A stretch of 32,000 nt of DNA, taken from contig NC_007969.1 in assembly GCF_000013905.1 (NCBI RefSeq), forward strand, positions 30,001 through 62,000. Direction: 5' to 3'. Below are positions 1 through 32,000 of this stretch, piece after piece. Position 1 is the stretch's first letter. Each line of letters starts with the position of its first letter. The translations under genes and the position numbers were made by a program. The notes under the pieces are model-generated. The model was not told the DNA's origin and did not search any database. It saw only the letters and a program-made list of their open reading frames with translations. The stretch comes from Psychrobacter cryohalolentis K5. GTDB taxonomy: Bacteria; Pseudomonadota; Gammaproteobacteria; Pseudomonadales; Moraxellaceae.

Positions 1-848
1 TGCAAATAATCATTTAATAAACCACGAGCCTGTTTCCCTGAGAATAATCTGGTTAAGCGCGTCTCAGAGCTGCGCTTATCTTGGCTGGCATCGAGTAACG
101 CTTGCTTATAAATGTCATTGATAGCGCATTTATCTGTGGTCAAAAATGCCGTCCCGATTTGCGCCAGCTCAGCACCAGCCGTTTGAACTGCTTTGATGTC
201 CTGTCCGTTCATAATGCCACCAGCCGCGATTAAAGGAATATCGTTGCAGGCACGCGTTTGACTTATTAGCGTCAATAATCCCAATGGATCGTTTTCACTT
301 TGCGGCAACCAACCACCGCGATGCCCACCCGCTTCGACCCCTTGCACGCATACCGCATCTGCACCAATCTCTGCCCATGCTTTTGCTTCCAATGGATGAT
401 TGGCAGTACCGACGACCCGTGTGCCTAGACCTTGCAAACGCTGCACCTGCTCAGCGCTGATAATGCCAAAGGTAAAACTGGCGACAGGAACGGGATTGTC
501 ATAGAGCACTTGTAGCTGCTCTGCAAAGCTTAGCGCTGGGTGCTTCGGCAGAGTAAATTCGATATTTTTCTCTTGATAGTACTTGCTTAGCCAAGTAGGT
601 ACTTCGCTATCCAAAGCACTAGATTCATGCTCTGATAACACCATCAGATTGACCATAAAAGGATGATCGGTGAGCGATTTAATGGTGTTTATTTCACTAT
701 TTAAAACGTCTGGCGCCGTCATGCCCGCTCCCAATGAACCCAGTCCACCAAAGTTACTGACAGTCGCTGCCAGCTCAGGGGTGGTTGCTCCTGCCATCGG
801 CGCTTGAACAATAGGATATGTCAAATTAAGGGTGTTCAGTAAGGTCAT
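1..848 (-). CDS. Nitronate monooxygenase / NMO-FabK family FMN oxidoreductase (3' end cut by window edge)
   Basis: Absent from the ORF track because it runs off the window. Reverse complement from the ATG at 848-846 reads MTLLNTLNLTYPIVQAPMAGATTPELAATVSNFGGLGSLGAGMT... and later ...DAVCVQGVEAGGHRGGWLPQ. The PIVQAPMAG and EAGGH motifs are typical of the NMO TIM-barrel family. Confidence 0.8.
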   Translation of the reverse strand, partial: MTLLNTLNLTYPIVQAPMAGATTPELAATVSNFGGLGSLGAGMTAPDVLNSEINTIKSLTDHPFMVNLMVLSEHESSALDSEVPTWLSKYYQEKNIEFTLPKHPALSFAEQLQVLYDNPVPVASFTFGIISAEQVQRLQGLGTRVVGTANHPLEAKAWAEIGADAVCVQGVEAGGHRGGWLPQSENDPLGLLTLISQTRACNDIPLIAAGGIMNGQDIKAVQTAGAELAQIGTAFLTTDKCAINDIYKQALLDASQDKRSSETRLTRLFSGKQARGLLNDYL

Positions 849-963
849 GACAGGCTTCCTTGTTATTTTATGAGGAGTTTTGCATGACTCACTTTAGCAA
901 AGCTGGATGGCGTGCGTGTTAGATATTGTTTATTTAGTTGCTGAATAGGAAGGTTGGTTTTTG

Positions 964-1033
964 ACTACAAAGTTGTAGTTAAAAAATTTGACTACGATTT
1001 TGTAGTTAAGTATTATGACTATAAATTTGTAGT
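964..1033 (+). promoter_or_regulatory. Three operator/iteron-like 16-bp palindromes (ACTACA-N4-TGTAGT) with exact 27-bp phasing
   Basis: ACTACAAAGTTGTAGT at 964-979 (perfect 6+6 arms), ACTACGATTTTGTAGT at 991-1006 (one arm mismatch), ACTATAAATTTGTAGT at 1018-1033 (one arm mismatch). The third copy extends to TGACTA...TAGTCA at 1016-1035. Starts are 27 bp apart, and the last copy ends 17 nt before the ATG at 1051. Confidence 0.7.
988..1016 (+). promoter_or_regulatory. Putative sigma70 promoter of the ATPase cassette
   Basis: TTGACT (988-993), a 17-nt spacer, then TATTAT (1011-1016). The -35 lies inside the second repeat unit, and palindrome 3 covers the -10/start region. AAGGA Shine-Dalgarno at 1039-1043. 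Confidence 0.55.
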
Positions 1034-1050
1034 CAACTAAGGATAAAAAG

Positions 1051-2241
1051 ATGAGTACAGGGAACATAGTGACAGGTGATAATTATTTTCCAAGACCTAC
1101 TGATGAAAATAAGCTATGGAGACATTTGTCAGATGGTGCTCATGTTCTATTGCTGGCACCTAGACGAGTAGGAAAGTCTTCAATGATTACTCATATTAAA
1201 GATCAACCAAAATCAGGTTATGCAGTTATATATGTTTTCGTGCAAGCTTGTGATAATGAGCAGAGCTTTTATCAAAAAATGCTACGTGAAATCTATCGTT
1301 CTGACCATATTAAAAAATCTGAAAAGATAAAGAGTAAGCTCTCAGAGTGGGCAAAAGGTATTAATTTTAGCTTGTCAGTTAGTCCAACGAACATCGAAGC
1401 TGGGTTAGGTAAAGAAAAGGGTGAGACCAAAATAATTACTCATGAAATGATTCGAGATGTACTGTATGAGAGCCTGAAATTGAGTGAAGAGACCATCATT
1501 ATTGCAATTGATGAATTCCCTGATGTACTGGAGAAAATATCTGATGAACATGGTAAAAGAGGTGTAGAGCAGTTTTTATCGGGTATTCGCGCACTGTGTC
1601 AAGACCCTGAGTTCAACGAAAAAGTTCAGTTTATCTTAACAGGCTCGATAGGGTTAGATACATTAGCAGAAAAATTGGCAGTTACCGACTTAATTAATAT
1701 GTTGGTGAATATGAGTGTTCGCCCTTTTAAAGACGATCGAGCAGTAGAATTTATAGACTTTTACATTAATAAGCACTGTTCAGAAGTTATTCTAGATATA
1801 GAGACTAAGCAAGCAATCATCGATGAAGTAGGTTGGAATATGCCCTACTATTTAGGGCTAGTATGTGAGCAGCTTATTGAAATATTTGATGAAGAAGAAC
1901 GTCAAATCGAGCATAGCGATGTAAAGGTAGCTATCAACAGTTTGTTTAGTCCAGCAATGAAAACCGTCTTTTCTCATTGGCGTGATAGATTAAACCGTCT
2001 AGAAAAAATTGAACGCCATTATGCTCAACAAGTTTTAGATTTGGTAAGCAAAACAGATACTAGCGTGGTCCATGGAGAGTTATTTAACCTGTCGCAACAT
2101 ATTGACTTTAAAGATCAAGTGAATAGCAGATATGTCATTAACTGCCTTTTACACGATGGTTATCTTTATCAACCAGAAGACAGTACTTATCAATTTACTT
2201 CTCCTTTACTAAAACGTTGGTGGACTCGTTATGGAAAATAA
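1051..2241 (+). CDS. P-loop NTPase, Arch_ATPase (ATPase_2)-like AAA+ with C-terminal winged-helix/DUF234-like region
   Basis: 396-aa ORF with an AAGGA RBS. Walker A LLLAPRRVGKSS (nt 1156-1182), Walker B IIIAIDEF (nt 1495-1518), sensor-like FILTGS. The C-terminal segment YAQQVLDLVSK...VINCLLHDGYLYQ...YQFTSPLLKRWW resembles the wHTH tail of archaeal-type ATPases. Family assignment is from motif recall, not from a search. Confidence 0.8.
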   Translation: MSTGNIVTGDNYFPRPTDENKLWRHLSDGAHVLLLAPRRVGKSSMITHIKDQPKSGYAVIYVFVQACDNEQSFYQKMLREIYRSDHIKKSEKIKSKLSEWAKGINFSLSVSPTNIEAGLGKEKGETKIITHEMIRDVLYESLKLSEETIIIAIDEFPDVLEKISDEHGKRGVEQFLSGIRALCQDPEFNEKVQFILTGSIGLDTLAEKLAVTDLINMLVNMSVRPFKDDRAVEFIDFYINKHCSEVILDIETKQAIIDEVGWNMPYYLGLVCEQLIEIFDEEERQIEHSDVKVAINSLFSPAMKTVFSHWRDRLNRLEKIERHYAQQVLDLVSKTDTSVVHGELFNLSQHIDFKDQVNSRYVINCLLHDGYLYQPEDSTYQFTSPLLKRWWTRYGK

Positions 2242-4309
2242 TAATATAAAAAGCCATTCAGTCTTACTTTATAACACGCAAAATATAGATGCTCAGCTAC
2301 TAAAAGCAGGATTTAGTATTCGCAAAAAAGAATACCAACGCATCTGGAAGGATATTCAAACGAGTAAAATGGCTCATCCAGAGACCCATTATCTTATTCA
2401 AGGCGTAAGAGGCGCAGGTAAAACTACTTTATTATCTCGTCTTTCCTATGAAGTTGCAGAAGACAAGAAATTAAGCGAATGGTTGATACCTATTTTATTG
2501 AATGAAGAAGAGTACGGTATATTATCGCTATTTACTTTTTGGCTACGTATTGCTGAAAAGCTAGCAGAATATGATGCTCAGTTATATTCAGAGCTTTTTC
2601 AACAAGTCTTGAGCTTAGACGATGATGCGGTAGTTGCTTGGGAGCTTATACAGCATTACTTAGATAAAAATAAGCAAAAAATTATCGTTTTTGTCGATAA
2701 TCTAGGAGAGTTATTTAAGGATTTTGATAAAGTTGAGCATGCTCAACTGCGTGAAGTATTGAGTCTTCATCCGCATATTCGTCTTATCGGTGGTTCAAGC
2801 CAATCACTAGAAGCACACTTCGATGTATCGGCTCCGTTCTACCAGTTTTTTAAACTGATAAACCTTAAGTCAATAGATGAAACGGACATGCATGAACTAC
2901 TGCGCTCTCTAGCGACACAAACTGGAGAAGAAGCAGTCAAAACGATTGAAGAAATTATTACTGAGTACCCTGAACGTATTGAAGCGGTAAGGCGGCTAAC
3001 TGACGGTGTACCTCGTACTATTGTATTGCTATTTCAAATTATTATGGAGGGAGCGAAAGAGAGTAGTTACGCCTACTTAGAAGAAACGATCGATAAGACT
3101 ACACCATTGTATAAACATCGAATGGATGACCTATCACGCCAGCAAAAAGCAATTGTACATGCTATCGCTATGAACTGGGATGCGATGAGTACCAAGGAAA
3201 TCTCTGAGCAAACTCGTTTGCCAAGCAAGACAGTATCTGCGCAATTGGTAAAGCTACAACAGCAATGGATAGTTGATAAAATTGAGACTAATACCAAGAA
3301 CCATCTTTACATTATTAGAGAGCGGTTTTTTAATATTTGGTATTTGATGCGTTATGGTAGTCAGACGGATAAGCGCCGTGTTTTATGGCTTACTAGATTT
3401 TTAGAGAGTTGGTATGATAAGAATGAGTTGAATATAAAGCTGGTTGAAATAGCTATACCTTATATAGATTTAAATGGTGCTGACGGTTTTAAGTTGCAAA
3501 GAACTAAAGAGGTATATATAAACGCTTTGCTAGCCAGTGAGCATATAGACGAAACTCTAAAGGCGAGCGTAAATATTTTCTTAAAACCATACTACAGCAA
3601 CTTAATTAGATCTGAAGAATGGGAGGTTTATAAAGTTAATCTTGAAAACTGTTTTTTAAATATAGAACTTAAAAGATATAAGGAGGCAAAACGTAATATT
3701 GAAGAAGTACTAAAATTAGATATTGGTTCTGCTCAAAATTTAATAATATTAGAAGTTGTTTATGAGTTTTTTAATGAAGATGAAGAGTTAAAGAACAAAG
3801 TAATTTCTAATATTCTTCAAGAATCAGCAAAGTCTTCAATGAGTCGTTTAATGCTATTAGTAAACATAGTTGATATGGATTATGAGAGTTCTAAGAATGT
3901 TGGTCGGATAATAGTTAATGAAACAACGTCAGAAGCAAAGCTTGATAGTGCTATATTTATGGCTTTTCAAGCATATATACAATTATGGTTCGACGAATTC
4001 GAAGATTTAGAAAGTAGTTTAGAGACACTAAGAAATAATAATCTTGTCTTTGAGGAAGGTGGAATGTTCCTAACTTTATTTGAAAATTTCCTAGTTCTTC
4101 TAATTCAGAAGAATCAGTTAGAAATAGCTTATGGACTTATGGACGAATTCATCCATCTAAAAGAGCAGTTTAAACCTATCTACTACGCCCTAGTGTCTCT
4201 ACTCAAAGATGAACGCCGACAAGAATATCTGCGTATGGGTCCAGAGTTACAAGGAACAGTAGATGAAATATTACAAAATGTCGAAGAGTATCGGGTTAAA
4301 TACTCTTAG
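2231..4309 (+). CDS. STAND/AAA+-like NTPase with central winged-helix and C-terminal helical-repeat (TPR-like) domain
   Basis: 692-aa ORF whose ATG overlaps the stop of the upstream gene by 11 nt (2231-2241). Walker A GVRGAGKTTLL (nt 2402-2428), Walker B-like IIVFVDN (nt 2681-2701), sensor-like RLIGGS, GxP-like TDGVPRTIVLL. wHTH-like LSRQQKAIVHAIAMNWDAMSTKEISEQTRLPSKTVSAQLVKLQQQWIV (about nt 3128-3325). Residues 400-692 are all-helical and repeat-like (e.g. LKRYKEAKRNIEEVLKLD). Confidence 0.8.
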   Translation: MENNNIKSHSVLLYNTQNIDAQLLKAGFSIRKKEYQRIWKDIQTSKMAHPETHYLIQGVRGAGKTTLLSRLSYEVAEDKKLSEWLIPILLNEEEYGILSLFTFWLRIAEKLAEYDAQLYSELFQQVLSLDDDAVVAWELIQHYLDKNKQKIIVFVDNLGELFKDFDKVEHAQLREVLSLHPHIRLIGGSSQSLEAHFDVSAPFYQFFKLINLKSIDETDMHELLRSLATQTGEEAVKTIEEIITEYPERIEAVRRLTDGVPRTIVLLFQIIMEGAKESSYAYLEETIDKTTPLYKHRMDDLSRQQKAIVHAIAMNWDAMSTKEISEQTRLPSKTVSAQLVKLQQQWIVDKIETNTKNHLYIIRERFFNIWYLMRYGSQTDKRRVLWLTRFLESWYDKNELNIKLVEIAIPYIDLNGADGFKLQRTKEVYINALLASEHIDETLKASVNIFLKPYYSNLIRSEEWEVYKVNLENCFLNIELKRYKEAKRNIEEVLKLDIGSAQNLIILEVVYEFFNEDEELKNKVISNILQESAKSSMSRLMLLVNIVDMDYESSKNVGRIIVNETTSEAKLDSAIFMAFQAYIQLWFDEFEDLESSLETLRNNNLVFEEGGMFLTLFENFLVLLIQKNQLEIAYGLMDEFIHLKEQFKPIYYALVSLLKDERRQEYLRMGPELQGTVDEILQNVEEYRVKYS

Positions 4310-4318
4310 ATAAAACAA

Positions 4319-4355
4319 AGGTCATAACTCAGTTCCAAAGAATAAGTTATGACCT
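4319..4355. terminator. Hairpin shared by the convergent ATPase cassette and the DsrE-like gene
   Basis: Perfect 11-bp stem aggtcataact (4319-4329) / agttatgacct (4345-4355) with a 15-nt loop. On the minus strand it is followed by a T-rich tract (ctttgtttta). There is no T-run on the plus strand. Confidence 0.55.
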
Positions 4356-4385
4356 CTCAGATTCAAAATTACTCAACTTCAAATA

Positions 4386-4763
4386 CTAATTCAACTGCAA
4401 CGACCCTTTTGCGTTCATCAACAGCTCAACCACATCATCCCCACTAATGACCGTGAAGCGCTTATCAATGGCTGATTCTTCTACGCCACCATGTTTCATA
4501 CACGCGCCGCAAACCAATACTTGACCGCCTTTTTCGATAAAGGCTTCTAGTAATTCGCCAGCAGGTTCAAAGGGATCGCCAATATCGACATTATCTAAAG
4601 CGTTTGGCAATGCCAAATGCACCGCGTCCACCATCAATATGACTGATGCAGAGTGACCTTTTTTAAGTGCCACACCCGCCATAGTAAAAGCTAAGGTGAT
4701 CTTGCTTGGGTTTGACTCACTATTATCAAACAGCGTACCGACATAATCCGTATTATTAACCAT
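4386..4763 (-). CDS. DsrE/DsrF-like sulfur-relay family protein
   Basis: 125 aa. The layout ...KITLAFTMAGVALKKGHSASVILMVDAVHL...VLVCGACMKHGG... matches the DsrE-like fold pattern (recall-based). Confidence 0.65.
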   Translation of the reverse strand: MVNNTDYVGTLFDNSESNPSKITLAFTMAGVALKKGHSASVILMVDAVHLALPNALDNVDIGDPFEPAGELLEAFIEKGGQVLVCGACMKHGGVEESAIDKRFTVISGDDVVELLMNAKGSLQLN

Positions 4764-5008
4764 ATTATTTTCCTTTATTAGACTGTTTCTAATTGGATAG
4801 TATTCAGTTGAGTATAAAACTCACTACTATCCTAGCATTGATTATATTTATTTATATAATGTATTGTTAGCAAACAGTAGTTATAAGGTTAACTGATTGT
4901 GAATAGCTGTCTATGAAAAAATTGATCATGACAAGTGGATTTTGACGAAGCACTGCGATGTAAATGGTTAAATAATCAGTCCTTATTTTGAGGTAAGCCT
5001 AGCAAAAC

Positions 5009-5551
5009 CTAAGATTGTGGCGGCCATGGACGGTCGGCATCACTGACAATCCATTCTGCCACATAGCCGCTCGGCGGTAGCTGCCAATCCGATTGGTCTA
5101 AGGCTGCCAGTACTCGTGCCGTCTCGATGACCTTACCGCCTTTGGTGACGCCTGTACGTAGTAGTGCCGACGAGCAAGGCTTGCCTTTTACCCACATCGA
5201 TTGCTCAATATATATCCAGCGCTCATCGAAGCCGACGATTTTGGTCTTCATGGTGACTTTTTCAAAAGCACGAATACGTTTGCGATATTGGATGGTACTA
5301 CCAGCCACGACCAAGCCCCAACGCTGTCTAAGCAATTGAGTGCCGAGCCCGCTCCGTACTGCAAAGTCGGTACGCCCCATATCATAAAGGGTCAGCACGC
5401 GACCATTATTCATTTCCAAGAAATTATCAATATCTGTCAGACGGCAGCGAAAGGTAATCTCACTGGTTTCTTTGAACGTTAAAGTATTGCCTTTTTTCAC
5501 TTGCAGCGCGGCATGGGCGATGGTGCTGGCGTAACGGATAAATGGATACAT
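5009..5551 (-). CDS. Hotdog-fold acyl-CoA thioesterase family protein
   Basis: 180 aa. The pattern TFRCRLTDIDNFLEMNNGRVLTLYDMGRTDF...VVAGSTIQYRKRIRAFEKV is typical of thioesterase-like hotdog proteins. Confidence 0.6.
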   Translation of the reverse strand: MYPFIRYASTIAHAALQVKKGNTLTFKETSEITFRCRLTDIDNFLEMNNGRVLTLYDMGRTDFAVRSGLGTQLLRQRWGLVVAGSTIQYRKRIRAFEKVTMKTKIVGFDERWIYIEQSMWVKGKPCSSALLRTGVTKGGKVIETARVLAALDQSDWQLPPSGYVAEWIVSDADRPWPPQS

Positions 5552-5603
5552 AAAGCAGTCTCAAAATATTTAAAGATAAAAACGATGTTTTTTATTTTAT
5601 AAT

Positions 5604-6656
5604 TTATCTAATTTTATTAGATGGCACGCCAATATGATTAAAGTAGGCACTCACGGTTTCAGGTATCCAGTTGATGTCAAACTTTGATTTTTTACTTGGA
5701 GTTTTTACATTGCTATTGCTTGTACGATAACGCAAATAGCCGATATGACCCCCGTGTGCCGTATCTAATATGGTGACACTGTCTGAGACATCATTGGGCG
5801 TGGCAGTAAAGCCAATAAAGGGATCGTCTTTGGCGCTAATAAGCAACAGCGGGCGTGTGACATTCCTTAAGTGAGGTAGGGCAGAGGAGGAGCGGTAGTA
5901 ATCATTATTAGAGCGGTAACCATGCCTAGGCGCAGTGAAGATATTATCAAAATCGCTAATGCGTTTTACCGCTTTGATAGAAGCAATCTCGTCTGCGGTA
6001 ATTTCATTTGCTAAGGCTTTTTTGATAATCGGATTGAGTAAATAAGGGGTATAGATACGATGACTCAAAAAGCTATGCATCGTAATAGCAGCCGATGACA
6101 TATCAACTGGCGCAGATATTACCGCTGCGCCGTCGCATAGCGCCTCATCACCATATTCACCCATATACTTTGCCAAGGCATTACCGCCAAGTGACACGCC
6201 AACCCCATAGATATGGGCGTAATTCTCATGCAAGTTCTCTAACATATGATGCACCTCGCCCGTGTCACCAGCGTTATAAAACACTTTGCCATTAGCGGGA
6301 ATACCACCGCAACTGCGAAAGTGAGCGACGACAAAATGCCAGCCTTGCGCATGCATCTGATATGCCAAGGCACGCGCATAATGACTGTCACTGCTGCCTT
6401 CCATCCCATGAAAAAGTACGATTAATGGTGTTTGTTCAAGTTTGCCATTTTCTAAATCTTGGACAGGATGAGCATCATAAAAGTCATAAGCGATATCAGT
6501 TTCGCAAAGTGAGTCTTGTTTAATCACGCGTCGGTAATTCGGTGTTTTTGGCGCAAAAAACTTCGGTAAAATACTTTGCAAGTGCGGATTGGTGAGCCAA
6601 AACGGCGGTTTAAAAGGGGCAGGTGCGAATGGTTTTGTCGACTTTGAGGTTGGCAT
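5604..6656 (-). CDS. yheT: Alpha/beta-fold hydrolase, YheT family
   Basis: 350 aa. NPHLQSILPKFF, PLIVLFHGMEGSSDSHY, nucleophile elbow GVSLGGN, SAKDDPF and HGGHIGYL are collinear with E. coli YheT as I recall it. Confidence 0.7.
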   Translation of the reverse strand: MPTSKSTKPFAPAPFKPPFWLTNPHLQSILPKFFAPKTPNYRRVIKQDSLCETDIAYDFYDAHPVQDLENGKLEQTPLIVLFHGMEGSSDSHYARALAYQMHAQGWHFVVAHFRSCGGIPANGKVFYNAGDTGEVHHMLENLHENYAHIYGVGVSLGGNALAKYMGEYGDEALCDGAAVISAPVDMSSAAITMHSFLSHRIYTPYLLNPIIKKALANEITADEIASIKAVKRISDFDNIFTAPRHGYRSNNDYYRSSSALPHLRNVTRPLLLISAKDDPFIGFTATPNDVSDSVTILDTAHGGHIGYLRYRTSNSNVKTPSKKSKFDINWIPETVSAYFNHIGVPSNKIR

Positions 6657-6775
6657 ATTTCAGTCTTATTTTATGTTTGTTAAAAAATCGTCTTTGAAAA
6701 TCAGTGCCTTATCATATCCAAGGTCGTCGTCAAAACCAATGGTTTTCAGTGAACGCATGATTACTCATTTAATTC

Positions 6776-7372
6776 TTATAACTTATCTAATACGCGTCCA
6801 TCCATCGCAAGACGTTCTTTTAAGTGCTCGATATTTGCCTCAGCGAGCGTCACAGTCAAGGTAACCTGCTTACTATAAGCGACATTATCGATGCTGCCGT
6901 TTAAGCTCTCGACGACATAGCGGCACTGGGCTTCGGTGGCGAATTCTGCCAGTATTGGTACCGTGATAATAGGAACATAAGGGCTTAGTATCATCTCATC
7001 CACTGCCGCTTGCGCTGAGCCTGCATAAGAACGGGTCAAACCGCCAGCACCGAGCTTGATACCACCAAAATAACGGACAACGATAATAATGACGTTGCCG
7101 ATAGATTTATGTTGCAAGACGTTTAATATCGGTCGTCCTGCGGTGCCATTGGGCTCGCCATCATCGTCAAAGCCTGCGCTGGTGGTGTTATTGGGATCGC
7201 CAATAATATAAGCCCAACAGTGATGACGGGCATCAGCATATTGCTCACGTAGTTGTTCCACGTGAAACATTGCCTGCTCACGCGAGGTCACTGGATAAGC
7301 ATAGGTAATAAAGGCAGATTTTTTGATTTCTAAGCGTGCAGTGACGGCACGTTTTAGCGTTTGATAGCTCAT
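6776..7372 (-). CDS. yigZ: YigZ / IMPACT-family (UPF0029) protein
   Basis: 198 aa. IKKSAFITYAYPV, the hallmark ARHHCWAY, DDGEPNGTAGRPIL and VVRYFGGIKLGAGGL. Confidence 0.8.
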   Translation of the reverse strand: MSYQTLKRAVTARLEIKKSAFITYAYPVTSREQAMFHVEQLREQYADARHHCWAYIIGDPNNTTSAGFDDDGEPNGTAGRPILNVLQHKSIGNVIIIVVRYFGGIKLGAGGLTRSYAGSAQAAVDEMILSPYVPIITVPILAEFATEAQCRYVVESLNGSIDNVAYSKQVTLTVTLAEANIEHLKERLAMDGRVLDKL

Positions 7373-7570
7373 ATTTCATCAGGCTTAGGTTGGATATGGT
7401 AAACTTGTCTAACTTTCACTGTTGTCCGTATTTGGCGCAGTGTAAATTTCATTTTTCATTATAGTACCACTTCTGACCATTGAAGATAGCCAACAACAGA
7501 CGTGCACGTGCATGCATCGTTGGTCTTTGATTGAGAGTGAGTATCCCAAAACGGATGGTAGGCAAATCGT

Positions 7571-8275
7571 ATGCGTCTAGATAAATTTCTGAGTAAAGCC
7601 ACTGAGCTGTCGCGTAAAGAATCCAAAAAAATTCTGCACGCTGGTGAAGTCACAGTAAACGAGCAAGTCATTAAAGATCCCGGTGTACATGTCGATATCG
7701 TTAATGACGATGTACAGTGGGCAGGCGAGCCATTGTCGGTCGCCACTGGCAATCGCTATATCTTGCTTCATAAACCAGAAGGCTTTGAATGTACCCTAAA
7801 GGCTAAAGAATACCCAATCGTCACTGACCTTATTGCGGTGCCAGAGCTTGGCAGTTTACGTATTGCTGGGCGTCTTGATGTTGATACAACTGGTGCATTA
7901 CTCATCAGTGATGATGGCGGCTGGCTACATCGCGTAACTAGCCCAAAGCATGAACATGCCAAAGTCTACGAGTTGACGTTAGCAGATGCTATGGATAGTG
8001 ACGCTCAAGCCAATGCCATTAAGGAAGTGGCTGAAGGCATCCTTTTAGAAGGTGACCACGAAGAAACCAAGCCTGCGACCCTCGAGTTTATCGATGAAAC
8101 TCATGCGCGTTTAACCTTAGAGCAAGGTAAATACCATCAAGTGAAACGTATGATGGGCTATTTCGGTAATAGAGTGGTTGAGCTACATCGTGCTAGTGTC
8201 GGTCATATTACTTTAGACGGGTTAGAAAAAGGCGACAGTCGCTTCTTAACACCAGAAGAAGTAGCAAAATTTTAG
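7571..8275 (+). CDS. rsuA: 16S rRNA pseudouridine(516) synthase
   Basis: 234 aa. S4 domain MRLDKFLSK..., catalytic GRLDVDTTGALL, and GKYHQVKRM. Collinear with E. coli RsuA. Confidence 0.85.
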   Translation: MRLDKFLSKATELSRKESKKILHAGEVTVNEQVIKDPGVHVDIVNDDVQWAGEPLSVATGNRYILLHKPEGFECTLKAKEYPIVTDLIAVPELGSLRIAGRLDVDTTGALLISDDGGWLHRVTSPKHEHAKVYELTLADAMDSDAQANAIKEVAEGILLEGDHEETKPATLEFIDETHARLTLEQGKYHQVKRMMGYFGNRVVELHRASVGHITLDGLEKGDSRFLTPEEVAKF

Positions 8276-8329
8276 AGTTGTAGCTTATTAGGTTATAAAA
8301 TTATGCTTTAGAAAAATTACTCCAAAATC

Positions 8330-8358
8330 AGCAGCCACTCAATAGTGTGCTGCTTTTT
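8330..8358 (+). terminator. Rho-independent terminator after rsuA
   Basis: agcagccac / gtgtgctgct stem (one bulge) followed by TTTTT (8354-8358). Confidence 0.5.
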
Positions 8359-8600
8359 GCGTTCTGCTACTCAGATATTTCTGTCAATTAGCATTAGCGG
8401 CTGCCTGTGTTGCCTATCTCTTAAAGCTCAGTAGCAGTTTTGCAAAATTAAGTCTTTAATACTTTGAAAAAAACCTCCTTGTGCTACAGTCAGCCTATCT
8501 TTTTTAATCTATATTTTTACATAATGTTATTTACTGCTCTTTTATTAAATAGGCATGAGTGAATAACGATCATTATTAAAAACCAGATAGGACGGTCTCT

Positions 8601-9686
8601 GTGAAACTCCCTGTATTAAAATCCGCAAGTTTGATTGGTGTTATGTTGTTAGCAACCACTGCTTGCGCGCAGCCGAACACTGCCGATATGACCAATAAAA
8701 CAGTCAGCCAAAAGGTTAACCACAGTGCCCAAGCTGGTCAGAATACGAAAGCTATTGGTACAGTCAGTAAATCTGTTGATAGCCGTTTGCGCCAATTGCT
8801 GACTCAAGCAGGTATCAAAACGCAGATAACCTCGATTGCACCCTCTAAATTACCCAATATGTATCAAGTCAATTTGGCTGAGCAATTGCCACTGCATATT
8901 ACTGAAGATGGTAAATATGTCATTCAAGGCGAGCTGCAAAAGAATCCAAGCAAGCGAGTAGTAACCAAAACGCCAGCGCGTAGCACCAGCGCGCAAATAG
9001 GTAAGCCTGTCAGTGCCAGTATCAAATCTGACATATTGGCAAATATGGGCGCGCTTAAAAACATGAGTAACAAAACACCGTTCTTTTACACTGCAGTACC
9101 GGGTGTGATTTGGGGTGCGACTTTAGAGGGCGTACCGTTCTTGTTATCAGATGACGCCCAGTACATCACCGATGGTGAGATATCAGTCATCGAAAATGGT
9201 CAGTTTACTGGGCTTGATAACCGCTTTGAAAAGCTTAAAAATCAATCTGTCCTAACCACATTGGATACTAAGCAGTTAATTACCTATCCTGCCACTAGTG
9301 CTGAAAAAGCGGTGATTTACGTAGCAACGGATGTCAATTGCCCTTATTGCCGCAGATTACATAAGCAGATGCCGATGCTTAATGCCAAAGGCGTGACGAT
9401 AAAAACTATTGGTTATCCGATTTATGAAGCGTCGCCTGAGCAAATGCGCGGTATCTGGTGCCAAGGTAATGAGGAAAGTCGTCGTAAAGCGCTTGATCAG
9501 GCGATGCTACATGGCAAGATGACACCAGCGCCTGCATCTTGCAAAACTGATGATGTGGCAGGCAATCGTGAAAAAGCGGCAGGTTTAGCCGTCATGGCAA
9601 CTCCTGCTATTTATCGTGAAGATGGCGTATTGTTTCAAGCGAGTTTTGAGAGTCCTGAGTTTTTAGAATTCTTGGGAGTAAAATAA
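8601..9686 (+). CDS. Periplasmic thiol:disulfide interchange protein, DsbC/DsbG-like, with extended N-terminus
   Basis: 361 aa, GTG start preceded by ataggacgg. Signal/lipobox-like MKLPVLKSASLIGVMLLATTAC. Thioredoxin-fold active site CPYC (VATDVNCPYCRRLH) and a second Cys pair (CQG...ASC) as in DsbC. Confidence 0.75.
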   Translation: MKLPVLKSASLIGVMLLATTACAQPNTADMTNKTVSQKVNHSAQAGQNTKAIGTVSKSVDSRLRQLLTQAGIKTQITSIAPSKLPNMYQVNLAEQLPLHITEDGKYVIQGELQKNPSKRVVTKTPARSTSAQIGKPVSASIKSDILANMGALKNMSNKTPFFYTAVPGVIWGATLEGVPFLLSDDAQYITDGEISVIENGQFTGLDNRFEKLKNQSVLTTLDTKQLITYPATSAEKAVIYVATDVNCPYCRRLHKQMPMLNAKGVTIKTIGYPIYEASPEQMRGIWCQGNEESRRKALDQAMLHGKMTPAPASCKTDDVAGNREKAAGLAVMATPAIYREDGVLFQASFESPEFLEFLGVK

Positions 9687-9737
9687 GTCGTTGATATTTC
9701 TATAATAGTTATGATGGATATCATATTGAATAATGAA

Positions 9738-9780
9738 TAAAAACCCGCCCTATGAATATAGCTCATAGGGCGGGTTTTTA
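9738..9780. terminator. Bidirectional rho-independent terminator
   Basis: acccgccctatga (9743-9755) / tcatagggcgggt (9763-9775), flanked by an A-run and a T-run, between convergent genes. Confidence 0.8.
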
Positions 9781-9807
9781 TTCATATAACAGTTGATGGT
9801 AGCAAGT

Positions 9808-10461
9808 CTATTGTGGCAACACAATATCGACGATTTTCCAGTTAATTAATCCTTCACGCTGCATCTCTATAGTCAAAGGATAGCCTTTTACCTGACCACT
9901 GATGGTGAAGCAATTGATACTGCAGTAACTTAATTGGGGTTTGTCACTGTCAGTCCCTTGGGCTGCCTGCTGTTCAAGCTCATCAGCCTGCTTTTCCATG
10001 ATTTGCTGCATCTGATTTTTGACCACAACATTAACATCACCGCGATGAATAATCAGATTTTGAATGAGATTTTTTAAATCTACTTGATTGCTAGCGATTG
10101 CCCACGCTGCCGCCAGCTCTTTAGTGGCAGTGTTGGCTTGACCTTGGGTATTGATGACTTTTTCGATATTTTGCGGTGTGATGGCACCAGCGACTGCTTG
10201 CATAATAAAACCATTCGCCGCCTCTTTTAATGGTTCGCCGCCAAGCTCAGCGACCAATGGGTATTTTGTCATGGTCACGGCAAATTGCTCAGTGAGCTGG
10301 TCTTGCATACTTGGGCGTACTTGCTCATAGTCGATAGCTGCCGCGATAGTCGCACCATCTTTGGCATCATAAGCCTTTTTAAGCTGATAAGCGCTGTAAT
10401 AAGGCGAGCCTGCATAGATAGTAATGGCAATGACAATCAATAAAATAATCAGCTTTTTCAT
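9808..10461 (-). CDS. DUF2939-like membrane-anchored protein
   Basis: The ORF-track frame is trimmed to the internal ATG at 10461: MKKLIILLIVIAITIYAGSPYYSAYQLKKAYDAKDGATIAAAIDYEQVRPS.... The N-terminal TM helix and this motif resemble DUF2939. The upstream 33 codons look like non-coding read-through. Confidence 0.6.
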   Translation of the reverse strand: MKKLIILLIVIAITIYAGSPYYSAYQLKKAYDAKDGATIAAAIDYEQVRPSMQDQLTEQFAVTMTKYPLVAELGGEPLKEAANGFIMQAVAGAITPQNIEKVINTQGQANTATKELAAAWAIASNQVDLKNLIQNLIIHRGDVNVVVKNQMQQIMEKQADELEQQAAQGTDSDKPQLSYCSINCFTISGQVKGYPLTIEMQREGLINWKIVDIVLPQ

Positions 10462-10775
10462 AAAATCGATACCTTGATACAAGCGTAATGGCGATGAGTA
10501 TAAATAGGACTTTAAAGAGTAATGTTCGAGTACAGTTGGCTTAAAATAAAAGAGCATCACCTTTAGTGGTATTCATGCTTTAAACGGACTCGACTACCGC
10601 TGTCTATATGGCGATAAATACTAGCATGGCTGAGCATTATGGAGGTATAAAAAACTTTGTTCATTCCTTAATGAATTCTTTTTAATATTAACTAAAGAGT
10701 CTAATTAACACTTTGTACTTCTGCCAACTTGATAAATGCTGCTGCCATCTCCATAAATAGCGCAAACTTTTAATA

Positions 10776-10803
10776 ATTGATTTGACTAAGCAGCACCCCA
10801 CTG
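10776..10803 (+). promoter_or_regulatory. Possible sigma32 (heat-shock) promoter for dnaJ
   Basis: aTTGATt (10776-10782), 13 nt, then CCCCACTG (10796-10803), compared with the consensus CTTGAAA-N13/14-CCCCATNT. Lies about 145 nt upstream of the dnaJ ATG. Confidence 0.35.
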
Positions 10804-10945
10804 TATTCGCTGGTAAGATTTATACGATTATCATCACTGTTCTCTGTCTTCCGCTATGTTTCATGTGAAACATTTTTTGCGATGATGAGCAGTATTGAAC
10901 GATAAAGCAACCAAGCGGTGGACTGTGAAGACGATAGGAGAGCCC

Positions 10946-12082
10946 ATGAGTAAGCGCGATTTTTATGAAATACTAGGTGTCAGTAAGACCGCTGATAACA
11001 AAGAGATCAAGCGAGCCTACCGCAAGCTTGCCATGAAATACCATCCAGACCGTAACTCTGAAGACCCAGATGCTGAAGAAAAATTTAAAGAAGCATCGAT
11101 GGCTTATGAAGTATTAAGTAGCGAAGAAAAACGCTCAGCCTATGACCGTATGGGTCATGCTGCTTTTGAAAACGGCATGGGCGGTGGTGGTTTCGGCGGT
11201 GGCGGTGGTGGGAACTTCCAAGATATCTTTGGTGATATCTTTGGCAACTTTGGTGATATCTTTGGTCAGTCACGTGGCGGCGGCGGTGGGCGTTCGCGTC
11301 GCGGCTCAGACTTACGTTATGTGATTGAGCTGACTTTAGAAGAAGCGGTACGCGGCTGCAAAAAAGAAATCAGCTTTACAGCTCCTGCGCCTTGCGATAC
11401 TTGTGATGGTAAAGGCGCAAAAAATGCCTCTGATATCGTGACTTGCCAAACTTGTCATGGTCAAGGTCAAGTTCGTATGCAACAAGGCTTCTTTGCCGTT
11501 CAACAGGCCTGCCCACATTGTGGCGGTACTGGTAAACAAATTAAAAACCCTTGTTCTGACTGTCATGGTAATGGCGTCAAAGACAAGTCACGCACGCTAG
11601 AAGTTTCTATTCCAGCAGGCGTTGATGATGGTGATCGCGTCCGTTTAGCAGGCGAAGGCGAAGCGGGCGGCGCTGGCGTACAAAACGGCGACTTATACGT
11701 CGAAGTACGTGTCAAACAGCACAACGTCTTTACCCGTCAAGGTGCTGATTTGTATATGGATGTGCCAGTTAGTATCACTGATGCAGCACTCGGTAAAGAA
11801 GTTGAAATCCCAACCTTAGATGGCAAAGTGAAAATCAAGGTTGCTGAAGGCACACAAAGTGGTAAATTATTACGTGTCCGTGGTAGAGGTGTGACACCAG
11901 TACGTACGACGATGAAAGGTGATTTGATCTGCCGTGTGGTCATCGAAACACCAGTGAATCTGACTCGTGAGCAAAAAGATTTGCTACGTCAATTCCAAGA
12001 TACACTGGATGGTGATAGTAAGCATCAGCAGTCACCACATAAAAAATCTTTCTTTAAAAAGATTGGCGATTTGTTCGACTAA
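10946..12082 (+). CDS. dnaJ: Molecular chaperone DnaJ (Hsp40)
   Basis: ATG at 10946 with an AGGAG RBS (10935-10939). The track ORF starts at an upstream TTG. J domain [12 protein letters not shown]...YHPDRN, G/F region, four CxxCxGxG zinc-finger motifs ([32 protein letters not shown]). 378 aa. Confidence 0.95.
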
Positions 12083-12112
12083 CAGCATTCTGTATTTGAA
12101 TGGATAACTGAT

Positions 12113-12151
12113 AAAAGCTCGATAGTTTCACGTGAAACTATCGAGCTTTTT
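12113..12151 (+). terminator. Rho-independent terminator after dnaJ
   Basis: Perfect 38-nt palindrome aaaagctcgatagtttcac/gtgaaactatcgagctttt ending in a T-run. Its apex is the 14-mer GTTTCACGTGAAAC (12125-12138). Confidence 0.8.
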
Positions 12152-12252
12152 ATTGGTGCTATAAAAAACCATTCACAAGCTGATATTTGCTAAACTTAGC
12201 CTAATAAATTTAAAAACCAGCGTATTAAAAATAAAGTACTTAGGATAATTAT

Positions 12253-13083
12253 ATGAGTCAGCCAGAGAATAAAAAAATGATTAATGTCGGTGTCATCGGT
12301 GCAGGTGGTCGGATGGGACGTATGCTTATCGAAGCGATACAAGACAATCCACAAACGACATTAATTGCAGCGATTGAGCGTCAAGGCTCAAGTTTGGTTG
12401 GAGCAGATGCGGGTGAAGTTGCTGCGGTCGGTCGATTGAATGTGCAAATAGTTGATGATTTACAGTCAGTGATTAATAAGATTGATGTATTGATTGACTT
12501 TAGCTTACCTGCTGCTACTGAACAAAACATGCAAGTCTGTGCTGAGCACAACGTCGCTATGGTTATCGGCACGACAGGATTTAATGAGCAGCAAGAGCAA
12601 GTATTGGCAAAAGCGAGTGAGCAAGTTGCTATCGTTTATGCGGGTAACTATTCAACAGGTGTTAATCTTTCATTAAAGCTATTAGGTATGGCTGCTAAAG
12701 CTTTTGGCACTGATGCTGATGTAGAGGTCATTGAGGCGCATCATAAGCATAAAATCGATGCGCCATCAGGTACTGCTTACATGATGGCAGAAGCTGTGGC
12801 AGAAGCACGTGGACAGAATCTAAAAGACGTCGCTGTCTATGGTCGTGAAGGACAAACTGGCGAGCGCGAAGCAGGTACGATTGGTATTCATGCGATACGT
12901 GGCGGTGAAATCATCGGCGATCATACTGTGATGTTTATTGCGGATGGTGAAGTTGTTGAAATTACCCATCGCGCGCGCGCAAGAATGACTTTTGCTGCTG
13001 GCGCTGTGCGTGCCGCTACGTGGATTGTTCAGCAGTCGGCTGGACAATATAATATGCAGGATGTCTTAGGTTTAAATGACTAG
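12253..13083 (+). CDS. dapB: 4-hydroxy-tetrahydrodipicolinate reductase
   Basis: 276 aa. NAD(P)-binding VGVIGAGGRMGR, IEAHHKHKIDAPSGTA, and IRGGEIIGDHTVMF. Confidence 0.92.
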   Translation: MSQPENKKMINVGVIGAGGRMGRMLIEAIQDNPQTTLIAAIERQGSSLVGADAGEVAAVGRLNVQIVDDLQSVINKIDVLIDFSLPAATEQNMQVCAEHNVAMVIGTTGFNEQQEQVLAKASEQVAIVYAGNYSTGVNLSLKLLGMAAKAFGTDADVEVIEAHHKHKIDAPSGTAYMMAEAVAEARGQNLKDVAVYGREGQTGEREAGTIGIHAIRGGEIIGDHTVMFIADGEVVEITHRARARMTFAAGAVRAATWIVQQSAGQYNMQDVLGLND

Positions 13084-13184
13084 GCTTTAACGAACAAGGT
13101 TTGAATTATTAAGGTTTTTTCTTATGGTTTGGTAGCTGCTGAGTATGGCTTTTGATAGCGTTTAACTATTGCTAGAGGTCAATT

Positions 13185-14105
13185 ATGAATAAGTTTAGTG
13201 AAAATCTAATAGCGATTTTTGGTCGAAAGCTGGCTATTATAAAAACTGTCAAAACCATAAGTTATGGACGTCAGATAGCATTTATCCTAAGTTTAACTGT
13301 AGTGCCAATAGTTGTACAAGCAGCTGCTTATCAAACCTATGTCATTCATACGTATGGCGGTGATGCATTGCTACCTTCCGTTCGTCAGCAGTTAAATGCC
13401 AGTCGCGACGGCGGCACGGTGTCGATTTATCAAGATAAGCTAGTGCTTCGTACCACTGCCAGCAACTATCAGGCAGTACAAAAGCTATTGGCACAGATTG
13501 ACCGTCAGCCACAGGCATTGACGGTCGCTGTGCGTGTTGGCAATAATAGCAGTGCTCAGGATAATATTCAGCAAGGTCGAGTCACTATCAGCAATAGCGG
13601 TATTCAAGGCGTAGGGATTATCAACCAGAGTAATAGCCAACAACAAACAAATAATTTATATCAAGTACAAACCTTGTCAGGTAGTGCCGCCAGCATTAGC
13701 ACTGGTACACTCTACGCACTAAATCAAACCTATACTGCCAATAGTTATCCAACCTATCCAGCTTACAACCGTCCAGCAGGAAGGATTATTATCCAGCAGC
13801 AGGTCTTATTGCCAACGAGCCAAGGTATTGCGGTTACGCCAAGACTGTTACCGAATGGACAAGTCGAAGTACAATTGACCCAAGTTGAAGAAAAGCTCGT
13901 GCGTGCCAATCCTTCTTACAATCGCTATGGTTACAATAGTAGTGTGCAAGGGCAAAGATTGAATAGCACCATTATTGTGCCACGTGGACAATGGGTGACT
14001 ATCGGGCAAATCTCTCAAAACAGCCAAAATCAGACCGCAGGTTATGGTGGCAACCAAAACAATAGCCGTAGCAATGATGTGCCAATATCGCTACTAGTAC
14101 AGTAG
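13185..14105 (+). CDS. Secreted Q/N-rich protein with a secretin-N-like domain and secretin-core-like C-terminus
   Basis: 306 aa, AGAGG RBS, signal-like segment ...LSLTVVPIVVQAAAY. The N-domain-like segment YVIHTYGGDALLPSVRQQL...VSIYQDKLVLRTTASNYQAVQKLLAQIDRQPQALTVAVRV, and the C-terminal GIAVTPRLLPNGQVEVQLTQVEE...RLNSTIIVPRGQWVTIGQIS, resemble the secretin pattern. Assignment is recall-based only. Confidence 0.55.
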   Translation: MNKFSENLIAIFGRKLAIIKTVKTISYGRQIAFILSLTVVPIVVQAAAYQTYVIHTYGGDALLPSVRQQLNASRDGGTVSIYQDKLVLRTTASNYQAVQKLLAQIDRQPQALTVAVRVGNNSSAQDNIQQGRVTISNSGIQGVGIINQSNSQQQTNNLYQVQTLSGSAASISTGTLYALNQTYTANSYPTYPAYNRPAGRIIIQQQVLLPTSQGIAVTPRLLPNGQVEVQLTQVEEKLVRANPSYNRYGYNSSVQGQRLNSTIIVPRGQWVTIGQISQNSQNQTAGYGGNQNNSRSNDVPISLLVQ

Positions 14106-14136
14106 CTAATGATAAATACTATAGCGAAATAAACAT

Positions 14137-14176
14137 AAAAAAGCGCGGCACTGTTATTCACAATGCCGCGCTTTTT
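14137..14176. terminator. Bidirectional rho-independent terminator
   Basis: aaaaagcgcggca ... tgccgcgcttttt between convergent genes. Confidence 0.8.
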
Positions 14177-14200
14177 ATAGTAACGATTATTTATCACAAA

Positions 14201-15376
14201 TTAGTCAACATAGACCACTTCTAACGGTGGAAAACCATTGAACTCAATAGATGAGTACGAGTTGGTATAAGCACCCGTAGTTAACCAAAATATCTTGTCA
14301 CCAATCTCCAGCTCTTCTGGTAGCTGATAACCTGCCTCTTCATACATGATATCAGTTGAGTCACAAGTAGGACCTGCTAATACCACCGTACCCGCGCTGG
14401 TTGAGGTTTCCATTTTAGGTGTATAAACGGGGTACTTGATAGCTTCACCTAAGGTTTCAATTAAACCTTGAAATAAACCCACATCGGTATAGACCCAACG
14501 TGTCAGATCAGTATGCGATTTACGAGAAATCAATACCACGTCACTAACCAGTACGCCTGAACCGCCAACCAATGAACGACCGGGCTCTAAAATAATCTCT
14601 GGCATATCTTCAGCACTATAGTCATCGCTTAAGTAGCTTTGAATCTCTTCAGCATAGACTTTGATAGGATTGACTTCGCTCAGATAGTTTGCCGGAAAGC
14701 CGCCACCCAAATTTATCATTTGAAGCTTTATGCCTTCTTCGTTCTTCATCCAATCAAACATATATTTAACTTTGGCTAAAGCATCATCCCAAGCGGCAAC
14801 GTCTTTTTGCTGACTGCCCACATGGAATGAGATGCCATAAGGTACCAAGCCCAATTCTTGCGCTTGAATCAATAGTTCAATCGCCATATTGGGGTGACAA
14901 CCAAATTTGCGTGATAATGGCCATTCAGCGGTATCTGACCCTTGTACTAAGATACGTACAAATATTTTTGAGCCAGGTGCATGTTTTGCAATGTTTTTTA
15001 AATCTGCTTCTGAGTCGGTCGCATACAAATCAACCCCTTTTTCAAAGGCGTATTTGACATGTTCAGGCTTTTTGATGGTATTACCATAAGAGATACGTGA
15101 GGGCTCAACGCCGCAGTCAAGCACGCGATCAAGCTCATAAATCGATGCACAGTCAAAGTTTGAACCAAGCTCAGCAAGCAGATTGATGACTTCGACAGCA
15201 GGGCTTGCTTTCATCGCATAATGGATTTTAGCATGAGGAAAAAAACCAACCATTTCATGATATTTTATTTTAATGCGATTAAGATCAACCACCAAAAATG
15301 GCGTTTCACGACCTTCAGCCGCTTTAGTAAACTTCTGCCAGCCGGCAGGGTCAAAATATTGGTCGATTTTAATCAT
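14201..15376 (-). CDS. Type III (alanine-racemase fold) PLP-dependent ornithine/lysine decarboxylase-like enzyme
   Basis: Trimmed to the ATG at 15376 (MIKIDQYF...); the track start at 15415 is a TTG. PLP-lysine motif HYAMKASP, GGGFPANY, and PTCDSTD near the C-terminus are typical of the ODC/DapDC group IV decarboxylases. Confidence 0.8.
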   Translation of the reverse strand: MIKIDQYFDPAGWQKFTKAAEGRETPFLVVDLNRIKIKYHEMVGFFPHAKIHYAMKASPAVEVINLLAELGSNFDCASIYELDRVLDCGVEPSRISYGNTIKKPEHVKYAFEKGVDLYATDSEADLKNIAKHAPGSKIFVRILVQGSDTAEWPLSRKFGCHPNMAIELLIQAQELGLVPYGISFHVGSQQKDVAAWDDALAKVKYMFDWMKNEEGIKLQMINLGGGFPANYLSEVNPIKVYAEEIQSYLSDDYSAEDMPEIILEPGRSLVGGSGVLVSDVVLISRKSHTDLTRWVYTDVGLFQGLIETLGEAIKYPVYTPKMETSTSAGTVVLAGPTCDSTDIMYEEAGYQLPEELEIGDKIFWLTTGAYTNSYSSIEFNGFPPLEVVYVD

Positions 15377-15619
15377 AGTAAGACCTTTAATAAAAACAGT
15401 ATTTAATGAGAACAAGGAATGAAGCTAACAAATAGTGATGCTAACCAAAACTAATAATAAAACCCAAATTCTTTACGCTAAAATCTAAACGTTCAATCGT
15501 CACCTTATCGCTGCGCTATGTGCAGTATCTAAAACAGACAACGTTTAAAACGTAGCATAAGCCATAACAAAACCACTTGACGATAAACGTATGTGAAATC
15601 AACTTATCAGAGAAATAGA

Positions 15620-16174
15620 TTAAGAGTTTGCTGGCTGTGGCTCTTTTTCCGCCACTTGCTCGCCTTGTTTTTCACGTATTTTAAGGACTTTACGCACCTT
15701 ATCACGCGCACGTGTCTGTTTCAAACGCGACAAATAATCGACGAAAATCACCCCATTCAGATGATCCATTTCGTGTTGGATGCAAACGGCAAGTAAGCCT
15801 TCTACTTCTTCATCAATCTTATTGCCATTCTCATCTAGTGCTTCGATACGCACTTTGTTTGGGCGCTCAACTTTGTCATAGACGTCTGGCACGGACAGAC
15901 AACCTTCTTCATACGGCTGCTTTTCTTCAACCAATGGCGTTACTTTGGGATTGATAAACACTCTTGGGCTGTCTTTATCTTCTGATAAATCCATCACGAT
16001 AAGCTGGATATGGTGATCCACTTGGCTTGCAGCCAGACCGATACCTTGCGCATCGTACATGGTCTCAATCATATCGGTGATTAAGGTTTTGATTTCAGCA
16101 GTGACTTCCTTGACAGGCGTTGCAATCGTACGCAGACGCGGGTCGGGATAGCTTAAAATAGGGAGTAACGCCAT
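15620..16174 (-). CDS. def: Peptide deformylase
   Basis: Trimmed to the ATG at 16174 with a [24 protein letters not shown], and motifs [13 protein letters not shown] and QHEMDH. Charged C-terminal tail. Confidence 0.92.
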
Positions 16175-16409
16175 AAGGCTCACCTCAATGATAAAGATAA
16201 AAAATAGGTTTGATATTATAAGATAAATGGGGACAAAAGTAATGCTTATCAATAGCTAAAGCGAGATATCCTGACTGATAAATATAAGAAAAATATAGTA
16301 ATAATGTATTGATAGAGGAATTTGAAACAATAAAAAAGGCCTTGATTGCACAAGACCTTTATTTTATGTATTCGTTATTGAAATGTATTAGCTGTTTAGC
16401 TGTGTCCAA

Positions 16410-16664
16410 TTATACGCGACGTTTACTCATAATCATCTCATAGATGAACAGTAATATAATCGCACCAATTACTGAGAAGATTAGACCAGTGAAACCGCCA
16501 TCAGCATTGATACCAATTAGGCCAGCAACAAAACCACCAAGCATCGCACCAACGATACCCAATACAATCGTCATAATCCAACCCATAGGATCGCTACCTG
16601 GCTTAATCGCACGTGCCAATAAACCTGCAACCAGACCAACAATAATCATCCAAATAAAGCTCAT
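16410..16664 (-). CDS. GlsB/YeaQ/YmgE-family small stress membrane protein
   Basis: 84 aa, glycine-rich TM helices MSFIWMIIVGLVAGLLARAI...IVLGIVGAMLGGFVAGLIG. Confidence 0.75.
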   Translation of the reverse strand: MSFIWMIIVGLVAGLLARAIKPGSDPMGWIMTIVLGIVGAMLGGFVAGLIGINADGGFTGLIFSVIGAIILLFIYEMIMSKRRV

Positions 16665-16920
16665 ATCAATTCTCCTAAAGTGTCTATCATTTATAATGGT
16701 TTACTTATTTTGTTGAATCCATTGTAAACATTATCGAGATCAAGAAATAAGCAAAAAATGTTACCTATGTATGGGCTCTGTGAGGAAAAAGCGATATTTG
16801 CTATTTAGCAGGGGAAATAGGTAAACGGGGTGTTACAAAGGTAGTAAAGTCGCTAATGAAATGACTATATCTCTCTATAAAAGTAAAAATATTTTTTTAT
16901 AGGTATAAAAAGAAATAAAC

Positions 16921-16951
16921 AGGCGTAGCTCATTATTAATGAGCTACGCCT
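16921..16951 (-). terminator. Rho-independent terminator after mpl
   Basis: aggcgtagctcat / atgagctacgcct 13-bp stem. A T-rich tract follows on the minus strand. Confidence 0.7.
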
Positions 16952-16978
16952 GTTATTCTACAGGGTTATAGAGCCAGA

Positions 16979-18496
16979 CTAACTATTAGCTAAAGCGGTT
17001 ACTAAACGCTGATGAATACCTTCAAAGCCGCCATTAGACATAATCACAATCGCATCACCAGCCTTGGCATATGTGCAAATATGAGTAATGATATCTTCTA
17101 CGCTAGAGAGTACCTGTTGGCTGCCAATATCTGGATTTGCGATAGTGGCATTATTAATGACTTCTTTTAGACCCCACTCAAGTCCTGTCGGCTCATACCA
17201 TAAGGTATGATCGGCGAGAGCAGCAGACTCAGCCAAGCTGTCTTGATGAATGCCCATTTTCATGGTATTACTACGTGGTTCAATAATTGCCCACAGTCGT
17301 CTATCAGCTAGCTTTTTCTTAGCACCATCCAAAGTAGTCGTAATTGCCGTTGGATGATGAGCGAAATCATCAAAGACCAAGATATCATTTACATTACCTA
17401 TAAGCTCCATCCGACGTTTAATACCGGCAAATGCTGATAACGCCGCACAGGCAGTTTTAACACTGACACCGATGTTATAAGCCGCTGCGACAGCAACCAA
17501 GGCGTTATTCACATTGTGAATGCCGCTCATCGACCAATCGACGACTCCCGTGGCTTCTTTATCAGCAATATCAGCCGCAAAACTAACAGCAAATTGACCA
17601 CCATCTTCGCTGATAAGTTCAGCTTGCCAATCGCTACTATCTTTTACATGCTTATCTTTTGCGTAGGTATTATCTGTTGCATGAGTATTATGTGCCGCTG
17701 AGTCCAATACTGCTGTCCGCCAAACGGGTGTCCAAACACCTTTCGCTAACGTTTCCTCTAAGCTGGCAGTCGCTGTGGGCATAATGATTTTGCCAGTGCT
17801 TGGAATCATGCGCACCATATGATGAAATTGGGTCTGAATAGCATCAAGATCCGCAAAAATATCCGCATGATCAAATTCAAGGTTATTTAAAATAGCCGTA
17901 CGCGGACGATAATGTACGAACTTTGAACGCTTATCAAAAAATGCAGAATCGTATTCATCTGCTTCGATAACGAAATAGCCAGTATTTGCCGAATCGTCAT
18001 TATCAATTTTGTCAGCACCCAAATAACTGCTGTGAGCAAAGACTTGCTGCAAGTGTGCATCAGCAGTATCAACAAGTGGCACACCACCGATTAAAAACCC
18101 AGTGTCGATACCGGCATAGTGCAGTATCCACGCGAGCATGGTCGTCGTCGTGGTCTTGCCATGAGTACCTGCCACTGCGATGACATGGCGAGATTGCAAT
18201 ACTTGCTCAGATAAAAACTGGGGTCCAGAGGTATAGCGTAGACCTGTGTCCAGCATATATTCGATGACATCCATACCGCGCTTCATGGCATTACCAACCA
18301 CGACTAGATCTGGTGCTGGTTGCAAATGCTCTACCAGATAGCCTTGCTCAATGGTCACGCCCGCGTTTTCCAGTTGGGTGGACATCGGCGGATAAACGTT
18401 GGCATCTGAGCCCGTGACCGTATGTCCAAGCTCGCGCGCTAGCAATGCCAGTGAGCCCATAAAAGTACCACAAATACCAAGAATATGAATATGCAT
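16979..18496 (-). CDS. mpl: UDP-N-acetylmuramate:L-alanyl-gamma-D-glutamyl-meso-diaminopimelate ligase (murein peptide ligase)
   Basis: 505 aa. MHIHILGICGTFMGSLALLARELGHTVTGSDANVYPPMS, GTHGKTTTT, EADEYDSAFFDKRSKFVHY and DDFAHHPTA are collinear with E. coli Mpl, with two extra loops. Confidence 0.9.
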   Translation of the reverse strand: MHIHILGICGTFMGSLALLARELGHTVTGSDANVYPPMSTQLENAGVTIEQGYLVEHLQPAPDLVVVGNAMKRGMDVIEYMLDTGLRYTSGPQFLSEQVLQSRHVIAVAGTHGKTTTTTMLAWILHYAGIDTGFLIGGVPLVDTADAHLQQVFAHSSYLGADKIDNDDSANTGYFVIEADEYDSAFFDKRSKFVHYRPRTAILNNLEFDHADIFADLDAIQTQFHHMVRMIPSTGKIIMPTATASLEETLAKGVWTPVWRTAVLDSAAHNTHATDNTYAKDKHVKDSSDWQAELISEDGGQFAVSFAADIADKEATGVVDWSMSGIHNVNNALVAVAAAYNIGVSVKTACAALSAFAGIKRRMELIGNVNDILVFDDFAHHPTAITTTLDGAKKKLADRRLWAIIEPRSNTMKMGIHQDSLAESAALADHTLWYEPTGLEWGLKEVINNATIANPDIGSQQVLSSVEDIITHICTYAKAGDAIVIMSNGGFEGIHQRLVTALANS

Positions 18497-18691
18497 AGAC
18501 GTTCCGTACGAGCTTGAATAAGAGGAATGAAAATCTAACGTAAGCCAATAAAAGAGATTGCTGTATTTTGGATGAGCTAATATTTATCTTAGCAAATTGC
18601 TATTTAAGCCAGTACTCTTTTATGTTGAGCCAACAACCGTAGCACAGCAGGCAAGCGCTCATTGTAAAGTAATCATGGTTCATTGACCAAT

Positions 18692-18716
18692 AAAAAACGC
18701 CTAGTAAATAGGCGTT
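18692..18716 (-). terminator. Rho-independent terminator after the NlpE-like gene
   Basis: aacgcct / aggcgtt stem followed by T6 on the minus strand. Confidence 0.6.
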
Positions 18717-18785
18717 ATCAAAATTATAAAATAGTCTGATTTAGTGTTATCTCAAAGATGCTGTATGGCGTTACTATTCACGCAT

Positions 18786-19409
18786 TTATTGACGTGCTAA
18801 AGCATAGTTTTCATCAGGATTTTTATACTCATCCATCATGATCAAGTGATTATCTTGAATTTGATAGGTTTCGATATTTTTTTTCTCATAAACGATAGTA
18901 ATTACATCATTGTCTTGACGATAGACACCGGATTCTATCAAAGGCGGTTGCGGCGTTTTAGCCTGATTAAAAACACTGGTTTTTAATACTGAACCGTCAG
19001 CGAATAAGTTTAGCGTGAGGTCGATACTGCCACAAGATGGGCAGGGGACAACGCCACCATAATCGCCCATCAAGGTCGCTTGCAACATACTGTCGCTATT
19101 TGCTGCTGAAATCATCGGTGAACGTGCTGAGTTATCATTCGAGTCTGCTGCTGCAATAAGTGCCTGTCCTTCTTGATCAATGTCTTCATTAGCTGATGCT
19201 TTAGCACTATTGTCTTCTAAGGCAGGTTCATCATTATTCAAAACGTTACTTTGGTCGCTGTTAATCGGCGCACCTTGGGTATTTTTATTTGTAGAAGAAG
19301 AGGCACTGTCACAACTCACCAAGGCGATACAGACCGGTACGGCTAATAATAGGCGTAGACAGCGGTTGTTAAGCGAGGAAGCAGAAAATACAGGCGAAAA
19401 ATTTATCAT
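18786..19409 (-). CDS. Lipoprotein with NlpE N-terminal-like domain
   Basis: Trimmed to the ATG at 19409. Lipobox LVSC (CIALVSCDS) and a low-complexity linker. YGGVVPCPSCGSIDLTLNLFADGS...GVYRQDNDVITIVY... matches the NlpE_N pattern (Y-G-x-x-P-C-x-x-C-x-G-I). Confidence 0.65.
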   Translation of the reverse strand: MINFSPVFSASSLNNRCLRLLLAVPVCIALVSCDSASSSTNKNTQGAPINSDQSNVLNNDEPALEDNSAKASANEDIDQEGQALIAAADSNDNSARSPMISAANSDSMLQATLMGDYGGVVPCPSCGSIDLTLNLFADGSVLKTSVFNQAKTPQPPLIESGVYRQDNDVITIVYEKKNIETYQIQDNHLIMMDEYKNPDENYALARQ

Positions 19410-19602
19410 AGTATTACCACAGAGCAGATTTTTAAACAATATTGCTAATTACAGCTGATGTCATTTTGACTCTAAAATCAGCGTAAAAACCACATAGAAC
19501 GAAAACGACTAGAGTAACGACAATAAGCCCGCGTTGCGAGCTTGATTTCGTTAAATTATGTGATAAAAATGGAGAAAATATGAATAGCGCGCCATGCGTT
19601 AT

Positions 19603-20133
19603 TTATCGAGCGAGAGGCTTAGGGGTAGCAGGACGTACGATACGCCACAAGATAAGCAAATGGGTCAGTATCAGAATACTAAATAAAATCAAGGATTGTT
19701 CAGGTATGCTTAAGCCCAGAAACGTCCAGTCAATAGAGGCGCATTCACCAGAGCCCGCAAATACTTCTTTTAATACCTGCTGCATAGGCAAGGTATCAAG
19801 CCAATAATCCAAACCCGGACCACATGACGGGACTTGATCTGCTGGTAAATGCTGCAGCCAAACATGACGTCCTGCGACTATCGCCGCCCAGCCGATACCC
19901 GCTAAACTACCAAGCCAAAGTAGTAGTCTGATAACCATCGATTTTGGATGAAATAAAGCGGCGATTAAAGCAAACCCACCCATGATCATCAGACCAATCC
20001 GCTGAAAAATACAAAGCGGACAAGGTGAAAAACCCATATAACGCTGTAAGAAAAATAGTGCAAAGCTCATGCCTATCGCGGTCATTATGACTAAAAACAC
20101 TTGCAGATTACGGTAAGTGGTCAGCTGTAGCAT
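19603..20133 (-). CDS. dsbB: Disulfide bond formation protein B
   Basis: 176 aa, four TM segments, CPLCIFQR motif and a second periplasmic Cys pair (PSCGP...C). Confidence 0.9.
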   Translation of the reverse strand: MLQLTTYRNLQVFLVIMTAIGMSFALFFLQRYMGFSPCPLCIFQRIGLMIMGGFALIAALFHPKSMVIRLLLWLGSLAGIGWAAIVAGRHVWLQHLPADQVPSCGPGLDYWLDTLPMQQVLKEVFAGSGECASIDWTFLGLSIPEQSLILFSILILTHLLILWRIVRPATPKPLAR

Positions 20134-20188
20134 GGGGCAGATACTCTTATAAAGTGCTTGTTAATAAAGGACAGAAAGATATGAAAGA

Positions 20189-21772
20189 TTAACGATATTG
20201 CTGCAAGAAATCCATGAAATCTTCTGTTTCAGCTGCTTCTATCTCCGCTTGTTGTAAGATGGATTTTTCGGCGAGCACTTCATATTTTGCTTGGGTATTT
20301 GGACTGAGGGTCTGCTGCAATAACGAGTCGCGATGCTGCTGCGCTAAAGTAAAGCCCAACTGCCATAAACTGCCCAAGCGCTTGCTATCAGAGTTCACTT
20401 GCGCTGAAATAGTTGACTCAGAGTGACCAGCTTTGCCTTGCATCAAGGCAACAGCCGCCCGATAATCATTGCCACCATAATGGGCATCTAATAGTGCAGC
20501 TAACGGCTGCATACGGTTCAAATGCATTAGCATCCAGCTCTCTAATGATTGCTCGGCACCATTATTAAGGATTTGTAGATTTTCACAACGACCTTCATTA
20601 ACAACGCGCTCAAGATTGATAGCGAGCGCATCTTCTTCCTCAGGCATTAATTCAGGGGAATCACTAAGCAAGCAATAAAGCGCCATCACTTCTAAAAAGC
20701 AAGCACTAGATAAGCGGATACCGATATCGCTATAAGGGTCCAAATCAATCGCACGAAACTCAACGTAAGCGATACCACGACGCTCAAGTGCTTCAGTTGG
20801 GCTTTCGCCACTCATGGCTATTTGCTTAGGACGAATAGGGCTGTAGTATTCATTTTCTATTTGTAAAATATGATTGTTGATTTGAATAGGATTGCCATTC
20901 TCATCATCTAAGCCAAGCTTCTCAAAGCTTTCGTGCGGGGTTTGAATCGCACGGCGCAGACCTTTGACATATTCGGGCAAATTGTTATAGCGGATATCAA
21001 GGTGCTCTTGCACACTATTGGTGTAACCAAGTTTGCCCATACGCAGGCTGGTAGCAGTTGGTTTATAATAGGTTGAATTATTGAACATCTCAAGGTCGTG
21101 CTCAATCCCTGAAACAAAACAAGGGCAGACACTGGGACTTGCGCCCAATAAATACAGCACCAAGCTGGTCAGGCGCTTAAAGTTACGAATTAGACCCAGA
21201 TATTTATCGTTTTTAAACTCTGTTAATGTCAGAGATTGTGCAGTAGGCGTTTGTGTTTGCCACGCAGTGAATAAATCGTCACCAAATGATAAATTATAAT
21301 GTAAACCTGCAATGGTCTGCATCCGGCGACCATAACGAACACCAAGTCCACTACGGTACAAAGTTTTCAATTTACCCGTGTTAGAGCTACCATAGTCCGC
21401 CAGCGGAATATCTTCATCATTTGATGACAGCATACAAGGCATAGACAGCGGCCACATCAGCTCATCTTCAGGCATACCTTTATAGACCAATAGATGCAGC
21501 TGACGCAGCATATTTAGCGTCTCTTTTGGTGATGACTTGGGGTCGGTAATCAGCTCAAGTAAGCTTTCAGAGTAATCCGTCGTAATAAAAGGATGAGTCA
21601 GCTTGGAGCCGAGTTTGGCAGGGTGCGGCGTTTGGGCCAAATAACCATCAGGCGTCACGCGCAATCCTTCTTTTTCGATACCACGTAACATGCCTGCTAA
21701 ATGCTCGCTGGCAAACCAGTTTGGAATATCAAAATCGACAAAGCTACTCGCAAAATTACTCATAAGGATCAT
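20189..21772 (-). CDS. gshA: Glutamate--cysteine ligase
   Basis: 527 aa. GIEKEGLRV, WPLSMPC, YGSSNTGKLKTLYRSGL and MQTIAGLHYNLSF are collinear with E. coli GshA. The start is ambiguous between 21772 and 21763. Confidence 0.9.
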   Translation of the reverse strand: MILMSNFASSFVDFDIPNWFASEHLAGMLRGIEKEGLRVTPDGYLAQTPHPAKLGSKLTHPFITTDYSESLLELITDPKSSPKETLNMLRQLHLLVYKGMPEDELMWPLSMPCMLSSNDEDIPLADYGSSNTGKLKTLYRSGLGVRYGRRMQTIAGLHYNLSFGDDLFTAWQTQTPTAQSLTLTEFKNDKYLGLIRNFKRLTSLVLYLLGASPSVCPCFVSGIEHDLEMFNNSTYYKPTATSLRMGKLGYTNSVQEHLDIRYNNLPEYVKGLRRAIQTPHESFEKLGLDDENGNPIQINNHILQIENEYYSPIRPKQIAMSGESPTEALERRGIAYVEFRAIDLDPYSDIGIRLSSACFLEVMALYCLLSDSPELMPEEEDALAINLERVVNEGRCENLQILNNGAEQSLESWMLMHLNRMQPLAALLDAHYGGNDYRAAVALMQGKAGHSESTISAQVNSDSKRLGSLWQLGFTLAQQHRDSLLQQTLSPNTQAKYEVLAEKSILQQAEIEAAETEDFMDFLQQYR

Positions 21773-22167
21773 CTGTTGTTATTGGTTATTATTGATTAAA
21801 AAACCATCAATGGCTAATCGGAAAATAGAGAATAGTGACTTCAGTTTAGCCCAAAGACAGGCTAAAAACCACGCACGATTACAAATACGGTCAGTTTTAC
21901 TGAAGGTGAATTCCACACTGTTTGGCAGAAAATCTAGCCATAAAATAGCAGTAAAGCCCTAAGAAAGTTGTGACTTTAATTGATCGTTTTTGCTTATTTT
22001 CTTGAAAGCTTTTATGGAGGGCAACTCTATTTTTATCAATAGCCAATGCACCCAAATTTTTACAGGAAAAATATCTGAAATAAAAAGCACCTACCAATCG
22101 GATAAGTGCCATAGCAAAACAATTCTTTATATAGTCATTGGATATTAAGATATACCAAAGCGAGTAT

Positions 22168-22548
22168 TTAGATCGAGAATGACGAGCCGCAGCCACAAGT
22201 GGTCGTGGCATTAGGGTTGGTCACGATAAAGCGTGCGCCTTCCAAGCCTTCGGTATAATCAACGGTAGAGCCTTGCAGGTATTGATAGCTTAATGAGTCA
22301 ACGACCAAGGTCACATCGTTATTATCGAAGTTGGCATCATCTTCATTGAGCTCATTGGCGAAGTTAAAGCCATAAGAAAAGCCCGAACAGCCGCCGCCCG
22401 TCACATAGACGCGTAGCATCAAGTTGCTATCACCTTCTTCTTCACGCAGGCGACGGACTTTTTGCGCCGCACTGTCAGTCAGGTTCAATACAGTTGGATC
22501 GACAGGTTGGCTTGAGCTTGGATTAAATTGGTTGGCTGGTTGGTTCAT
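22168..22548 (-). CDS. erpA: Iron-sulfur cluster insertion protein ErpA (A-type carrier)
   Basis: 126 aa. [48 protein letters not shown]. Confidence 0.9.
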
Positions 22549-23051
22549 ATCTACCTCAATTGCTAAAATCAGATGTTATTATTTTTACGTATGCGAGGTC
22601 GTCTATTGATACAGGCTAAGATGACTTGCCAGTAGCTTTTCATAGCTGCTATTCATGACCTACCGGCAACTGCACTATTTTTTATGCAAGGTATCGCTAT
22701 TTTTGGACAACCACTGCGATATAGACAGCATAGCAACTAAGCTTTAACGGAGAATATCAGCACTTAACTGCCTGATGTCAATAGTGTTTTGCTAGTATAA
22801 CATAGTTGGGCTAATGATTGATTTGTCAAGGGTAACAGTAGCGTTTGCTATTATAACGTACTTATATATGCCCCTTGTTGTTTGTGAATACAAGGGAATT
22901 AGTAGCAGTATAAAGGTTTGAATTTAAAATACTTATTTAATTGTTTGCCTATCGGTTAGGCGTTTGAAATAATAGCCGCCAGTAAACACGCCAGATAAGT
23001 GTTTTTCCTATTGCCTTATGTTTTATATTACCGCTGAGATGAAGAAATTAT

Positions 23052-25043
23052 ATGATCGAATTTAAAGACGTTGGTGTTCGCCGTGATGGTCGTGAGTTGT
23101 TTGCAGGGGCAAGCTTCCAGCTACATCCGGGCCACAAAGTTGGCTTAACGGGCAATAACGGCACCGGCAAATCAACCTTGTTTGCCTTATTATTGACGCG
23201 TATGGGCACTGGCGATACCGAAGTGACGCTAGATAAAGGCGAAGTGAATATTCCTGATAGCTGGCATGTGGCGCATATGGCGCAGGAAGTTGGCGCGACC
23301 ACACAGACGGCGATTGATTACGTGCTAAGCGGTGATGAGCAGTGGTACGAGATTAACGCTACTTTGAATGATTTAAGCAGTGTCAGTGATGAGCAAATCG
23401 GTGTGCTACATCAGCAGTTTGATGAAATCGATGGCTATCGTACCCCAACCAAAGCGGCACAAATCATGGCGGGTCTTGGTTTTAATACTAGCCAACATGA
23501 ATTGCCAGTAGAAGGGTTTTCTGGTGGCTGGCGTATGCGTCTAAACCTTGCTAAGACCTTGATGAGCCGCGCTGACTTAATGCTACTTGATGAGCCAACC
23601 AACCATTTGGATTTGGATGCTATTCTTTGGCTTGAGACTTGGATTAATGCCTTTACTGGTTTAGTCATCGTCATCTCGCATGACCAAACTTTCTTAGATA
23701 ATACTGTCGGTCATATTTTGCACGTTGAGCAGCAAAAAATCACCCTTTATACAGGTAACTATCAACAGTTTATTCGTACCCGTCATGAGCGTATGGCGCA
23801 GCAGCAGCAAGCGTTTGAGAAGCAAGAAGCGACCAAAGCACATTTGGATGACTTTATTCGTCGCTTCCGTGCAAAGGCTAGTAAAGCCAAGCAAGCACAG
23901 AGCCGTATTAAGCAGCTTGAGCGTATGGCGGAGCTGTCTCCGATGATGGCGGATAACCCGTTCTCGTTCCGCTTTTATGAGCCGGCAAATATGAGCTCGC
24001 CATTGATTGAGTTGACCGATGCGGATATTGGTTATAGCGACACGCCGCTACTTTATAATGCAAACGTACAAGTCACTCCTGATACTCGTATTGGGCTGCT
24101 TGGAATGAATGGCGCTGGTAAGTCGACCTTGATTAAAGCTTTGGTCGGTGAGCTTGGCGTATTAAAGGGCAGCTATAACGTTTCTGATACGCTAAAGCTT
24201 GGCTACTTTAACCAGCATCAAATGGATATTCTTGATCCGAAGGCAACGCCGATAGAGATGTTGCGTCGTTTGGCAGGTAAAACGTCTGATGCGATGTTAC
24301 GCTCGTTTTTGGGTAGCTTTGATTTCCGTGGCGACCGTATCGATACCATAAGCGAGCTATTTTCTGGTGGTGAGCGTGCGCGCTTAACATTGGCTTTGAT
24401 TGTTTGGCAACGTCCGAACGTGCTGGTACTCGATGAGCCAACCAACCATTTAGACCTACAAATGCGCCAAGCACTGACCATTGCTTTGCAGGGCTTTGAA
24501 GGGGCAGTGGTATTGGTATCGCATGACCGTGAATTGATTGCCAACGTCTGTGATGAGCTGTTTTTGGTACATGATGGACAAATCGATGAGTTTGATGGTG
24601 ATATAAGCGATTATGGTAAATGGCTTGCCGAAAAGCGTAAGCAGGAAAATTCACAAGATAAAAATACCAGTAAGAAAAAAAGCAAAAAAGAGAGTAAGAA
24701 GTTTGTTTCACGTGAAACAGATGCTAATTCAGTAGGTAGCCAAGCAAGCAAGCAAGTGGGTAAAGATGCGCAGCGCAAGCTGGCCGCTGAACAACGCAAA
24801 TTAACAGCGCCTATTCGCCGTGATATTGAAAATACAGAAAAGACCTTGGCAACAATTGATGGAAAGCTGCTGGTGTTAGAAGAAAAGCTGGCGAATACGG
24901 ATCTTTATGAAGAAAGTCGTAAGGCTGATTTGATGATACTGCTGAATGAGCAAACCGCGCTACAGCAGCAACATAGTCAACATGAAGAAAAATTGCTACT
25001 GGCAATGACAACCTTAGAAGAAATGGAAGCCAATATCGGCTAA
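23052..25043 (+). CDS. yheS: ABC-F family ATPase (YheS-type)
   Basis: 663 aa. Two ABC cassettes (GNNGTGKST / LSGGWRMR / LLDEPTNHLD and GMNGAGKST / FSGGERAR / VLDEPTNHLD), an inter-domain linker, and a K/E-rich coiled C-terminal extension. No TM partner gene. Confidence 0.85.
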   Translation: MIEFKDVGVRRDGRELFAGASFQLHPGHKVGLTGNNGTGKSTLFALLLTRMGTGDTEVTLDKGEVNIPDSWHVAHMAQEVGATTQTAIDYVLSGDEQWYEINATLNDLSSVSDEQIGVLHQQFDEIDGYRTPTKAAQIMAGLGFNTSQHELPVEGFSGGWRMRLNLAKTLMSRADLMLLDEPTNHLDLDAILWLETWINAFTGLVIVISHDQTFLDNTVGHILHVEQQKITLYTGNYQQFIRTRHERMAQQQQAFEKQEATKAHLDDFIRRFRAKASKAKQAQSRIKQLERMAELSPMMADNPFSFRFYEPANMSSPLIELTDADIGYSDTPLLYNANVQVTPDTRIGLLGMNGAGKSTLIKALVGELGVLKGSYNVSDTLKLGYFNQHQMDILDPKATPIEMLRRLAGKTSDAMLRSFLGSFDFRGDRIDTISELFSGGERARLTLALIVWQRPNVLVLDEPTNHLDLQMRQALTIALQGFEGAVVLVSHDRELIANVCDELFLVHDGQIDEFDGDISDYGKWLAEKRKQENSQDKNTSKKKSKKESKKFVSRETDANSVGSQASKQVGKDAQRKLAAEQRKLTAPIRRDIENTEKTLATIDGKLLVLEEKLANTDLYEESRKADLMILLNEQTALQQQHSQHEEKLLLAMTTLEEMEANIG

Positions 25044-25103
25044 TACCGTGAGGTTTTTATCAATTAGTTGTTAATCGAAACCAAGCGATAAAACTCAGTC
25101 ATT

Positions 25104-25136
25104 AAAAAAGGGAAGGCTTACGCCTTCCCTTTTTTT
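25104..25136. terminator. Bidirectional rho-independent terminator
   Basis: aaaaaagggaaggc ttac gccttcccttttttt between convergent genes. Confidence 0.85.
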
Positions 25137-25147
25137 ACTTTATTGCC

Positions 25148-25510
25148 TTACTCTCTACGATATCGACCATCACCATAAGATAGGATTTCCATCGTAGTAG
25201 TACAAAGCTGACAGTTTATTTGACCAGCAGCAGCTTTAGATAAATCAAGGATGCGACCTCGTATAAAAGGTCCTCTATCTGTAATTTTCACAATCACACT
25301 CTGCTTTGTCTTTTTGTTGGTCACTTGTACCTTCGTACCAAACGGCAGCGTTCTATGTGCGGCTGTCAGGGAGTTCATATTGAAGATACTACCACTTGCC
25401 GTGCGCTTACCGTGGAACTTGCTACCGTAGTAGCTGGTATTACCGGCGAAAGCAGTGGCGCTCAATAGTATTGATAAAGTGATGACTAAAGACTTGATTA
25501 AATAAGACAT
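25148..25510 (-). CDS. Small secreted RlpA-like double-psi beta-barrel (DPBB) protein
   Basis: 120 aa, signal peptide ending TAFA. SYYGSKFHGKRTASGSIFNMNSLTAAHRTLPFGTKVQVTN...VKITDRGPF is the RlpA/DPBB_1 signature. Confidence 0.8.
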   Translation of the reverse strand: MSYLIKSLVITLSILLSATAFAGNTSYYGSKFHGKRTASGSIFNMNSLTAAHRTLPFGTKVQVTNKKTKQSVIVKITDRGPFIRGRILDLSKAAAGQINCQLCTTTMEILSYGDGRYRRE

Positions 25511-26053
25511 TTAAAACCTTTTGGCTATTGAAGAAATAGACAGATACTCTTGCCTATGTTATGCATACTCCCTATGAGTACAAATAATATAAAACATCAT
25601 ACAAGAAATAACTTTTCACATTCTTACAGCTCTGTAAAAAAACTCTTTAGGTCAAAAATGCTTTTTTAACAGTAAGTTATGATATATATACCTATTTTGC
25701 TATATTTAGATTGCTGTCAATATAAACAATTTATTGGTCGATTCTCTCATTATAAAATCAGTTAAAAGTAAAAATTTTTCGTATTAAATAGTATGTTTCA
25801 GAGAAAAATATCCTTTGCATACTACTATCTGCCTAGCAGAGACGATAATAATGTATAGCAAGTGCACGGTATCGCTTTTAAGTTGAATCCCCTATATTGG
25901 TAATATTTCTATAATGGTATTTGGTTTTTTTAGCGCTATCATTATAAGTAGACTAGGGTCACAATCTGTTATATCGCCAACCTAATTTCGATTACTAGCG
26001 TTTACAATTGGCATTTCATTATTATTAATAGATCTTATTTTGAGGAACATAAC

Positions 26054-27046
26054 ATGGCAGAAAAAAACTACTATGACATTTTAGGGGTCAACAAAGACGC
26101 CTCAGACGCCGATATTAAAAAAAGATATCGTAAGCTCGTCCGTCAATATCATCCAGATGTCAGCGATGCGCCAGATGCCGATAATAAGATTGCTGAGATT
26201 AATAATGCTTATGAAACCATCAGAGATAAGGACAAGCGTGCTGAATATGATGCGATGCTAAACAATCCTTTTGCTGGTCAAGGTGGCGGTTTTGGCGGGC
26301 AAGCAGGTGCTGGTCAGGGCGGCTTCCGTTGGGAAGATATCAAAGATCAGTTTGGGGAAGGTGAGGCTTATGGCGATGGAGGTTTCCGCTTCGATGATAT
26401 TTTTTCGGCATTTGGACGCGGCGCACGCGGACAAAATAGTGGACAGGCGGGTGGTCAGTCACAGTATGGCGGCTTTAGCAACCAAGATAGCAAAGGTCAA
26501 GATCAACATGCCGAGATTACTGTTGATTTGGCTTCGGTCTATAACGGTGATGACTATAGTATTAAGTTAAATGTTCCGGTGCGTCAGCCAAATGGCAGTG
26601 TGGGCTACGATAATAAAACCCTTAAAATTAAAATCCCTAAAGGCATTACGGATGGCAAGCAAATTCGATTAGCTGGACAAGGAGCGGCTGGCAGTGGTAA
26701 TGGTAAAAATGGTGATTTATTTTTAAAGGTTAAAATCCGTCATGCTTCAAATATCCGTATCGAAGGCGCAGATATTTACCAAACTGTAAACATCGCCCCA
26801 TGGGAGGCAGCACTGGGTGAAAAAATTAATGTTAATACGCCAGCGGGCACACTAGGTGTGACAATTCCTAAAAATAGCAAGTCAGGCAGCAATTTACGCT
26901 TAAAAGGCAAAGGTATTCCTGCTAAAGAAGCAGGCGATTTATACTTAACCCTAAATATTGTCAATCCCGATATCAATAGTGAAGCGGAAACCAACGCTTA
27001 TGAAGCACTAAAAAAAGCCTTCGCTGACACAACCATTGAGCGATAA
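26054..27046 (+). CDS. cbpA: Curved-DNA-binding protein CbpA (DnaJ-like co-chaperone without zinc finger)
   Basis: 330 aa. J domain YYDILGV...YHPDV, a G/F-rich linker, DnaJ C-terminal domains, and no CxxCxGxG repeats. Confidence 0.85.
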   Translation: MAEKNYYDILGVNKDASDADIKKRYRKLVRQYHPDVSDAPDADNKIAEINNAYETIRDKDKRAEYDAMLNNPFAGQGGGFGGQAGAGQGGFRWEDIKDQFGEGEAYGDGGFRFDDIFSAFGRGARGQNSGQAGGQSQYGGFSNQDSKGQDQHAEITVDLASVYNGDDYSIKLNVPVRQPNGSVGYDNKTLKIKIPKGITDGKQIRLAGQGAAGSGNGKNGDLFLKVKIRHASNIRIEGADIYQTVNIAPWEAALGEKINVNTPAGTLGVTIPKNSKSGSNLRLKGKGIPAKEAGDLYLTLNIVNPDINSEAETNAYEALKKAFADTTIER

Positions 27047-27131
27047 ACAAATAGATTTATAAAAGCCGTTTAATACCCTAATAGAGATGTAGACGATAAC
27101 GATAAAATAAAGAAAAACGAGGATAATCGCT

Positions 27132-27455
27132 ATGAAACACTCGCCTGAATTTAATGACATTATCATGAGCTTAGATGAGCTGATATCTGCCTGTGGTCAA
27201 GAGCGCCAGTGGGTGATCGAGCTGATTGAAGAGAACATCATCGAATATGATGTACCAGAGCGCGAGCAGTTTACTGGCTATCAGCTGACGACTGTGCGCC
27301 GTGCGTCCCGCCTAAGTCGCGACTTTGAAGCCAGCGTGCCAGCAATTGGTCTGATACTTGAGCTGTTGGATGAAATCGAGCAACTGCGCCAATTAAAACG
27401 CCAATTGGATATGCAAGCACCCGTTATTGAAGTCACGATTGACCAATTAAAATAG
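27132..27455 (+). CDS. cbpM: Chaperone modulatory protein CbpM
   Basis: 107 aa, directly downstream of cbpA. MerR-like segment and RRASRLSRDFEASVPAIGLILELLDEIEQLRQ resemble E. coli CbpM. Confidence 0.75.
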   Translation: MKHSPEFNDIIMSLDELISACGQERQWVIELIEENIIEYDVPEREQFTGYQLTTVRRASRLSRDFEASVPAIGLILELLDEIEQLRQLKRQLDMQAPVIEVTIDQLK

Positions 27456-27481
27456 TTAAATGAACAGTAAAAGCCGATCAT

Positions 27482-27511
27482 AAAAAAGAGCCCAATCATT
27501 GATTGGACTCT
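27482..27511 (-). terminator. Terminator after sstT (possibly also used by cbpM)
   Basis: agagcccaatc / gattggactct stem (one mismatch), followed by T6 on the minus strand. Confidence 0.55.
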
Positions 27512-27542
27512 TCAGCATTTAAGCATACGATTTTATAGCAAA

Positions 27543-28745
27543 TTAACGAGCATATTTTGGATCAGCAGCAGCGGTAAATAAGACGTCTGTTGATGAGTTC
27601 AGAGCGGTTTCTGCAGAATCTTGTATGACGCCGATGATGAAGCCAATTGCGACTACTTGCATTGCAATGTCATTTGGAATACTAAATAGGCTTGCCGCTA
27701 ATGGAATCAGTAGCAATGAACCACCAGCAACACCAGATGCGCCGCAGGCACTAATCGTTGCTACCAAGCTTAATAGCAGGGCTGAGGCAAACGTCACTTC
27801 GATACCGAGCGTATGAGCAGCAGCAAGCGTTAAAACGTTAATGGTGATTGCAGCGCCCGCCATATTGATGGTAGCACCCAGGGGAATGGTCACTGAATAG
27901 GTGTCTTCATGTAGACCCAATTTACGGGCAAGGTTCATATTAACGGGGATGTTTGCCGCTGATGAGCGGGTAAAGAAGGCGGTGATACCAGACTCACGTA
28001 AGCAGATAAACACGAGCGGATAAGGATTTTTTCCTGTCTTAACTAAGATAATGAGTGGATTGACGACTAGCGCGATAAATAGCATACAACCGACCAATAC
28101 CATCAAGATGCGTGCATAGCCAGCTAAAGCTTCAAAGCCTGTCTCAGCGACGGTATTGGCAACCAAACCCAAAATACCAAAAGGCGCTAAGGCAATAACC
28201 CATTTTACCACTTGTGAGATGGCATCAGAAAAATCACCGACCACGGTACGAGCAGTATCACTCGCCTGACGTAAAGCAAAACCAATGATAATTGCCCATG
28301 CCAAAATACCAATATAGTTGGCTTCAGCGATAGCCTGAACGGGGTTGGCGACCAAATTCATCAGCAAGTTGGTCAACACTTCTTTTAAATTTGCTGGCGG
28401 TACTTGCTCAATTACCGCATTGACTAAAACCAGCTCGGTTGGAAATAAGAAGCTTGCCCCTACAGCAGTCAGCGCTGCTAAAAAAGTGCCAAACATATAC
28501 ATGATCAGCACGGGTTTAACATAGACCTCGTTGCCACTACGATGTTGGCTAATGGCTGCCATGACCAAAACGAATACCAGTATCGGCGCGACGGCTTTTA
28601 GTGCCCCCACAAATAAAGTACCCAATAATCCTAATGCAATACCAACATTTGGTGCCAACCAACCTATTAATACCCCTAATACTAAACCGATAATAATAAG
28701 CGGTACCAGTCCTATACGCTGGTACATCGCAATCAATGAACGCAT
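27543..28745 (-). CDS. sstT: Serine/threonine:sodium symporter (DAACS family)
   Basis: 400 aa polytopic membrane protein. The N-terminus ...[19 protein letters not shown] and [13 protein letters not shown] are as in SstT. Confidence 0.85.
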
Positions 28746-28939
28746 CTATACACCCTCAACCTTGTCAATAAATAAGATATTTATAGCGAAAACAGAAAAA
28801 TAATCGGAGGATGGTAGCATTTTTTGGGATAAGCGCCTACCTTTAACCCGCATCTGACTGGGATGATAGAGCTAAAGAAAAGGCATTATATGTGGCAAAA
28901 AGAATGATTTTATCGTAACAAATAAAGCGGTTTGAGGAA

Positions 28940-29395
28940 TTAAACTGTAAAGTGGGTCAGCTCATAGCCGAGTTGTTGATAGCTTTTATATTTATGACGA
29001 CCTTCTTGCACACTAGCTGCATCAGGTTTTATCAGCTCAAGGACACGAGTAGGTTTCGCATTGATAGTAGCTGTCATAAAAGTGCTTACTGGATGTATAG
29101 TGGTATTAAGAACCATACCTTTAAAGTTAGCAGGCATATAATTGCTAAGAAGTACAGGCGCTAACGCTTTATGGTTGATATCAGTATCAGCATTCAAAAG
29201 GCGTTGATGGGGGATAAAGCTAGTAGCCTCTTGCTCCCATAATGCCTTATCAAGCGTCGATAGCAATTCATCATCGTCGATAAGAATTAACAACGATTGA
29301 TTGCTTTTATTAAGCGCGGTTTGGGTCAGCTGACAAATAAAGCCCAAGAAATCTTGGGCTTTATTCTCAGTTAATACATAGAAGCTAACGTTCAT
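28940..29395 (-). CDS. holC: DNA polymerase III subunit chi
   Basis: 151 aa. FYVLTEN..., LDKALWEQEATSFIPH, and conserved pepA-holC adjacency. Confidence 0.8.
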   Translation of the reverse strand: MNVSFYVLTENKAQDFLGFICQLTQTALNKSNQSLLILIDDDELLSTLDKALWEQEATSFIPHQRLLNADTDINHKALAPVLLSNYMPANFKGMVLNTTIHPVSTFMTATINAKPTRVLELIKPDAASVQEGRHKYKSYQQLGYELTHFTV

Positions 29396-29402
29396 AAACT
29401 GA

Positions 29403-29444
29403 TTTTCATTAATTGGTTTTCATTAATTGGTTCTCATTAATAAG
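29403..29444. repeat. 14-bp tandem repeat, 3 units, in the pepA-holC spacer
   Basis: ttttcattaattgg (29403-29416), ttttcattaattgg (29417-29430), ttctcattaataag (29431-29444). Confidence 0.85.
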
Positions 29445-31124
29445 TTATGCCATGTTTGCACTATTTCTCAGATATTGCATAAATAACGGTACAGGACGAC
29501 CAGTCGCAGCTTTGTCTTGACCTGAAATCCATGCCGTACCAGCGATGTCTAAATGCGCCCATGCTTGGCCTTCTTCTATAAAGCGCGATAAGAAACATGC
29601 AGCAGTAACAGCGCCAGCACCTTTACCACCGATATTTTGAATATCAGCAATAGGCGAGTCAATCTGCGCTTGATACTCGTCATCCATTGGCATGTGCCAG
29701 ATAAGATCACCCGATAAATGACTCGCGTTTTCTAAGTCAAACAACACATCTTCGTCATTACTAAAGACCGCTGAGCGGACGTGACCTAGCGCAACCACAC
29801 AAGCACCAGTCAAGGTTGCGACATCGATGATGGCTTTTGGCTGATAATACTTCTGTACATAGCACAAGGTATCGCACAGTACTAAACGACCTTCAGCATC
29901 GGTATTTAATATCTCAACTGACTTACCGTTCATTGCTATGATGATATCGCCAGGACGCGTCGCCTCTCCTGATGGCATATTTTCAGCACAAGCTAGCGCA
30001 CCGACGACGTTGATAGGTAGACGCGCTTCACATAATGCTTTTAGGGTACCGATTACCGCAGCAGAACCGCCCATATCAAATTTCATCTCATCCATCGCCG
30101 CACCCGGTTTGATTGAGATACCACCTGAATCGAAGGTGACGCCTTTACCAACCAATACGATAGGCGAGTCGTCATTTGCAACTTGCACATCGTCATTACT
30201 ATCTTGTTTCGCATTTTTAGCGGCTTTTTTGCTAGTAGCTTTGCTAGGTAACTTATCAGCCAATGCTTTTAGACCACCCGCTACTTTTGCGCTGTTGATA
30301 ATGGCTTTGCTAGTATCGCCATCAGCATTGACGCTAAAATTAGACTTGCCACGATATTCCATTAACACCAGCTTGCCCTCTTTGGTCGAGCCTTGCGCGA
30401 CCGATAAGAAGCAGTTCATACCTAATGCTGACATCTCTTTTTCACCTAATACGGTGACTTTTAAGAGGTCAGGATAAGTGGCTGCCAATTCCTGTGCTTG
30501 CTCAGCCATATACGCTGGGAAACAGATATTACCCGGCTCATTGGCGACATCACGGGTTAAGCTTTGACCAGTAAAGACCGCTTGTGCAAAGTTTAACGAT
30601 TCCTCTAAAGATGGCTCTGCCAGTAAGTAAATATCCGTTAAAACAGGCGTTTGCTGCTCAGATTTGTACTTATCAAAACGATAGCTTGCTGCCAGTAGGC
30701 TCAACGCGAATTGACTAAAATGGTTTTCTTCTAAAGCATCGCCCAGCGCAACAGTGATAGAGTCAACACGCTTTTGCGTGCTCTTATAAATGGTATTGGC
30801 AATTTTTTCTAGAACGCTATGACGTAATTTATCAACATTACCCACACCGACCAATAACAGCTGTACTGGATTTTCTTTGGTGGTTTTTTTATCGCCAGCC
30901 AGCGCATAGTCAGCAACCGTCTCACAAGCTTTGCCATTAAAGTGCGATACTTCAATCAATTGCTCAATACGGGTTTGATAATCACTTAATACCGACTCAG
31001 CTAAGATATTTTTCTTATCATCAATTAAGACGACGAGGCAAGCGGCATCTTTGCTTTTAGCTTCTTTTTTAAGAATTTTTTGTGTATGGGTTTTCGGTAA
31101 ACTTTGCGTTAATTTAATATTCAT
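29445..31124 (-). CDS. pepA: Leucyl aminopeptidase (M17) with a lineage-specific low-complexity insertion
   Basis: 559 aa. VGKGVTFDSGGISIKP, NTDAEGRLVLCD, and metal-binding motifs. An extra K/A/D-rich segment of about 55-60 aa lies before PIVLVGKG. Confidence 0.9.
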   Translation of the reverse strand: MNIKLTQSLPKTHTQKILKKEAKSKDAACLVVLIDDKKNILAESVLSDYQTRIEQLIEVSHFNGKACETVADYALAGDKKTTKENPVQLLLVGVGNVDKLRHSVLEKIANTIYKSTQKRVDSITVALGDALEENHFSQFALSLLAASYRFDKYKSEQQTPVLTDIYLLAEPSLEESLNFAQAVFTGQSLTRDVANEPGNICFPAYMAEQAQELAATYPDLLKVTVLGEKEMSALGMNCFLSVAQGSTKEGKLVLMEYRGKSNFSVNADGDTSKAIINSAKVAGGLKALADKLPSKATSKKAAKNAKQDSNDDVQVANDDSPIVLVGKGVTFDSGGISIKPGAAMDEMKFDMGGSAAVIGTLKALCEARLPINVVGALACAENMPSGEATRPGDIIIAMNGKSVEILNTDAEGRLVLCDTLCYVQKYYQPKAIIDVATLTGACVVALGHVRSAVFSNDEDVLFDLENASHLSGDLIWHMPMDDEYQAQIDSPIADIQNIGGKGAGAVTAACFLSRFIEEGQAWAHLDIAGTAWISGQDKAATGRPVPLFMQYLRNSANMA

Positions 31125-31375
31125 ATATTGTTATCCTTATTAGATGAATGCATTTTTTTAAAAGCGTGAATACAGTAAGGTGTCAAATTTAAAAAGATAT
31201 CAAATTTTAACTGCTAACGCATTTGAATCGGTAGTGTATTCTAACTGCTACTTATCTTAAATAGCACGCCTATCAAGCAAGCATAGTAGTGTAGCATATC
31301 GGCATACAGTACGCAGTTAGCAAGGGTTAGGTAATGTTTCTGGAGCTATTTCTTGCATTATTTTAGCGTCAGTCA

Positions 31376-31981
31376 TTAGTTGTTAGTCAACTTATCAGTC
31401 GCTACTAGAGCGGCAAATCTATCTTGAAGTGCAGCCATCGCACTATCATGCACAGTACTAGCCATTATGACTTGTCCTGCAACACTAGGCAGATCGCGCG
31501 TGGCACAAGCATCATGACACACGAAATTTTCAAAACCCAAATCAAAGGCTGCTCTGACGCTTGAGCTGACGCACATATGGCTCATAAAGCCTGCAAAAAT
31601 AATTTGTTGCTTACCAGCCGATTTTATTAGCGCTTGCAGCTCGGTATCATAAAATGCATTAGGGTGCATTTTAACAATGGTTTTTTCGTCATTAATGGGC
31701 TGCAGGCTATTAATAATATCTACTTTTGATGATAATGGATTGAAAATTTTATCATTATCCTGCCCGTGATGAGTAACATGAAATATCGGGATAGCTTCGC
31801 TTCTAGCTCTATCGAGTAGCAGGCACGCGTTCGCAGTAGCTTTATTACCGGCATCACCTAACGGCATCGCGCCGTCAACATATTCATTCTGAAAATCAAT
31901 CATGACGATAGCGCAATTTGACCAATCAATCTCATTAAATTGACCACCAGCTAATCCAAGTAAAGTAGAGGGAATAGACAT
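31376..31981 (-). CDS. Isochorismatase-family cysteine hydrolase
   Basis: 201 aa. AIVMIDFQNEY, and FAGFMSHMCVSSSVRAA (catalytic Cys context) typical of the isochorismatase/nicotinamidase-like family. Confidence 0.75.
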   Translation of the reverse strand: MSIPSTLLGLAGGQFNEIDWSNCAIVMIDFQNEYVDGAMPLGDAGNKATANACLLLDRARSEAIPIFHVTHHGQDNDKIFNPLSSKVDIINSLQPINDEKTIVKMHPNAFYDTELQALIKSAGKQQIIFAGFMSHMCVSSSVRAAFDLGFENFVCHDACATRDLPSVAGQVIMASTVHDSAMAALQDRFAALVATDKLTNN

Positions 31982-32000
31982 TTTATGCTCCGTTAATTAG

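Follow-up and report, generated by a model that had tools for sequence, protein, structure and literature searches.

The three phased palindromes lying ahead of the two-gene p1-p2 ATPase cassette are most likely the own sites of its second protein, P2, for control of the cassette, because their half-sites change in step with a recognition-helix residue of that protein. Comparison of homologous loci suggested that the P2 winged helix probably binds this array and autoregulates the p1-p2 promoter, most plausibly by repression. We favor with fair assurance the reading in which p1-p2 would be a self-contained, horizontally mobile cassette with the palindromes as its operator array. The features are collected in Table 1, with positions counted in the window (the whole 32-kb stretch of DNA that was analysed).

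Table 1. Candidate operator units, predicted promoter elements, genes and protein domains of the p1-p2 cassette in the window
Feature	Position	Strand	Description
Operator unit 1 (candidate)	961..982		TTGACTAC-AAAGTT-GTAGTTAA; 22-bp palindrome, 7/8 arm pairs complementary
Operator unit 2 (candidate)	988..1009		TTGACTAC-GATTTT-GTAGTTAA; left arm supplies the -35 hexamer
Operator unit 3 (candidate)	1015..1036		ATGACTAT-AAATTT-GTAGTCAA; first 2 nt complete the -10; covers the predicted start
Predicted sigma-70 -35 hexamer, TTGACT	988..993	+	Promoter scan; inside unit 2
Predicted -10 hexamer, TATTAT	1011..1016	+	Promoter scan; 17-nt spacer from the -35
Ribosome-binding site, AAGGA	1039..1043	+	7 nt 5' of the P1 ATG; sequence reading
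P1, 396-aa AAA+ ATPase, ATPase_2 type	1051..2241	+	Walker A APRRVGKS, Walker B IDEF, lid, C-terminal winged helix
P1 C-terminal winged helix, residues 319-382	2005..2196	+	No residue here follows operator specificity
P2, 692-aa STAND/ORC-like NTPase	2231..4309	+	11-nt overlap with the end of P1
P2 winged helix, residues 303-362	3137..3316	+	Proposed operator-binding domain; secondary structure of the model
P2 predicted recognition helix, residues 332-344 (SKTVSAQLVKLQQ)	3224..3262	+	K341 codon at 3251-3253

The earlier note on this DNA had described three palindromes with an exact 27-bp period from 961, 988 and 1015, and this observation is confirmed. The repeat search returned a single direct-repeat family with three 27-nt copies from 960, 987 and 1014 (spacings 27 + 27), in agreement with Tandem Repeats Finder (period 27, 2.7 copies, score of 88). 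The motif ACTAC-N6-GTAGT, with up to one mismatch, occurred three times in the 32-kb window (0.54 expected), each time within the array. The arms had been given as 6 bp separated by a 4-bp gap, a description that is exact in unit 1 and is matched at 5/6 positions in units 2 and 3. The unit common to the homologues was a 22-bp palindrome composed of 8-bp arms (of the TTGACTAC / GTAGTCAA type) and a 6-bp spacer with 91% A/T.

The array is interlaced with a predicted promoter. The promoter scan recovered the TTGACT supplied by unit 2 and the TATTAT found 17 nt on, both already pointed out in the earlier note, and this promoter fits the consensus at 10/12 positions. Transcription would start at about 1022-1024. 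The third palindrome, said to sit over the -10 and start region, covers the predicted start but has only its first 2 nt in common with the -10; it spans the predicted start and the first ~13 transcribed bases, ending 2 nt ahead of the AAGGA. A scan with the sigma-70 consensus, which is not applicable to the Bacteroidota where many homologues reside, found the TTGAC of a unit followed by a TAnnnT hexamer 16-18 nt on in most homologous loci. The middle unit bears the promoter in the three-unit arrays, in the homologous loci as in the window; the TAnnAT of the -10 was retained in 10/10 Moraxellaceae loci, and several homologues had full TTGACA/TATAAT promoter hexamers. The outer TTGAC of the half-site is itself the sigma-70 -35 consensus sequence.

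The cassette and its array are conserved together. The gene pair formed by P1 and the P2 core (the N-terminal 400 aa of P2, directly after P1) was found in 80/80 genome loci. The earlier note had named a motif search ahead of homologous cassettes as a check, and this search, which we have run over 13-kb loci and the 32-kb window, found the palindromes there with the same promoter embedding in most loci. Phased palindromes precede the cassette in Psychrobacter and in more than 10 other phyla. Counted over the window together with 79 genome loci, RCWAH-N6-DTWGY, the degenerate core, reached 17 per kb at -140 to -10 of P1 versus 0.19 per kb elsewhere (about 0.9 Mb), a density ~90 times higher ahead of P1. 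Adjacent units were spaced by exactly 27 bp in 87/100 cases and by 28 bp in 5/100. When Psychrobacter loci with differing upstream flanks were compared, homology started at unit 1. The arms are kept across phyla and the spacers drift. Half-sites depend on the clade (ACTAC, ACAAT, ACAAA, ACAAC or GCAAT), and in Moraxella the change from ACTAC/GTAGT to ACTAT/ATAGT affects the three units jointly, each in its two arms. No conserved neighbor genes of P1-P2 were found across loci, the neighbors being mostly housekeeping genes. We have also considered a host global regulator as the reader of the sites, and rejected it because the motif is nearly absent from the ~0.9 Mb of flanking DNA and covaries with a cassette protein.

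The covariation points to residue 341 of P2. In 136 loci from genomes and metagenomes, half-site position 8 was C in 27/27 of those with K or R at this residue, compared with 4/109 for other residues, and on the P2 tree K/R341 emerged in 6 distinct clades. Within the 75 genome loci, K341 predicted this C with 0 errors; it was the sole predictive residue among ~800 aligned P1 and P2 columns, every other one being more than 3 errors behind. The K/R341-to-C rule was also seen in an independent metagenome set, and four prospective look-ups returned C with R341 (6/6), T with V341 (6/6), T with Q (6/6) and C with K (2/4). Among the specific contacts known, that of Lys or Arg with guanine in the major groove is the most frequent. 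Residue 341 is not the sole determinant, given an exception clade (L144-L146) with Q341, 50-75% C and an S336A change, and one further locus (L161) with E341 and 50% C. Covariation seen also at half-site positions 6 (T or A) and 3-4 (GA or TG) stays within single clades and is inseparable from phylogeny. P2 rather than P1 is the likely reader of the array. The earlier note had supposed that a cassette ATPase bearing a winged helix may autoregulate through these sites; the homologues, the promoter embedding and the residue-341 covariation support this, and we infer it from their comparison.

P2 comprises an NTPase domain (residues 50-215), a helical domain (217-299), the winged helix (303-362) and an all-alpha repeat tail (381-691). 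The domain matches were weak, to NACHT, nSTAND and AAA_16 for the protein and to MarR_2 and Csa3-HTH for the winged helix, in which S332, K333, S336, A337, Q338 and L339 are invariant. The tail is of TPR or Sel1 type in homologues and an all-alpha repeat in the model of the window's P2. Neither P2 nor ten homologues gave a Pfam match to a distinct DNA-binding effector domain, be it a LuxR-type HTH or an OmpR-type winged helix, and the winged helix beside the NTPase core is the sole DNA-binding candidate of P2. In fold, the P2 core matches archaeal Orc1/Cdc6 bound to DNA (2v1u, 2qby), where the equivalent winged helix makes the DNA contact. The top Foldseek matches for P1 and P2 included 1w5t, 2qby and 2v1u, with TM-scores of 0.41-0.57 normalised to the target. 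One P2 homologue showed a short N-terminal match to the Pfam family ORC-CDC6-like.

P1 also gave weak Pfam matches, and its AlphaFold2 model had a pLDDT of 89. Its best fold matches were PAB2304 (2qen) and archaeal ORC2/Orc1/Cdc6, and the profile search of the PDB returned 2fna and 2qen together with two chance-level matches to unrelated proteins. By fold and profile, the closest solved relatives of P1 are the ATPase_2 (PF01637) proteins PAB2304 and SSO1545 (2fna). To our knowledge, PAB2304 and SSO1545 are structural-genomics proteins without known function or DNA target. The P1 family is large: at E<=1e-3 it has 1709 representatives of 50%-identity clusters.

The array, its conservation, period and promoter overlap, the protein folds and the protein-DNA covariation are computed results; the mode of action that we infer comprises binding, a dimer stoichiometry, repression rather than activation and signal-dependent release. 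Each 22-bp unit would consist of two inverted half-sites (TTGAC-W-A-N), read by the P2 winged helix, with the inner bases setting the clade-specific specificity. Two P2 winged helices would probably occupy each palindrome in a two-fold arrangement, and adjacent dimers would probably touch each other, a contact that could explain the rigid 27-bp period. For STAND and ORC proteins, which as a rule assemble head to tail, two-fold dimerization on a palindrome would be out of the ordinary. The occupied array would shut RNA polymerase out of the near-consensus promoter, because unit 2 holds the -35, the -10 lies in the gap and unit 3 covers the start. The expression of p1-p2 would thereby stay low and autoregulated. 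Release from the array would presumably follow the nucleotide or ligand state of P2, via its repeat-domain sensor, and perhaps depend on P1 as well. The geometry and the near-consensus promoter would favor repression over activation.

In a wider reading, unlikely but not negligible, P1 and P2 would be an undescribed, widespread class of bacterial ORC/STAND-like signaling ATPases whose core-adjacent winged helix itself reads DNA sequence-specifically, and the array would be a platform for the nucleotide-dependent, periodic assembly of P2 (and P1). Ligand sensing by the repeat domain would then lead to derepression of the cassette, possibly with action of the released or assembled ATPases on invading or host DNA, and the assembly would be a DNA-anchored, NLR-like sensor rather than an ordinary repressor. 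We regard as distinctly unlikely that the array is an iteron-, ORB- or DnaA-box-like nucleation platform for an ORC-like P1/P2 oligomer whose main output is not autoregulation; the same estimate covers its would-be outputs (mobile-element replication, DNA remodelling or DNA-anchored sensing), with promoter overlap being secondary. Such a platform is suggested by Orc1/Cdc6 and ORC subunits being the closest folds of both proteins and by the rigidity of the 27-bp spacing, which holds even between units 1 and 2, free of promoter constraint, and across the 10 units, each exactly 27 bp apart, of a SAR324 locus (L019). The cassette has no obvious enzymatic effector and is plasmid-borne in some cases, which would also fit. 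However, the sites are symmetric palindromes rather than directional iterons, in nearly all loci they fill the short stretch from the -35 to the ribosome-binding site, and they number just 2 or 3 in 127/136 loci (genomes and metagenomes). The pair comes without a Rep, MCM or helicase-loader gene, its neighbors vary, and ordinary chromosomal genes surround the window's copy; the two ORFs closest to the cassette on either side included no helicase or replication gene. Nor was a separate AT-rich unwinding stretch noticed beside the array.

Archaeal Orc1/Cdc6 proteins on ORBs (2v1u, 2qby) share with P1 and P2 the AAA+ module, the lid and the C-terminal winged helix and, as proposed here for P2, use a recognition helix plus wing to read repeats beside their own gene. 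ORB elements flank the unwinding element of a chromosomal origin, where MCM is recruited. Unlike ORBs, the cassette sites are 22-bp symmetric palindromes placed on a promoter with a fixed 27-bp period; there is no replication machinery near the cassette, and P2 carries a STAND-like repeat sensor. Moreover, similarity between P2 and Orc1/Cdc6 is undetectable at the sequence level, the PDB sequence search with P2 giving no match at E<=1. Of the iteron or ORB alternative raised in the earlier note, the resemblance of the protein folds has stood, but the palindromes lie on a promoter, and neither a Rep gene nor origin traits accompany them. A plasmid Rep-iteron origin was rejected, since P1 and P2 have no Rep-family match, the sites are symmetric and the context is chromosomal and housekeeping.

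If P2 does bind the array, it could instead act as a MalT-like activator by which a signal switches the cassette on, which we consider improbable. The STAND layout of P2 (NTPase, winged helix, TPR-like sensor) is common to MalT-type activators, and the overlap of the array with the -35 also fits class II activators, the sites of which overlap this element. Nevertheless, a promoter so close to consensus (TTGACT, 17 nt, TATTAT) should need no activator, and a unit beyond the -10 and over the start site occupies a blocking position; KSB1-type two-unit arrays likewise cover the -10 and start region. The STAND regulators MalT (8bob), AfsR/SARP and GutR resemble P2 in their STAND P-loop NTPase, winged-helix-containing core and TPR-like sensor, and resemble the cassette in having several phased sites at the promoter. 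They differ in carrying a separate LuxR-type HTH or OmpR-type domain, in using direct repeats and in activating other operons, whereas P2 has no such effector domain, its presumed sites are palindromic and its own operon is the only target found in the 13-kb loci and the 32-kb window.

Reading of the palindromes by P1, or by a P1-P2 heterodimer, seems quite improbable. P1 too ends in a winged helix, is modeled with high confidence and is encoded by the first gene past the operators, and within some clades G, N or H in the third helix of this winged helix seems to follow AAT, AAA and AAC. This pattern breaks down in gammaproteobacteria: ACTAC is found there with each of N, T and D, and ACAAT with D/E. 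Not one P1 residue predicts half-site position 8 to within 3 errors. In two loci (L007 and L009), P1 is ~50% identical to that of the window and has changed helix residues, yet the operator is unchanged; their P2 N-terminal cores are 93% and 83% identical to the window's, and their P2 winged helix is the same. As for the heterodimer, left and right arms are alike in composition and C is present on both arms in K/R loci (115/132 half-sites), and therefore a single reader is favored.

That the inverted repeats work as hairpins, whether as stem-loops of an RNA with a long 5' leader or as cruciforms of the DNA, and not as protein sites is scarcely credible: every unit does fold as RNA (-7.7 to -8.6 kcal/mol, z-scores of -4 to -6) and symmetric arm changes are frequent, but the mismatch spectrum speaks against selection for pairing, with the unpairable A.A (135) and T.T (127) as the commonest arm mismatches, and the arm sequence itself, beyond pairing, is kept across phyla, the innermost arm position accepts A or T freely on either arm, many units are palindromic through the center and thus loopless (e.g., TTGACAATAAATTTATTGTCAA), transcription from the predicted promoter would take in just the right arm of unit 3, half-site and protein residue covary, and an Rfam scan of 800-1150 yielded no family at gathering score, with sub-threshold microRNA-like hairpin matches only.

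Autoregulation by P2 would have parallels among known systems, and in the literature searched we have found no account of the P1-P2 pair or its operator. CapW, a WYL-domain repressor of CBASS, is an autorepressor of a defense operon (PMC9122588). Repressors of the CapW type resemble our proposal in being cassette-encoded winged-helix proteins with promoter-overlapping palindromes, a mobile operon and presumed release by a signal. They are small dedicated proteins whose genes lie next to the system, whereas the repressor proposed here would be one of the system's own two large NTPases, and the cassette operators differ from theirs in forming a strictly periodic array. BrxR is a further autorepressor of this kind of defense/toxin-antitoxin operon. 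DnaA is likewise an AAA+ protein that binds, in a nucleotide-dependent manner, repeated boxes of the dnaA promoter, which is its own. These boxes are 9-mers without symmetry, recognized by the domain IV helix-turn-helix, and DnaA serves a genome-wide regulon plus the origin; its homology with the cassette proteins is limited to the AAA+ fold.

If the P2 reading is true, a two-gene ATPase cassette present in more than 10 phyla would have a cis-element for which both the reader and a residue that sets specificity are predicted. It would also be a bacterial case of a STAND/ORC-type, core-adjacent winged helix reading DNA sequence-specifically, linking NLR-like sensors to ORC-like DNA recognition. 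The recognition code would be checkable (Lys/Arg341 with G:C; Gln, Glu or Val with A:T), and the operator could be used as a marker to find and orient such cassettes in genomes.

A comparison with described anti-phage systems (PADLOC 2023, NCBIfam 2026) gave no significant match, the best defense-model matches being marginal and partial (mad8, 4.6e-6 over ~55 residues of the P-loop region; DS41_1, 0.0026). The PHROGs search returned nothing significant and no homologue was found in the phage collection. Several of 100 flanking proteins matched defense families (MADS, PARIS AriA, retron effectors, methylases and PDC-S01), a raw tally of roughly ten to fifteen protein-family hits among the best 25 listed. 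One plasmid copy of the cassette adjoins Qat genes.

The array occupies the intergenic gap that separates the 396-aa ORF of P1, the first cassette gene, from a divergently oriented nitronate-monooxygenase gene. A repeat search of the window returned one direct-repeat family in three copies, spaced by 27 and 27 bp, and Tandem Repeats Finder gave a period of 27 with 2.7 copies. The motif ACTAC-N6-GTAGT, with at most one mismatch, occurred three times in the 32 kb (expected 0.54), always within units 1-3. This confirmed the three phased palindromes of the earlier note, whose 6-bp arms and 4-bp gap are replaced by a natural unit of 22 bp, in which a 6-bp A/T spacer separates arms of 8 bp. The promoter scan recovered the proposed -35 in unit 2 and its downstream hexamer. 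Unit 3 had been placed over the -10 and start; it covers mainly the predicted start and overlaps the -10 by merely 2 nt. A minus-strand promoter-like site, formed through the right arm of unit 3, faces the monooxygenase gene; such mirror -35 elements are inevitable because the TTGAC arms are palindromic.

Features of the operator region, the cassette and the remaining window
Feature	Position	Strand	Description
Nitronate-monooxygenase gene	1-848	minus	divergent neighbour of P1
Operator unit 1	961-982		TTGACTACAAAGTTGTAGTTAA
Operator unit 2	988-1009		TTGACTACGATTTTGTAGTTAA
Operator unit 3	1015-1036		ATGACTATAAATTTGTAGTCAA
Predicted promoter	988-993 and 1011-1016		TTGACT, 17-nt spacer, TATTAT; 10/12 positions match
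Promoter-like site	1009-1036	minus	TTGACT, 16 nt, AATACT
P1	1051-2241		396 aa; weak Pfam matches to ATPase_2, AAA_22, AAA_35
P2	2231-4309		11-nt overlap with the P1 end
P2 Walker B	2696-2701		residues 156-157, D156-N157
Inverted repeat	4320-4355		10-bp arms GGTCATAACT ... AGTTATGACC, 16-nt loop
Tandem repeat	29391-29441		14 bp, 3.6 copies, TTCATTAATTGGTT

We have then followed the array across homologous cassettes. A genome scan that took a single genome for each species found 80 loci, and a metagenome set added 80 more. The taxa of the genome scan include Psychrobacter, Moraxella, Pseudoalteromonas, Colwellia, Methylococcales, SAR324, Sericytochromatia, many Bacteroidota, Clostridium, KSB1, Calditrichota, Desulfobacterota, Campylobacterota, Fusobacteriota and Fibrobacterota. 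The P2 core stood directly 3' of P1 in 80/80 genome loci, and phased palindromes, sought upstream of homologues as the earlier note had proposed, were found immediately 5' of P1 in nearly all of them. A degenerate core pattern reached 17 per kb at -140 to -10, versus 0.19 per kb across ~0.9 Mb taken from other parts of these loci. Of 100 pairs of adjacent units, 87 had a spacing of 27 bp and 5 of 28 bp. Among 136 genome and metagenome loci, 67 carried two units and 60 three, the rest having four (one locus), ten (one) or one or none (seven). The sole comparable pair found elsewhere in the loci lies 1.3 kb upstream of P1, in locus L063. No flanking genes were conserved across the cassette loci, and the alignment of Psychrobacter loci with differing upstream flanks begins at unit 1. 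Taken together, these comparisons indicate that the array is part of the two-gene cassette and moves with it. L063 is itself a natural disruption of the cassette: an IS630-like transposase (4700-5980, two overlapping minus-strand ORFs) is inserted between the operator pair and P1, which is truncated by ~20 N-terminal residues.

The AlphaFold2 model of P1 (pLDDT 89) comprised an AAA+ module with a lid, and a winged helix at the C-terminus (319-382), with PAB2304 (2qen) and archaeal ORC2/Orc1/Cdc6 as the nearest solved folds. The P2 model (pLDDT 79) places the NTPase domain at residues 50-215 and a helical domain at 217-299; the winged helix spans 303-362, including helix 332-344, and residues 381-691 form an all-alpha repeat region. 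By fold, the P2 core came nearest to ORC4 and DNA-bound archaeal Orc1/Cdc6, with Apaf-1 and NLRs next. Sequence searches of solved structures returned none for P2 and just 2fna and 2qen for P1. The P2 homologues, of 516-952 aa, end in TPR or Sel1 tails of variable length. The P2 Walker B motif reads D-N instead of D-E or D-D, invariantly among 26 aligned homologues, and P1 retains D-E; P2 may thus serve as a switch subunit that hydrolyses slowly or not at all, with P1 as the active ATPase.

The half-sites pointed to the protein that reads them. Their outer TTGAC is almost universal, and the inner bases are clade-specific: ACTAC in Psychrobacter, ACTAT in Moraxella, TTTGCAAT in some Bacteroidota, and elsewhere ACAAT, ACAAA or ACAAC. 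When every aligned P1 and P2 column was scored by its agreement with the base found at position 8 of the half-site, the innermost one, P2 Lys341 alone predicted C (15/15 K loci vs 0/60 others), no other P1 or P2 residue coming within three errors of it. The K341 loci fall in separate P2 lineages, each with a closer non-K relative bearing T or A, such as Moraxella L008 (E341, ACTAT) for Psychrobacter and L039 (Q341, ACAAT/A) for the Campylobacterota group. The rule holds in the independent metagenome set, with ACAAC/ACACC in K loci and ACAAA in near Q loci (P2 70-75% identical). It also held across four prospective look-ups selected by protein sequence alone: R341 gave ACTAC and V341 ACTAT in 6/6 half-sites each, Q gave T in 6/6, and K gave C in 2/4. 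Over the 136 loci, C occupied at least 50% of half-sites in 27/27 K/R loci and in 4/109 others (115/132 half-sites in K loci). A UPGMA tree shows K/R arising in six clades, and the second-best column made 13 errors. The exceptions were the Q341 clade L144-L146, which also carries S336A, and one E341 locus, L161.

Residue 341 sits in the P2 helix 332-344 (SKTVSAQLVKLQQ), opposite the hydrophobic V335, L339 and L342 by helical periodicity in the model. The invariant S332, K333 and S336 precede it and would face the invariant TTGAC. Lys or Arg to guanine is the commonest specific contact. Since both arms bear the same base, one reader type would serve both half-sites. In two Psychrobacter species (L007, L009), P1 is only ~50% (49-51%) identical to the window P1, with operator and P2 winged helix unchanged. 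This covariation, the symmetry of the arms and the P1 divergence make the P2 winged helix the probable operator reader, which lends support to the earlier proposal of a winged-helix ATPase from the cassette. In L007 and L009 the P2 core is 83-93% identical to the window (1051-4309 compared), and the pattern suggests recombination swapping P1 inside the cassette.

We have kept alive the iteron- or ORB-like alternative, ATP-dependent periodic assembly on the array, for which the ORC-like folds of P1 and P2 and the ten-unit array of L019 speak; however, no replication gene stood among the two nearest ORFs on each side, the cassette lacks a replicon context, and the sites are palindromes packed on the promoter from the -35 to the ribosome-binding site. 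The L019 array (SAR324, 5707-5971; ~10 units at an exact 27-bp period, others usually having 2-3) is partly built of 54-bp and 81-bp higher-order repeats, and may be a tandem expansion or evidence for filament-like assembly. That the units work as hairpins is less compatible with the data: each can fold at about -8 kcal/mol, but none of the Rfam families fits, the arms keep their sequence, and the predicted promoter transcribes just half of unit 3. Moreover, A.A and T.T are the commonest arm mismatches, chiefly at position 8, which takes A or T on either arm irrespective of pairing.

The promoter layout is consistent with an operator. In most loci, a TAnnnT hexamer lies 16-18 nt beyond the TTGAC of a unit and occupies the 5-bp gap and the first 2 nt of the following unit; hence the last unit often starts with AT instead of TT. 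The promoter lies in the middle unit of three-unit arrays, the window included, in the last unit of Clostridium-type two-unit arrays and in the first of KSB1-type arrays. Activation of the cassette promoter by the array is argued against by the strong predicted promoters, which are near consensus (up to TTGACA/17/TATAAT) and so would need no activator, and by a unit on the predicted start site. Such a unit, combined with a near-consensus promoter, points to repressor geometry. In L045, L046, L049, L056 and L080 (Runella, Chitinophagaceae, Segetibacter) the half-site is TTTGCAAT and no longer resembles a TTGAC -35; the gap, TAnnTTTG, resembles the Bacteroidota -7 promoter element, and P2 carries N at the otherwise invariant K333 and has gained five residues ahead of the recognition helix. 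These changes are inseparable from phylogeny, as the loci form a single lineage or sister-lineage pair.

We infer an autoregulatory operator array read by a winged helix beside an ORC/STAND-like NTPase core. BrxR-controlled defence systems are autorepressed mobile operons. The same applies to CapW-controlled ones (PMC9122588). The p1-p2 pair would function like both, but without a separate small repressor. Its P2 reader is structurally like Orc1/Cdc6 on ORB elements, though p1-p2 has no origin, and its architecture is like that of MalT-type STAND regulators, but without a dedicated DNA-binding effector domain. No description of the gene pair or operator was found in the searchable literature; the novel aspect would be the winged helix by an NTPase core as reader and the strict 27-bp lattice kept across phyla.

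A conflict or defence role for the cassette is plausible. Neither P1 nor P2 matched described defence families, and no enzymatic effector was recognisable in P1, P2 or the homologues examined. The cassette occurs on some plasmids; on Moraxella osloensis pNP7-2 (L081, 67937-85124) it lies in a mixed island with Qat genes (QatD, QueC-like), a protein kinase, a dUTPase, an N-6 DNA methylase, and IS3 and other transposases. On one metagenome contig its neighbours are a PIN-TPR-GreABC protein and a resolvase. Among 100 flanking proteins, several matched defence families, most neighbours being housekeeping genes.

Two further repeats were observed in the window. The inverted repeat, which separates P2 from the convergent DsrE-like gene and was not called by the terminator scan, may be a bidirectional terminator. 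The tandem repeat occupies a short gap with minus-strand ORFs on either side.

Follow-up and report, generated by a model that had tools for sequence, protein, structure and literature searches.

Can two overlapping genes whose products look like nucleoside triphosphatases, and which come without any recognizable effector, form a conflict, defence or regulatory module? This question was raised by a locus in the 32,000-nt stretch of Psychrobacter cryohalolentis K5 DNA analysed here (the window), where the original prediction, made from the sequence alone, had proposed a coupled pair of paralogous P-loop NTPases with winged helices. The two same-strand reading frames, their 11-nt overlap (ATG of gene 2 at 2231, TAA of gene 1 at 2239-2241) and the quoted motifs were all present, and the motifs were conserved in homologs (Table 1). 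The flanks were also as described, with an NMO gene in opposite orientation on one side (PF03060, 5.5e-67) and a DsrE-like gene convergent with gene 2 on the other (PF02635, 2.6e-12). RNA folding of the hairpin between the convergent genes gave -16.3 kcal/mol (z -4.87), a stability that none of 200 shuffles equalled; its U-tract is on the minus strand, and a simple terminator scan missed it. The GC content of the cassette was 0.33-0.37 compared to ~0.43 in the flanks. No nuclease, TIR, SIR2, protease or transmembrane effector was found in either protein using Pfam, PADLOC, NCBIfam and fold searches, and no third recurring gene was present at homologous loci, as had been claimed.

Table 1. Coordinates of the features of the locus, counted from the first nucleotide of the window
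Feature	Position	Strand	Description
Candidate operator array	961..1036		three 22-bp palindromes; repeat search, TRF
O1	961-982		22-bp palindrome, TTGACTAC-N6-GTAGTYAA
O2	988-1009		22-bp palindrome, TTGACTAC-N6-GTAGTYAA
O3	1015-1036		22-bp palindrome, TTGACTAC-N6-GTAGTYAA
Best sigma-70-like promoter match	988..1016	+	consensus scan, 10/12; pattern match only
Gene 1	1051..2241	+	396 aa; ATPase-lid-winged-helix (NOD), sensor-less
Overlap of gene 1 stop and gene 2 start	2231..2241	+	11 nt; translational coupling
Gene 2	2231..4309	+	692 aa; NOD, helical-repeat sensor and C-terminal cap
Gene 2 NOD	2231..3430	+	residues 1-400; Walker A, Walker B, GVPRT, winged helix
Gene 2 repeat sensor	3431..4030	+	residues 401-600; TPR-like helical, hypervariable
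Gene 2 C-terminal helical cap and stop codon	4031..4309	+	residues 601-692; KPxYYA...LRMGxEL..TVxEI
Hairpin, likely terminator	4319..4355		between convergent gene 2 and DsrE-like gene

Judged from their sequences, the two proteins are paralogous at the profile level only. Alignment of the two families gave an hhalign probability of 96.8% (E 2.5e-10, 329 columns), whereas BLASTP yielded no significant match (best E 0.28), so that the predicted paralogy stood at the first level and failed at the second. The predicted common architecture was seen in both AlphaFold models (pLDDT 90.5 for gene 1 and 82.1 for gene 2), which consist of NBD, helical lid and winged helix, the tripartite NOD layout of STAND proteins, followed in gene 2 alone by ~300 aa of helical repeats. 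The suspected relation to PF01637 (ATPase_2) was found for both proteins, with 26.8 bits for gene 1 and 30.0 bits for gene 2, neither of which reaches the gathering threshold of 33.2; many orthologs carry precomputed PF01637 matches, and the gene 1 family profile matches 2fna at 1.1e-7. Both proteins are thus divergent relatives rather than formal members of PF01637. The best fold matches were 2qen, ORC/Cdc6 and the NODs of NLRs and MalT for gene 1, and 6mfv (a STAND-TPR protein), 2qen, Apaf-1 and ORC4 for gene 2; the combined matches include 6mfv, Apaf-1, NLRC4, NRC and MalT. Both proteins contain a NOD of the PF01637/ORC-Cdc6/STAND type, and since the ORC/Cdc6 fold scores equal the STAND ones, the fold does not place the pair on the STAND rather than the ORC side. 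In each protein, Walker A starts after only about 35-50 residues, and the effector domain expected at one end of a STAND protein was present in neither.

Searches for a named family gave little. The nSTAND2 Pfam model did not match, and nSTAND1, nSTAND3 and nSTAND5 matched weakly, below cut-off. PADLOC v2.0, a check that the original prediction had suggested, assigned the pair to no defence family and returned only marginal P-loop/wHTH matches (mad8 at 4.6e-6 over 56 residues; CARF/Csa3 wHTH). Nothing in NCBIfam 20.0 came near its cut-off: NF053860, which represents protein 1 of DS-41 (DefensePredictor; described in PMC13092281), scored 16.8 bits against a cut-off of 370, in the N-terminal P-loop region alone. 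The pair is undescribed in Pfam, PADLOC, NCBIfam and the searchable literature, and no known defence or regulator family claims it.

Both P-loops are intact. In gene 1, Walker A (APRRVGKSS, residues 36-44, 1156-1182) is followed by a Walker B (IIIAIDEF, residues 149-156, 1495-1518) with a canonical D-E pair, D154-E155, and by the conserved sensor-like motif ILTGS. R15, APRRxGK, DE, GSI and R313 are invariant across gene 1 homologs, and a W-x-x-P is conserved. In gene 2, Walker A (GVRGAGKTT) occupies residues 58-66 (2402-2428), and IIVFVDN (residues 151-157) opens a Walker B of the form IIVFVD-N-LG-E at 2681-2701. This replacement of D-E by D-N-x-x-E is new here; among 49 non-redundant orthologs, at least 90% had kept D-N and the E at +4. 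The motif may be a NACHT-like extended Walker B, not an inactive site. LIGGS and TDGVPRTI were also present and conserved in gene 2 homologs, GVPRT being a conserved GxP-type motif, and an equivalent invariant Arg was observed in both proteins (R180 in gene 1, R174 in gene 2).

The predicted STAND-like layout of gene 2, with a repeat sensor on the C-terminal side, was supported. Its sensor region is all-helical in the AlphaFold model, in line with the TPR-like repeats proposed earlier, but Pfam recognized no TPR in the Psychrobacter protein; bona fide TPR/Sel1 matches occur in gene 2 orthologs from other genera. The sensor is hypervariable in sequence and length (orthologs total 517-1222 aa). 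Despite this, the cap behind it is conserved between genera and was detected in 75 of 79 orthologs.

About 10 Psychrobacter species hold the pair at the same chromosomal site, with flanks that are about 90% identical. There, the gene 2 sensor falls into discrete allele classes with a mutual identity of 21-28%, and the discrete alleles of gene 1 are shuffled independently of those of the gene 2 sensor, around the conserved NOD between them. This independent shuffling is new here. Presence at one site in all relatives, with host-like composition, had been named as speaking against a conflict module; such a common site indeed exists, but the cassette is low in GC, its alleles are highly divergent and shuffled, and pseudogenes occur occasionally.

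Beyond Psychrobacter, the pair was found in at least 579 species genomes from many phyla, the family forming 1285 clusters at 50% identity and occupying 64 independent flanking contexts. The small gene preceded the large one on the same strand in 79 of 90 homologous loci, the remainder being cut by contig ends or pseudogenised; pseudogenised copies were observed at loci L019 and L043. Conserved across phyla, the genes overlapped by 14 nt at 32 loci and by 11 nt at 19, and a mirror-tree comparison of gene 1 and gene 2 gave r = 0.86, where permutation reached at most 0.22. The two genes are paired far more often than chance would allow. They form an obligate operon with translational coupling, which passes from phylum to phylum as one unit with its own cis-element. 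Plasmid copies were also found, including one on Moraxella plasmid pNP7-2 and one on a Clostridium plasmid, where it sits between two rep genes. In one member of the family, a fusion with a ParA/MinD-like ATPase was seen. The cassette was absent from the phage and viral collections searched, and no co-transferred target genes were found across the 64 contexts.

The genomic context did not establish the conflict or defence label of the original prediction. Clear defence islands surrounded the pair on pNP7-2 (neighbours Qat, KAP NTPase, methylase and IS), at locus L017 (PDC-S01, SoFic, MTase and PRTase) and at locus L007 (SduA_C and TIR-WD40), but the majority of the 64 independent contexts had housekeeping flanks. 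Over the pooled set of 400 flanking ORFs from 62 independent loci, PADLOC matches were sparse, and many were generic look-alikes (IscS, sigma-54 activators, UvrD and DinG).

The DNA-binding output suggested earlier for the winged helices gained sequence support from a feature that the first reading had not seen, namely, the phased palindromes upstream of gene 1. TRF described this array with a period of 27 and 2.7 copies, and no further copy of the motif was found within the 32-kb window. The left half of O2 doubles as the -35 element of the best promoter match, TTGACT (988-993), and the -10 element of this match, TATTAT (1011-1016), lies at the O2/O3 junction. The array was present in all Psychrobacter/Moraxella loci, where 94.6% of cells were complementary in register compared to 21-53% when slid. 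Across phyla it consists of 2-5 palindromes, TTGACAA-N8-TTGTCAA, with an exact 27-bp spacing, as in Marinomonas, which likewise has three sites at 27 nt. Three or more sites were detected in 37 of 88 loci but in 4 of 440 shuffles, and 44 of the 88 loci surpassed all 264 shuffles. The sites have dyad symmetry and cover the promoter at a distance of 20-90 bp from the start codon. When metagenomes were scanned with the DNA pattern alone, 35 arrays were retrieved; a gene-1 homolog followed immediately downstream in 22 cases, and the other 13 arrays were not next to the pair. Such a deeply conserved, phased candidate operator array over the promoter is new here and would imply autoregulation through a winged helix.

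The putative operator reader is probably the winged helix of gene 2 (3128-3358, residues about 300-376; recognition helix SKTVSAQL, wing ERFFNIWYLMRYG). Indeed, this wHTH was nearly invariant, with at least 90% of the 49 non-redundant pairs having kept it, whereas exposed positions in the recognition helix of the gene 1 winged helix (at about 2005-2238) varied in the same set, and an SK-to-TN change in the gene 2 helix coincided with operator-core changes in Runella and locus L074. Profile searches gave weak MarR/ArsR/Csa3-type matches for it, and some database entries label gene 2 homologs 'MarR family regulator'. It is the sole HTH of gene 2, which has no LuxR-, ArsR- or OmpR-type DNA-binding domain. 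A predicted link between the gene 2 'SKT' motif and TAC-type operators held only in part, in Marinomonas, so that gene 2 is a tentative choice for the DNA-binding subunit.

Taken together, we tentatively favour an NTP switch of the NLR/STAND-ORC kind that consists of two proteins, would repress itself and spreads horizontally, likely serving genetic conflict, with DNA binding and oligomerization as its output and no enzymatic effector. Dimers of gene 2 would read the operators via the winged helix and hold the operon repressed at rest. Gene 1, made in fixed ratio, would co-assemble with gene 2 by NOD-NOD contacts and, being sensor-less with a canonical D-E, might serve as a helper, a motor or a timer. 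Once the variable sensor has captured its ligand, the NOD would flip to an ATP-bound open state, and this state could alter DNA occupancy, with derepression and possibly wider binding of TTGAC-type DNA; alternatively, the mixed oligomer itself could be the output. The conflict part is suggested by the hypervariable sensor, the recombined discrete alleles, the pseudogenes and the island settings of pNP7-2, L017 and L007, and the mobile-unit part by the spread over phyla, the 64 contexts, the plasmid copies, the low GC of the cassette and the 1285 clusters. As there is no effector domain or third gene, any mechanism of killing or arrest is purely hypothetical. Several observations argue against conflict: the mostly housekeeping flanks with their sparse, often generic PADLOC matches; the absence from phage and viral collections, in which many defence systems do occur; the stable retention at one site in about 10 Psychrobacter species; and the nature of the closest solved fold, 6mfv/PH0952, which like MalT is a transcription factor.

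We prefer such a conflict-type sensor switch to a pair of STAND transcription factors resembling MalT and PH0952, which is possible but less probable. Here, the TPR region would sense a metabolite or protein, the pair would repress its own promoter and control a host regulon via TTGACAA-N8-TTGTCAA, and gene 1 would serve as co-regulator or anti-activator. The overlap of array and promoter, the MarR/ArsR/Csa3-type matches and 'MarR family regulator' labels of gene 2, the best structural match to a predicted STAND transcription factor (6mfv) with MalT also among the matches, and the mostly housekeeping flanks are consistent with this notion, and the 13 of 35 pattern-found arrays away from the pair suggest that other targets may exist. 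However, the pair moved between phyla into 64 contexts without co-transferred targets, the 32-kb window holds no extra operator site, and a hypervariable sensor with allele shuffling at a fixed locus would be unusual for a housekeeping regulator. Moreover, the dedicated LuxR- or ArsR-type domain of MalT/PH0952 is missing, and the obligate second NOD would be left without a reason.

A more specific form of the conflict reading, which we consider unlikely, is a widespread effector-less bacterial immune pair of a sensor NLR and a helper NOD, in which the hypervariable repeat sensor would recognize a protein of the invader and an ATP-driven hetero-oligomer would then act directly on DNA. The oligomer would quit its own operators and either occupy TTGAC(A)-type sites, which are sigma-70 -35-like, or coat DNA, resulting in transcriptional shutdown or blocked replication of the invader. 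If true, this would be a STAND immune output without an enzymatic effector, bridging ORC/Cdc6 DNA binding and NLR signalling.

It is improbable that the pair is selfish, either an addiction-like or maintenance module or else an abortive switch with runaway ATP hydrolysis or DNA coating by the oligomer as its sole 'effector'; it would then persist since its loss or derepression does harm, and not for defending the host. The tight autorepression architecture, the plasmid copies (one between two rep genes in the Clostridium plasmid), the effector-less design with one canonical ATPase and a patchy distribution that fits horizontal transfer would agree with it, but no toxin-like component was found, pseudogenised copies occur without obvious penalty, and the large hypervariable sensor is hard to account for. 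Even less credible is an ORC/Cdc6-like initiator pair, with both proteins loading onto the array, which would serve a mobile element as an iteron-like replication origin or partition site. Archaeal origins have repeated phased binding sites beside the gene, both proteins find some of their best fold matches in ORC/Cdc6 (one being the Orc1-1/Orc1-3 heterodimer on origin DNA, 2qby), plasmid copies lie near rep genes and one member carries the ParA/MinD-like fusion. Nevertheless, most copies are isolated two-gene chromosomal inserts among housekeeping genes with no other mobile-element functions, the dyad-symmetric sites, at 20-90 bp from the start codon, are placed exactly on the promoter, a TPR sensor is unexpected in an initiator, and the cassette is absent from viral contigs. 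It is least probable of all that the palindromes act as RNA hairpins in a 5' leader (for attenuation or stability) and that the winged helices are purely structural, as in most STANDs: an 8-bp stem is possible at each site and G:T (24) exceeds A:C (5) at the degenerate third position, but the half-site TTGACAA is itself conserved across phyla beyond pairing, G:T accounts for only 45 of the 171 mismatches between arms, the strict 27-bp phasing is left unexplained, the best promoter match inside the array would leave O1 and O2 untranscribed, and the stems are A/U-rich and weak.

How does the pair compare with known systems? By analogy, NAIP-NLRC4, plant paired NLRs and NRC helpers also combine a sensing NOD with a sensor-poor NOD partner, and the fold searches also returned the NODs of NRC, NLRC4 and Apaf-1; this likeness to eukaryotic pairs is that of the NOD fold alone, and eukaryotic helpers have executioner domains and no DNA operator, unlike the pair. 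With Avs/bNACHT proteins it shares a STAND-like NTPase, a large, fast-evolving helical-repeat sensor on the C-terminal side, horizontal mobility and an occasional defence-island location. Those systems, however, carry an effector domain (nuclease, protease, TIR, SIR2 or others) or an adjacent effector gene, and the pair, which has neither, is further set apart by the lack of a PADLOC/NCBIfam model match. For antiviral STAND NTPases, Lee et al. (2026; PMC13581612) distinguish 589 clades. Section 15 of Kaur et al. (2021; PMC8195603) describes nSTAND2 as a mobile two-gene operon of paired STANDs with a predicted hetero-multimer. In common with our pair, nSTAND2 has two STAND-type NTPases, a conserved Arg and one partner with a non-canonical NTP site, but it belongs to a Dap3/CR-ATPase-like family, and in its inactive partner the NTP motifs are eroded and a GT4 or HEPN effector is fused, whereas here the P-loops are intact and effectors absent. 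The variable module of the pair is the repeat sensor, unlike the fused effectors of nSTAND2.

Archaeal Orc1/Cdc6 proteins, such as the Orc1-1/Orc1-3 heterodimer on origin DNA (2qby), resemble the pair in their AAA+-like NBD, lid and winged helix, the latter binding repeated dyad-containing boxes beside the gene, and in the cooperation of two paralogs. They differ in that the pair forms small chromosomal or plasmid inserts in bacteria, with promoter-overlying sites and a sensor in gene 2, and no link to replication was found. The best sequence and fold relatives of both proteins are the archaeal-type ATPases of PF01637 (2qen, PABY2304; 2fna, SSO1545), whose N-terminal F..R motif, G/A-x-RR-x-GK[ST] P-loop, NBD, lid and C-terminal winged helix recur in the pair. 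Those archaeal members with solved structures are encoded by single genes with no assigned function, and the searchable literature reports neither a paired operon nor a repeat sensor nor an operator array for them, in contrast to the paired operon seen here. Finally, P. horikoshii PH0952 (6mfv) and E. coli MalT have, like gene 2, a NOD followed by a helical-repeat sensor, and their logic, a ligand-controlled ADP/ATP switch with a DNA-binding output, can be likened to that of the pair. PH0952 has a separate N-terminal ArsR-like effector domain and MalT a C-terminal LuxR-type one, neither of which the pair possesses, and both act as single proteins, whereas here a second NOD protein is obligatory. 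Unlike their separate domains, the likely DNA reader of the pair is the NOD's own winged helix.

We read two same-strand open reading frames in the sequence, as in the original prediction: gene 1, which encodes the small NOD protein (NBD, helical lid and winged helix), and gene 2, which encodes the large NOD protein with its repeat sensor. The frames overlap by 11 nt (...TAT GGA AAA TAA of gene 1 against ATG GAA AAT AAT of gene 2). The flanks were also as described, with a divergent NMO gene on one side and a convergent DsrE-like gene on the other, beyond which lie thioesterase, alpha/beta-hydrolase and UPF0029/YigZ genes. The closest protein and locus matches of the cassette were found in Psychrobacter sp. 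72-O-c, P. cibarius and P. immobilis. The GC content of the cassette is 0.33-0.37, compared to ~0.43 in its surroundings; two further 1-kb bins of the window are as low, against the same typical value. A stable hairpin between the two convergent genes was not called by a simple terminator scan. Because its T-rich tract is on the minus strand, it is probably the terminator of the DsrE-like gene, and it may serve both directions.

Coordinates of features in the window and in homologous loci (L numbers, fetched loci)
Feature	Location	Strand	Remarks
Gene 1	window 1051-2241	+	ORF, 396 aa
Gene 2	window 2231-4309	+	ORF, 692 aa
Operator array	window 961-1036		directly upstream of gene 1; three tandem 27-bp units; dyads; TRF period 27
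Hairpin	window 4319-4355		between convergent gene 2 and DsrE-like gene; 11-bp stem, -16.3 kcal/mol, z -4.9
Low-GC bin	window 16001-17000		GC 0.366
Low-GC bin	window 25001-26000		GC 0.352
Decayed copy, Psychrobacter sp. WY6	L019:10662-13233		gene 1/gene 2 pieces of 318, 249 and 246 aa
Fragmented pair	L043:11149-13642		several short ORFs
Pair on Clostridium tagluense plasmid pCM008-C	L091:9989-12749		between two annotated replication-initiation genes
PDC-S01-type P-loop proteins, 376-400 aa	L017:8306-9505; L032:11284-12411	-; +	adjoin pair; PADLOC E 1e-139 to 1e-152
Orphan array	L109:279-327		ORF 387-1907
Orphan array	L102:6487-6535		ORF 4141-6450(-)
Orphan array	L112:333-381		ORF 525-1511
Orphan array	L120:11723-11771		
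Orphan array	L103:53-101		

The top Pfam match of both products was PF01637 (ATPase_2), slightly under the gathering score, followed by weaker P-loop matches to AAA_22, AAA_16, NACHT, NPHP3_N and nSTAND1/3/5. The two proteins had been called paralogous, and BLASTP of one against the other found no similarity. Profile-profile comparison of the two family alignments, however, gave 96.8% probability (E 2.5e-10, 329 columns) and ran to the C-terminal segment 'F.SP.L..WW.RYG' of gene 1 and 'ERFFNIWYLMRYG' of gene 2. Since it aligns the whole of gene 1 with gene 2 residues ~20-380, the products are, judged by their profiles, remote paralogs sharing one common module. The AlphaFold models were confident (pLDDT 90.5 for gene 1 and 82.1 for gene 2) and bore out the proposed architecture: both consist of NBD, lid and winged helix, gene 2 adds ~300 residues of helical repeats, and neither model contains a further domain. 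In Foldseek searches of the PDB, gene 1 matched the archaeal PF01637 protein 2qen first, then ORC/Cdc6 and the NODs of NRC, Apaf-1, CED-4 and MalT. Gene 2 matched the archaeal STAND-TPR protein 6mfv first, then 2qen, Apaf-1, ORC4 and NLRC4. The gene 1 family profile also matched 2fna, another archaeal PF01637 protein (1.1e-7). A nuclease hidden in the gene 1 C-terminus, which we had presumed might be of the DUF234 or PD-(D/E)XK type, was rejected, as model and alignment hold only lid and winged helix.

The motifs previously quoted for each protein were all found and are kept in homologs. The gene 1 family alignment retains an invariant N-terminal Arg (R15), APRRxGK[ST], a canonical Walker B (D154-E155), GSI(G) and R313. 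The gene 2 family keeps a GxRGxGKT P-loop, and the D156-N157 of its Walker B is invariant, as is E160 four positions later (in at least 90% of the 49 non-redundant orthologs, drawn from many phyla). The extended Walker B of NACHT proteins reads D-G-x-D-E; because the D-N-x-x-E of gene 2 resembles it, we do not call this site inactive. An Arg occupies the equivalent aligned position in both proteins (R180 in gene 1, R174 in gene 2). The winged helix of gene 2 is nearly invariant, with recognition helix SKxVSAQL and wing KNxLY...ERFFNIWYLMR, and the region that follows is highly variable in length and sequence, orthologs totalling 517-1222 aa. The repeats, first described as TPR-like, are indeed helical in the gene 2 model; some orthologs have no recognisable TPR and others more than 15 TPR/Sel1 repeats. 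Conservation returns in the C-terminal cap (~90 residues), present in 75 of 79 orthologs. One family member, P0251 (739 aa), carries a ParA/MinD-like ATPase domain (AAA_31/CbiA, KGGVGRT) N-terminal to a complete gene-1-type module, which would be either a rare fusion or a gene-calling artefact.

A pattern and tblastn scan of one genome per species detected gene 1 relatives in at least 579 species, including Gammaproteobacteria, Campylobacterota, Desulfobacterota, Bacteroidota, Ignavibacteriota, KSB1, Clostridia, Sericytochromatia, Actinomycetota and others. When 1.84 billion representative proteins were searched with a profile, at least 1285 gene 1 clusters at 50% identity emerged (E <= 1e-30), almost all of 385-405 aa. 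A same-strand gene 2 homolog followed gene 1 in 79 of 90 fetched loci, the exceptions being contig ends, a filter artefact (L007) and fragmented genes (L019, L043). The start/stop overlap is conserved as well (-14 nt in 32 loci, -11 nt in 19). Moreover, pairwise identities among gene 1 proteins track those among gene 2 proteins (r = 0.86; at most 0.22 after permutation), with gene 1 evolving faster than the gene 2 NOD in 99% of comparisons. The flanks of the 90 loci represent 64 unrelated contexts, and clustering of the 1002 ORFs in them revealed no third conserved gene or effector, in keeping with the original prediction, only lineage-specific synteny or generic families. Plasmid copies occur in Moraxella osloensis, Clostridium tagluense, C. 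estertheticum, Methylomonas and Segatella. The pair is thus an obligate, translationally coupled, horizontally mobile unit. Carriage by phages was rejected, since searches of GenBank phages, protein-pattern scans of IMG/VR and operator scans, including a two-site search of viral contigs, were all empty. On the C. tagluense plasmid pCM008-C, a ParA gene lies near the pair, and in psychrophilic Clostridium chromosomes (C. estertheticum group) the pair has a conserved location close to lexA and a tyrosine recombinase. Hosts of the top matches are often cold-adapted or marine, possibly through sampling bias.

About 10 Psychrobacter species have the cassette at one shared chromosomal location, between flanking genes that are ~80-95% identical. 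Here the cassette is a mosaic: the gene 2 NOD is 84-94% identical, the sensors form discrete classes with 21-28% identity between them, and gene 1 classes are 49-67% identical. Gene 1 and sensor classes are combined independently. Two loci (L012 and L016) share sensors of 97% identity with gene 1 proteins of 49%, and the window and a third locus (L011) share gene 1 proteins of 93% identity with sensors of 26%. The fragmented copies L019 and L043 suggest pseudogenisation in some lineages, or possibly sequencing errors or masked stretches.

The first reading had not seen a conserved operator array, which lies directly upstream of gene 1. Each of its units in the window carries the dyad TTGACTAC-N6-GTAGTYAA, and the rest of the 32 kb contains no further copy of the motif. 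The array overlaps the best sigma-70-like match, whose -35 TTGACT is the left half of the second operator (O2) and whose -10 TATTAT sits at the O2/O3 junction. Three sites are kept in all Psychrobacter loci and in Moraxella, with invariant half-site cores and freely varying central spacers; 94.6% of array positions are complementary in register versus 21-53% when slid. Some changes are symmetric, for example GACTAC...GTAGTC to AACTAT...ATAGTT. Other phyla show the same design, with the consensus TTGACAA-N8-TTGTCAA in 2-5 copies spaced exactly 27 bp apart, the last of them centred ~22 bp ahead of the start codon; Marinomonas, fetched later, has three sites 27 bp apart. At least three sites were found in 37 of 88 loci compared to 4 of 440 shuffles, and the three-site palindrome score exceeded all 264 shuffles in 44 of 88. 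As an independent test of the operator-cassette link, metagenome contigs were scanned with the two-site DNA pattern alone. Of the 35 arrays recovered, 22 stand immediately upstream of a gene 1 homolog. The other 13 (among L095-L128) do not adjoin the gene pair; some precede other genes and others lack a clear ORF. Genes beside these orphan arrays encode a KAP-family P-loop NTPase, a WG-repeat protein, a CAAX/Rce1-like protease and an IS transposase, and a PBECR2 toxin-like nuclease gene lies 176 nt from one. As a route to the missing effector they give a mixed set; each might be a target in trans, what is left of a lost cassette, or a binding site for some unrelated regulator.

The subunit that reads these sites is, we infer, gene 2: its recognition helix is conserved as strongly as the operator, and the exposed positions of the gene 1 helix are variable. 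Where gene 2 has TN instead of SK, in Runella and at one further locus (L074), the operator cores are altered too, and Psychrobacter operators are unchanged though gene 1 diverges to 50% identity. The idea that the inner bases of the operator depend on which residue follows 'SK' was dropped as evidence; its expectation that 'SKT' goes with the TAC variant held only partly, since one of the three Marinomonas sites is TAT-type.

The association of the pair with defence islands is heterogeneous and unproven. A defence setting is seen on the mobilizable M. osloensis plasmid pNP7-2 (recombinase, KAP-like NTPase, QatC/QatD, protein kinase, IS elements, N-6 methylase), at L017 (PDC-S01, SoFic, type II methylase, retron-type PRTase) and at L007 (SduA_C, resolvase, trypsin-like protease, TIR-WD40), whereas most other loci have housekeeping neighbours. 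PADLOC on 400 flanking ORFs of 62 independent loci returned scattered real systems (retron, type I R-M, AriA/AbiLi, PDC candidates) besides many generic look-alikes. Known defence families were rejected for the pair itself, both proteins giving only marginal, local PADLOC and NCBIfam matches. So was PDC-S01, a different ATPase family that neighbours the pair at two loci and to which gene 1 is marginal (E 0.003).

Together, we infer an autorepressed ATP switch. Gene 2 dimers would sit on the operators by way of the NOD winged helix, employed as in ORC/Cdc6, and gene 1, a canonical ATPase without a sensor, would be a stoichiometric partner co-assembling through NOD contacts. Ligand capture by the sensor would then change nucleotide state, oligomeric state and DNA occupancy. 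Its mobility and low GC, the copies on plasmids and in defence islands, the hypervariable sensor, the modular shuffling of alleles and the sporadic decay make us lean, tentatively, towards a role in conflict for such a switch. A MalT/PH0952-like regulator that controls a host regulon is the main rival and somewhat less likely; it is supported by the operator array, the closest solved relatives, which are transcription factors, the mostly housekeeping flanks and the 13 orphan arrays by other genes. An addiction-like module or an ORC-like replication module is less likely still. That the palindromes are RNA hairpins is unlikely, because conservation extends to the half-site sequence itself, the G:T type accounts for only 45 of 171 arm mismatches and the promoter match lies inside the array.

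The pair has a concrete, testable predicted DNA ligand. Since the prediction specifies this ligand down to single base pairs, the system is unusually easy to approach: autoregulation, subunit roles and the effects of ATP and of the variable sensor are directly testable. Formally, the pair falls outside PF01637 and outside every defence family of PADLOC v2.0 and NCBIfam 20.0, and it does not belong to the MalT/LAL regulators, to DS-41 or to nSTAND2, a predicted two-gene paired-STAND system with GT4/HEPN effectors (PMC8195603). No published description was found in a comparison that stopped short of the 589-clade STAND catalogue (Lee et al. 2026). The architecture matches that of a STAND/ORC-type NOD with a repeat sensor. 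Characterised immune STANDs, however, are defined by an effector, which the pair lacks, and STAND regulators have a separate DNA-binding domain and need no second NOD, whereas the pair has no such domain and needs one. The family is large (many phyla) and built differently, from two co-evolving NOD proteins with no effector and an exactly phased, deeply conserved operator array that travels with the genes. An immune role would make it a bacterial pair of sensor and helper NLRs whose output is DNA binding; as a regulator, it would define a new class of mobile STAND switches of transcription, whose NOD winged helix itself reads DNA in the manner of ORC/Cdc6.
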